A DNA stretch of 63,332 bases, the filler included, from Octopus bimaculoides (taxonomy: Eukaryota): the NCBI RefSeq assembly GCF_001194135.2. It is 5 parts of 5 records of this genome, joined end to end, with 100 filler letters (N's around TTAATTAATTAA, not from the genome) between each part and the next. Parts side by side here need not be neighbours in the genome. Positions count along the whole stretch, not along the records: positions 1 to 28,374 come from NC_069010.1; 4 more parts are not named here. The stretch is one strand, 5' to 3'. The first letter of the stretch is position 1. Every line of letters begins with the position of its first letter. This document shows positions 1 through 63,332 of the stretch, piece by piece. The position numbers were made by a program, and so were the translations under genes. The notes beneath the pieces were generated by a model. That model searched no databases, was not told the DNA's origin, and was given only the letters and a program-made list of their open reading frames with translations.

Positions 1-257
1 GGACATAAACACACCAGCATCGATTGTCAAGCGATGTTGGGGAGGACAAACGCAGACACACAAACATGTACACACACACATATATATACATATACACGAC
101 AGGCTTCTTTCAGGCTCTGTCTACCAAATCCACTCACAAGGCTTTAATCGGCCCGAAGCTATAGTAGAAGACACTTGCCCAAGGTGCCATGCAGTGGGAC
201 CGAACCTGGAACCATGTGGCTGGTAAGCAAGCTACTTACCAAACAGCCACTCCTGTG
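1..257 (-). mobile_element. tRNA-derived SINE family A (head GGAGTGGCTGTGTGGTAAG...), partial
   Basis: Reverse complement of the element repeated at 3326, 16725 and 17520. Confidence 0.85.
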
Positions 258-258
258 C

Positions 259-299
<41 letters not shown>

Positions 300-355
300 A
301 AATCATAATAAGGGTGTTGAATGATTACAACACCAGTCTACTAAAAATAGGAACT

Positions 356-711
356 ACTTAGATTATTATTCCACTACACAAGGTTGTAAGTGAGGATTTA
401 TAAAATAATTTGGATAGTACCATATATATATATTTCACAGTTTGAGTTATTAAAAACCTTTTCCGATCATCAGAGGCAACATACCAAGCATAAATAAATG
501 AAAAATATATTATACATACCGCCATAAGTGCAAATAATGTTATGGCTGTGTGTATAATGTATTTTCCATTTATTTACATTAGGTAAGTTGCCACTGATGA
601 TCAGAAAGGGTTTTTAATAACTCAAACCATGAAATACGCAGATATGGTACTATCCAAATTATTTTATAAATCCTCGCTTGCAACCTTTTTTAGTGGAATA
701 ATAATCTAAGT
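356..711. mobile_element. MITE / fold-back element with ~125-bp imperfect terminal inverted repeats
   Basis: 356-480 is the reverse complement of about 588-711 (acttagattattattccact...gatcatcagwggcaac). Confidence 0.8.
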
Positions 712-719
712 GGAGCGAG

Positions 720-2500
720 ATCATTGCCAGTGCCCCTGGATTGGCTCTTGTGCGGGTGGCACATAAAATACACCATTTTGAGCGTGGCCGTTGCCAGTAC
801 CGCCTGACTGGCCTTCGTGCGGGTGACACGTAAAAGCACCAACTACACTCTCGGAATGGTTGGCGTTAGGAAGGGCATCCAGCTGTAGAAACTCTGCCAA
901 ATCAGATTGGAGCCTGGTGTAGCCATCTGGTTTCACCAGTCCTCAGTCAAATCATCCAACCCATGCTAGCATGGAAAGCGGACGTTAAACAACGATGATG
1001 ATGTTATATCTCCATTTTCTTACCTTTTTTTCTGAATGATCATAAAACCATGTTCTATATGTATGAACCGATTGTTTTATGAATATTATTATTCATAACA
1101 AATATTAGCTATTCAACCAGTAATTCACTGGATGATACCCTCCTTTAACGATGTGTAACGTCAGTGTGCATACTCAACAGAGGATAAGTGCCTTGAGAGA
1201 AAAGTTGGACCTAAGAAGCATTACATGTGGTGTGCAAGAGAGACGACTGCGTTGCTATGGTCATGTGGTACGAATGGATGAGGATAGCTGTGTGAAGAAG
1301 TGCCACACACTAGCGGTTGAGGGAAACTGTGGAAGAGGTAGACCCAGGAAAACCTGGGATGAGGTGGTGAAGCACAACCTTCGAACATTAGGCATCACCA
1401 AGGCAATGACTAGTGACCGAGACCTTTGGAGATGTGCTGTGCTTGAGAAGACCCGGTAAGCCAAGTAAGACCATAACCTGTGGCCTATGCCAGTTGTGTA
1501 ACCAGCCCACTTAGGCGTACCTTTCTTTCACTAGATACTAAACTCTGCTTGTGAAGACCTGTTGAGGCAAGTGAAATCGAAATTGAAACCAAATTCGATG
1601 ACAGCACTGCATGACTGGCATCTGTGCTAGTGGAGTGCTAAGAGCACCATCTGAGCATGATCATCGCCAGGGCCGCTGACTGGCTCTAAATGCTGAGTCA
1701 CTACCAGAACTAGAAGAGAAGTTTCAGGTGTGGAAGCAAAGATTAGAATCGAAGGGCCTTAGAGTCAACCTAGCTAAAACCAAAGTCCTAATAGGTAGAA
1801 AGGTAGACAAACCACAAACCCCTTCAGGTAGATGGCCCTGCTTGAGCTGTAGAAAAGTTGTAGGTAGAAACTCTATAAGATGTACCCAGTGTAAGCTATG
1901 GACTCATAAGAGGTGCAGCAATATTAAAGGAAGGCTAACTGGGAAGATAGTTTTTGTATGTGGCAGATGCTCAGGAGCAATAAACATTGCAAAAGTGCAG
2001 AGAACAAGTTCTGCCACATTCCAGGGAGAAAAAACTAGAAGTAGTTGATAGCTTCCGTTACCTAAGTGACCAAGTCAGTAGCGGGGGAGGGTGCGCTGAA
2101 CGTCTAGCTGCTAAAATAAGAATATCCTGGGCAAAGTTCAGAGAACTCTTACCTCTGCTGGTGACAAAGGGCGTCTCGCTCAGAGTAAAAGGCAGACTGT
2201 ATGACGCATGTGTACGAACAGCCATGCTACATGGCAGTGAAACATGGGCCGTGACTGCTGAGGAGACGCATAAGTACATGCATTTGCTGGGTCTTCTCAG
2301 TCGCAGCATATCTCCAGAGGTCTTGGTCTTTTGTCATTGCCTCTGTGAGGCCCAACGTTCGAAGGCCATGCTTCACCACCTCATTCCATGTCTTCCTGGG
2401 TCTCCCTCTACCCCAGATTCCTTCAACTGTTTGGGAGTGACACTTCTTCACACAGCTCTCCTCGTCCATCTGTAGTACATGACCATATCATGCAAACGTC
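720..2500. mobile_element. RTE-clade LINE fragments (3'UTR with (GAT)n tail, ORF end, RT C-terminal part; one inverted copy at 2270-2500)
   Basis: GLRVNLAKTKV, FRYL, RLYDACVRTAMLHGSETW and GRGRPRKTW motifs. The two ORF-end copies are mutually diverged. Confidence 0.85.
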
Positions 2501-2598
2501 TCTCTTGCATGCCACATCCGATGCTTCTTATGTCCAATATTTCTCTCAGGGTGCTTACACTCTACATCTATCTATATATATAGATATATGTATATATA

Positions 2599-3175
2599 TA
2601 CTAGCAGCTAAGCCCGGTTTCACCTGGTCGGTTTGGATGACGTGGCTGTAAAACCTGTTGCATGTAAGCATTCGACTTTTTGGGCACGCTTATGTTAAAA
2701 AACAATTTTAGAATGACTTTTTTCTGTCAAAACGCTAAAAATAACTGACCAACAAAAGATAAAAAAACAACCAAGATTCAACCAAATCAAAAATAAACCC
2801 AAATACTAAGTGAACAAAGATGAACCACCCCACTTCCATTGTGCACGCACACGCACACACACACCCCTTTTACATACACACACATATATTCACACAGAGG
2901 TGAAACGCTGTTTGATTTATTTTTTCAGCATACAATTTTCATCACTCCACTACCAAGTATGACGTCACCCCTTCCTTTCTCATTCAGAAACACAAGAGTA
3001 TTATTATAGTAGATTATCTCGGTAACCATGGGAGCTATGAAACAATACAAAGCCCAGCATCACCACCAGATTATTCTACACATCTGTGTAAATTTTTGCG
3101 CCATTTGACCATGAATCCCAAGACAAGAAAGAACCGTCCATGTCAAATTTATATGTAAAGATATATAGATATACT
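2599..3175 (+). mobile_element. Probable non-autonomous Helitron-like elements
   Basis: Starts TACTAGC...GCCCGG and ends ...ATAGTAGAT / ATATAGAT, the terminal pattern of Lep1/HINE-like elements (from memory). Confidence 0.4.
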
Positions 3176-3325
3176 GCATATACGCCAATAGTAAAACAAG
3201 GTACTCAGGTCAATACAATACATTTAACTTAGAACACCTTTGCAGACACTATCCCAGTGGAGCCACAGTCCAAAGATGACTAAAACTGATAAAAAAAACA
3301 AAAAAACAAAAATCAATTATGAAAT

Positions 3326-3720
3326 AGGCGCAGGAGTGGCTGTGTGGTAAGTAGCTTGCTTACCAACCACATGGTTCCGGGTTCAGTCCCACTGTGTGGC
3401 ACCTTGGGCAAGTGTCTTCTACTATAGCCTCGGGCCGACCAAAGCCTTGTGAGTGGATTTGGTAGACGGAAACTGAAAGAAGCCCGTCGTATATATGTAT
3501 ATATGTATGTGTGTATATGTTGTGTATCTGTGTTTGTCCTCCCAACATCGCTTGACAACCGATGCTGGTGTGTTTAGGTCCCTTGTAACTTAGCGGTTCG
3601 GCAAAAAGAGACCGGTAGAATAAGTACTAGGCTTACAAAGAATAAGTCCTGGGGTCGATTTGATTCGACTAAAGGCGGTGCTCCAGCATGGCCGCAGTCA
3701 AATGACTGAAACAAGTAAAA
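3326..3720 (+). mobile_element. SINE family A, near full length
   Basis: A/B-box-like head, internal (TA/TG)n, tail AAATGACTGAAACAAGTAAAAG. Nearly identical to the copies at 16725 and 17520. Confidence 0.9.
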
Positions 3721-3772
3721 GAAAAAGAAAAAGAAAAAGAAAAAGAAAAAAAATATAAAAATTATTTTATAC

Positions 3773-3819
3773 TTATAAGTGATGGCTGGATTATCGCTGT
3801 CCCCTAACCATTCAGCAAG
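3773..3819 (-). CDS. HFM1: HFM1 exon (LAEWLGDSDNPAITY-K); gene continues, next exon not found in the window
   Basis: ctactcctcacag| acceptor, AA|gtataa donor. Matches recalled human IAEWLSDGERPAVCLK. Confidence 0.9.
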
Positions 3820-5030
3820 CTGTGAGGAGTAGAAACAGGAGAGTTTAGGTTCACTGAGTACAAGAAACACATAGAGATGATGGAGGAGGGTATGAAGGGA
3901 AGGGTAGGTGGAGGAGGAACAGCAATAGTTGATGGAATATTGTTGTTGCTGGGTTAAGTGCATGGCTCAATGGTTAGGGTATCATGTTTACGTCTGTGAA
4001 GTCGTGAGTTTGATTCCTGGACATGGCTGTGTGCTGTGTTCTTGAGCAAGACACTTTATTTTTCCAGCATTGTTCCAGTTCACTCAGCTATAGAAATGAA
4101 CAGGAATGTCACTGGTACCAAGCTGTTTTGGCCTTTGCCTTTCCCTTGGACAATATCGGTGGTGTTGAGAGGGAAGGCTGGTGTGCATGGGCGACTGCTG
4201 GTCTTCCATAAACAACCTTGCCCAGACTTGTGCCTCAGAGGGGAACTTTCTAGGTGTCATCCCATGGTCATTCGTGACTGAAGGAAGTTTTTATTTTATT
4301 TTCTTGTTAGTTCAGGGAATATTGTTAAGTTTTACGAGTACTGAATGAAATATCCTGCAATTTCTGTCACTGGAAACACATGCATGGCCATAGAGGTATT
4401 GGCAAACCAAGAAGAGCATTTATTGAGGTCAACTTGCAGAAGACACTGAATATCAGGTTGAAGATATGAAGACTACCCTGGAAGACCAGGACATGTAGCA
4501 TGGAAGAGGAAGAGTTAGTTGCCTTGGGTCAGGCTAATTGCCTGACCAAACAGATATATATAGGTACAGGTGTGGCTGTGTGGTAACAAGTTTGCTTTGG
4601 GCCAGAGGCAAGTCATTCAACTACATAAATAGACAGGTAGGTGTGGTTGTATGGTAAGAAGTTTGGATTCCAACCAGACGGTTCCAGGTTCAGCCCCACT
4701 GTGTGATACCTCGAGCATGTATCTTCTACCATAGCCTTCGACTGACCAAAGCCTTGAGTGGATTCGGTAGATGGAAACTGAAAGAAGCCTGTCGTATATG
4801 TGTGTGTGTGTCTTTGTGTTTGTATTTTCTGCCCACGACCACTTGACAACTGGTATTGATGTGTTTAAGTCCCTGTAACATAGCGGTTCAGCAAAAGTGA
4901 CAGATGGAATAAATACACACACACCCTGCCACATATACACACACAAACAACACATACATACAAATAGACATACATTTTTACAACCACACACCTATATACA
5001 ATCACATATGCACATACAAGCACATACAAG

Positions 5031-5064
<34 letters not shown>

Positions 5065-5128
5065 TATACACACACATTCTTCTATTATATTAGGAAAAAC
5101 AGTCTCTAAAATTGCCTGAAGATCTCAC

Positions 5129-5293
5129 ATCATTAAGGTTCTGTATGGTTGCAGAAACGGCCATGAACCGGATATTGTTCTTCTTCTCGCCGATGTCTTT
5201 CTCCATCCACTTAGAGGCCACATGGATGGTCTTCATCCGACTGATCACTGCTTCGATAGTTGACCCTCTGCCTGGATCATTTAAAGTGTGTAT
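5129..5293 (-). CDS. HFM1: HFM1 exon (IHTLNDPGRGSTIEAVISRMKT...IRFMAVSATIQNLND)
   Basis: ttttcag| and |gtgaga, 165 nt. Completes DEIH and contains RG-x-T-x-E-x-x-x-SR and motif III SAT. Confidence 0.97.
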
Positions 5294-5430
5294 CTGAAAA
5301 CAACAAATCCCATAGTTATCATTATTAACACTAGCTGTCCCCATGCCATCAAAACTGATGGCTAATTGTAGTATTTTGTATATAAATATGGATGGTAAAT
5401 CAAATCAATACACTTGTCGATGTTATCTTA

Positions 5431-6420
5431 TTTCTTTATTGCCCACAAGGGGGCTAAACATAGAGGGGACAAACAAGGACAGACAAAGGGATTAAGTCGA
5501 TTACATCGACCGCAGTGCGCAACTGGTACTTAATTTATCGACCCCGAAAGGATGAAAGCCAAAGTTGACCTCGGCAGAATTTGAACTCAGAACGTAAAGA
5601 CAGACGAAATACCTATTTCTTTACTGCCCACAAGGGGCTACACACAGAGGGGACAAACAAGGACAGTCAAACGGATTAAGTCGATTATATCGACCCCAGT
5701 GCGTAACTGGTACTTAATTTATCGACCTCGAAAGGATGAAAGCCAAAGTTNNNNNNNNNNNNNNNNNNNNNNNNNNNNNNNNNNNNNNNNNNNNNNNNNN
5801 NNNNNNNNNNNNNNNNNNTTATCTTATTTCTTTATTGCCCACAAGGGGGCTAAACATAGAGGGGACAAACAAGGACAGACAAAGGGATTAAGTCGATTAC
5901 ATCGACCGCAGTGCGCAACTGGTACTTAATTTATCGACCCCGAAAGGATGAAAGCCAAAGTTGACCTCGGCAGAATTTGAACTCAGAACGTAAAGACAGA
6001 CGAAATACCTATTTCTTTACTGCCCACAAGGGGCTACACACAGAGGGGACAAACAAGGACAGTCAAACGGATTAAGTCGATTATATCGACCCCAGTGCGT
6101 AACTGGTACTTAATTTATCGACCTCGAAAGGATGAAAGCCAAAGTTGACCTCGGCAGAATTTGAACCCTGAACGTAAAGACAGATGAAATACCTATTTCT
6201 TTACTGCCCACAAGGGGCTACACACAGAGGGGACAAACAAGGACAGACAAACGGATTAAGTCGATTATATCGACCTCAGTGCGTAACTGGTACTTAATTT
6301 ATCGACCCCGAAAGGATGAAAGGCAAAGTCGACCTCGGCGGAATTTGAACTCAGAACGCAGTGGCAGACGAAATACCGCTACGCATTTCGCCCGGTGTGC
6401 TAACGTTTCTGCCAGCTCGA
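5431..6420 (-). repeat. Tandem array of ~180-bp SINE family C bodies with one head at ~6360-6420
   Basis: The unit ATTTCTTTAYTGCCCACAAGGGG...GAAATACCT recurs at 5431, ~5615, ~5826, ~6011 and ~6194. 5820-6140 duplicates 5424-5750 across the gap. Confidence 0.9.
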
Positions 6421-7040
6421 CGCCTTGTCCATGTTATCTAGTGGTTGTCTTTGGAGATGTGACATTGATCATCGTTTGTTACTAAAAGAACGCTGGTTCA
6501 CACATACAAAACATTCACATACTTCCCTTGTACATGCGCACACTTGCCAAAGGTGCCACACAATGGGACTGAACCCAGAACTGTGGTTGGTAAGCAAGCT
6601 ACTTACCACACAGCCACTCCTGCGTCTAGAAATAATCAGTAATATTATATATTCGTCAAGCTTGCAGAATTATTAGCACACTGGACAAAATGATTAGTGG
6701 CATTTCTTCTGGTTTGACATTCTGAGTTCAAATTCTGCCAAGGTAGACTTAGCCTTTCAGAGTTGATAAACAAAGTACCAGTACTGGGGCCATTGGGATT
6801 GACTTACCTCACTCTCCATAAATTACTGGCCTTGTGCCAAAGTTTGAAACCATTATTATTAATATTTCAGAGGCTTACTTGCTAGTAAGTGATCTGACCT
6901 GAGACTGTGAGTTGAAGCTAAAATATTTACACCATGGAAGACACATATTAGCTATTCAAAAAACACACAAAGACTGCTAGAATTTCACTTCATCAATCAA
7001 CACTTAAACCAGCCATATCTGACCCACATATTCTACCTGT

Positions 7041-7342
7041 GTGGAGGCACAATGGCCCAGTGGTTAGGGCAGCGGACTCGCGGTCATAGGATCGCGGTTT
7101 CGATTCCCAGACCGGGCATTGTGAGTGTTTATTGAGCAAAAACACCTAAAAGCCCCACGAGGGTCCGGCAGGGGATGGTGGCGAACCCTGCTGTACTCTT
7201 CCACCACAACTTTCTCTCACTCTTACTTCCTGTTTCTGTTGTGCCTGTAATTCAAAGGGCCAGCCTTGTCACACTCTGTGTCACACTGAATATCCCCGAG
7301 AACTACGTTAAGGGTACACGTGTCTGTGGAGTGCCCAGTCAC
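7041..7342 (+). mobile_element. tRNA(Arg)-like SINE family B (GGCGCAATGGCCCAGTGGTTAGGGCAGCGGACTCGCGG...)
   Basis: Same element as 28159, 45016 and 49850 (+) and 9304, 32370 (-). Has an (AAC)n tail where complete. Confidence 0.9.
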
Positions 7343-9303
7343 NNNNNNNNNNNNNNNNNNNNNNNNNNNNNNNNNNNNNNNNNNNNNNNNNNNNNNNNNN
7401 NNNNNNNNNNNNNNNNNNNNNNNNNNNNNNNNNNNNNNNNNNNNNNNNNNNNNNNNNNNNNNNNNNNNNNNNNNNNNNNNNNNNNNNNNNNNNNNNNNNN
7501 NNNNNNNNNNNNNNNNNNNNNNNNNNNNNNNNNNNNNNNNNNNNNNNNNNNNNNNNNNNNNNNNNNNNNNNNNNNNNNNNNNNNNNNNNNNNNNNNNNNN
7601 NNNNNNNNNNNNNNNNNNNNNNNNNNNNNNATGTGATTAAATATGCATTCCATTTGACAGAGTAATCTAAATGCTTTAAGGCTAATCATAGATCTTCTGG
7701 ATCAGGACTAGACAGAACCGTGTGAATATCAGAGCAAAAATGTGTCAACAGCCAAGGCTGAGAACATTCTCATATCATTAACATTAAGTCGTTAATAACT
7801 TATTAGCAAGCATTAACTTCCGCGTTCTTGGCACAAGGCCAGCAAGTTCAATTAGACTGACAACCCCAGGGCTCAACTGGTACTTATTTTTTTGACCTTC
7901 AAAAGGATGAAAGGCAAAGTCAACCTCAGTGGAATTTGAACTCAGAACACAAAGATAGATGAAATGCTGCTTAGCTAACTGTCAGATCATGTGATTTACC
8001 TCTGACTTGGGCCCACTGGCAGTGACATAACACCTATAGCAGATGATACCCGTCTGTCAACAATATAAGTACATGTGCTTTTATGCACCACGAGTCCTTA
8101 TAAGAAGTTTTCTCAAGGTAAATAATGCAGTACTCTGTGTTCTAACACAACATCCATGTTAAGTTGTAAATATATATGTATGTATGTTGTTGTTGTTGGC
8201 ACTCTGTCGCTTATGACGTCGAGGATTCCAGTTGATCCGATCAACGGAACAGCCTNNNNNNNNNNAAGGCTGTTCTGTTGATCGGATCAACTGGAACCCT
8301 CGACGTCGTAAGCGAACGGAGTGCCAACATGCCAACATTCTACCTGTTATATATTCAAACCAGACAGGTCTGGCTTCCCGCAACTACCCAGCTATTTAAT
8401 GCTAATAATAAGCAACTACATTATCAAAATCTCAAAGCAATGAGAAAATGCATGATTAATTCAAAACAATGTGATTAAATATGCATTCCATTTGACAGAG
8501 TAATCTAAATGCTTTAAGGCTAATCATAGATCTTCTGGATCAGGACTAGACAGAACCGTGTGAATATCAGAGCAAAAATGTGTCAACAGCCAAGGCTGAG
8601 AACATTCTCATATCATTAACATTAAGTCGTTAATAACTTATTAGCAAGCATTAACTTCCGCGTTCTTGGCACAAGGCCAGCAAGTTCAATTAGACTGACA
8701 ACCCCAGGGCTCAACTGGTACTTATTTNNNNNNNNNNNNNNNNNNNNNNNNNNNNNNNNNNNNNNNNNNNNNNNNNNNNNNNNNNNNNNNNNNNNNNNNN
8801 NNNNNNNNNNNNNNNNNNNNNNNNNNNNNNNNNNNNNNNNNNNNNNNNNNNNNNNNNNNNNNNNNNNNNNNNNNNNNNNNNNNNNNNNNNNNNNNNNNNN
8901 NNNNNNNNNNNNNNNNNNNNNNNNNNNNNNNNNNNNNNNNNNNNNNNNNNNNNNNNNNNNNNNNNNNNNNNNNNNNNNNNNNNNNNNNNNNNNNNNNNNN
9001 NNNNNNNNNNNNNNNNNNNNNNNNNNNNNNNNNNNNNNNNNNNNNNNNNNNNNNNNNNNNNNNNNNNNNNNNNNNNNNNNNNNNNNNNNNNNNNNNNNNN
9101 NNNNNNNNNNNNNNNNNNNNNNNNNNNNNNNNNNNNNNNNNNNNNNNNNNNNNNNNNNNNNNNNNNNNNNNNNNNNNNNNNNNNNNNNNNNNNNNNNNNN
9201 NNNNNNNNNNNNNNNNNNNNNNNNNNNNNNNNNNNNNNNNNNNNNNNNNNNNNNNNNNNNNNNNNNNNNNNNNNNNNNNNNNNNNNNNNNNNNNNNNNNN
9301 NNN

Positions 9304-9634
9304 CGGAACAGCCTGCTCGTGAAATTAACGTGCAAGTGGCTGAGCACTCCACAGACACGTGTACCCTTAACGTAGTTCTCGGGGATATTCAGCGTGACAC
9401 AGAGTGACAAGGCTGGCCCCTTTGAATTACAGGCACAACAGAAACAGGAAGTAAGAGTGAGAGAAAGTTGTGGTGAAAGAGTACAGCAGGGTTCGCCACC
9501 ATCCCCTGTCAGAGCCTCGTGGAGCTTTAGGTGTTTTCGCTCAATAAAAACTCACAACGCCCGGTCTGGGAATTGAAACTGTGATCCTACGACCGCGAGT
9601 CCGCTGCCCTAACCACTGGGCCATTGCGCTTCCA
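9304..9634 (-). mobile_element. SINE family B, inverted relative to the 7041 copy
   Basis: Reverse complement of the family B sequence. Its tail is at 8180-8235 (11-nt overlap cggaacagcct). Confidence 0.9.
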
Positions 9635-9663
9635 CTGTATGTATGTATATATAGGAGTCTTAC

Positions 9664-9744
9664 TTCATCAATCATGAACAGCTTCAGATGTTGAGCAAGG
9701 GTGTTGTCACAATGCCAGCGCCGGGTCACACTGTCCCACTTTTC
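9664..9744 (-). CDS. HFM1: HFM1 exon (EKWDSVTRRWHCDNTLAQHLKLFMIDE)
   Basis: atttag| and |gtaaga, 81 nt, phase 0 at both ends. Contains EKWDS and the DE half of the DExH box. Confidence 0.96.
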
Positions 9745-10511
9745 CTAAATGAAATATAGAAATATATTTATTTAACAGTATTTAACAAAATAGGTTTATT
9801 GTCAATTAAAAGATTTCGATTAAACAACATATATAAAATCAAATTGCCCATAAAAAGCTTTTTGCTGTCCACGGATCCCGTCCTTTCCTTGCAGACCCCC
9901 TGTGGTCCGCGGACCACAGTTTGAAAACCCCTGATCTATACCATTTGAGGCATATTTGTAGAAAATTTCATTAAAAAAATATCCATTTTTCTGGAAGTTA
10001 TGAGACCACAAAATTGGGGGATGGGGTGGGGGCATACTTGTGTAGGTATGCTGAATATTCAGCCACATACCTTTATTTACATGACAAAGTGTACCCGTAA
10101 TTCAAATGTCCAGCTTTGCCTCACTGACTGTGTTTTCTTAATTCTGCCTGAGAATTATGTTAAGTGTACACCTAATTGAATGAGAAACAATAGTTCAGTT
10201 CATCAGCTTGAACAGCTGGGACGCTATACATATATATATATATATATGCGCCATAAAGGTACCTTTTATGGCGAGAAACCCAGGGTAACCCGATAAACCA
10301 GTCTTCACCACAGTTTGAAAACCCCTGGTGTAGAGAGACACCAAGGATGTGACAAAGACACATCTGGAACACCTCGACCTTGTTCAGGTCCCATTTGAGG
10401 ATGGTCCAGATCTCACAACAGTAGAGGAGATGCTGGGCTTTCTTCTGGACACCATCGAAGGGATGCAAACAACAACAACAACAGCAACAACAACAACAAT
10501 AATCTACTTAC

Positions 10512-10663
10512 AGGCGTTGTAATAATGACGTTTGCAGTCTGCAGGGCTGAGAAGTCATCGACATCAGTATCTCCGGTAAGTTCCAGACATTGAACTCCCA
10601 ATTTACCCAGCTTTTTCTCCCAGTCTTCGTAACGTTCTGTACAAAGGGCTTTGATGGGAGCCA
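10512..10663 (-). CDS. HFM1: HFM1 exon, motifs Ia/Ib (M-APIKALCTERYEDW...LELTGDT...VIITTP)
   Basis: ctttcag|tg completes ATG with the upstream phase-1 A. Donor |gtaagt. Close to recalled human MAPIKALCSQRFDDW...ELTGDT...IIMTTP. Confidence 0.97.
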
Positions 10664-11104
10664 CTGAAAGTGAAAAATCTTATGGATTGCTACTTTACTT
10701 GCACAAACACACATCATCATCATCATTATCTAAAGTTCATTTTCCATGCTGGTATGGGTTGGATTGTACGACATTTGATGGGATATAAGGTGCACATTTT
10801 TTTTTACCAAAATTGTCTCTAAAAATCACTCTGGGTCCTATATGTAATGGTGGGCCTATGCTACATGTTTTAATACACTAAAAACATTTTCCTCTGAATA
10901 TGAACCGCTGATATTGGGGTGCATCTGATATACCTGTGCGTTTTTTTATGCCATCAAATATGGTATATTATATCTGTTCCGCTTCCAGTAGTTAAAGCGT
11001 TACATCTTTACCTAGTGGTACCAGTGTACAGCTAAGTAGACTGAGCTCTGACAGTGAAATACATTGAACACACACATATATTCTTTTTTTATTCTTTATT
11101 CTTT

Positions 11105-11492
11105 TTCTTGTTTCAGTCATTTGACTGCGGCCATGCTGGAGCACCGCCTTTAGTCGAATCAAATCAACCCCAGGTCTTATTCTTTGTAAGCCTAGTACTT
11201 ATTCTATCGGTCTCTTTTTGCCGAACCGCTATGTTACGGGGACCTAAACACACCAGCATCGGTTGTCAAGCGATGTTGGAGGGACAAACACAGATACACA
11301 ACATATACACACATACATATATATATATACATATATACGACGGGCTTCTTTCAGTTTCCGTCTACCAAATCCACTCACAAGGCTTTGGTCGGCCCGAGGC
11401 TATAGCAGAAGACACTTGCCCAAGGTGCCACGCAGTGAGACTGAACCCGGAACCATGTGGTTGGTAAGCAAGCTACTTACCACACAGCCACT
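11105..11492 (-). mobile_element. SINE family A, near full length
   Basis: Reverse complement of 3326-3720. Confidence 0.9.
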
Positions 11493-11727
11493 CGCATATA
11501 TACATGCAAAATGTCCCACAGAAAACAGTGCCAATAATAGGATTTGAAACTCCAACCCTGTGATTTGTAACATCTACCAGTTATGACTGCTTCACTCACT
11601 CTAAAATCAGCTACTGGCAGTTAAACATTGAACACACAAGATCCCACAGAAAACAGAGCCAACAATAGGATTTGAAACCCCAACACTATGATTCACAATA
11701 CATGCTACTTATGACTGTTTCACTTAC

Positions 11728-11863
11728 TGTAAACTGCTTTAAAGTTGTAGTTGTTCATTTCTTCAGCTTTGATAATGATCCTCACAATGGCAAGTTCAAA
11801 TACCACCGTTTTCCCTGCTCCTGTTGGGGCACATACCACAATGGAATTATCAGTATACAAAGC
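11728..11863 (-). CDS. HFM1: HFM1 exon with Walker A (ALYTDNSIVVCAPTGAGKTVVFELAIVRII...KAVY)
   Basis: tttcag| acceptor, A|gtaagt donor. APTGxGKTVVFELAI is characteristic of Ski2-like HFM1/Mer3 helicases. Confidence 0.97.
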
Positions 11864-12114
11864 CTGAAATAGAATGAAGTTTCATACATGATGTCACCCA
11901 ATAAAATATTCTTTTCTACTCTAGACACAAGGCCTGACATTTTTGGGGGAGGAGGGCCAGTCGATTAGATCGACCCCCAGTATGCAACTGGTACTCAATT
12001 TATTGACCCTGAAAGGATGAAAGGCAAAGTTGACCTCGATGGAATATGAACTCAGAACATAAAGACAGACGAAAATTGCTGACCTTGTGCCAAAATTTGA
12101 AAAGATCATTATTG

Positions 12115-13147
12115 ATCATTAAAGCAGCGAGGTGTAAAGATGGACATGGGCTGATTAGCAGACAGGAGTGCATCAACGGTGAAAGCAAAAATATGGCAGA
12201 ATATTTGGTAAACAGCAAAGAAGATCTGCTAAAGTATGCTGCTAATGCAGAAGAATTTACCAGCAATAGAGTTGAGAGTGCTAATGAATTCTGATCACGA
12301 ATAGCCAACGAGAGAAAATAAACTGTACTCCACATGAAATTACATGGTCTGTTCCACCGTGAAACTAACATATTAAAAGACCAGGAAGCATCCTGGAGGT
12401 GACCTAAAAAAAGAAGACTGAAAACCTAATCATCGCTGCCCAGGACCAGGCATTGAATACTAACTCAGCGAAAAAGGATATATATATACCACACAAGTGC
12501 AACGGACCTCTGCAGAATGTGTGGGAAGAGGGTCGAAAGCGTAACTCACATTGTTAGTGCTTGTGAAAGTTTTGTGCAGAAAGAGTACAAGCACAGACAC
12601 AACAAGGTAGCCCAAAACCTTCACAGGAGTACCGGAAAAGATAATGGATGAAAAGGGGAAGGCAAAAATCCTCTGAGACTTTGACTTCCAAACAGACAAG
12701 GTGTTAGAGCACCAAAGGCCGGATGTAGTAGGAGGGACAATCAAGAGTGTCTAATAATCGATGTAGCAGTGCCAGGGGACCAACATATTATCATCAAAGA
12801 AAGAGAAAAGATTGATAAATATGGAGACCTGAGATATGGGATTGTCAAGATGTGGCAGCTATGAGAGTTAAACTTAAAGGTTGTCCCTGTTGTCATTGGA
12901 GCTTTGGGTTCAATACCACCCAACCTGAAGAAACACCTGGAAACTTTAGAAATACCCTACAATTTAGGTGCATTGCAAAAATCGGCATTACTTGGAACTG
13001 CATGGATATTGCATAAAGTACTGGTCTGTCTGAGGTCCTTGTTGTGACTTGACAGACATTACAAACCCCCAGTAGACACAATACCTTCAATCAGCAACAT
13101 CACAATATTGGATACTGAGCATCTTAAATAATAATAATAATAATAAT
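12115..13147 (+). mobile_element. R4/Dong-clade non-LTR retrotransposon 3' fragment with restriction-like endonuclease and (TAA)n tail
   Basis: CRMCGKRVESVTHIVSAC zinc knuckle, RH, RPD, IIDVAVP, EKIDKY and VVIGALG motifs with frameshifts. Ends in aataataataat. Confidence 0.85.
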
Positions 13148-13157
13148 GTAAACTCAC

Positions 13158-13225
13158 GTCATCAACAATTTTCGATTGTGTTGAATTGAAGTATTCGAAA
13201 GGGAATATGTCTCTAAATTTGGATG
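13158..13225 (-). CDS. HFM1: HFM1 exon, Q-motif region (P-SKFRDIFPFEYFNSTQSKIVDD)
   Basis: Matches recalled HFM1 PAKFRSIFKEFPYFNYIQSKAFDD. Donor |gtgagt, phase 1 to phase 0. Confidence 0.92.
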
Positions 13226-13836
13226 CTGGAATTTGAACCAGCTAAGGAAAACATCATCATCACCACCACCATCTTCGTATAATGGTGTAATTTCTCATGC
13301 TGAATACAATTTACTTTCAATATTTTTGACAAGATTTTGTATTTTAGAAGTTATTTCGTGTTAAAGTTTGCTTTTTTTATTTGCTTTTCGAGTGCCTCTT
13401 TGTACATTTGCCTTTTCACCACCCGTACAAAGAGGCGATCAAAAAGCAAAAAAAAAAAGTGTGTAATATGCAACACAGGTAGTAAATAAAGATAAAATAG
13501 AACAGAGTGGTGACATTTAGTAGAGATGACCCAAAAGTTGTTGCTCTTCGATAACTATTGCATACAGGAGTGGATTTCTTCAGCTGAATACACATCGTTG
13601 GTTGGTTAAAATTACCTAAATATGGCAACTTTAACAAAAAAATAACTTCTAAATTACAAATTCTAGTCAAAAATGTTGAAAGCAAACCGTGTTCAGTGTG
13701 AGAAATTACACCAGTATATGAAGTTTCAAACTGTTTAGTTAAAAAAAAAAAAAAAGCAATTAAAAAATCTGTTACTGAAACTGAAGGGATCCCAACAATA
13801 TCAACAACAACAGCAACAACATAGTAGAAAGGATAC
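13226..13836 (-). other. HFM1: U12-type (minor spliceosome) GT-AG intron of HFM1, 611 nt, phase 1
   Basis: 5' splice site GTATCCTTTC is a perfect match to RTATCCTTT. Branch box TTTTCCTTAGC (13251-13241) has its A at -18. No polypyrimidine tract before the CAG. Confidence 0.88.
13273..13723. mobile_element. Inverted-repeat element (MITE-like) inside the U12 intron
   Basis: 13273-13371 is an imperfect reverse complement of 13624-13723. Related sequence at about 18930-19200, 22600-22800 and 56400-56650. Confidence 0.75.
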
Positions 13837-13896
13837 GTATTTCCATCACAGATTTCAGCATATTCAACTTGGGAAGAGGAACAGAAGATGTTGGCA
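13837..13896 (-). CDS. HFM1: HFM1 exon (V-PTSSVPLPKLNMLKSVMEI-P)
   Basis: Acceptor ctgtctttacag|. LKSVMEIP matches recalled human HFM1 LKAVTEIP. Donor is the U12-type GTATCCTTT. Confidence 0.9.
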
Positions 13897-14457
13897 CTGT
13901 AAAGACAGAGAGAGAGGGTTCAATACCAGCAAAAGCTGTAGTAACAACTTACACTACAAACATGGCGGTAAGAAACTCCCAAGGGAGCTGGACAGCAGAG
14001 GGGCTTCAGAAAAGAACCCCACCTCAACTCGGGCAAGTGTCTTAACCCTTAACTTCTTACACTTTAACCGGGGCCAGGCCACATCAAGGTATTGACTCTT
14101 GTATGCCCTTCTGCTGACATTTTTTAACCACTTGGATATTTGTGAATTTGATAAGACCAAATCATGTCATCTACTGGAGTGTCGACCATTTTGAAAGGAG
14201 AGGGCAAGTTGATTACATCAATCCCCAGTGCTCAACTGGTATTTATTTCATCAACCCTGACCAGTCAGCCACACCAAATTGTCAGCAGTGAAAACAGCAG
14301 CACCCTATTGTCCCTTTCCATCCTTTCTCTACCAAAGGAAGGTGGTACATCGTACTAAATACCACCAGGCACTTTGTCCAATGAGCTAGCACTACTACCA
14401 ACCCAACCAAAGAATAAATTAGAATGAAGAATATCCAAAACTGAAAGAATTATTTAC

Positions 14458-14783
14458 CTTCTTGCTCAAACACGGGGTCTTCATGTGGTGCTAATGATAA
14501 TCCCAAACTGACATCTTTGAAAATATCAAGTGCACCACCACCACCAATACCACCACCACCACCACCACCTCCACATTCACGGCCACTGTCATCATCATTA
14601 TCATCAATAACAATTGTAACACCATCAGTAAAAGTAGTAGCAGTAGCATTAGTGTTGGTGGTTGTGTTGTAGTCTTGTGTTGACAACAGGCTTTCAGTCT
14701 TGTCATGGAATAATCCACCAACCGTCTCCTGAGATTTAAAAGGATTAACAAATATCTTTCGACGAGGGACTGTTTTGAATTGT
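14458..14783 (-). CDS. HFM1: HFM1 exon, low-complexity N-terminal linker (QFKTVPRRKIF...GGGGGGGGIGGGG...VFEQE)
   Basis: Acceptor tatttcag|, donor G|gtaaat, 326 nt open, phases match both neighbours. Confidence 0.8.
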
Positions 14784-14899
14784 CTGAAATATTTGAGATG
14801 TAAATTAGACAGCATGTAGTAAAGACAATCACATACACTCACACACACATACATACATACACTTAGATAGACATACACAGACATTTACATAATGAATGT

Positions 14900-14930
<31 letters not shown>

Positions 14931-15582
14931 TGAAAGACACATATATACTCATGTACAAAATGTGTTGTTGTTGTTGTTGTCATTATTGTTGTATAACATG
15001 TCCTCTATTATCTTGTACATAATGAACGCGCAAACATGTTGATGGGGGGCAGTTTATCTCATCCCCCTCCAACTTTTAGTTGATGCAATTGAAATAACTG
15101 CATTATTTATGGGATGACTCAATATATATATATGTATGTATGTGTGTTTCTTTGTGTCAGTGTTTGTCCCCCACCACTGATTGACAACTGGTGATGGTGT
15201 GTTTACGTCCCCGTAATCTAGCAGTCCAGCAAAAACGACCGATAGAATAAATACCATGCTTCAAAACAAGTACTGGAGTCGATTAGTTCAACTAAAATCC
15301 CTCAAGGCAGTGCCCCAGCATGGCTGCAGTCTAATGACAAACAAGTAAAAGATTAAAAAGAATGCCCATATATACTAATACACATGCATACACAAACACA
15401 CAAATGCATACATAACCACACACATATACAAACTTACATGTGCACAAATACACACATATACTAATACACAAAGACACTTACATACACAAATCTACACATA
15501 CACATGCACTCACACACACACACACTGCTACATATGCCCTATTTAACAAGAGGAAGAAATATGGAGTTGGAAGTTTACTTAC

Positions 15583-15607
15583 ATCTCATCTTTCTTTGAT
15601 GCAACAT
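15583..15607 (-). CDS. HFM1: HFM1 25-nt microexon (D-VASKKDE-I)
   Basis: cttacttttgtag| acceptor and |gtaagt donor. It supplies exactly the phase 1 to phase 2 shift needed to join the 17190 exon to the 14783 exon. Confidence 0.75.
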
Positions 15608-15654
15608 CTACAAAAGTAAGATTGGTTTATTTAATTAATCAGGATGAAATTAAT

Positions 15655-16440
15655 GAATTAGCAACAACAAAACAATAGTAACTAGCAAGACACATAAGAT
15701 AATATAGTCCTAGATACACTATGTCTGAATAAAAGAGAGGATGGTCATAGCTGGAGCACCTTTGGACATAGGTCTGCTGGATCAGGACTGACCTGGGGCT
15801 AAACAACCACAACAAGGAAGGACACATTAGATAATGTAGTCCTAGATACACAATGCCTGAATAAAAGAGGGGATGGTCATAGGTCTGCTGGATCAGAAAT
15901 TACTTGGTGCCAAACAACAGCAACGATGAAAGACTCATTAGATAATGTAGTCCGAGATACATTATGCCTGAATGAAAGATGGGATGGTCACAAGTGGAAC
16001 GCATTTGATCATAGAGTTGTTGAAACAAGACTAATCTGGGGCTAAACAAGGACGGACACATTAGACAATGTAATCTTAGATACACAGTGCCTGAATAAAA
16101 GACAGGATGGTTATAGGTCTGTTGGATTAGAAATTACTTGCTGCTAAACAACAACAAGAACAAAAATCACATTAAATAATGTAGTCCTAGATACATTATG
16201 TCTGAATAAAAGATGGGATGGTCACGAGTGGAACACATTTTATCATAGTTATCTAAGTTGAAGAATGATCTAGTACAAAATAGCAGCAACAAGGAAAGAC
16301 ATTAAATAATGTAGTCCTAGATACATTATGTCGGAATAAAAGGCATGATGGTCACAGCTGGAACACCTTTAATCATAGGTCTGTTGCTTGAGGACTGATC
16401 TAGTACAATATAGTAGCAATGTGGACGGACTCATTGGATG
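15655..16440 (+). repeat. Diverged tandem array of 110-130-bp units ending in (AAC)n
   Basis: The core GTCCTAGATACA...GAATAAAAG...GGATGGTCA recurs 6 times plus a partial unit. An opposite-strand array of about 3 units is at 26320-26680. Confidence 0.85.
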
Positions 16441-16724
16441 CATTATCTCAAATTTGGTAGACAGAAACTAGAAGAAGCCTGTCGTACATGTGTGTATGTG
16501 TGTCTAACTTTGCCCCCCCCCCCGCCACCACTGTTTAACAGTGTTGGTTTGTTTACATCTCCACCAACAAAGCACTTTGGCAAAAGAGACTGATAGAAAA
16601 AGTACCAGGCTTAAATGAAAAAATAAGTACTGGAGTCAATTCATTCAACTGAAAAATTCTTCAAGGTGGTACCCCAGCATGGCCACAGTCTAAAGACAGA
16701 AACAAATAAATGATAAAAGAATAT

Positions 16725-17165
16725 AAGGAGTGGCTGTGTGGTAAGTAGCTTGCTTACCAACCACATGGTTCCGGGTTCAGTCCCACTGCGTGGCACCTTG
16801 GGCAAGTGTCTTCTACTATAGCAACGGGCCGACCAAAGCCTTGTGAGTGGATTTGGTAGACGGAAACTGAAAGAAGCCCGTCGTATATATGTATATATAT
16901 GCATATGTATGTGTGTATGTGTTTGTGTGTCTGTGTTTGTGTGTATGTGTTTGTGTGTATGTGTTTGTGTGTCTGTGTTTGTCCCCCCAACATCGCTTGA
17001 CAACCGATGGTGGTGTGTTTATGTCCCCATAACTTAGCGGTTCGGCAAAAGACACCGATAGAATAAGTACTAGGCTTGTAAAGAATAAGTCCTGGGGCTC
17101 GATTTGCTCGACTAAAGGCGGTGCTCCAGCATGGCCGCAGTCAAATGACTGGAACAAGTAAAAGA
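16725..17165 (+). mobile_element. SINE family A, full length
   Basis: Head to tail intact; lies within about 25 bp of the 17190 donor. Confidence 0.9.
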
Positions 17166-17189
17166 GTATATATATATATATATATTTAC

Positions 17190-17446
17190 CACGAGGCATT
17201 TTCGGCTGATAACGCTGGGAATCTTTAGCTTGGGTAGTCTTATTAGTAGATTTAACTTGGCTCTTTTTAAATTGAGGTTTCTTAACTCGGGTATTTTTAA
17301 TCTGGCTCAACGATGGTAAGGACATCTGAGAGATTTTAAAATTAAAGTCTTCGTTGTTCACAGAATCCAACTTGAACAGGTCATCGATGGATGGTGCAAC
17401 TGGAATCGTGCTTCGCTTCCCTGCATCTTTTGCTGAGAATTCACAC
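17190..17446 (-). CDS. HFM1: HFM1 exon, N-terminal region (CEFSAKDAGKRSTIPVAPSIDDLF...QPKMPR)
   Basis: Acceptor ttttaag|, donor G|gtaaat, 257 nt open in phase 2 to phase 1. IPVAP resembles the LPPAP motif I recall near the vertebrate HFM1 N-terminus. Confidence 0.8.
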
Positions 17447-17519
17447 CTTAAAAGATAAACAATGCTCACAAAAATAATACTGCGTGACAAAATTTTTATT
17501 ATTATTAAATACAGAAATA

Positions 17520-17920
17520 GCGCAGGAGTGGCTGTGTGCTAAGTAGCTCGCTTACCAACCACATCGTTCTGGGTTCAGTCCCACTGCGTGGCACCTTGGG
17601 CAAGTGTCTTCTACTATAGCCTCGGGCCGACCGAAGCCTTTTTGAGTGGATTTGGTAGATGGAAACTGAAAGAAGCCCGTCGTATATATGTATATATATG
17701 TATGTGTTTGTGTGTATGTGTTTGTCCCCCCAACTTCGCTTGACGACCGATGCTGGTGTGTTTGCGTCCCCGTAACTTGGCGGTTCGGCAAAAAGAGACC
17801 GATAGAATAAGTACTAGGCTTACAAAGAATAAGTCCTGGGGTCGAGTTGCTCGACTAAAGGCGGTGCCCCAGCATGGCCACAGTCAAATGACTGAAACAA
17901 GTAAAAGAGTAAAAGAGTAA
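17520..17920 (+). mobile_element. SINE family A, full length
   Basis: Head to tail intact with an (AGAGTAAA)n-like tail. Confidence 0.9.
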
Positions 17921-18634
17921 ATAAATTTATTTCTCAAACGCGTGATAATGCTATAAATAGAGTGATCAGGTTAAATTATCCATTTATTGCAGAAAAATAC
18001 GTTACTGGCCAGCCATCTTACAATACATCTCAACGCTTCTAAAAAAGAACAAACTTCGTTTGTNNNNNNNNNNNNNNNNNNNNNNNNNNNNNNNNNNNNN
18101 NNNNNNNNNNNNNNNNNNNNNNNNNNNNNNNNNNNNNNNNNNNNNNNNNNNNNNNNNNNNNNNNNNNNNNNNNNNNNNNNNNNNNNNNNNNNNNNNNNNN
18201 NNNNNNNNNNNNNNNNNNNNNNNNNNNNNNNNNNNNNNNNNNNNNNNNNNNNNNNNNNNNNNNNNNNNNNNNNNNNNNNNNNNNNNNNNNNNNNNNNNNN
18301 NNNNNNNNNNNNNNNNNNNNNNNNNNNNNNNNNNNNNNNNNNNNNNNNNNNNNNNNNNNNNNNNNNNNNNNNNNNNNNNNNNNNNNNNNNNNNNNNNNNN
18401 NNNNNNNNNNNNNNNNNNNNNNNNNNNNNNNNNNNNNNNNNNNNNNNNNNNNNNNNNNNNNNNNNNNNNNNNNNNNNNNNNNNNNNNNNNNNNNNNNNNN
18501 NNNNNNNNNNNNNNNNNNNNNNNNNNNNNNNNNNNNNNNNNNNNNNNNNNNNNNNNNNNNNNNNNNNNNNNNNNNNNNNNNNNNNNNNNNNNNNNNNNNN
18601 NNNNNNNNNNNNNNNNNNNNNNNTGAAACCATAC

Positions 18635-18663
18635 CTCTCAGATCTAAACTTGAAAATGTCCAT
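18635..18663 (-). CDS. HFM1: HFM1/MER3 helicase, first coding exon (MDIFKFRSE-R); exon spans 18635-18691 including 5'UTR
   Basis: Polypyrimidine acceptor ttttgttgtag at 18692. ATG in strong context (ACT ATG G). Donor AG|gtatgg in phase 2 matches the next exon. Assignment rests on phase compatibility, not on recognisable homology. Confidence 0.7.
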
Positions 18664-18785
18664 AGTGACTTCTTTCTGCAAGATGGTAACACTACAACAA
18701 AAAAAAAAAAGCAAAGAAAACATTTGAAATATTTATATATCTGGTTAACTCTTGTGACACATTACATCACTCTCTTAGAAATAAC

Positions 18786-18844
18786 AGTTAAATCTCACTC
18801 AGATTACATCCTACTGTAGGATGTAATCTGAGTGAGATTTAACT
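18786..18844. repeat. Perfect 29-bp inverted repeat with 1-nt spacer
   Basis: agttaaatctcactcagattacatcctac-t-gtaggatgtaatctgagtgagatttaact. Confidence 0.95.
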
Positions 18845-19784
18845 ATTATTGACTGGTAACGAGAAATGGGTTCTCTATAAAACCCTTACTAGGGAATAAT
18901 GATATAATTAAACAGGGAATAACACTCTTGACACCGGCAAAAATTATTGTTTACAAAAACAGCAGTAACTGTATTCAGCTGAATAGACGTCAGTGATTGG
19001 TTGAAATTACAGAAATACGACAACTTTAACATGAAATAACTTATTAAGAAGAAATTTTTGTTTGTTAAGAAGGCTAAGAGAAAAAGATGTTTTATATGAC
19101 ACATTCTACCAGTATCCCAAGTTTGAAAGTGGTTCGTTAAGAAAACAAGTTGTGCCCGTCAATTCAGAAAGATCCCAAACGTGTTACATGAGATTTTGGT
19201 ACAGATTTCTGCACCCCACCCCACACCGACTTTGGATGATCATAACTTTCAGAAAAATGGATATTTTTTAATGAAATTTTCTACGAATATGTTATATCGT
19301 GTAGATTCCGAATATACAAAATTTTGGAGGGGAAAGTGTTTTAGGNNNNNNNNNNNNNNNNNNNNNNNNNNNNNNNNNNNNNNNNNNNNNNNNNNNNNNN
19401 NNNNNNNNNNNNNNNNNNNNNNNNNNNNNNNNNNNNNNNNNNNNNNNNNNNNNNNNNNNNNNNNNNNNNNNNNNNNNNNNNNNNNNNNNNNNNNNNNNNN
19501 NNNNNNNNNNNNNNNNNNNNNNNNNNNNNNNNNNNNNNNNNNNNNNNNNNNNNNNNNNNNNNNNNNNNNNNNNNNNNNNNNNNNNNNNNNNNNNNNNNNN
19601 NNNNNNNNNNNNNNNNNNNNNNNNNNNNNNNNNNNNNNNNNNNNNNNNNNNNNNNNNNNNNNNNNNNNNNNNNNNNNNNNNNNNNNNNNNNNNNNNNNNN
19701 NNNNNNNNNNNNNNNNNNNNNNNNNNNNNNNNNNNNNNNNNNNNNNNNNNNNNNNNNNNNNNNNNNNNNNNNNNNNNNNNNNTC

Positions 19785-20110
19785 GTATATATGTATATAT
19801 GTATGTGTGTATATGTTTGTGTATCTGTGTTTGTCCCCCCCCCCCAACATCGTTTGACAACCGATGCATATATATATATATATATATATGTGTATGTATG
19901 TGTGTCTGTGTTTGTCCCCCCACCATCGCTTAACAACCGATGCTGGTGTGTTTACGTCCCCGTAACTTAGCGGCTCGGCAAAAGGCACAGATAGAATAAG
20001 TACTAGGCTTACAAAGAATAAGTCCTGGGGTCGATTTGCTCGACTAAAGGCGGTGCTCCAGCATGGCCGCAGTCAAATGACTGAAACAAGTAAAAGAGTA
20101 AGAGAGTAAG
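19785..20110 (+). mobile_element. SINE family A, 3' half
   Basis: Matches the family A body and tail. Confidence 0.85.
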
Positions 20111-20400
20111 AGAGTATCTGATGGACAAGGGGCTTTCAGTCTTTAGACCCTCACTTATGTTCACATTAGGACAGCTCTCTCACTTTTAGTAGCCTTTCAT
20201 ATTTGCAAGACGTTTGTTTTCACTTTTAGACAGGTCTACTCTGTCATGGCAGGTTCGTGGCTAAGAAACATAAACAACGCTTTGCACTCTTTGTCTTGTC
20301 ATAACTGGGATTCTATAAAGAGTTAACGGTTATAAATGAAGGAAAAATCTTTCATGAACAATAGAGAAAGTTTTGAAGAAGTCGTATTGTTTCGTTTTAC

Positions 20401-20510
20401 CTGAGTAAAATGGATATTCTGTATCAATGTCTCCACAACGTTACAACATAAAAAATGGAGACAGAAGGACGATTCGGTGAACAAGCAGACGACTTCTGAT
20501 GTTAGAGATG
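20401..20510 (-). promoter_or_regulatory. HFM1: Candidate non-coding first exon / TSS region of HFM1
   Basis: Locally CpG-containing unique sequence ending CAG|gtaaaa. Splicing to 18691 puts an in-frame TGA upstream of ATG 18663, consistent with a 5'UTR. The upstream boundary is a guess. Confidence 0.4.
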
Positions 20511-21699
20511 AAAGAGGAAGGAGGAGGAGGAGGAGGAGGAGAAGGGATAGATAGATAAAGAGAGAGGGACATGAGACAGAGAGAGGGGCAGTGCAGGAAG
20601 AGAGATGGAGCGCAAAAGCTAGAGAAAGGAGAGGGTAGAAAAGGGAAGGACAAAATGATGGACAAAACTTTGCAAAGTTTCGTAAAAACAAAATTAAAAT
20701 GCAACATAAACACAACGAAATATTTGTGTTTCGAAAATCAATCAAGAGAAACTCTTTGGAATCAAATAGGGGAGAAATAGATAAAANNNNNNNNNNNNNN
20801 NNNNNNNNNNNNNNNNNNNNNNNNNNNNNNNNNNNNNNNNNNNNNNNNNNNNNNNNNNNNNNNNNNNNNNNNNNNNNNNNNNNNNNNNNNNNNNNNNNNN
20901 NNNNNNNNNNNNNNNNNNNNNNNNNNNNNNNNNNNNNNNNNNNNNNNNNNNNNNNNNNNNNNNNNNNNNNNNNNNNNNNNNNNNNNNNNNNNNNNNNNNN
21001 NNNNNNNNNNNNNNNNNNNNNNNNNNNNNNNNNNNNNNNNNNNNNNNNNNNNNNNNNNNNNNNNNNNNNNNNNNNNNNNNNNNNNNNNNNNNNNNNNNNN
21101 NNNNNNNNNNNNNNNNNNNNNNNNNNGTATCTATCTCTGTTTCCCCCCTTTTACATTGACTGTGATACACGATCCCTATTGATCGGCTTTCCCCATGGTT
21201 TTTTTTTTCACGATCCCTTTTGATCGAAATTCTACCCTCCTCCTTCCTTTCCCCACCCCCACAAAGAAAACCTCTACATTGTACTTTGTCCACTTTCTGT
21301 ATTTAGCCCTGTGTGGCCATAATAAAAAGATATCTATCTGTTTTTTATTCTTTTATTTGTTTCAATCATTTGACTGCGGCCATGCTGGAGCACCGCCATA
21401 TATTCCACTCATGCAGTCTTTAATGAAATAACGAATGAACGAAACTTAAATTCTCAACTTATCAATTTCTGACCATCATTCCATTCCCCATCTCGGTTAT
21501 TCATCTCCCACCCACAACGCGTCACCTATCAGGATAGTGTCACTATTTTCAAAGTTTAATAAGAAGGCTTTACATTATAGGCAATATTTCCATGAATTTA
21601 GAACAGCCTAGTAACAAATGTTAAACTAAAACGTGTGTGATTTCTATAAACAAAATATGGTTATAAGATACTGTGATCAAATGTCCTGCGTCCTTCCTA

Positions 21700-23166
21700 C
21701 CTGGGGATGATGGCACACTGACTGGACCCCAAGACTTGCATGAGGCAACACGCCGTCCTAGCCTGTTCTTAGCTCAGAAGACATCACACCTTTGATATTC
21801 TCGCCCAGGCTATGGTGGACACCCATTACAAGTTCCATCTACAAGACAAGGTGACCAGGACCACAACGCACAACGGCAAAGATTTTGCCAAGGCATTTAT
21901 GCAGTTTGGTACAGAAGTTGAACTCTTGTCAGACATTACTGAGGCTGCTGCCGATCCAGNNNNNNNNNNNNNNNNNNNNNNNNNNNNNNNNNNNNNNNNN
22001 NNNNNNNNNNNNNNNNNNNNNNNNNNNNNNNNNNNNNNNNNNNNNNNNNNNNNNNNNNNNNNNNNNNNNNNNNNNNNNNNNNNNNNNNNNNNNNNNNNNN
22101 NNNNNNNNNNNNNNNNNNNNNNNNNNNNNNNNNNNNNNNNNNNNNNNNNNNNNNNNNNNNNNNNNNNNNNNNNNNNNNNNNNNNNNNNNNNNNNNNNNNN
22201 NNNNNNNNNNNNNNNNNNNNNNNNNNNNNNNNNNNNNNNNNNNNNNNNNNNNNNNNNNNNNNNNNNNNNNNNNNNNNNNNNNNNNNNNNNNNNNNNNNNN
22301 NNNNNNNNNNNNNNNNNNNNNNNNNNNNNNNNNNNNNNNNNNNNNNNNNNNNNNNNNNNNNNNNNNNNNNNNNNNNNNNNNNNNNNNNNNNNNNNNNNNN
22401 NNNNNNNNNNNNNNNNNNNNNNNNNNNNNNNNNNNNNNNNNNNNNNNNNNNNNNNNNNNNNNNNNNNNNNNNNNNNNNNNNNNNNNNNNNNNNNNNNNNN
22501 NNNNNNNNNNNNNNNNNNNNNNNNNNNNNNNNNNNNNNNNNNNNNNNNNNNTATGGAGATTAAATACGCTTTACACCGCTTAATCAGCCAAAGGAGTAAA
22601 TGTAAACAACTGAATACTTGTCAGTGATTGGTTGAAATTATCGAAATAAGACAATTTTTTACATGAAATAAATTCGAATACAAAAATATTTTTCTGTTCT
22701 ATAACACAAAATAGATAAGTACACGAAGTTTGAAAGTCTTTCCGTACCAAAAACACTACGTAAAACATTAATGAAAAATGTGGCCCCCGTTTTAAAATAG
22801 ATCCAAAATGAGGAAGATGATTTCTTCAGCAACATCACTCAGTTCCGGGAGATCAGGAGCCACAGGTCACTGATGTTCAAGGCGCAGAACTTGGTGAAGA
22901 CCTGGCTGGAGACCGTCTCAATGGAGGTCCTGAATGAAGTCGCCTTTTTGGGTGAGCATGTCTTGATCGACCTGTTCACCAAGTATAACAATACCATCCC
23001 ATCTAGTGCTGCAGTTGAGCACCTATTCTCTATAGGCAAAGATATTTTGAAGGCCAAGAGAGCCACCCTTTCAGATGGTAACTTTGAGAGACTGATATTT
23101 ACGAAGGGCAACCAGCATCACGTCGCGTGGCGACAGAGAAGGCCCAGCCAGAGTAGTACACCTTGA
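21700..23166 (+). pseudogene. hAT-superfamily transposase relic, interrupted by a gap
   Basis: HTFDILAQAM...LQDKVTRTTTHNGKDFAKAF resembles the TTDNxxNFxKAF catalytic-region motif. KYNNTIPSSAAVEHLFS...KRATLSDGNFERL matches the hAT C-terminal dimerisation motif. Confidence 0.85.
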
Positions 23167-24177
23167 TCAACATCTGATTTTGGCATGATACCTATGTTAT
23201 ACTATACTGTTATAAGTCATTCAATACTTTTTGTACTGTAAATAAAGTGTATGTTGACTGAAAAACTAATGTTTAATTTCATTTGTTCATTTAATTATTT
23301 GCACATACCTTGATCATTATCTGATCATGGTATGCTATACAATTTTTGGAAAGCTCTATGTCTAAGCTATAATNNNNNNNNNNNNNNNNNNNNNNNNNNN
23401 NNNNNNNNNNNNNNNNNNNNNNNNNNNNNNNNNNNNNNNNNNNNNNNNNNNNNNNNNNNNNNNNNNNNNNNNNNNNNNNNNNNNNNNNNNNNNNNNNNNN
23501 NNNNNNNNNNNNNNNNNNNNNNNNNNNNNNNNNNNNNNNNNNNNNNNNNNNNNNNNNNNNNNNNNNNNNNNNNNNNNNNNNNNNNNNNNNNNNNNNNNNN
23601 NNNNNNNNNNNNNNNNNNNNNNNNNNNNNNNNNNNNNNNNNNNNNNNNNNNNNNNNNNNNNNNNNNNNNNNNNNNNNNNNNNNNNNNNNNNNNNNNNNNN
23701 NNNNNNNNNNNNNNNNNNNNNNNNNNNNNNNNNNNNNNNNNNNNNNNNNNNNNNNNNNNNNNNNNNNNNNNNNNNNNNNNNNNNNNNNNNNNNNNNNNNN
23801 NNNNNNNNNNNNNNNNNNNNNNNNNNNNNNNNNNNNNNNNNNNNNNNNNNNNNNNNNNNNNNNNNNNNNNNNNNNNNNNNNNNNNNNNNNNNNNNNNNNN
23901 NNNNNNNNNNNNNNNNNNNNNNNNNNNNNNNNNNNNNNNNNNNNNNNNNNNNNNNNNNNNNNNNNNNNNNNNNNNNNNNNNNNNNNNNNNNNNNNNNNNN
24001 NNNNNNNNNNNNNNNNNNNNNNNNNNNNNNNNNNNNNNNNNNNNNNNNNNNNNNNNNNNNNNNNNNNNNNNNNNNNNNNNNNNNNNNNNNNNNNNNNNNN
24101 NNNNNNNNNNNNNNNNNNNNNNNNNNNNNNNNNNNNNNNNNNNNNNNNNNNNNNNNNNNNNNNNNNNNNNNNNNNNN

Positions 24178-24216
<39 letters not shown>

Positions 24217-24339
24217 GAGACAGAGAGATACATACATACACACATCGCACGTGTGCATTGATTGCCACCTCTTTACAGAAGGCAATCTCTTCAGTTTTGT
24301 ATCGAGCAGCTGTGAGCATGCATGTGGCTCTTCAGGCCT

Positions 24340-25365
24340 GCTTTAGTTTTGCAAGTTTCGCTGCAAATGTGACAAACAAAAGACTTGGCCTTACTGTTGA
24401 CAATTAACCAGGTCTTTGTGCAATCTGATATGACTTTTCAGACCCGCTGCAGATTCACATACTTTGCCCCACTAATCGACAGAAAATACTTGGAGGCCGT
24501 TGAAGAAAGATCTGTGCTTAATTAGCCTGTAATTGTTTGCCATCACGAGACAATGTAGTTCTTATTACAAGTCCGGTTCTGGACGAACCAATCCTATTGC
24601 AGAAGTGTCTGGAATTTAAGTCAAGTGCCTGTTTTCAAAGTGCTCATTTCAAGAGGAAGTATTTGATTTTATGTGCTTCAAATTCTTTAGAACAGTTACA
24701 GATCACAACTTTACAAACCGATTAATTTTTCGTCATCTGCTCCTTGTCTTCAACATCCAGACTCAGAGCCTAAAGGTTGTTTTTCGACAGCATCCCTAAA
24801 ACGTTTCTTAGGTTTACATTACAGATGTTCACCACGTTGCAACTCCCTATAAAACAACTGCTCAGGAAACCTGTCGTTCTGCATCCAAGTAAGATGCCCA
24901 GCCCAACGCATTTGATTGCATATAAGGAGCATCTCAATACCAGATGTGTTGGCCCTCTGAAGAACAGCAGTGTCTGGTGCTGGAGACTGCTGTTTGACAT
25001 TTAAAATACTCCTAAGTCAATCAAGTATGATGGAATGTTTCCAAAGTTTTGATATGAAGAGTATAAAAACAGCAGTTTAAAAAAGCACAATTCGTAAATG
25101 CTAAGCTTGGTTTTGATGGGGAGTGTCTCTGTCAGACCAAACACGATTTTCAAGCCTTTCAAAGGCTTTTCTGATCCTCAGATTGATTCCAGAATCAAGG
25201 GAACCATCTTTAGAGAGAGCGCTACCAAGATACAAGACAGACGATGTAACATGACCTTTGTTTTCTTCAGACTGATGTTCAGTTCAAAAGCAGTGCATGC
25301 TCCAGAGAAGAGATCCATTATAACGTGTGTCTCTTCTTCAGTGTAAGTAATAAGAACTACATCGT
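24340..25365 (-). mobile_element. Degenerate RTE-clade LINE, RT C-terminal half
   Basis: LYTDD (YADD-like), LNISLKKTKVM, YLGS, QMRWAGH and KPKKRFRD motifs spread over frameshifts. Confidence 0.8.
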
Positions 25366-25514
25366 CAGTATAAAGGGGGGGTTGGTAATTTAAAAATGCC
25401 GATTTTTGCCAATGCTTTCGCAGATTCGTATTCCCCATAGCCAAAAAGGGGGTGTTCCTGTTGGAAAAAAAAAAAATTTAAAGCGTTTTTTCTTGGTGGG
25501 TGGCCCGAAGTCTT

Positions 25515-25585
25515 GCCGGTTAGGCTTTTAGGGTTAGGGTGTTAGGGTTAGGTTTAGAGGTTTAGGGTTAGGGGTTAGGGAAAAA
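25515..25585 (+). repeat. Degenerate (TTAGGG)n tract inside an interspersed element
   Basis: ttttagggttagggtgttagggttaggtttagaggtttagggttaggggttaggg. Confidence 0.75.
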
Positions 25586-26319
25586 AGTCAAAATTGAATT
25601 TGGGAGGAGGAAANNNNNNNNNNNNNNNNNNNNNNNNNNNNNNNNNNNNNNNNNNNNNNNNNNNNNNNNNNNNNNNNNNNNNNNNNNNNNNATTGTCCCC
25701 CTTAACATCGCTTGACAACCGATGCTGATGTGTTTACGTCCTCGTAACTTAGCGGTTCGGTAAAAGCAACCGATAGAATAAGTACTAGACTAACAAAAAA
25801 ATAAGTCTTGGGGTCGATTCGTTCGACTAAAAGGCGGTGCTCCAGCAAGGCCACAGTCAAATGACTGGAACAAGTAAGAGAATAAAAGAATACACCTACA
25901 CACATATCGATGTGCACGCGCGCGCACACACACACACACAGTCTTGTATTTATATCAAGGAATGCAAACGCAACAAAAAACAAACAAAACAAAAAAAGCT
26001 GAAATTCATGTTTGAACATGTTTTACCAGTCGTTTAAACACAAACTGCTAGCGAACCATTTACTGCGTTTTACGTCATCGCTTTTTATCGTCATTATTTT
26101 GAAAACACGCCGAATGCACGCAAGGTAAGATTCGAACTATCGACTGATATTTTGAAATTAGTCTATTCAATCTGTTGTGTTGCTTAATGATTTTTTTTTT
26201 TTACTAATTACTAATCCTTTATGAACACTATCAAGAGATCTAACTGTTATATCATCATTGTTGTGACTCATACAAACGTTTGTAGATATATATTATTTAT
26301 ATATCGTAGTTTAGCCCTC

Positions 26320-26680
26320 GGTCACTCGTGATTACGCAGACCTATGATCAAAGACGTTCCAGTTGTAATCTACCCGTCTTTTATTCGGGAATAGTGTATC
26401 TAGGACTACATTATCTATGGTGTTCTTTATTGTTGTTCTTGTTTAACCCCAGGTTCGACCTAACCCGGTAGATCTATCATCAAAGATGTTCCAGCTGTCG
26501 TCTATTCGTGTTTTCGGACGTAGTGCATCAAGGACTACATTATCTGATGTGTCATTCCTTATTGCTGTTGTTTAGCACCCGGATCATATCCAGATTCCAG
26601 CGGACGTGTGATCAAAGGGGTTTCCAGCTGTAACCACCCTGTATTTTATTTACACATAATGTATCGAATGTATGCTTCCC
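26320..26680 (-). repeat. About 3 tandem units of the same 110-130-bp family as 15655-16440
   Basis: tagtgtatctaggactacattatct and gacctatgatcaaagacgttccag cores in reverse orientation. Confidence 0.75.
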
Positions 26681-28158
26681 TTCTAAGAGAGTAGGTTATG
26701 ATTTGAGGGAAAGAGATCTAACTGTTATTTTTAATTAATCGAGCAACAAGTGGAAGCTGATTCGGCTCGGGTCTGCTGCGTATGTGTGTGTCCAGTACTA
26801 TCTTAAGACATGGTCACATTGAGCAGTGCCCAGAGGCTTCACCGGCCTAGGCGCCCAATTCTGATCTACATATACGCTGGTTTTGTCAATAAGTAAATAC
26901 TATAGAGCTCAGTGCATTGGGGCCTATAATATTAAGACATCCTTGTGTGTGTGTGTGTTTTCAAGTGGTTGCAGGCGTGGCCGAATGGTCAAGAAGTTTA
27001 CTTGGCGATCAAGATGTCCCGAGTTCGATCTAGGGCTAATGCAATTTGCTTAGGGAGTGCAAACCTAGGTCCGAATTTTTTTTTACAAACAAGGTCGATT
27101 TTTTTCAATCCTAATTTGAAACCAAACAAAGGTACAATAATAATAATAATAATTATTATTATTATATCTGTACATCAATCAAATCAGATAAATCCAATAA
27201 TGAAAAGTAATGATTCAAATTAGGCCAAAAATGTATCTACGCTCGTTCGTTTTGGCGATGAAGTTTTTTCAGGAAGATGTTCATTGCATTTTCATGCCCG
27301 CCTCATTCCGCCCACAAAATTTTTCGAGGGTGTACTTGCATTCCCTGTTCCCGAATCAATGTTAGATGGACAGCAAACTGTATTTGAGAGCCCTACGTTG
27401 GGATTCTAATATAATCAAAAGACCCACCCAGCCTTGTCACTAATTTTTGCTTGCATTACGGGTATAGGGTCTGTAGAATGTTGTGCCCAACCAAATTTGT
27501 TTCCTCATAACTTCCAGAAAAATTAATATTTTTTAATGAAATTTTCTACAGACACGCTTCAGATGGAGTAGATTTCAATTATATCGGAATTTCTTGTCAA
27601 AAAAAAAAAAAAAANNNNNNNNNNNNNNNNNNNNNNNNNNNNNNNNNNNNNNNNNNNNNNNNNNNNNNNNNNNNNNNNNNNNNNNNNNNNNNNNNNNNNN
27701 NNNNNNNNNNNNNNATCCTCCTGTATTTTCTTTTACCCAAAGCCAGGAACTTTTCAGCACACCCCTTGAACATTTTTGTTATGTATTTCAGATACCATCT
27801 ACCCTTTCCTGCTGCTGTTAATCCCATTAGAAGTGGTGCTTATGATGGTCTGTATGCGGAGCTGTTGTCGGTCCTTGCAAAACGAAACTCCCAGAACATA
27901 TATCACAAACCCGTTTAGGTTATTTCAAAGAAGAGCAGAACGTCAAAATCAGGTGAGCTGAGCCCCGCTTCATTGAAACTATCTCTCTTTACCCCCATCT
28001 TCAACCATGTTACCCTCCACCCACACTCTTATAACCCCTACTTCCCCTTCCTGATCAACTGTCTGTATCGTTTGTCACTTCTTGAAATTTTCCTCTGGCA
28101 CCCCTATCACAACTATCTTATCTTTTTCACAGATAGGCCTACCCTTATATAGTGCAAG

Positions 28159-28374
28159 TGGAGGCGCAATGGCCCAGTGGTTAGGGCAGCGGACTCGCGG
28201 TCATAGGATCGCGGTTTCGATTCCCAGACCGGGCGTTGTGAGTGTTTATTGAGTGAAAACACCTAAAGCTCCACGAGGCTCCGGCAGGGGATGGTGGCGA
28301 ACCCTGCTGTACTCTTTCACCACAACTTTGTCTCACTCTTACTTCCTGTTTCTGTTGTGCCTGTAATTCAAAGG
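28159..28374 (+). mobile_element. SINE family B, 5' part
   Basis: Near-identical to 7041-7260. Confidence 0.9.
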
Positions 28375-29640
28375 NNNNNNNNNNNNNNNNNNNNNNNNNN
28401 NNNNNNNNNNNNNNNNNNTTAATTAATTAANNNNNNNNNNNNNNNNNNNNNNNNNNNNNNNNNNNNNNNNNNNNTATATATATATATATATATTGCATTT
28501 TCAACTTTAAAGCATTTTTTTAAAACTTTCCATCCGACGTGTGCCAGCAAATTTTTGTCTGATCTTCAGTGCGTCACGAAATCAAAAGGAAAAAGAACCA
28601 CCGGTCTATTTACTCGTGAACAGAGATAAGGTAATTAATGGCGAACTGTGCTTAAAGTGAATTATTGTTCAGTCGTTGCCGATGGAAATCTATGAGCAAC
28701 AAGATCTAAGGGCTAAAATGTCTACAGCCGTCGTTTGATTAAGTCGGAGACAGGGTGAAATAACAAAGAACAAAGCGAGTAGCGAAACAATATTTAAATG
28801 AAGTCGTACGGATCTCGACAGTTCAGAGGGTTCGGAGTTTCCAAAAAATAGTAAACATTGTCTGTGAAGTGAGCGTGGCAGATATGATTTCAATTCAAAC
28901 ACGTTGGTTTGCATTCACTCTATTAAATATCTCTAAACTAAGAGAGTTAATGTTTGAGATAAGACTTCTGCAATTTCTGCAACTACGTTGTAGATAAAGC
29001 GCACCAACTTTGGACGATAAAAGAACCGACTGTTATTATTCGCAATAGATCTGAATGTATACACGCTGACAGAGATTACAAAAACCCTTTCTACATATTA
29101 ATAGTAAATTTTATCCTTTTTTCCAAACCAAACATAGTAGACTAAAGATGAAATAAAGATAAAAAGGATCTTGCGAAGATAGTTCAGGAGATTAAAAAAG
29201 TACGAGAAAGGACTATTAGTTTATCAAATCAGCGACGTGAAGATTTTTATCATTTGATGCTGGAAAATGATATTGATGGTTAGCATGTTACTGAGAGGTT
29301 TCAGAGTGGAAATATCTACGTTATGTTACTCTGACATTACAACGGTTGTATCATTTAACTTGTCATTCAGCCGGATTAAAATTTCCTGTTTTGGAATGCG
29401 GATTACATAGATTAAATTAACAAAATAAATTAATTACTAAAATACTAAATCACTTTTAAGAGAAAGTAATATGTGTTGGAACTGAATCTCATTAGAAAAA
29501 CGTCAGTGTTTGCATTTTCAGACAATGAGGTTTTTATCCGATGTCGTCTTAGCTTTTAATTTCTTATCTTGTCTGTCTCAATGTGTGATGAAATAATTAA
29601 CGCCAGTTTGACAGAGTACAGTAAAGTTTTGCACAGGTAG

Positions 29641-29736
<96 letters not shown>

Positions 29737-29822
29737 TNNNNNNNNNNNNNNNNNNNNNNNNNNNNNNNNNNNNNNNNNNNNNNNNNNNNNNNNNNNNNNN
29801 NNNNNNNNNNNNNNNNNNNNNN

Positions 29823-29880
<58 letters not shown>

Positions 29881-30528
29881 TGTATGTATGTATGTATACA
29901 GAAAGATAGCATACACACGCATATACACATATACACATAGATACTTGTGCGTATCTATATGTTAACGTAAACATATATTTGTGTGTGTGTGTGTGTGTAC
30001 ATATTATGTATGATATGCATATATGTGTGTGGATGTGGGTGCATGTATGTTCTTACTGTTGGCAAAGGCTGCATGGCGTTCAATTATTAAATAGAAATGA
30101 AGAAAAAACACACATTACGTACAGGACATCACCAACAAGCGAAAAATACGTCAACACACAACGAGAGACAAGTAGCAAACGAATGGCAAGTACTAACGTG
30201 AGATAAATACCAAAAGAAGTCTAACTCATCCTCGGTTGTCTACTGTTTATTACTACCTGTTTCGTGCTTTCAACGCCAAGACAGGAAGACTTCATAAGAC
30301 AGCAGCATCCAGAAATTTTAAAACTATAAAACTTGCGGAGAGTTTGGGCTTCGCACGAACAAACGACGCCAGAGTGGACATACGGAAACGATCAACCAAG
30401 ACAGACGTTTAGGGCCCTTAGGTCAAGACGAATTGTAATGAGTAACGCCTGGGAGAAATTTTGAAAGGACAGAGAATAAATAGAAGAGAAAAATAGAAGA
30501 GTAAAAAAGGTATCGGGAGGCGAGGGGA

Positions 30529-31320
30529 ATGACGTCCGGCTAGGTATGACGTCCGGCTAGGTATGACGTCCGGCTAGGTAGNNNNNNNNNNNNNNNNNNN
30601 NNNNNNNNNNNNNNNNNNNNNNNNNNNNNNNNNNNNNNNNNNNNNNNNNNNNNNNNNNNNNNNNNNNNNNNNNNNNNNNNNNNNNNNNNNNNNNNNNNNN
30701 NNNNNNNNNNNNNNNNNNNNNNNNNNNNNNNNNNNNNNNNNNNNNNNNNNNNNNNNNNNNNNNNNNNNNNNNNNNNNNNNNNNNNNNNNNNNNNNNNNNN
30801 NNNNNNNNNNNNNNNNNNNNNNNNNNNNNNNNNNNNNNNNNNNNNNNNNNNNNNNNNNNNNNNNNNNNNNNNNNNNNNNNNNNNNNNNNNNNNNNNNNNN
30901 NNNNNNNNNNNNNNNNNNNNNNNNNNNNNNNNNNNNNNNNNNNNNNNNNNNNNNNNNNNNNNNNNNNNNNNNNNNNNNNNNNNNNNNNNNNNNNNNNNNN
31001 NNNNNNNNNNNNNNNNNNNNNNNNNNNNNNNNNNNNNNNNNNNNNNNNNNNNNNNNNNNNNNNNNNNNNNNNNNNNNNNNNNNNNNNNNNNNNNNNNNNN
31101 NNNNNNNNNNNNNNNNNNNNNNNNNNNNNNNNNNNNNNNNNNNNNNNNNNNNNNNNNNNNNNNNNNNNNNNNNNNNNNNNNNNNNNNNNNNNNNNNNNNN
31201 ATGACGTCCGGCTAGGTATGACGTCCGGCTAGGTATGACGTCCGGCTAGGTATGACGTCCTGCTAGGTATGACGTCCGGCTAGGTATGACGTCCGGCTAG
31301 GTATGACGTCCGGCTAGGTA
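30529..31320. repeat. 17-bp minisatellite (ATGACGTCCGGCTAGGT)n spanning a 619-N gap
   Basis: 3 units before and 7 units after the gap, with one variant unit. Stops on both strands, so non-coding. Confidence 0.95.
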
Positions 31321-32164
31321 GACCTCTCATCCAGAAAGGCCTCTAACACCTTTTGCACATTTTTCTAAGCCAAATTACATGTTTATTTCTTTGGTAAATC
31401 CATGTAATTCTCTGTTAATCTAATTACTGATATTAATGGACATGTCCGTTTTGATATGTATCGTGTTATGTATTGTTACTATGTTTGTATGTATTGTTAC
31501 TAAGGATGGATATATTTATTTATGGAGAAACGTCTGATATTGTAAGTGCTATTTCATGGTTAGGAACTTTTGCTAAAGTAATTTTCATTTGGTCAGGAAT
31601 GACGATTCTTTGGTGAATATTTTTGAAATTGTCAATTAAGCCAATCAAAGAATTTGTCGAACTAATTAACTTCGTAACTTTGTCAGCACTGGTATCTTTG
31701 TTACAGTCTATTCTACTCAAACTCATTGCATGTTGCGTAACTGCGAGTTCTACGTTTGGTGCAGTCGAATTCGGCAAGGTAATCACGATAGCCATATATA
31801 AGCCCATCAACAAAACGATGTATAATTTTAGCTTTCAGAAATGACCCCTGGCGCCTCATCAGCGAGTGTGTTCGCACCATCGATGGTACTTTACTTTCCG
31901 ACGGAGAAAACGCGTAACAAAGATGCGATCGAGTGCCACCAGTGGCCGGCCACTTTCTACTTACACTGGCACGACGCCAAATCAAAGCCTCACTGATGCA
32001 ATCAAAATGAGCAAGAGTTTCGGCTTCCGCAGCATGACTGAAGCATATAAAAGAACAACTATCCTTAGACGAACACTTTTCAATGATGCGCACATAGTGT
32101 TTTAATCGTATATTAATGTCTGTGTGAATATCGGGACGTGATGCGGCAATAAACGAAGCTCCTC

Positions 32165-32767
32165 TAAGGCGGTGAGCTGGCAAAGACTTTAGCACGCCGG
32201 GCGAAAGACTTAGCGGTATTTCATCTACCTTTACGTTCGGAGTTCAAATTCCGCTGAGGTCGACTTTGCCTTTCATCCTTTCGGGGTCGATAAATTAAGT
32301 ACCAGTTGCGTACTGGAGTCGATCTAATCGACTGGCCCCTTCCGCCAAAATTTCGGGCCTTGTTCTTAGATTTGTTGTTGTTGTTGTTGGCACTCCGTCG
32401 CTTACGACGTCGAGGGTTCCAGTTGATCCGATCAACGGAACAGCCTGCTCGTGAAATTAACGTGCAAGTGGCTGAGCACTCCACAGACGCGTGTACCCTT
32501 AACGTAGTTCTCGGGGATATTCAGCGTGACACAGTGTGACAAGGCTGACCCTTTGAATTACAGGCACAGCAGAAACAGGAAGTAAGAGTGAGAGTAAGTT
32601 GTGGTGGAAGAGTACAGCGGGGTTCGCCACAATCCCCTGCCGGAGCCTCGTGGAGCTTTAGGTGTTTTCGCTCAATAAACACTCACAACGCCTGGTCTGG
32701 GAATCGAAACCGCGGCCCTATGACCACGAGTCCGCTGCCGTAACCACTGGGTCATTGCGCCTCCACT
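32165..32767. mobile_element. SINE family C (+, 32165-32365) abutting SINE family B (-, 32370-32767)
   Basis: Both match their families; B ends in (AAC)n. Confidence 0.85.
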
Positions 32768-34364
32768 TGTGCTTAGAGTAGAAAAGAATAAACGAATCTC
32801 CTCGCGTGTTCAATCGGTCGGTTTTGGAAAATGTTATTAGCATATGTTGCAAAATGTTTTGTGTTGGCTTGAATTTGTATCTCATTATAGCTAAAATAAA
32901 ACTACGATGTTCAGCTTGAGAGTGAGCAAGCTGTGTTAGTTTCTTCACTAAGCCCATGATACCAATCTTAACATTGAATGCAACAGTAAGAGAAAACATA
33001 AATTTCGTTGTTAAAACAGTTATTTCAGAACATGTAATTAATTTGTGAAATAAATATAACATCCAAACTGAGTGCAACAAATCTAAACATAAAGGACAGC
33101 TATTTTCCAATGCATTGTAATAGAAGTGGCCAAGAAATAGTAAAATCATGGAAAAAGTAATGTAATGGTAGTTCTATGAAGAAAACCGTTGTATGTTAAC
33201 AATGGAAGAAGGAAGGTAAGACAGTTACAGAGAATTGGTAATGTATTAACAATAACATATAAATTGGCCGCGAGCAGCAAGAACAAAAAACTACAATGTA
33301 TGGACGATAGAGAGACAAAGAGATAGAGAAATACGAATAGAGCTGATTGTGTATTGTTTATCGTCAGGATGAAAAGTTCTTAGGCTTTATAAGGGTAATG
33401 TAAAGAGATTCTGCTTTTCCTGTGGACAGTTTTATGGATAAAAAAGATGGCAATTATGGATATGTATTTCAGCAGAAGCAACGTTAAACAAGAAGACAGA
33501 AAGAAAAAGGAAGGAAAAAGATCAAGTCTGAAACAATAATAAAGAGACCGCACATACAAAGAATAAGTTGAAAGCCAAAGCTTTGTTGTAATGTTGGTGT
33601 GGTGAAAGAAGAATAGATTGTGCTCGTAGCCTGTTGTATACAACAGGCTCTCTGACTCAGGCGACATCAATGCTGTTAACGTTCCTCTTGAACAAGTACC
33701 ATTCGAAGCTGCTTCAAAAACGTGTGGAGGGAAGGAAATCAAGAAGACTGAGGCTGAAGAGTGGCTGGACTGTGTTTAGAGAGGCAGGATTGAGTGTGGG
33801 GTGGCAGGATAGGGTGTAGTATTTATTACAGGGATCAGGGTGGTCAAAATACAAGGGAGGAGAGCAGGAGAGTCAAGAGTGTTTAACTCAAAATGACACA
33901 GGTTGTAATAATGAGATCAATCTAAGTAGGGATATTCTGAAATCATTTAATATGTACGTTTCAAGTTTGTGTAATTTATAATAGGGAACGCATCCATTAC
34001 GTGAACCCTTCTCAGTTGCAGTTGGTGGTGCTAAAAAGGGAAGGCATGGGAGAAACAGCGGTTATATGCCAGAAGTTTCAGTGTACTAGTCTGCGACTTT
34101 ATGTTATTCACTCAACTGACAGATGTAGGAGCCGTTATTAATCCATTGTAGGTATCACCCATAGGAAAGTAGTTATTAGGGGCCAAAGTATTTTCGGGAC
34201 CTAAAGAGGAAGGCTAGTTTTTTTTTCTTCACTTGCATTATTTATTATGTTGAGGATGTGTGTTAGATATCAGAGATCTTCTGTAACGGTAACACATGGC
34301 AATTATGGAGCGATCGTGATGGTTTTTGGTGTGTGGTGTTCATGTTTAGAACGCGGGAGATGCC

Positions 34365-34424
<60 letters not shown>

Positions 34425-35076
34425 GTCTGTCTGTATATATATATATATATATATATANNNNNNNNNNNNNNNNNNNNNNNNNNNNNNNNNNNNNNNNNNN
34501 NNNNNNNNNNNNNNNNNNNNNNNNNNNNNNNNNNNNNNNNNNNNNNNNNNNNNNNNNNNNNNNNNNNNNNNNNNNNNNNNNNNNNNNNNNNNNNNNNNNN
34601 NNNNNNNNNNNNNNNNNNNNNNNNNNNNNNNNNNNNNNNNNNNNNNNNNNNNNNNNNNNNNNNNNNNNNNNNNNNNNNNNNNNNNNNNNNNNNNNNNNNN
34701 NNNNNNNNNNNNNNNNNNNNNNNNNNNNNNNNNNNNNNNNNNNNNNNNNNNNNNNNNNNNNNNNNNNNNNNNNNNNNNNNNNNNNNNNNNNNNNNNNNNN
34801 NNNNNNNNNNNNNNNNNNNNNNNNNNNNNNNNNNNNNNNNNNNNNNNNNNNNNNNNNNNNNNNNNNNNNNNNNNNNNNNNNNNNNNNNNNNNNNNNNNNN
34901 NNNNNNNNNNNNNNNNNNNNNNNNNNNNNNNNNNNNNNNNNNNNNNNNNNNNNNNNNNNNNNNNNNNNNNNNNNNNNNNNNNNNNNNNNNNNNNNNNNNN
35001 NNNNNNNNNNNNNNNNNNNNNNNNNNNNNNNNNNNNNNNNNNNNNNNNNNNNNNNNNNNNNNNNNNNNNNNNNNNN

Positions 35077-35126
<50 letters not shown>

Positions 35127-35667
35127 ATAAGAGTATAAAAGGAACCGCCTCAACCAACAAAATGACCAAAAAATGATATTCAACATACATGTATGTTTCG
35201 ATATAGCAATATTTAAGAATCATCAATATTTATACCTTTAAAAGACGCAATAGTCTGTATATTGTTAAATCTCTTCAGGTAAAAAAAGTGTATTTTAGTC
35301 TTGAGTTACGAAATGACTTATTTGAGGGAAATGTTTAGATTTTTTTTTGTTGATATTTTTGAGTTATTCTGTTGGTTAAAGCGATTTCTTTTATACTCTT
35401 ATAGGTATATCTTTTCTTGTTTTAATTTGAATTACTTTTCCAATTATAATACAAACAAAACGAACCAAGCAACTTTTTAATTTTTCTTCTCCATATTCTT
35501 TTATTGGCTTTTTAATTTTATGAAACTATTTATACACATATATATTGATGATCTTCCTATCAATATATTTGGTTAAACCCAGTTGGCATCAGGATTGTTT
35601 TGAACAATCCTTTCCGTGGATATTTCTTCCTCAAATTCTGAATGCATATATATATATATGTATATAT

Positions 35668-35790
35668 GCTGAAGAGCGTAGGATCGAAACGTAAAAGACT
35701 TTCTCACATCCCGAACGTCAAACTAATACACTTGCTTGTTGTTTATACACCTGTCTTCGTCTTTCGTTTTTCTGTAAATTTCAACTATAT
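35668..35790 (+). mobile_element. Probable Penelope-like element terminal (pLTR) fragment with hammerhead-like core
   Basis: CTGAAGA-GCGTAGGATC-GAAACGTA flanked by (TA)n. Family assignment is from memory of similar ends. Confidence 0.5.
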
Positions 35791-35803
35791 ATACATACAT
35801 ACA

Positions 35804-35837
<34 letters not shown>

Positions 35838-36086
35838 AATATATATATNNNNNNNNNNNNNNNNNNNNNNNNNNNNNNNNNNNNNNNNNNNNNNNNNNNN
35901 NNNNNNNNNNNNNNNNNNNNNNNNNNNNNNNNNNNNNNNNNNNNNNNNNNNNNNNNNNNNNNNNNNNNNNNNNNNNNNNNNNNNNNNNNNNNNNNNNNNN
36001 NNNNNNNNNNNNNNNNNNNNNNNNNNNNNNNNNNNNNNNNNNNNNNNNNNNNNNNNNNNNNNNNNNNNNNNNNNNNNNNNNNNNNN

Positions 36087-36125
<39 letters not shown>

Positions 36126-36518
36126 CTATCTATATATATATATATGATATATGTGTATATATATCGTGTTGCGTTAAGAACCGGTGCACGCTACCAGAAT
36201 TTTCGACTCGAGTCCCATAAGTGGATTCTAGGGTGGCTGGCTTGTACTGGCATAAGTTGTAATAATGAAATGAAATCAAACCAAATGGTAATATATTGGA
36301 ATTATTTAATACGTGCGTTTCATGTTTGCTTAAATTATATTAGGAAATGCATCCATTACGTAAACCTTTCTCAGTTAAAGTATTTCAGAATATGAAGAAA
36401 TTGATAGAAATTTTCAGTATATACATGGTAGCTGAGTTATTGTTCTACTCCCACATCAATCGTAAATACTTCTGCATCTGGTGTGTATTTGTGAATCAAT
36501 GTGTATGTGTGTGTGTGT

Positions 36519-36572
<54 letters not shown>

Positions 36573-37161
36573 GGCGTTTGTATATGTGCATGTCCACGTG
36601 TGTGTATGTGGGTGGATGTACAATGTGGTGAGCTTATGAAGTAGAAATGCGTAGATTTGGAGATTTCCAGATTTCCATTCTATGAGGTGCAGAGGTCGGA
36701 TAAAATTCGGATCAGCAAATGGTAAGTCTTCCCTCGAGAGAGTACTAGTCGTAGAACCAAAGTGGTTAAAAAGGAGGGGTAGAGATTCTTTTGGCATGAG
36801 ATCAAAAGAAACGGTTGAAATTCGGAAGGAAGAAGTTGCAAGCTGCACGGCGCATAGAGGCATCTCTCGTGGTTCTAGTATAGTCTTGTGGGAGTTAAGA
36901 TTATATGTAGCTAGTATCATAATTGGTTTTTTATGCTTATAAGAAAAAAAGTTGAAAAATAAAACTAATTTAATATATTTTCTACTTGGTTTTGACATTG
37001 GACTGAGATAATAAAAAATAAAAACAACGTAAATCCTCCGTCGACTTCGTCGATGAGTATTCCACCTACACGATCAACAGACCATTGTGTTAATTTCTAC
37101 ATGATTGTGTGCTTCCCAGACACACATACACTCAACCAATTAGAATCAGCGTGGCAGAAAA

Positions 37162-37229
<68 letters not shown>

Positions 37230-39156
37230 TAAATCCATCACTCTGAATTACAAACGGGTTTCCATACAGTTTCCGTCTAATCAATTTCCCTGCCGACCCG
37301 AGACAACAGCAAGAAAATACTTGCAAAAAATGCTCCGCAATGGGATCAAACCTGGGACCTTATAATTGCGAAACTTTTTAACCACTCCAACAAAAAACAT
37401 TCCGTAGAATTATGTAAAATAACATCTTGAGGTTGATTCGGTTATTTGTATCTGCTCCTCTGAATACGTCAGTGAAAAAAAAAGATCAATATACTATTTA
37501 AGTTCTCTAGCAAACTCTGTAAATGAAGAGGTAAAGATGTTTCCATAAGTCTTGAATAATGCCAATACATTCCACATGTGCCGCTAAGTTAATGTTCTTT
37601 GTAAAGGTATGGATGAACGCTACACTCTCACATTTGTTTCTCTGCTGAAAATGTAAGTTTGTGCTTTATCTGGCGGACTAATATTAAAATAAATATTTTT
37701 AATTCCTTATACAATATATGTTGTTTAGTGGAGACAGCTGACATCTATCATTCGTAATGTCTTCTTCATATTCCGGCTGTAAAAAAAAAGGGGGGAGGGG
37801 GTGGAAGAAAGAAAGGAAAATCTCCGTTTTTACCATATATAAACTACAGTTCAAAGAAAGCCTGAAGGGAATTAAGAAATGTTTATTTTCCAAGAATATG
37901 ACATAAGTGAAATCAAAGACTAAGTGTGTGGCAACGCAACAGCAGGGGGAATAATAATGATTTCTAACATTGGCAAAAGGCCATTAATTTGGGGTAAGGG
38001 AAAACAGTTGATTGAATCACTCCAGTACATGGCTTTAAATATCTGGAATACAATTTCTTTCGGCGCACCCATCCGTTCTGCCTTCAGCCACACAGAAAAG
38101 AAATCGTTTGTAAGAGAGACATTTGGAACAGCATTTCTTTCTTAAAAGGTATGTGAAGTATAGTCGATTAAATCGAAACCTGTATTCCTGTACTCCTGTA
38201 CTTGAATAGTATTTATATTATCAACTCCCGGAAAGATAAAAGATCATTTTTCACCCCCCCGTCTGGGATTTGCACTGAAAACTGCAAGGTATATTTTTTC
38301 CGATGTCTCACCCACTCTGCGACCTGTATAAACAGATACTTTTGAGTACATCTCATGTGATATAGACAGTATTGATGACATAACCAATCTCAAGGGCAGT
38401 ATTAATATGAGATCTAAGGAATGCTGTTTAGTTCACAACTAAGAAGACTCAATGAAAAACTAATAAACACTCAAATAGAAAGAAACAATAATTCACCTCC
38501 ATCACAACATTTGAGCTCAGGCATGATTGTACAATTAAATAGTTTCGTTTTGGAGTTCGATCCCTCTACGGGTCACACTATAGAGGTGTTTTCTATCAGG
38601 TTCATCAAAACCTTCTGCATGAAATTTCGGAAGATAGAAACTATGTAGAAGTTCATTGCAGTGGGGTCCTTCCGTTCTTGGATGATAGTCTTAATAATTG
38701 CCCTGTTTTACACCAGTACCTGTTTTTTTTTATACTTTTGGCAGAGTTGACTCTGTTGGAAGCATTTTGGGCTAGATCTACAAGCTGAGAATAAGTGCCT
38801 TCTTTCGTCCCATCACTCTTTGAAACTGTGAAAGGGAGTCATTAGTGCTGTTCTTCTTTCTGATGAAGTCACTAAATTATCTAGAATACAATGATGACTG
38901 GGCCAATAAAAAAGTACAAGCTCACAGAACAGTTGTAAACAGAATTGAAATTGTAACAAAGTAAGATCAACCCTGTTAAAAAGAAAACTTTGTAAAAAGT
39001 AAAGAATATAACAAAGCGAAAATGGCGTTCGGTGCTTCAGGCTCGCAAGTCCGCAAAAACGCATTTTTACGTGGTTAGAAATATATTGCTCAAAGCTAAT
39101 CGTGTGCTGTTACGAATTACGAAAAGAACAACGCGCCAATGAAGAAGAGTCTAGTC

Positions 39157-39322
39157 CAGTGGCTCCCAACCTCTGGTCCGCGGGCCTTTGGTGATCCGCA
39201 AAGGTAGTACTGGAGGTCCGTGAACATGTTGAGTTGACAAACTTTTTAATATCCTGGGGTCCGTGGGAAAACTCATTTAAATAAAAAGGGGTCCTTGGTA
39301 GTGAAAAGGTTGGGAATCACTG
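39157..39322. mobile_element. hAT (Charlie-like) MITE
   Basis: TIRs CAGTGGCTCCCAACCT / AGGTTGGGAATCACTG. Imperfect 8-bp TSD GTCTAGTC / GTTTTGTC. Confidence 0.75.
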
Positions 39323-39639
39323 GTTTTGTCGATAGTTTGACCTGCTAGAAATAGCATGTAAATGTTCGTAAAATCACGTCTTACTGTTATACAAAGCTTT
39401 CGGGTGGTCGTAGTTGGAACGCTTTCGATCATAGGAACTGCTCCGCCAGAATCGCCAGTTGGCTAAATAACAATAACAACAAATTAAAAGAATGTTCAAA
39501 ATACGGGAATATAAGTCATAGAGAACTGAACCAGTCAATTATTAGCTTGTCATATTTTACTGATGCTGTGGATACGTTTGAGATGGTGGATAGTTGATGA
39601 GATCTACTTCTTCACGTTAATGGAACAAAGATCACAAAG

Positions 39640-39910
39640 AAAATGATATGTTGTATATTGACAAGTTTGATTCGACATGTGATCAAAAGACCCCAAGAGA
39701 TATTGAGATTAAAAGAAATATTCTCCAGGGAGAATTATTATCTCTTCCGTTTGTTAAAGCTTTGATCCTGTTGTCTTATATATTACGAAAGTGTAAACCA
39801 AGATACCTTATAAGCAAACGTAACAATGAATTCAACAAGTTTAATGTTCATAATATCCTAATGTTCATAATGTTCAAAAGTGTGAAGGATCTAGCTTCTT
39901 TGATATAATC
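39640..39910 (+). mobile_element. Old R4/Dong-like RT fragment
   Basis: RNILQGELLSLPFVKALILLSYIL resembles the RGILQGDSLSPLLF RT motif. Confidence 0.5.
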
Positions 39911-40139
39911 AATGAGTGTTTTCAACATATATATGAGTGTGTTGTTTGTTATTAACAAGTGTGCTATACTAGACAGTAGTTCCTATCATATCCGACTAAC
40001 TCCTGACTCTATTATGACCAAAACCACAATTTAAAGAGCTACAGGAACAGACTTGACAATGAGAGAAATACAGTTTTGCTAAAAGCGCTACACTGCATCC
40101 ATATGTTAAGCAACTGCATGTCGGTATGCAAAGTATTGT

Positions 40140-40470
40140 ACTCAGTTAGGTGGCACTCCGTCGGTTGCAATGATGAAGGTTCCAGTTGATCCGATCAACG
40201 GAACAACCTTTTGTGAAATTAATGTGCAAGTGGTTGAGCACTTCACCGAGACGTGTACCCTTAAGTAGTTCTCAAGGAGATTCAGCGTGAAACAAGATTT
40301 GGCAAGGGTGGCCTTTTGAATTACAGGTACAACTCATTTTTGCCAGCTGAATGAACTGGAGCAACGTGAAATAAAGTGACTTGCTCAAGGGTACAATACG
40401 CTGCCGGGAATCGAACTCACGGCCTTATGATCGTGAGCCGATTACCCTAACCACTAAGCCACGCACCTTC
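40140..40470 (-). mobile_element. Older SINE family B-related copy with a variant head
   Basis: Shares the GTTGATCCGATCAACGGAAC body and a tRNA-like head. Confidence 0.7.
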
Positions 40471-41184
40471 TCTCAGTTAGGGGGGGGAGCAGAGCGGTAT
40501 CTGCTTTAGTCGATCTGAGTGTCACACTTGGATATTCGATATGCCTTGAGTCCGTTTAATTGAGAACAACAGACCGGCACATCAACAGCTAAGACGTGAA
40601 GCACATCAATATATTCTTCACGGGTATGAAAAAAAGAAAAACAGAAAAAAGGGAAAACTAGACTGAGTTGGAGAGGATTACAAATGGAATAGCTGAAATA
40701 TATTCGGAAGAAAGAACTGTAAAACGAACGAGTTTTTTTAAAAGGACAAATGGAAAACTGAAAAGAAAAATAACGATGTGATGTTAGTCTAAAACAACGG
40801 AAGACATAGGCAGAGGGGTGACAATTGATTTGGCCTAAAGATGGAGGACTAAACAAAGGGAGAGAATTCTTGACCGTGGCTGGCCAAAGTTGAAAAATTA
40901 AAATACATCTTATCAAAACAAAAATCGGTTAAGCCAGCAAGGTGGTGTGTATGCAAACATACACAAGACTGTCAGTTACTTCCTGTGGAAATTTAGTAAA
41001 ATGATACCAACCTAACAAATAAACTCGATAGGAAAGAGTAAAAGAAAAGCTAGACTGGATATTTTGTAAAAACAAAAATGATTAGACTATATGAAAAATG
41101 AAATTAATACCAAACAATTTCAAATTGTTGTGGCTATATACCACCAGATTAGTTGTGATTGAGCAGACCCATTATCAAACAAGT

Positions 41185-41635
41185 TTGAAATGTGACTATC
41201 AAAAGTCTATTGAACAGTGTCAACCCAAACATACAGTTCACAATGGAGTACAACCAAAAGGAGCTCCCATTCTTGGATATACTAATTAAAAAAGTAAACC
41301 TAAAAATAGGAACGGACATATTTTACAAAACCACAGACGCCAAACAATATCTACTATTTGATTCATGCCACCCAAGACACACCAAGACACACCAAGACAA
41401 ACATCCCCTTCAACCTTGCAAGAAGGATATGCACAATAGTGTCAGAAGAAAATACTAGAGACTACAGACTACAAGAACTCAAAAGCACACTAATTGACAG
41501 ACACTACCCAGTTCAACTCATAGAGGATGGAATCAGACGTGCATCACAAATTAACATAGAAAACTTAAGAAACGTTAAACACAGCAACACACATTCCCCG
41601 AAAATACTGCCGTACATATCCACATACAACCCCAG
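41185..41635 (+). mobile_element. Penelope-like element RT/thumb fragment
   Basis: LNSVNPNIQFTME..ELPFLDILI..TDIFYK.TD..QYL.F.SCHP.H.K.NIP..LARRI is the Penelope RT signature. A 10-bp duplication (accaagacac) shifts the frame. Confidence 0.9.
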
Positions 41636-44600
41636 NNNNNNNNNNNNNNNNNNNNNNNNNNNNNNNNNNNNNNNNNNNNNNNNNNNNNNNNNNNNNNNNN
41701 NNNNNNNNNNNNNNNNNNNNNNNNNNNNNNNNNNNNNNNNNNNNNNNNNNNNNNNNNNNNNNNNNNNNNNNNNNNNNNNNNNNNNNNNNNNNNNNNNNNN
41801 NNNNNNNNNNNNNNNNNNNNNNNNNNNNNNNNNNNNNNNNNNNNNNNNNNNNNNNNNNNNNNNNNNNNNNNNNNNNNNNNNNNNNNNNNNNNNNNNNNNN
41901 NNNNNNNNNNNNNNNNNNNNNNNNNNNNNNNNNNNNNNNNNNNNNNNNNNNNNNNNNNNNNNNNNNNNNNNNNNNNNNNNNNNNNNNNNNNNNNNNNNNN
42001 NNNNNNNNNNNNNNNNNNNNNNNNNNNNNNNNNNNNNNNNNNNNNNNNNNNNNNNNNNNNNNNNNNNNNNNNNNNNNNNNNNNNNNNNNNNNNNNNNNNN
42101 NNNNNNNNNNNNNNNNNNNNNNNNNNNNNNNNNNNNNNNNNNNNNNNNNNNNNNNNNNNNNNNNNNNNNNNNNNNNNNNNNNNNNNNNNNNNNNNNNNNN
42201 NNNNNNNNNNNNNNNNNNNNNNNNNNNNNNNNNNNNNNNNNNNNNNNNNNNNNNNNNNNNNNNNNNNNNNNNNNNNNNNNNNNNNNNNNNNNNNNNNNNN
42301 NNNNNNNNNNNNNNNNNNNNNNNNNNNNNNNNNNNNNNNNNNNNNNNNNNNNNNNNNNNNNNNNNNNNNNNNNNNNNNNNNNNNNNNNNNNNNNNNNNNN
42401 NNNNNNNNNNNNNNNNNNNNNNNNNNNNNNNNNNNNNNNNNNNNNNNNNNNNNNNNNNNNNNNNNNNNNNNNNNNNNNNNNNNNNNNNNNNNNNNNNNNN
42501 NNNNNNNNNNNNNNATATATATATATATATATATAATTACATATATATGTATGTTTGAAATATATATATATATGTGTGCATACATAATACACACATATAT
42601 ATGTGTTGGGTGTGTGAGTGTATTTTTTGTTTGTTTTAGCCATCAACCAAAGAGTATGTTGATTAATGCGTTTTTTTTTTCTAGGTGACCAAGATGAAAA
42701 GAAATCTAATATATATATATATACATATATTTGCATACACGTATACATAACCAGACTCTACACACTTCCAGTGCAAGCGTATATTGGTTACTTTGCTATT
42801 TTAGAACTATTTCATAAACAAACACCATGTATATACATGTATGCATATACACAGATGCACACTCCACTCTATGCTTGTATGCATGCTGTATTTATTTCAT
42901 TTATACATGTATATCTGTATATATGTATATACATGAATATTGTGTGCATATGTGTGTGTGTGTGTGTGTGTGTGTGTAGCAAGGAAAGATCTTTAGGCGT
43001 TGTTGTTTCCTTAACATTGAAGAAGGAAACAGGGCAGAGTTGTTCAGGAACTGTCCCTGTCTATGTTTATTCACTGTAGGTGTCAGTCAATCAGTCAAGG
43101 AAATTGACTGGTTGTGCTAAATAAATAAGCGAAAATCCCATGTGAAAATCCTACGAAATAAAAGATGCTGATGGGAATTGCAGCAACAGTACACCAAAAG
43201 AATGTACTTAAACAGCACACACAGAGACAAAAAAACATGCAGGCACACTAACGCATGAACGCATCGTCCTCTCCCTGCGAACATAGAGCTATATACGGAC
43301 GAACGCATAAAAACAGATTTTCTTCCCATCGAGCAACACAAATGCATCTGGACAATTCACTGAATGGTATTAAGCGTATAAATGAATTTCGGTCGTTGAG
43401 TTAAATTCTGAGATGTAGACACACCTGCCAAAATACTTTCTAATCCTGATAGACATAGATATCCATTCAGATGCATGCCTACGTGCGCGCGTATAAACAC
43501 ACATATGTGTAATACACATACATATGTGTGTATATGTATTAATGCATGTATGTATGTATGTATGTATGTTTGCGTGTGTGTATGTATATTAGAGTGTTGG
43601 GAAGCGATGCTTTGCAGTGTTAGTTCCGGTTCTTTACGTTTTGATTTCAAATCCCACCGAGGTCAACTTTGCCTTTCATCCTCTCATGGTCGGTGAAATA
43701 AGTACTAGATGAACTCAGAGGTTAATGCAATCGACTTCATCCCCGAAAATTGCTAGCCTTGTGACAAAATTGATAAGAAATCTTCTTAATATTATACTTT
43801 TCGCTTTTAAGACGGCGAGTTGGATGAAATGCTCAGCAGTTCTTCACCTGTCGTTACGTTCTGAGTTCAAATTCCGCCGAAGTCGACTTTGCCTTTTATC
43901 TTTCGGAGTTGATAAATTAAGTACCAGTGAAACGCTGGGGTCGATGTAATCGACTAGTCCCCTCCCCACAAATTTCAGGCCTTGTGCCTATAGTAGAAAG
44001 GATTATTATACTTTTCGTTTGGGCTGCTGGTATTCAATTTCTAGATATCAAGTTGAATCCACTCACTTTAGATATCTAGTATCTATCCTGTAATCTTTGA
44101 TGCACTAAACAAACAGACTTTCTGTAGAATGAGATACTTCATCTCGATATCGAATATCTGACAGACTTCTTACAACCGTACCAAGGGTTTCTGTTATAAT
44201 TAAGATAATAACTTTCTCTGCAATTACGAGTTCACTGCAATTACGAGTTCTCTGACTTCTGAATTTAGGTCCAGCTCTTTTTTGTATATTTTTTTCTATT
44301 CTTTTTCTACCATTCTTGTATCAAGTAGGTTGGTCACGACGATTAAGCAATACGCTCATTCCACTTCCGCAGTGTATAGAGATATTTGAGTGTAAACGCT
44401 CTATTTGCTTATCCATTTATGTTTTCATATCCCATTGTGCCTTTACAGGGTTTTCAATGATGGGTTCTGTTTTATGGTCATAGCATTTTCCTACGTGTTT
44501 AAATCCAAATATTTTGTACGCGCAGTCGTTTCCTCTCTTTCATAACAATCAATTGCAACCGAAATATCTTTCTTATCTATATTTTTCCTGATGTACCAGT

Positions 44601-45015
44601 AGCGGTAGTTGAATGATCTCCCTTGCGAGAAATATCATAGAGTAACCTCCCCTTTCTAAGCTTCTTGCAGCATCAACGTCATGAAACGTGATTCTTAATT
44701 GTCTAAGAAGCTTCGCGTTTCTCTTGGAAGTTTCTAGAATGTCTAGCGTTTCATTAATAAAAACAGCTTGCTAACCCAGCTTTTCTATTCTTATTCCATT
44801 AAACGTAGAACCGTTCACATCATTGCTATGTCCATCTATTTCTCTACGTCACATGACTGAAAACCACCACTTAGCTGTTGTTTCTATATTTTCTATCTCT
44901 GAACTTTCTTGCATAGATTACGACATTCAACTACATCCTACAATTTGATCATATGTATCATCATCGACCAGTAAATAAAATATATTTTTATGTAGTAAAT
45001 ATATAGATCGTGATG

Positions 45016-45405
45016 TGGAGGTGCAATGGCCCAGTGGTTAGGGCAGCGGACTCGCGGTCATAGGATCGCGGTTTCGATTCCCAGACCGGGCGTTGTGAGT
45101 GTTTATTGAGCGAAAACACCTAAAAGCTCCACGAGGCTCCGGCAGGGGATGGTGGCGAACCCTGCTGTACTCTTTCGCCACAACTTTCTCTCACTCTTAC
45201 TTCCTGTTTCTGTTGTGCCTGTAATTCAAAGGGCCAGCCTTGTCACACTGTGTCACGCTGAATATCCCCGAGAACTACGTTAAGGGTACACGTGTCTGTG
45301 GAGTGCTCAGCCACTTGCACGTTAATTTCACGAGCAGGCTGTTCCGTTGATCGGATCAACTAGAACCCTCTCCGTCGTAAGCGACGGAGTGCCAACAACA
45401 ACAAC
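45016..45405 (+). mobile_element. SINE family B, full length
   Basis: Complete head, body and (AAC)n tail. Confidence 0.92.
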
Positions 45406-45864
45406 AATATAGATCGTGAATTTATTCTTTCATCTCTTTACGACCTATTGTTATAACATACACGCAGCCACACCAACACCTGACTACATCTTCCCACTAC
45501 ATACCTTATTTAGTTCCACTGATCCTGTGAAACACTGTTTCTTTCGTCAAAATTCCGTTTAGCCATTCCGTACTTTGTGTTTTCTAGCTTCGAGATCACT
45601 TGTTTTCTTCCTTCTGCTAGCATCTCTCATAACAATCACCTCTGCCTCACCATTCCCAGCTACATACTTCTCTAAATTCACTAGTCTCTGCTTCCACGCC
45701 GCCTTTGACGGATTTTAGTCGAAAGAATCGCCCTCAATACTTATTTTACTTTAAGCTTGGTACTTATCCTATCTGTTTCTGTTACCGAATCGCTAAGTGT
45801 CGAGGTACATAAACACATCGACACCGGTTGTCAGGCGGTGGGCAAATACAGGCACAAAAACACG

Positions 45865-45925
<61 letters not shown>

Positions 45926-46025
45926 NNNNNNNNNNNNNNNNNNNNNNNNNNNNNNNNNNNNNNNNNNNNTTAATTAATTAANNNNNNNNNNNNNNNNNNN
46001 NNNNNNNNNNNNNNNNNNNNNNNNN

Positions 46026-46072
<47 letters not shown>

Positions 46073-46829
46073 TAAATCACAATTTATTCGAGTTCAGAGA
46101 TGTTCGAAAACCGAGGTACTACTGTACATATATATATCGTCAAATATAATTGCCAACTAAATGTGGTGGTCCCATAGAGGACGATGCTACTGTTGTTTTT
46201 AGCCCCTGGAGGACATCTCCCCCAGCTCTCTAACGACACACTGAATGTGTCCGATTAATATTTGTGAGGAGAAATCATCGTTTCCATCTCTAGCCTTAAG
46301 TGATACACACAGACCCGGGTTTCTGGATAGTAGCCCGTCATCACCGTGCGATGATCTCGAGCTTGTGATGAACACTCATTCCACACGCAAAATACCGTCT
46401 GCTTTTTCTAGCAAGAAGCTGTCGCTGCCGAAGACTATGGAGATGATTTGGAGTTAGGCTCAGGGCTGTGTAGAAGGTAGGCTTCCTACTGATAGGCGTA
46501 GCAAAGTTCCTAAAGCGAGCAGTATATAGATTAGCGAAGTACGAGCACAAGAGATCGAGTGAAGTTGAGACGAAGGTTAATAGATATAACATATGAAATC
46601 ATTTCCATTGTCAAGACAAAAGTGAATTTCGTGTATAATAAAATCAATTCTGCATACTTAAAGTGCGGAAAAACAATGTGTTGTAATGGTCATCCCTCAG
46701 CAAATGACATTGGCAGTACCAGTTTTATTCACTGAATTTAAATGAACGAAAACGACAAACCTAATGGAGCAAAATGTATGATTTTTAACCAACCATTAAT
46801 TTAAATTTTCGCAATTATTCTTTTCTACC

Positions 46830-47405
46830 CTAGGCACAAGGCAGAGGGGGCCAGTCGATTAGATCGACCCCAGTGATTCAGCTGGTACTTAATTTATCAA
46901 CCTCGAAAGGATGAAAGGCAAAGTCGACCTAACTAGCATGTTAGAAAACAGAGACAAGGTAAAACAATGTTTTGGTTTCAGATTTTGGCACAATGCCAGC
47001 AATTTCGGGGGAGGGGCTACGTGGATTAAATCGATCCAGTGTTCAACTGGTACTTATTTTTTGATCCCGATAAGATGAAAGGCAAAGTCGATCTCAGCGG
47101 AACTTGGACTCAGAACGTAAAGTCGGAAGAAATGTCGCTTAGCATTTTGCCCGGCGCACTAACGATTCTGCCAGCTCGCAGCCTTTATGCTAAATTAATA
47201 CTGATTTCAAATTTTGGCACAAGGCCAGCAATTTCGAGGAAAGAAGTAAGTCCATTACATCAACCGCAGTGCTGTACTGGTACTTATTTTAACGACCCCA
47301 AAAAGATGAGAGGCAAAGTCGACCTCGGCGAAATTTGAACTTAGATCCTAATGACAGGCGAAATGCCGAAAAGCGTTTTGCCCGGCGTGCTAACGATTCT
47401 GCTGC
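46830..47405 (-). mobile_element. Cluster of three SINE family C copies
   Basis: Repeated GGTACTTATTT...GATGAAAGGCAAAGTCGACCTCGGCG cores. Confidence 0.8.
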
Positions 47406-47479
47406 CTTATGATAAGTTAGTATTAATAAAGAGATTAACAACTGCTTTTATTTACTCGCAAATACAGAAGATAATTCAG

Positions 47480-48073
47480 AGCATGTTTGGTTCTTATCTG
47501 ACAACATCAACGATTCATAAACCTCACTGACTCTGCCAGAGTAGAGATGAACAACCACGTATTGAAATAAGAAATTTGTTTTTCCTAGAGGTTAAATAAT
47601 TCAGTAATGACTGGCATTTCTGAGATTTTACTTCACTGTAAATAGGTTAATTCAACATGTCTAAGCAAAATAACGATATTTTGGTTTAAGAAATATGTTT
47701 CAGAATGCTGTCAAGTTAAATCCTTCCACATTTGAGTAAAAATCAAATGAAAGCGGATGCTTGTAGCAAGAAGGATTTCAAAATCGACGTGTGTTGTAGT
47801 ATAAAGGATATTAGTCATAGAAGTGAATTCCGCTAAGGGCACCCACTATTTACTAATAATTACACGGGAGCAATAACGGAGAGAGGTAGTTATGCTAACT
47901 CTATGGAAAAACTTACAGCTTTGGTCTCCAAATTCGCCCGGTCTCATAGAAGAAATTGAAGGGTTACAAAGAACATCGACCAGTAAAATAACTTCGGTTA
48001 ATGATTTTAATTACTGGGAACACCTGAAAACTCTGCGTCTCTACTCTCTTGAATGACGAAGAGAGAGATATAG

Positions 48074-48104
<31 letters not shown>

Positions 48105-48390
48105 CTTGGAAGATCCTGGAGGGACATGTTCCAAACGTCGGCATTAAAGCGAATTTTAATGCTCGAAATGGTAGGTACTGTCTGCTTCCAAATATACCAT
48201 CTTCAAATGCACCAATCTAATATTTAGAGGTCCACAAGTATTCAACTACTTACCCAAAAAGATTAGAAATGCAAAAGGGACCTCTACTGGAACTTTAAAA
48301 AAAGCATTGGATGAACTCCTAACGACAAGGCCAGACCAACCAACTCAGGGGAGATCAACAACTACAAACTTTCAATCATAAAGCGACAAA
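47480..48390 (+). mobile_element. Degenerate CR1-clade LINE 3' part
   Basis: LWSP...IEGLQRT...NYWEHLKTLRLYSLE*RRERY and RGPQVFNYLP...FKKALDELL motifs. Confidence 0.75.
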
Positions 48391-49019
48391 AAAAAAAAAG
48401 GTGGTGCTCCAGCATGGCTGCAGTCCGGTAACTGAAACCATTTAAAGAATAAAAGAATAAAGAATATGTAGTCATTACACATACACATACACATTGCGCT
48501 CTGCTTGAATGTAGCCATGTATTGGCCGTTCAATCCTCTGTCAGCCTGGCATTTATTCTATCGAGGTCTTTTACTGAACCGCTAGTTTGCGTGGATCTAA
48601 ATGCACCAACACCGGTTGTCGAGTGGTGCTGGGACACACACACACATGTATATACAAGCTTTTTCTAGTTTCCGTTTACCAAATCCACTCACCAGGCTTT
48701 CGTCGGCTCAAGTCTATAGTAGAAAGCACTTGCCCAAGGTGCCACGCAGTGGGATTGAACTCGGAACCATACAGTTGGGAAGCAAGCTTCCTACCACACA
48801 GCCACGCCTCATGATGAGACAAACTACAAGAAGCATTTTAGTAAATGTTACCTGGGGTAGGGGTTAAAACAAAATTAGCTTTACTGTACAGTCATGACTC
48901 GATCAATGAAAACTCCACCCCCTCGCGTCCCAAATTACATTGAGAGAGCAAGAAGCGAATAATGCAACCCGGATATAGTGATTTCGGTCACTTTTCTCAA
49001 TATGTATGTAAACGCAGTT

Positions 49020-49256
49020 ATACAGTAATACCACGCCATATCGCGGTTCAGCTATCGCGGTTCAGCTATCGTAGTTTATTATTTAAGCTTACGTCGATTC
49101 CTCCTTGGTGTTGTTTTGCAGTTATAAATATATACAAATTATAAAAATAATAACTATATATATATATATATACAGTACAGTGCTGTTTCTACTTTGCGGA
49201 TTTTCACCTATCGCGTGGGATTTTGGAATGTAACACCCACGATAGTCGAGGGATTA

Positions 49257-49294
<38 letters not shown>

Positions 49295-49650
49295 CTTTAT
49301 TGCTCACAGGGGGCTAAACACAAAGGTGACAAACAAGGACAGACAAAGGGATTAAGTCGATTACATCGACCTCAGTGCGTAACTGGTACTTATATATACA
49401 CAATAACCCCTCGCTATATCACGGCTCATCTATTTCGGTTCACCTATCACGGTTCACCTATCGCGATTTATTATTTAAGCTTATGCCGATTCCTCCGTGG
49501 TGTTGTTTTGCAGTTACAATAAAATATATATACAAATTATAAAAATAATAAAAAAAAAATACAGTACAGTACTGTTTCTGCTTCGCAGATTTTCACCTAT
49601 CGCGGTGGTTTTTGGAACGTAACATCCGTGATAGTCGAGGGATTACTGAA
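49020..49650. mobile_element. Two pogo/Tigger-like MITE copies (49020-49261, 49401-49649) separated by (TA)n and a SINE C fragment
   Basis: TA-CAGTAAT...CGAGGGATTACTG-TA termini. The two copies align along their length. Confidence 0.75.
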
Positions 49651-49849
49651 CTCGATTACTGAACAAGATCCTTCTCCTGCACCACTGAATTATATTGCAT
49701 TACACTTTCACCACGCATTAAGCTACATGCGTTGGTTGATGCATTTTCTGCTAGACAGTATAATTAAATTCTGATGTTGGCAAATAACAAAACATCTACA
49801 GGAGGAAAAATAAGGACGCTGCGTTGAGCAATTGGTTATATAACACCCA

Positions 49850-50220
49850 GTGGAGGTGCAATGGCCCAGTGGTTAGGGCAGCGGACTCGCGGTCGTAGGA
49901 TCACGGTTTCGATTCCCAGACCGGGCGTTGTGAGTGTTTATTGAGCGAAAACACCTAAAGCTCCACGAGGCTCCGGCAGGGGATGGTGGCGAACCCTGCT
50001 ATATTCTTTCACCACAACTTTCTCTCACTCTTACTTCCTGTTTCTGTTGTACCTGTATTTCCAAAGGGCCAGCCTTGTCACACTGAATGTCCCCGAGAAC
50101 TACATTAAGGGTACACGTGTCTGTCTGGAGTACTCAGGCACTTGCACGTTAATTTCACGAGCAGGTTGTTCTGTTGATCGGATCAATTGGAACCCTCGTC
50201 GTCGTAACCAACGGAGTCCC
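49850..50220 (+). mobile_element. SINE family B
   Basis: Matches the 45016 copy. Confidence 0.9.
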
Positions 50221-52429
50221 ACATATATAACACCCACAAATCTAAAGCAACACAACTCATTCGACATATACCAGACATGTTTAAGGCCCAATAAAATAAC
50301 ACGACTCACTTTACACACATCAGATTCAACAGAACAAACATAATATGACAAGAAACAAGAAACTAAACCCCATAACAAAACAAACAGGTGCAGTACCCCC
50401 AACAGGAGGCGTCTACACTGGTTCAATCACTCCAAAAATAAGAACACATTGCTGCACACATCTCAGGAAAAGAGAGATACACCAGATGGTGCAGTAGAAA
50501 CTCGCATAACCGCCCCTCCTTCCCTTCCCCAAAAATTAGTAATGATAGTGTTTTGTATCAAGATGTTCTCCATTAATTTCGAAAATAAACTTGGAGTAAC
50601 AGCAATATAAACAAAGCTACTGTTTATACGCCTAACTTCTCAGTCCCACCATTTTCGCGTAAAAGTTACTCCTATGAATCTTCTCTCGCCTTAGAAAATA
50701 ACAATGCAAAAATACTGCAAAACTTTATTATAAAGGCAGGTCACAGGATAGTATTTAATAAATCTGGCATAATTTTCTTCTTTTAGAAATGCCATTAGTA
50801 TATTAATGAGCAAAATAGTAATGCCAAATTATTACAAAGTTAGAAGCGAGTTGGCTAAAAAGCTAAACAGTTACACCGATTTAACTGTTGAATTAAAAAC
50901 ATTTCAGGGAATTTGCCATCCCATTTTGTACATTTGGACTGATATGCATTCACTTTTCTTAATAACCTTACATTTATAATTACATTGCAAACCTTTTCAA
51001 GGCTACCTTCTGGGATTAAAGTATATAGTTAAGCGCTAGCTACCATTCTTCGGGAGATCAGACAAAAATTTTCTGACTAATTGATACTAGAATCTTCCAT
51101 GTCAAGTCAGAAGCAATTCCATCGTATCTGATGGACACCTGCAACTGTTTTAATCCCGCACCTGGCAGGATATAGAAGAAATCCCTCAAGGAAAGATGGG
51201 CTCCTCGAGAGCCAACCCCATCCATCCTGGGGAAATGCTACCAGGATTGGCAAATCCAAGGAAAGTTACACCACAATTTGATTATATACTGGACACGTTA
51301 AATGATTAAAGGAAGCCCATGACTGGGAAGGATGGAAAAGATCGAGATAAACTTCAGGTTCCTTACAAGAACAAAGGCTGCAGGAAAATGGAAAATGAAA
51401 TTGTAATCATACTGACGAAAAAAGTCGTTATTGTTAATGAAAATTGCTATCAAAAAGGACAAAGGAAGGAATTACCAAAAACAATTGATCAAATAATCTG
51501 TATATGATTAAAGAAAAAAACACGCAAAACTCTTTTGGGGCGAGCCATATTGGAAATGCTTTTATGATGTGCTACTCGGAGTGAATGAAAAATAAAATCA
51601 TGAACATACTAGGCATAGAAACAACATGTTTAAAAAAAAAAAAATTTTTTTTAAACATCTCTTATTGTAAAGAAGGAATTGCTTCATATGTGATGTAAAA
51701 ATCAGTTGGTGCTTTGAAACAGTGAGGCACTGAAACGTTAATTTTTCTTTTAGTTAGGCTGAGTGAGGCGATTGTAGTTTCGAAGTGAATGAGGTACCAG
51801 CCTGTTTCTTCAACGGGCCAATAGACATGCTTTGTCACTTTGTTCCTTTGTATTTTTGTGAATGACAATGCCAAAGTTTATCAGATGCTGTTAGTCATTG
51901 TTGCGCCATTTTTTGAGTAAGGTAAAAACATTTAGTGCTTAAAATTCGGCACCCGAAGAAACTATTTCTTACATTATTTTTTTCTTCTGGAATAAACCAC
52001 TTCAACCCTGTCAACTACCAGAGTTTCCTGAGAACGTCTCCCCCCTTCTCCGCTCTATGATTGCTCTATGATTGCTAACGTGTAACTTCCACTGACCAAA
52101 TTGACCATCTTGTAGAGGTCGGTGAGTGTTTGACAACATTTTCCATTCCAGAGATCATTCACTGTTCAGGAATCTCTGCAGGAGCTGCATTCTCATCTCC
52201 TGTCTGCGTATCAACAGCCACAGAATACGGAGCCCACCCAGTGTCAACTGTGTTGGCTGCAAATAGGCTACCTGACCAGTGGAACGCATCCCTTACACAA
52301 GAAGCGGAAAAGCAGTCTCTCCAATCTGGTCAAAAACTGGAGTAAGAACGAAAGGTAAAGTTAGCCTCGGCGGAGTCACACAAACGATCCTACCAGCTTA
52401 TCACCTTTGTAATATTTCTTTCTGATATA

Positions 52430-53020
52430 GACACACGCCTGAAACTTTGTGGGAGCGGGGTAGCTGATTTCATCGACTCCTGTATGCGACTGGTACTTAT
52501 TTTATCGACCACGAAGCGATGGAAGGCAAAGTCGAATTCCGCGGAATTTGAACTCAAAACGCAAAGACGGACATATTGCCGCTAAGCATTTTTCTGTGAC
52601 GCGCTAACGATCGGCCACCTCACCACTCTTATAATAAAGATTCTTTTATTTTGATAATAATTTCTACTCTAGGCACAAGGCCATGAAAATATTTGGTGGG
52701 GGAAGAGGGCTAGTCGATTACATCGACCCAGTGCGTAACTGGTACTTATTTCATCGATCTCGAAAGGATGAAAGCAAAGTCGACCTTGGCGGAATTTGAA
52801 CTCGGAACGTAAAGACAGACGAAATACTGCTAAGCACTTCTCCCGGCGTGATAACGATTCTGCCAGCGCGCCGCCTTGATTACATTTTAATAATAATGAT
52901 TGCATTGGCGCAAAGCCTGAAATTTGGAGGGGAGTATTTGTTGATATCGACCCAAGGACTTACCTAATACATTATTTTTTTGATCCCAAAAGGATGAAGG
53001 CAGAGTTGACCTCGGCGAGG
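52430..53020 (-). mobile_element. Cluster of SINE family C copies
   Basis: Family C cores and heads. Confidence 0.8.
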
Positions 53021-53139
53021 CATGAACATCATATCACATGCAAACTTTCTTCTAGAAAATTATAGACGTATGCTCTTAATTAAGAATAATTAAAAGGTAT
53101 CCATCTGTAAGTGATACAGCACAGTAGGTTTACTAATCC

Positions 53140-53334
53140 TAATTGCAGTCACGTCACAGAACGCTAAGCCGACACCCGCAGTTAATTTGCGCTGTGCTTT
53201 TCTGTCTGCACTTCAACATAGTTTTGGCGAGTAAAAATAGAGATTTTTCCTCTGCCATTATACGATGAACGGGATGAACGAAAAGTGTTAACATTTCAAC
53301 CCAAGACATTATAATATATGCTGATATCTTTGAG
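53140..53334 (+). promoter_or_regulatory. Candidate 5'UTR first exon of the secreted-protein gene
   Basis: CpG-rich unique segment (tcacgtcac, gccgacacccgc) ending in the strong donor GAG|gtaagt. An artificial scaffold join (54959) lies between it and the ATG exon. Confidence 0.45.
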
Positions 53335-54399
53335 GTAAGTACACGTTTTGAAATTCAATACATTACTGGAATACATTGTATCACCGATGGCAGAAAATAG
53401 CAGGAGAAAAACAACTATTTAATAGCCTTTATTTCGATGTTCTCCAGGTTTTTCGATTGGTAGGTCTTATGTAAAAAAAAAAAAAAAAAAANNNNNNNNN
53501 NAAAAAAAAAAAAAAACAAACAAACAAACAAAAGACAAAATAAAAACTTTGCTGCTCGGTATTTTAGAATTATCCGAGATAAATGAAAGATTATATGAGA
53601 TAAAAATGATATCTGTTATATTTAAACTAAGAGTTAGTACGTGATAGTTTACTAATAACTTGAATTAATTAATCTGCCACCAGTCAATCGACTTACGTGC
53701 AGCAATCTTTGGATTTTTTAAAAGTCTGGTTTATTAATAAAGCTAATTAAGTAATTTGATGACGATCTTCAAGATATATGTGTACATAAGGCGCATATTA
53801 AGTAAGAAACTGATTAATCGTTGCAGGCTTATCTTTCAGAGAGGGAATAGATATAGCGCTTTGAAACGTTATCAAGCACATTTTGGCAGCTGATTATACA
53901 CAACCAGATTGTTGTATATTTCCATTAATCATTGAGTCACATCAACCAAGATAAAGCGGAATGGATAAACGTCAAATGTTGTTCTTTTTTACTCAAGCTT
54001 AGTCCTAGTAGAGCGAACTTATCATCAAAGATATTGAAGCCATGACCTCATTTGTTTCTCTTTCCAAGACAGTGTTATCAAGTTACTTGTGGCCACACTA
54101 TGCGATATGTCCCCCAAGCAGGAAACAAAGAATGAGAAAGAAAAAAGAAAAGAAAAGGAAAAAAAACAACAAGTCTTGTAGTAGTTTTGACAATCATAAA
54201 GAAACTTTCATATTAGCCAAATTTGTAAAGAAGTAATACACTTCATTGAATTGACCGGTATATTACTGGTAAATATATTTTTGTATCCCCATAGAGACAT
54301 AATTCGAAGTTCGTTCAAATAAAATTTAAACACGGAATACGAAAAAAAGCAGTCTCTACCGCTTCCTTGTTTTCTCACTACAACAATGATTCTTTTCTA

Positions 54400-54785
54400 A
54401 TCTAGGCACAAGGTCCGAAATTTTTGTGAGGGAAAGGGCCAGTCGATTAGGTCGACCACAATACGCAACTGGTATTTAATTTATCGACCCCGAAAGGATG
54501 AAAGTCGACCTCGGCGGAATTTGAACTCAGAACATAAAGACAAACGAAATACCGCTAAGCATTTCGCCCGGCGCGCTAAGGTTCCTGATTTCTTTATTGC
54601 CCACAAGGGGCTAAACATAGAAGGGACAAACAAGGACAGACAATGAGATTAAGTCGATTACATCTACCCCAGTGCGTAACTGGTACTTAATTTATCGACC
54701 TCGAAAAGATGAAAGGCAGAGTCGACCTCGGCGGAATTTGAACTCAGAACGTAAAGACAGGCGAAATACCAATTTCTTTATTGCC
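54400..54785 (-). mobile_element. SINE family C multimer with the same body-to-body junction as the 5431 array
   Basis: GAAATACC-A-ATTTCTTTATTGCCC at about 54765-54785. Confidence 0.8.
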
Positions 54786-55139
54786 CCTATACTCCGGGAT
54801 ATCCCAGAAACAGCTCTAAGATTTTGAATTTCTTTCTATAATAATATTGTATATGACTTGAGATGTTTGCCTTGCCTTAATGTTTGACGTCCTGTTTAAC
54901 AATCTATATATATANNNNNNNNNNNNNNNNNNNNNNNNNNNNNNNNNNNNNNNNNNNNTTAATTAATTAANNNNNNNNNNNNNNNNNNNNNNNNNNNNNN
55001 NNNNNNNNNNNNNNGTTAGACAAGTAAAACACAACTATCTATAACCGTATCCCACCGATTTCCCGACGTCACAGTATTTGTAATGACTAGCACATACCAC
55101 TCGTCACGTGGCAGAGGTGTTCTATTATTGTTATTATCC

Positions 55140-55360
55140 CCATAACAGGTTGTTGATTTCCTCTTGGGTGAAGTCAAGCATCGGAAAATCTGGGATAGGC
55201 GGGAGCTGATCTTGAATTCCGCATTGAAGCTGAGCACGCTTTTTAGGACTGGAAAGGGCATAAATGTCAAGACGTGTAAAGGGTTGCGGTTTTCGGATTG
55301 GAAGTCTCAGAGTCAGATGAAGGAGAGATCTGATTATTCGATGGTCAGCTCATCTTTTGG
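55140..55360 (-). mobile_element. RTE-like LINE endonuclease C-terminal fragment
   Basis: ADHRIIRSLLHLTL...RLDIYAL resembles the (S/T)DHRLxRS motif ending the APE domain. Confidence 0.5.
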
Positions 55361-55994
55361 CACTCTCATCCATTTAACATATAAGGGTTTTAAAAAAAGG
55401 ATCAAAATGTAACCTCTGTTTTTTTCTTTCCCTATTTTATCACAGGCGTTGTTATGTATCCCAAACAACACGTAACTTCGGTTGTTCAAATATCAGTGTT
55501 AGAGTAAAAAGTCTTGTGTTGTTGACACCATCGTGCAAGTTCGCATCATGCTGTTGTTTTTGTTCTCATCGTAGCAGAGTGTTTTATTTGCTGGAACTTT
55601 GAAATATTTTGTAATAAACATACGTATACTATTGATTTATAAACTGAAACTTGTGTAAATATCAACCAAATAATATTCGAGACACAATATTTAAAAAAAG
55701 AAAAGGAAAAGATTTCATTTATCGTGTTTCTCTGAACCACGTATTGCAAACAGAAAAACCTATTAGCAATTCGTAAATATTTACAATCAATAAAATTTAA
55801 TCCTCAGACAAATAAATATTTAGTGAAATTTGTTTAGGGTTTTATTTTAAAATGCATTTATTGAACAAACAATTTCCATCAATCTTTCTCTATATATATA
55901 TGCTATCATCTAAGTATGACACCATCACTTACTTTCTTCTCTTCAAAGAGAGATTGAATTCCTTTTGCCTTGTCAAAAACTTATGTACTTCAGT

Positions 55995-56034
55995 ATGCTG
56001 AAACTATTCGTAGTTTTTGCCGTTTTTGTTGCGG
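55995..56034 (+). CDS. Secreted protein, signal-peptide exon (MLKLFVVFAVFVA-)
   Basis: tacttcag|T ATG acceptor, 13 codons with a basic residue then a hydrophobic run, phase-1 donor G|gtaagt. Confidence 0.8.
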
Positions 56035-56668
56035 GTAAGTTCTTTCATTATTTTACTCCTTTAGTGATTTCATTCATTGGACTGCGGCCATGCTGGAACC
56101 CCACATTCAAAGGTTTTAGTCGATCGTGTTAACTCCGATATATATATCAGTCTACTACTTAATTTTATCAGCTGCCGATGCATAACATAGATAAATAAAT
56201 ATATATGTGTTATATAGTGCTGGGTGACGGAGTCGTTCATTAACTCTGCCTTGACCGGTGACACAGTGTACGGCCTGTGACAAGGTGCGAACGGTTCGTC
56301 CTTTAGGGGATTGTTAAGTATTCTTTCAACTTAATCTAGATGTAATTGAATAGATTTATGACAGATATTTCTGATCCATGACGGATCTTTCTGATTTGGC
56401 GTACACCACTTTTTATTTAGTGTTTTCTACCGAAACACTTTAAAACTTCGTATACTTGTATATTTTGTCTTTATAGAACAGAGAAAAAATTTTATATTCG
56501 AAGTTATTTCATGTTAAAAGTTGTCGTATTTCGGTAATTTCAACCAATCACTGACGTTTATTGAGGTGAAAACAATTACTGCTGTGGTTTGTCAACAACA
56601 CGTTGTGGCGGTGTAATGGGATCTTTTCCTTTGAATAAAATTAGTGCCGTTGTTTGTCAACAACTATC

Positions 56669-56980
56669 GGCGGTACTGTTGTTTAGGACATTGTTCGTGC
56701 GTTTGTACTGGTTTTAGATTTAGGGTTTTAGGGCTAGGGTTCGGGTTTAGAGTTAGGGTTATGAGTATTTTTGCCAAACTTGGTGAAAAATTTGTGGTGG
56801 TGTATTGAACAGATTTTCACCAAATTTGACAAAAAATACTCATAGCCCTAACCCTAACCCTAACCCTAACCCTAAAACCCTAACCCTAACCCTAACTCTC
56901 AAACCCGAACCCTAACCCTAAAACCCTAAAGCTAAAATCAGAACAAACGCACGAACGATGTCATAAATAACAGTACCACC
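56669..56980. repeat. Fold-back with telomeric (TTAGGG)n / (CCCTAA)n tracts in its arms
   Basis: 56669-56790 is an imperfect reverse complement of 56812-56980. The right arm has several extra CCCTAA units. Confidence 0.85.
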
Positions 56981-57728
56981 ATTAAGCTGGTGTCTGGAAC
57001 AAATTAGCAAAGAATATTGACGGTAGATTATAATGTAGATAACATTCAACATCATCACCGTCGTTTAACATCCGCTTTCCATGCTAGCATGGGTTGAACT
57101 ATTTGACTGAGGACTGGTGAACCAGATGGCTACACCAGGCTCCAATCTGATCCAGCAGAGTTTCTACAGCTGGATGTCTTTCCTAACGCCAACCACTCCG
57201 AGAGTGTAGTGGGTGCTTTTATGTGATGGGTGCCAGTCGTCGAATTTAGTTCGATTTCGATATGTCATAGAACCTGTGCGGTCTCAGGCAGGTTGATAGA
57301 TTCCGATTGTGATCATCTCGTCTTACCATACAGAGGAACAAAGATTAGATTGATCCCTAACCTGACTTAATGCTACAGAAACCAGTGAGAAAAACTTAAT
57401 GCTGCAAATAACATAATATTTACAATTATATAAAAATTACTATCACATACATACATACATACATGTATATATAAATAAAACTATCAGGTGTTGTTACACA
57501 CCTCTGGTCACAATGTGCATCCTTGCTTTTTTTCAGCTTTCGAATGATGCCACACCATACTGGCTTGGCCAACATTCCCCACCTTGAGACAGACTGGCAC
57601 GTTTTGCTCAAAAAACTTAAAACAACGCCGTTTTGGAAATCGAAATTGCTAGCTCACTATCGTGTTGCGACACTTTAACCACTAGGCTGCAGGCCTTTAC
57701 ACACACACACACACACACACATACATAT

Positions 57729-57763
<35 letters not shown>

Positions 57764-58460
57764 NNNNNNNNNNNNNNNNNNNNNNNNNNNNNNNNNNNNN
57801 NNNNNNNNNNNNNNNNNNNNNNNNNNNNNNNNNNNNNNNNNNNNNNNNNNNNNNNNNNNNNNNNNNNNNNNNNNNNNNNNNNNNNNNNNNNNNNNNNNNN
57901 NNNNNNNNNNNNNNNNNNNNNNNNNNNNNNNNNNNNNNNNNNNNNNNNNNNNNNNNNNNNNNNNNNNNNNNNNNNNNNNNNNNNNNNNNNNNNNNNNNNN
58001 NNNNNNNNNNNNNNNNNNNNNNNNNNNNNNNNNNNNNNNNNNNNNNNNNNNNNNNNNNNNNNNNNNNNNNNNNNNNNNNNNNNNNNNNNNNNNNNNNNNN
58101 NNNNNNNNNNNNNNNNNNNNNNNNNNNNNNNNNNNNNNNNNNNNNNNNNNNNNNNNNNNNNNNNNNNNNNNNNNNNNNNNNNNNNNNNNNNNNNNNNNNN
58201 NNNNNNNNNNNNNNNNNNNNNNNNNNNNNNNNNNNNNNNNNNNNNNNNNATATATATATATATATATATATATAATGTATATATACATCTATGATAGGCT
58301 TCTTTCAGTTTCTGTCCACCAAATCCACTCATAAAGCTTTAATTGGCCTGTGGGTATACTAGAAGACACTTGCTCAAAGTGCCAAACAGAGGGACTGAAC
58401 CTGTAACCATGTGGTTGGGAAGTAAACTTCTTACCACACAGCCATGCTTACACCTTATAT

Positions 58461-58710
58461 AATATAATATAATATAATATAATATAATATAATGTAATGT
58501 AACGTAACGTAACGTAACGTAACGTAACGTAACGTAACGTAACGTAACGTAACGTAACGTAACGTAACGTAACGTAACGTAACGTAACGTAACGTAACGT
58601 AACGTAACGTAACGTAACGTAACGTAACGTAACGTAACGTAACGTAACGTAGCGTAGCGTAGCGTAGCGTAACGTAACGTAACGTAACGTAACGTAACGT
58701 AACGTAACGT
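58461..58710. repeat. Compound pentanucleotide array (AATAT)6(AATGT)2(AACGT)30(AGCGT)4(AACGT)8
   Basis: Counted directly. Confidence 0.97.
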
Positions 58711-58911
58711 AATATATTTTCGAACTTAACTACATATTCATGTGTAGAATATCACATTTACAATGGTGAACCAGAAGATTCATATACAGCTTGCAATTGG
58801 AATTTTGATATGGTTTCTATTTTGTTGTCTTTATATATTACCTACCAATTTGAATCCAATTCTTCAACTACTTATTGAATTTTCTTCCTTTGAACACTAA
58901 TGTTTTTGTAG

Positions 58912-59014
58912 CTGCCCAAGTATCCGCCACATGTTCTGATGAACAATTACGGAAATGCTTGTCGAAATTTAGACACTTGTCAGAAGCCAAGGATAGTAAA
59001 GAGAAGATATGTAG
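58912..59014 (+). CDS. Secreted Cys-patterned protein, second coding exon (A-AQVSATCSDEQLRKCLSKFRHLSEAKDSKEKIC-S/R)
   Basis: Branch-like cactaat plus gtttttgtag| acceptor, 103 nt open in phase 1 to phase 2, donor AG|gtaaga. Completes a V-S-A signal peptidase site followed by C-x7-C-x17-C. Confidence 0.8.
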
Positions 59015-60209
59015 GTAAGAATATCTTAAAAGCATTCACAGGTATTATTTATGTTCCCTCTCTTATACAATTCTTTGAATTCCTTTTATAAAGAAGAGGC
59101 TGATTTGCGACTAGAGATGCAAAATTCCATCGATGGAATTCAGACATGAAAAACATAAAAATTACTTGTTGGATTTAAGTGAAGTTTTAATATTTCCAGT
59201 GTTCTATTTAAAGTCTGTATTTTCAGAATGCATGCAATATATATAAGCATATATGAATATATGTTTGTATGAAGATATATATATGTATAAGAGACAGTTT
59301 ACGTGCGCTCGCGTGCATGTGTGTGTGAGTGTGCATGTATGTTCCTTATGCATTCGAAAACTGAGTTGCTGATTTTGACATATGGGGTATTAAAAGATTT
59401 GTAACCTTCTGGCAACAAAATAAACTTTATTTTCATTTACATATTTTCTAAGTTATCTCAACAACCAGCTATAGTTATTTGAAATACACTGCTCTACAAC
59501 GATGAGGTTTCATTAGAAAGTGAAAATAGTTTCACACTTTCAATTTGAACCAAAATTAGTATAGGGGACAACTTCCATTACCTAGATGACCAAGTCAGCA
59601 GTGGAGGTGGATGTTCTGAGAGCTTAGCTGCTAGAATAGGAATAGGCTGAGTAAAGTTCAGATAACTTCTACCTTTGTTGGAAAAAAAAGAGCCTCTTCT
59701 GCAGACTGAAAGATAGATAGTATGATGCTTGTCTGAACAGCCATGCTACATGGCAGTGAAACATGGGCTGTTTCCTGTACATGTGACACTTCATCAACCA
59801 AGAGGATGCGGAAGCTTAAGTGAAGGAGTTCTTCACCTCAAAGGACAAGAACTAGTACCAGTGTCAGATCAAAGAACTTGCAGAAATGTGACTTCAAATG
59901 GTAGGACACGATGGCCTCCACTTTGAATGCTAGGCTGCTTTTGTTTGAACTTAACGAATAAACGAAATAAGTTACAAAAATGTTGCAAAACTTTTGACTT
60001 ACAACAGTCTATATATCACCATTATTATCATTGTTTAACGTCTGTTTTCCCTGTTGGCATAGGTTGGATGGCTGGACAGGAGCTGGCCAGCTGAGAAGCT
60101 GTCCAGACTCCAATTAACTGTTGTGTGTGTGTGTGTGTGTGTGTGTNNNNNNNNNNNNNNNNNNNNNNNNNNNNNNNNNNNNNNNNNNNNNNNNNNNNNN
60201 NNNNNNNNN

Positions 60210-61560
60210 ATTGTAGGACATTGGATAGTCAGGCCTGAAAAATTGATTGGGGTCTGGTTCGGACTGGACCTCCAACTGGAGAAGAACTGGAGTGAAGTGA
60301 CAAGCAGGGTAGCCAGTCTCACCCAGAAATGGACTGAGAGGAAGCTATCCTTGAAAGGTCAGGCAAAGGTGGTGAACACATATGTCGCCTCTGTCATTTA
60401 TTACCACCTCACCATTGTGCCTTAACCTAGTTCATACCTGATCAAGCTGGAGTGTTTGCTTTTCTACTTCTTATGGAAGGGAGGGACCCCACTGATCAGG
60501 TGCTTCATTTGCTGTCAACACCCTATGATTGGTGGGCTCGGTATACCATGGCTATTGATGTGCAGACATGCACTAAGGCTGCTGCACATCCAGTGTTTCC
60601 TCGATGATGTTGAGCAGGTGTGGTTGCCGTTTGTCAGACTCACATTCCTGCAGCTCATTTCTTTGACTGAACCATAATCTTGGATCAAGTGTAGACCGCG
60701 CCTGGGTGTCTGGCACCTTGAGTGTCAACAGGCGCTCATGTTCCTCAGCCAGTCGGGTAATGTGGTTAGTGGAAGTTCTACTATGGTGTTTGTATAGAAG
60801 ATTTGTGGTGAAATGAAACAATGACATTCTCGGAGAGAATTCTAGGTATCAATGAATTTCAACTCACCAATCTGTTCTGGAGGACTTTCAGGCTGGGGCC
60901 TATGAATGACTTCCAGAAATCCCTGGCCTGGCAGTGCTACCAGGGGACTTTGCCTGTTCAAGGTATACTCTACAGGTATGGAAGTGCTGTCTGTCAGACC
61001 TGTGCAGAGTGATGAAACCGTGCCCCATCATATCTGATATATGACTTTATGTTGAACACCTGCTGTTACATATAGGATATGTCTGCTTGTCGGCTGATTC
61101 CATCATGAAGATTGCCCTGCCGCCTTCCTTTGTCTGGCAAGCGAAGGCAATTTCCCTGTTTTGTGGCTGTAGCGAAAGAGGTTGTATGGTGCTCTAGACT
61201 GAAAGGGTTGAAGACAGATACTTTTCTGTTTGGCCTACGCCTAATCAACTTTTTCAGATACCATTTGAAAAGGAAAGTGAGGGCTGAGAGAGAAGTGCTG
61301 ACTTCCAGCAAATTTATTAAAAGGTGGGTGAAGTGACGAAAATGGTCTGTGTCAAGGGACCTAATTTGAGCATGCACTTTTGAGTATCCAAGGCTGAGAG
61401 AGAGAGGAAGATGGGCAAAGGGCTCTTGCACTAGTGGCCAGGACACTTCCAGATTTTTCGTGGAGTCTCCATAAGTAGCCCTGTGTTGCATGCGTCCTTT
61501 AGGAATTTTCTATGTTATAATTTTCATTGTTATCGACTTTTTACATGACACTTTATGTAA
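60210..61560 (+). mobile_element. Tx1/L1-clade LINE 3' fragment
   Basis: KLIGVWFG...NW...W..RKLSLKG...V.NTY.AS..YY and the downstream SLAW...LPV / CxxC pattern; many stops. Confidence 0.8.
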
Positions 61561-62989
61561 CCNNNNNNNNNNNNNNNNNNNNNNNNNNNNNNNNNNNNNN
61601 NNNNNNTTAATTAATTAANNNNNNNNNNNNNNNNNNNNNNNNNNNNNNNNNNNNNNNNNNNNATATATATATATATATATATATACTGCACACGTAGATT
61701 TACATACATACAGCAACTTAATAGGACGATATATATTTCTATACATATAAGACTGAAGTTATTTCCCTTGAATATTTCTTTTACCCCTCGAAACTGGAAG
61801 ATTAGCTATATATATATATATAATATTTAAAGGTGGAAATACATGTATTAAAGTAGGGTTCCTGCCGAAAAAACAAAATTCTTTTTAAAAGGGTGGTTGC
61901 CAAAGAACATTGATTATTAAAACACCGAACAATATCCAGAGAATTTATTAGCAACCTTGATTACAATCGGGTTGAAAGTAAAATAAAAAGGACCCGGCAC
62001 ACGAGTACGTTTTGGACCGCAACTTAAGCATCCATGATGATCAAATTTCAATCCTAAATATAATGTAGCAATATTCATGATATAATAATCTCAGACAAAT
62101 TAGTTAACTAATTACTTAATAAGTTCTCTTTGACACCTTAAATGAAAAAGGAGAAATTATTGGAAATAGTCTTTACTCATTTTGCCCCATCTAAGACATG
62201 ATTTTTGATAACTGAACATTACCAAATTAGACACTAAATGGGGTGGGGGTATTGATCTGGAATGCAAGAAAGAAAAGAATATTGATTGTTAAACACCGGA
62301 CATCATTCAGATATTTTATTAGTAACCTCAATTACAATCAGGTTGAAAGTTGAGGGAAAATTTCTTGAAAATCAAAAGGACCTGCCACCTGACTATGTTT
62401 CGGACTGCAACTTCAACAACTATAATGACTAATTTTCAGTCCTAAATATAATGTAGCAATATTCACAAAATAATAATTTACAAAAAAATAGGAGAAATGG
62501 GAATTTACTCATTTTGCCCCGCCTACTTATTTCTTCGCCTTCCTTATATCAAGAAATAAGCATTCGATAAATTATAATAAAGCATTGGTTTCTCAACATT
62601 TCTGTGGTTGGAGTGTATTTGAGGATATTTCTCCAACTAAAACACACAACAAACAAACGTGGAAACGATGGATCGTGTAGAAGGTTGCCTCCATAGCTAG
62701 AAATAGCAGCCAAATGTCGAACACATCAAAGGACATCTGAGACAGAAAGTATTAAAAGATTAAATGCTTATATTGTTTAATACTTACTGAAGTGTTCTTA
62801 TAAAGGATAGTATTGTTGTTATAAGTGCGTCGGGTGGTAGAGAAATCTATTATAAATGTGTTCGGGAGTTGATTAAGAGATATTCTAGCAACTGACATGT
62901 TTATCAATACGTAATGAATGGAGGCGGAAGTACATTTAGTACGCATGCGTACGAAATCTTGGTTTCAAATTTTGGCACAACGCCAGCAA

Positions 62990-63332
62990 TGTCGGTGGAG
63001 GGGGTTGAGGGGCGGGAGTTGATTTAATGGATCCACAGTAGTCGACTGGTATTTATTTCAATGCCCAACCCCCGAGCAAAACGATTAAAGGCAAAGTTGA
63101 CCCGAAAAGATGAAAGGCAAAGTGGGCCACACCGGATTTTCCGCATACATACACAAATATCGGCAAATTTCGGGCTGGGTTGGTACGTAAGTCGATTACG
63201 TGGACCTCAGTAGTCAACTGGTATTTATTTTATTGAACCCCCCCCCCCAGCAAAAAGATTAAAGGCAAAGTTGACCCGAAAAGATGAAAGGCAAAGTGGG
63301 CCACACCGGATTTTCCGCATACATACACAAAT
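62990..63332. repeat. Tandem ~175-bp duplication of a rearranged SINE C-derived unit
   Basis: AAAGGCAAAGTTGACCCGAAAAGATGAAAGGCAAAGTGGGCCACACCGGATTTTCCGCATACATACACAAAT occurs twice. Confidence 0.8.

What the first reader, a model, noticed from the sequence alone, without database searches (positions are those of the whole stretch)
13226..13836. U12-type minor-spliceosome intron in the meiotic helicase HFM1
Seen: donor GTATCCTTTC, branch box TTTTCCTTAGCT with A at -18, no polypyrimidine tract, GT-AG termini, phase 1 within the conserved EIP codons just before the helicase Q-motif. All other introns here have U2-type donors. Established: RTATCCTTT and TCCTTAAC are the U11 and U12 recognition consensus sequences; such introns are rare, often slowly spliced and enriched in DNA-metabolism genes. 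The branch box deviates (TTAGC for TTAAC) and creates an extra AG 16 nt upstream of the true acceptor, whose use would frameshift. Inference: minor-spliceosome activity could be rate-limiting for HFM1, and hence crossover control, in the germ line. I cannot tell whether this intron is already catalogued.
Basis: partly seen in the sequence, partly recalled or inferred. Interest (0 to 1): 0.8.

Follow-up and report, generated by a model that had tools for sequence, protein, structure and literature searches.

The report
Conserved minor-spliceosome intron in HFM1
This is a real U12-type (minor-spliceosome) intron in the meiotic helicase gene HFM1, but it is the counterpart of an intron already catalogued in human and mouse and already tested in mouse testis, so it is a sound but ordinary finding.

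Summary
On the minus strand, 13836..13226 is a 611-nt GT-AG intron of an HFM1/Mer3 gene. It has donor GTATCCTTTC, branch box TTTTCCTTAGCT (A at -18) and phase 1 in the Pro codon of E-I-P, just before the Q motif. Three RNA assemblies from two studies join 13837 to 13225 exactly.

I scored it with matrices built from 77 catalogued human minor introns. The donor is the best of 48,776 12-mers in the window and the branch box is second best. Six other HFM1 introns here score -12.7 to -18.7 bits, which is U2-type.

The same position and phase carries a U12-type intron in a fish, a turtle and a tephritid fly. It is U2-type in a butterfly and a fungus, and absent in a leech. Human and mouse HFM1 are listed as minor-intron genes with donor TTC/TCC|GTATCCTTT (Olthof 2019). 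Mouse Hfm1 is mis-spliced after U11 loss in testis (NAR 2026).

The TTAGC box is not a defect. Known minor introns (HMBS, MCTS1, CFAP44) have it, and related species keep it. The internal AG contains the branch A, and no contig uses it.

A rate-limiting role in this species is untested; one short contig hints at late removal. Low interest.

The parts
13837..13896 (-). HFM1 exon upstream of the intron. It encodes ...PTSSVPLPKLNMLKSVMEI plus the first base (C) of the Pro codon.
   Evidence: Translation. RNA contig pieces end exactly at 13837.
13226..13836 (-). U12-type GT-AG intron, 611 nt, phase 1.
   Evidence: Joint 13225/13837 in RNA contigs of X25, X43 and X46. PWM scores are +14.4 bits for the donor and +12.0 bits for the branch box.
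13827..13836 (-). U12-type 5' splice site GTATCCTTTC (the U11 and U6atac pairing site).
   Evidence: with its three exon bases (TACGTATCCTTT) it is the best of 48,776 12-mers in the window. No difference is listed in this box in related organisms B, C and E.
13240..13251 (-). U12-type branch box TTTTCCTTAGCT. The presumed branch adenosine is at 13243, 17 nt before the last intron base.
   Evidence: The core TCCTTAGC is kept in related organisms B and C; only 13240 differs (T>C on the minus strand). The same TTAGC variant occurs in known human and mouse minor introns.
13242..13243 (-). It is made of the branch A and the following G.
   Evidence: Sequence. No contig joins 13837 to 13241 in any run laid.
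13226..13227 (-). The 3' splice site AG, the first AG downstream of the branch box.
13158..13225 (-). HFM1 exon downstream of the intron: (P)SKFRDIFPFEYFNSTQSKIVDD, which carries the Q motif.
   Evidence: The only difference seen in relatives is synonymous (13197, TTC>TTT).
13273..13723 (.). Foldback (MITE-like) repeat that fills most of the intron. Its arms are 116 nt long and 78% complementary.
   Evidence: inverted repeat. (depth of 10^3 to 10^5 in DNA contigs of related species, so a high-copy family). (RNA fold -190 kcal/mol, z = -19).
11864..13157 (-). Next HFM1 intron, U2-type (GTGAGT...TTTCAG).
   Evidence: Joint seen in RNA contigs. U12 donor score -14.8 bits.
11728..11863 (-). HFM1 exon with helicase motif I (ALYTDNSIVVCAPTGAGKTVVFELAIVR...).
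14458..14783 (-). Upstream HFM1 exon. It is followed by a U2-type donor, GTAAAT.
   Evidence: RNA contig pieces. Donor score -15.6 bits.

Best explanation
Window 13836..13226 (minus strand) is the ancient, conserved U12-type intron of the meiotic crossover helicase gene HFM1/Mer3. It is orthologous to the single minor intron catalogued in human and mouse HFM1.

The following mechanism is inferred from the established model of minor splicing. The pre-formed U11/U12 di-snRNP binds the donor GTATCCTTT through U11. It binds the branch box UUCCUUAGC through U12, with A13243 bulged as the branch point and the following G forming a G-U wobble where the consensus has A-U. U4atac/U6atac.U5 then joins and U6atac replaces U11 at the donor. 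The first AG at a permissible distance downstream (13227-13226, 17 nt away) is used as acceptor. This joins ...MEI-P-SKFRDIF... in frame.

What is shown here: the motifs, the exact junction in RNA, and the shared position and phase with U12-type introns in fish, turtle and a fly.

What is not shown here: that the minor snRNPs do the splicing in this organism, and that this step limits HFM1 output.
For: **Gene identity.** The best matches are HFM1 at 50-54% identity.

**Junction.** RNA contigs join 13225 to 13837 in X25 (4,219-nt contig) and in X43 and X46.

**Motif scores.** The matrices were built from 77 human minor introns in Olthof 2019 Table S2.
- The donor scores 14.4 bits, above 60% of the mouse minor introns in the same table, and is the best 12-mer in the window.
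- The branch box scores 12.0 bits, above 68% of those mouse introns, and is second best in the window.
- The six other HFM1 introns score -12.7 to -18.7 bits at the donor. The best branch score, measured for four of them, is -3.7 to +1.3 bits.

**Orthologues at the same codon and phase.**
- Danionella: TTC|GTATCCTCT, branch box TATACCTTGACA.
- Platysternon: TCC|GTATCCTTT.
- Rhagoletis: TAC|GTATCCTTT, branch box GTTTTCTTAACA.
- Human and mouse HFM1 minor-intron donors TTC|GTATCCTTT and TCC|GTATCCTTT fit the codons I + C of E-I-P.

**Conservation and function.** No difference is listed in the donor box or the TCCTTAGC core in related species. Mouse Hfm1 is mis-spliced and its protein reduced when Rnu11 is deleted in the germ line (PMC12956336).
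Against: - No experiment here shows dependence on the minor spliceosome.
- The organism's minor snRNA genes could not be examined. There are none in the window, and the organism's name is coded.
- The branch point is inferred from the motif, not mapped.
- The branch-to-acceptor spacing of 17 nt is, from my recollection of the literature and not checked here, longer than the optimum of about 11-13 nt.
- The equivalence with the human and mouse intron rests on the three exon bases before the donor and on the turtle and fish loci. It was not checked against the human or mouse genome sequence itself.
Confidence: 0.92

Rival explanations
1. One reading: removal of this U12 intron is slow and rate-limiting, so minor-spliceosome activity sets the HFM1 level, and hence crossover control, in the germ line of this animal.
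For: - One RNA contig (X26 record 7, 153 nt, depth 3.8) has the downstream U2 intron already removed (11862 joined to 13157). It still runs 34 nt into the 3' end of the U12 intron (13226-13259). That order of removal fits late U12 splicing.
- In mouse, loss of U11 mis-splices Hfm1 and lowers the transcript and the protein (PMC12956336).
- The intron has stayed U12-type in vertebrates, in this lineage and even in a dipteran. Diptera have lost most minor introns (PMC10639083).
Against: - The retention evidence is a single short, low-depth contig, and assembled contigs are not quantitative.
- The three longer contigs are fully spliced.
- The intron was converted to U2-type in a butterfly and lost in a leech, with no sign that HFM1 was lost. 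The U12 state is therefore dispensable.
- A pan-eukaryotic survey argues that neutral processes explain much of minor-intron retention (PMC10639083).
- The mouse result shows that minor splicing is necessary. It does not show that normal variation in minor-spliceosome activity tunes HFM1.
Confidence: 0.25
2. The intron is removed by the major (U2-type) spliceosome in spite of its U12-like motifs. It would then be a 'minor-like' or hybrid intron in the sense of Olthof 2024.
For: - The termini are GT-AG, which both spliceosomes accept.
- The region before the acceptor is 68% pyrimidine.
- The same intron position is U2-type in Leptosia and Basidiobolus, so conversion is possible.
Against: - The donor matches the U1 consensus CAGGTAAGT at only 4 of 9 positions, against 6-7 of 9 for four of the neighbouring introns.
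- Both U12 motifs score in the upper half of known minor introns.
- The pyrimidines before the acceptor are mostly the branch box itself.
- No difference is listed in the donor box or the branch-box core in related species.
Confidence: 0.04
3. The motif coincidence is chance, or an artefact of assembly or annotation, and there is no real intron with these ends.
For: - RTATCCTTT occurs twice in the window against 0.65 expected, so the 9-mer alone is not rare.
- The window has eleven runs of N.
Against: - Three RNA assemblies use exactly these ends.
- The joined reading frame is conserved HFM1 sequence.
- There is no N run inside 13150-13900.
- DNA contigs of related species carry the same splice-site sequences.
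Confidence: 0.01

Closest known systems
The minor (U12-type) intron of human HFM1 and mouse Hfm1, listed in the Minor Intron Database work (Olthof et al. 2019, BMC Genomics, Table S2; human chr1:91380983-91385186, ENST00000370425)
   Same: - Same gene family and the same GT-AG subtype.
- Same donor core GTATCCTTT.
- The three exon bases before the donor fit Ile + C of the E-I-P codons (human TTC, mouse TCC, here TAC).
- The branch box departs from the consensus in all three.
- The turtle locus, read directly, has the mouse 12-mer TCCGTATCCTTT at the E-I-P codon.
   Different: - The branch box here is TTTTCCTTAGCT and scores higher on my matrix (12.0 bits) than the human or mouse box ..CTCCTTAATG (9.6 and 8.5 bits).
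- The intron is much shorter: 611 nt against 4.2 kb in human and 6.3 kb in mouse.
- Most of its body is a lineage-specific foldback repeat.
- I did not read the human or mouse genomic sequence itself.
Mouse germ-line Rnu11 knockout study (Nucleic Acids Res. 2026, PMC12956336)
   Same: It finds exon skipping and intron retention in Hfm1, reduced signal by in situ hybridisation, and reduced protein.
   Different: It is a mammal. The paper reports that minor-intron status of spermatogenesis genes is conserved mainly in chordates. Here the HFM1 minor intron is also present in this non-vertebrate genome and in a tephritid fly.
Known minor introns with a TCCTTAGC-type branch box: HMBS, MCTS1, Arl2, CFAP44, Tmem231 (Olthof 2019, Table S2)
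   Same: They carry the same departure from TCCTTAAC, with G at the position after the first A. Human CFAP44 has TTTTCCTTAGCA, one base different from the box here, and scores 85.9 of 100 on the authors' scale.
   Different: They are unrelated genes. They show only that the variant is tolerated by the minor spliceosome.
Converted or lost orthologues of this same intron: Leptosia nina (U2-like), Basidiobolus ranarum (U2-type), Helobdella robusta (no intron)
   Same: Leptosia and Basidiobolus have an intron at the identical codon position and phase.
   Different: - Their donors are GTATTTTAG and GTAAGTTGA, and neither has a U12 branch box. Scores are -5.6 and -13.8 bits at the donor.
- In Leptosia the base before the donor has become G, as expected after conversion to U2-type.
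- In the leech the region is one uninterrupted reading frame.

Membership tests
U12-type (minor-spliceosome) intron | Extended, rigid 5' splice site /RTATCCTT directly at the exon-intron boundary | tested here: met
   TAC|GTATCCTTT scores 14.4 bits on a matrix built from 77 human minor introns. It is above 60% of the mouse minor introns in the same table and is the best of 48,776 12-mers in the window.
U12-type (minor-spliceosome) intron | Branch box TTCCTTRAY close to the 3' end. intronIC searches -55 to -5 and requires A at position 9 or 10 of the 12-mer. | tested here: met
   TTTTCCTTAGCT scores 12.0 bits and has A at position 9, with 17 nt to the last intron base. The criterion is taken from PMC7367187. 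The TTAGC variant is present in known minor introns.
U12-type (minor-spliceosome) intron | No polypyrimidine tract between the branch site and the acceptor | tested here: inconclusive
   Between the box and the AG, 9 of 17 bases are pyrimidines (GCTGGTTCAAATTCCAG). Positions -25..-4 are 68% pyrimidine because of the box itself. The neighbouring U2 introns are 59-64%, so this feature does not discriminate in this gene.
U12-type (minor-spliceosome) intron | The stated ends are really used in RNA | tested here: met
   Joint 13225/13837 in contigs of X25, X43 and X46.
U12-type (minor-spliceosome) intron | Splicing depends on the U11, U12, U4atac and U6atac snRNPs | not testable with these tools
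   This needs an experiment. For the mouse orthologue it is shown by Rnu11 ablation (PMC12956336).
U12-type (minor-spliceosome) intron | The organism possesses the minor spliceosome | not testable with these tools
   Only this window is available and it holds no Rfam family. The organism's name is coded. The literature reports many minor introns in molluscs and most animals, but I could not establish the taxon of this window.
Orthologue of the catalogued HFM1 minor intron | Same position and phase in the aligned coding sequence as the vertebrate minor intron | tested here: met
   Phase 1 in the Pro codon of E-I-P here, in Danionella and in Platysternon, all with GTATCCT donors. The human and mouse 12-mers agree with this codon context. 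The human and mouse genomic sequence itself was not read.
HFM1/Mer3 (Ski2-like meiotic DNA helicase) | Helicase core with Q motif, motif I (APTGxGKT), Ia, Ib and II (DEIH/DEVH), and closest relatives named HFM1 | tested here: met
   The exon concatenate reads ...FNSTQSK...APTGAGKT...MAPIKAL...TTPEKWD...LFMIDEIH...AVSAT. The best matches are 'Helicase for meiosis 1' / HFM1/MER3, with PF00270 and PF04851.
HFM1/Mer3 (Ski2-like meiotic DNA helicase) | C-terminal winged-helix and Sec63 domains, and meiosis-specific expression | not tested
   The 3' part of the gene lies outside the window, and the tissue of the RNA runs is coded. Only a minority of the RNA runs examined hold the exons, which fits restricted expression but does not show it.

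The most novel reading that the evidence does not exclude
The HFM1 minor intron is not a chordate speciality. It is a U12 intron at least as old as bilaterians, at a position that already held an intron in the ancestor of animals and fungi. It has been kept as U12-type in vertebrates, in this invertebrate lineage and even in a dipteran, a group that has shed most minor introns. If that retention is selected rather than neutral, coupling of minor-spliceosome activity to the level of the crossover helicase would be an ancient feature of animal meiosis. The mouse Rnu11 phenotype would then generalise well beyond chordates.
Probability: 0.2. Interest if true: 0.45.

Novelty: already known. Interest (0 to 1): 0.18.

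Why it matters
HFM1/Mer3 stabilises crossover intermediates in meiosis, and human HFM1 variants cause ovarian insufficiency. A step that limits its expression therefore matters for fertility.

That the gene carries a minor intron, and that minor-spliceosome loss damages its expression in the mouse germ line, is already published. What this window adds is small:

- It is a clean non-vertebrate instance, with RNA support.
- Together with a tephritid fly, it shows that the intron's U12 state predates the split of protostomes and deuterostomes.
- It is a useful positive control for U12 annotation in a repeat-rich genome.

It opens no new question.

Tried and rejected
**Searches that gave nothing**
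- I laid RNA runs X24 and X28 (raw reads, 2026; about 6% of each run read) and X39, X40, X30, X31. Coverage of the two HFM1 exons flanking the intron was negligible in X24 and X28 and absent in the other four. Junction use, retention and cryptic-AG use could not be quantified.
The downstream exons therefore rest on translation and homology.
- Rfam found nothing in the window at gathering threshold.
- The supplements of the two papers that would list non-chordate orthologue classes are not held as text (PMC12956336 and PMC11347168). I could not look up whether this species' intron is catalogued.

**Organism identity**
- It could not be established. Run and organism names are coded.
- The protein search returned no close relative with a name; the best match was 54% identity, to chicken.
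- I ran no further search on this, because the fly locus already settled the evolutionary depth.

**Ideas considered and rejected**
- That TTAGC is a weakening mutation or an assembly error. It recurs in known minor introns and is fixed in two related species.
- That the AG in the branch box is a usable cryptic acceptor. It includes the only A of the box, and no contig uses it.
- That the second ATATCCTTT (12481-12473, minus strand, inside the next intron) marks another minor intron. Chance expectation is 0.65 per window, and the HFM1 contig that crosses the region (X25 record 1) splices straight from 13157 to 11862.

Full report
**What is at the coordinates.**
The gene lies on the minus strand. 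Read that way, the stretch is ...ATG CTG AAA TCT GTG ATG GAA ATA C | GTATCCTTTCTACT ... GATGATGTTTTCCTTAGCTGGTTCAAATTCCAG | CA TCC AAA TTT AGA GAC ATA TTC CCT TTC GAA TAC TTC AAT TCA ACA CAA TCG AAA ATT GTT GAT GAC | GTGAGT.
- The donor G is at 13836 and the acceptor AG at 13227-13226, so the intron is 611 nt.
- The box TTTTCCTTAGCT occupies 13251-13240. Its only A is at 13243, which is 18 nt before the first exon base.
- The AG formed by that A and the next G lies 16 nt upstream of the true acceptor.
- The joined reading frame is ...KLNMLKSVMEI-P-SKFRDIFPFEYFNSTQSKIVDD. The intron is phase 1 in the Pro codon, just before the Q motif.

**The gene.**
I joined this exon pair with the next four open exons: 11863-11728, 10663-10512, 9744-9664 and 5293-5129. 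This gives 222 residues carrying the Q motif, APTGAGKT, MAPIKAL, TTPEKWD, LFMIDEIH and AVSAT.
- Its best matches are proteins named 'Helicase for meiosis 1' or HFM1/MER3, at 50-54% identity over more than 90% of the query, with DEAD and ResIII domains.
- RNA contigs add two upstream exons, 14783-14458 and 17448-17190.
- The window holds only the 5' part of the gene. It is broken by eleven runs of N and many repeats.

**The intron is real.**
- A 4,219-nt RNA contig in run X25 aligns to 11728-11862, 13157-13225 and 13837-13898 in consecutive contig positions.
- Two runs of a different study, X43 and X46, each have a contig with the joint 13225 to 13837, 'skips 611, ends CT..AC' on the plus strand. 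That is GT..AG on the gene strand.
- No contig in any run joins 13837 to 13241, which is the join the internal AG would give.

**Is it U12-type?**
Olthof et al. 2019 (PMC6717393) give, in Table S2, the 12-nt donor and branch sequences of the human and mouse minor introns. From the first 77 human rows I built log-odds matrices against the window's base composition.
- Known minor introns have a median donor score of 14.1 bits. Their median branch score is 11.7 bits in human and 11.1 bits in mouse.
- The donor here, TACGTATCCTTT, scores 14.4 bits. It is the best of 48,776 12-mers on both strands of the window.
- The box TTTTCCTTAGCT scores 12.0 bits and is the second best.
- The six other HFM1 introns in the window score -12.7 to -18.7 bits at the donor. 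For four of them the best branch score was also measured, at -3.7 to +1.3 bits.
- The donor matches the U1 consensus at only 4 of 9 positions.
- The 9-mer RTATCCTTT alone is not rare: 2 found against 0.65 expected. What is beyond chance is that the best donor and the second-best branch box sit at the two ends of an RNA-proven intron, 17 nt from its AG.
- The one criterion that does not discriminate here is the missing polypyrimidine tract.

**The 'deviant' branch box.**
- The same table shows TCCTTAGC-type boxes in accepted minor introns: Hmbs/HMBS, Mcts1/MCTS1, Arl2, CFAP44 (TTTTCCTTAGCA, one base from the box here) and Tmem231.
- By inference from the known U12 pairing, the G can wobble-pair with the U that normally pairs with the second A. 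That leaves A13243 bulged as the branch point.
- DNA contigs of two related species (coded B and C) keep TCCTTAGC. They differ only at 13240, just past the core, and at one synonymous exon position.
- No difference is listed in the donor box in B, C and E.
- The internal AG contains the branch A itself, so it is too close to be an acceptor. The true AG is the first one downstream.

**Comparison across species.**
I fetched the loci of HFM1 proteins returned by the search and read the same codon.

| Species | Group | State at the E-I-P codon | Donor context | Branch box | U12 donor score |
|---|---|---|---|---|---|
| Danionella cerebrum | fish | U12-type | GAA ATT C\|GTATCCTCT | TATACCTTGACA, 14 nt from the AG | 12.8 bits |
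| Platysternon megacephalum | turtle | U12-type donor | GAA ATC C\|GTATCCTTT | ACATTCTTAACT, weaker and more distant (27 nt) | 15.4 bits |
| Rhagoletis zephyria | tephritid fly | U12-type, 80-nt intron | GAT ATA C\|GTATCCTTT | GTTTTCTTAACA | 14.4 bits |
| Leptosia nina | butterfly | U2-like, same position and phase | GAA ATA G\|GTATTTTAG | none | -5.6 bits |
| Basidiobolus ranarum | fungus | ordinary U2-type, same position and phase | GTAAGT... | none (CTAAT-type branch) | -13.8 bits |
| Helobdella robusta | leech | no intron | - | - | - |

So the intron position predates the split of animals and fungi. The U12 state predates the split of protostomes and deuterostomes. Conversion and loss have both happened since.

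**What is already known.**
- Olthof 2019 lists one minor intron in HFM1. In human it is chr1:91380983-91385186, donor TTCGTATCCTTT, box GACTCCTTAATG. In mouse the donor is TCCGTATCCTTT and the box AACTCCTTAATG.
- The three exon bases before those donors are what the codons Ile + C of E-I-P give. The turtle 12-mer that I read at that codon is identical to the mouse one.
- A 2026 study deleted the U11 gene in the mouse germ line. It found Hfm1 exon skipping and intron retention, lower signal by in situ hybridisation and lower protein, and it discusses Hfm1 as a contributor to the meiotic arrest (PMC12956336).
- Larue and Roy 2023 surveyed over 3,000 genomes. They note minor-intron richness in molluscs and massive loss in Diptera.

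The class call and the functional idea are therefore both in the literature. Whether this species' copy sits in a database could not be checked, because the relevant supplements are not held.

**Is it rate-limiting here?**
The only hint is one 153-nt, low-depth contig in X26. It has the downstream U2 intron removed, yet runs 34 nt into the 3' end of the U12 intron. This fits late removal of the U12 intron, but it is a single assembled fragment.

The raw-read RNA runs available barely cover the gene. Loss and conversion of the intron in other animals show that the U12 state is not indispensable. I rate the regulatory reading at about one in four.

**Verdict.**
- The branch-box 'defect' and the cryptic AG do not hold up as concerns.
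- The finding is the orthologue of a catalogued and functionally studied intron.
- The modest additions are the RNA-supported non-vertebrate instance, and the survival of the U12 state in a fly.

Noticed in passing
window 13273-13723 (inside the intron): Most of the intron body is a foldback, MITE-like repeat with arms 13273-13388 and 13608-13723 (116 nt, 78% complementary) and a nested 35-nt hairpin (13371-13459). DNA contigs of four related species pile up on it at depths of 10^3 to 10^5, so it is a high-copy family. As RNA the intron folds to -190 kcal/mol (z = -19). That would draw the donor and the branch box close together. Whether it affects U11/U12 recognition is unknown.
   Followed up: partly
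window 11813-11862 + 13157-13259 (contig 7 of run X26): One RNA contig has the downstream U2 intron spliced out but continues 34 nt into the 3' end of the U12 intron. This is an order-of-removal hint that the U12 intron is taken out later.
   Followed up: partly
L005 3001-3125 (Rhagoletis zephyria HFM1): A tephritid fly keeps an 80-nt U12-type intron (TAC|GTATCCTTT ... GTTTTCTTAACA ... CAG) at the same codon. Diptera are reported to have lost nearly all minor introns.
   Followed up: partly
L006 about 3290-3362 (Leptosia nina) and L004 2191-2253 (Basidiobolus ranarum): Both have an intron at the same position and phase, but of U2 type. In the butterfly the donor is GTATTTTAG and the preceding base has become G (Pro codon replaced by Asp), which looks like a U12-to-U2 conversion. 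In the leech Helobdella (L001 5001-5543) the region has no intron.
   Followed up: partly
window 12473-12481, minus strand: A second perfect U12-like donor motif, TATATATCCTTT (13.8 bits, AT-type), lies inside the next HFM1 intron. No exon is seen there, and 0.65 such motifs are expected by chance in the window.
   Followed up: partly
window 11966-12123, also 14838-14963 and 16728-17231: Short interspersed repeats inside HFM1 introns reach contig depths of 10^4 to 10^5 in RNA runs. They belong to abundantly transcribed repeat families, and many reads run off into unrelated sequence.
   Followed up: no
window 13795-13822 and 13252-13270 (minus strand), and 13125-13148: Trinucleotide microsatellites sit directly inside both ends of the intron: GTT/GCT repeats 14 nt after the donor, and GGT/GAT repeats ending at the branch box. 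An (ATT)n run lies just after the next donor. In related species the conserved flank stops at these repeats (13818 and about 13269).
   Followed up: no
window 5751-5818, 7343-7630, 8256-8265, 8728-9303, and seven more beyond 18000: There are eleven runs of N (assembly gaps or masking). Four lie in the 4.4-kb intron between exons 9744-9664 and 5293-5129, so that intron's length and content are uncertain. The very low GC values at 18-20 kb and 22-24 kb in the composition profile coincide with N runs.
   Followed up: no
window 14784-17189: RNA contigs that join exon 17448-17190 to exon 14783-14458 carry 25 extra bases between the two pieces that were not placed. This may be a micro-exon in this interval or an alignment gap.
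   Followed up: no
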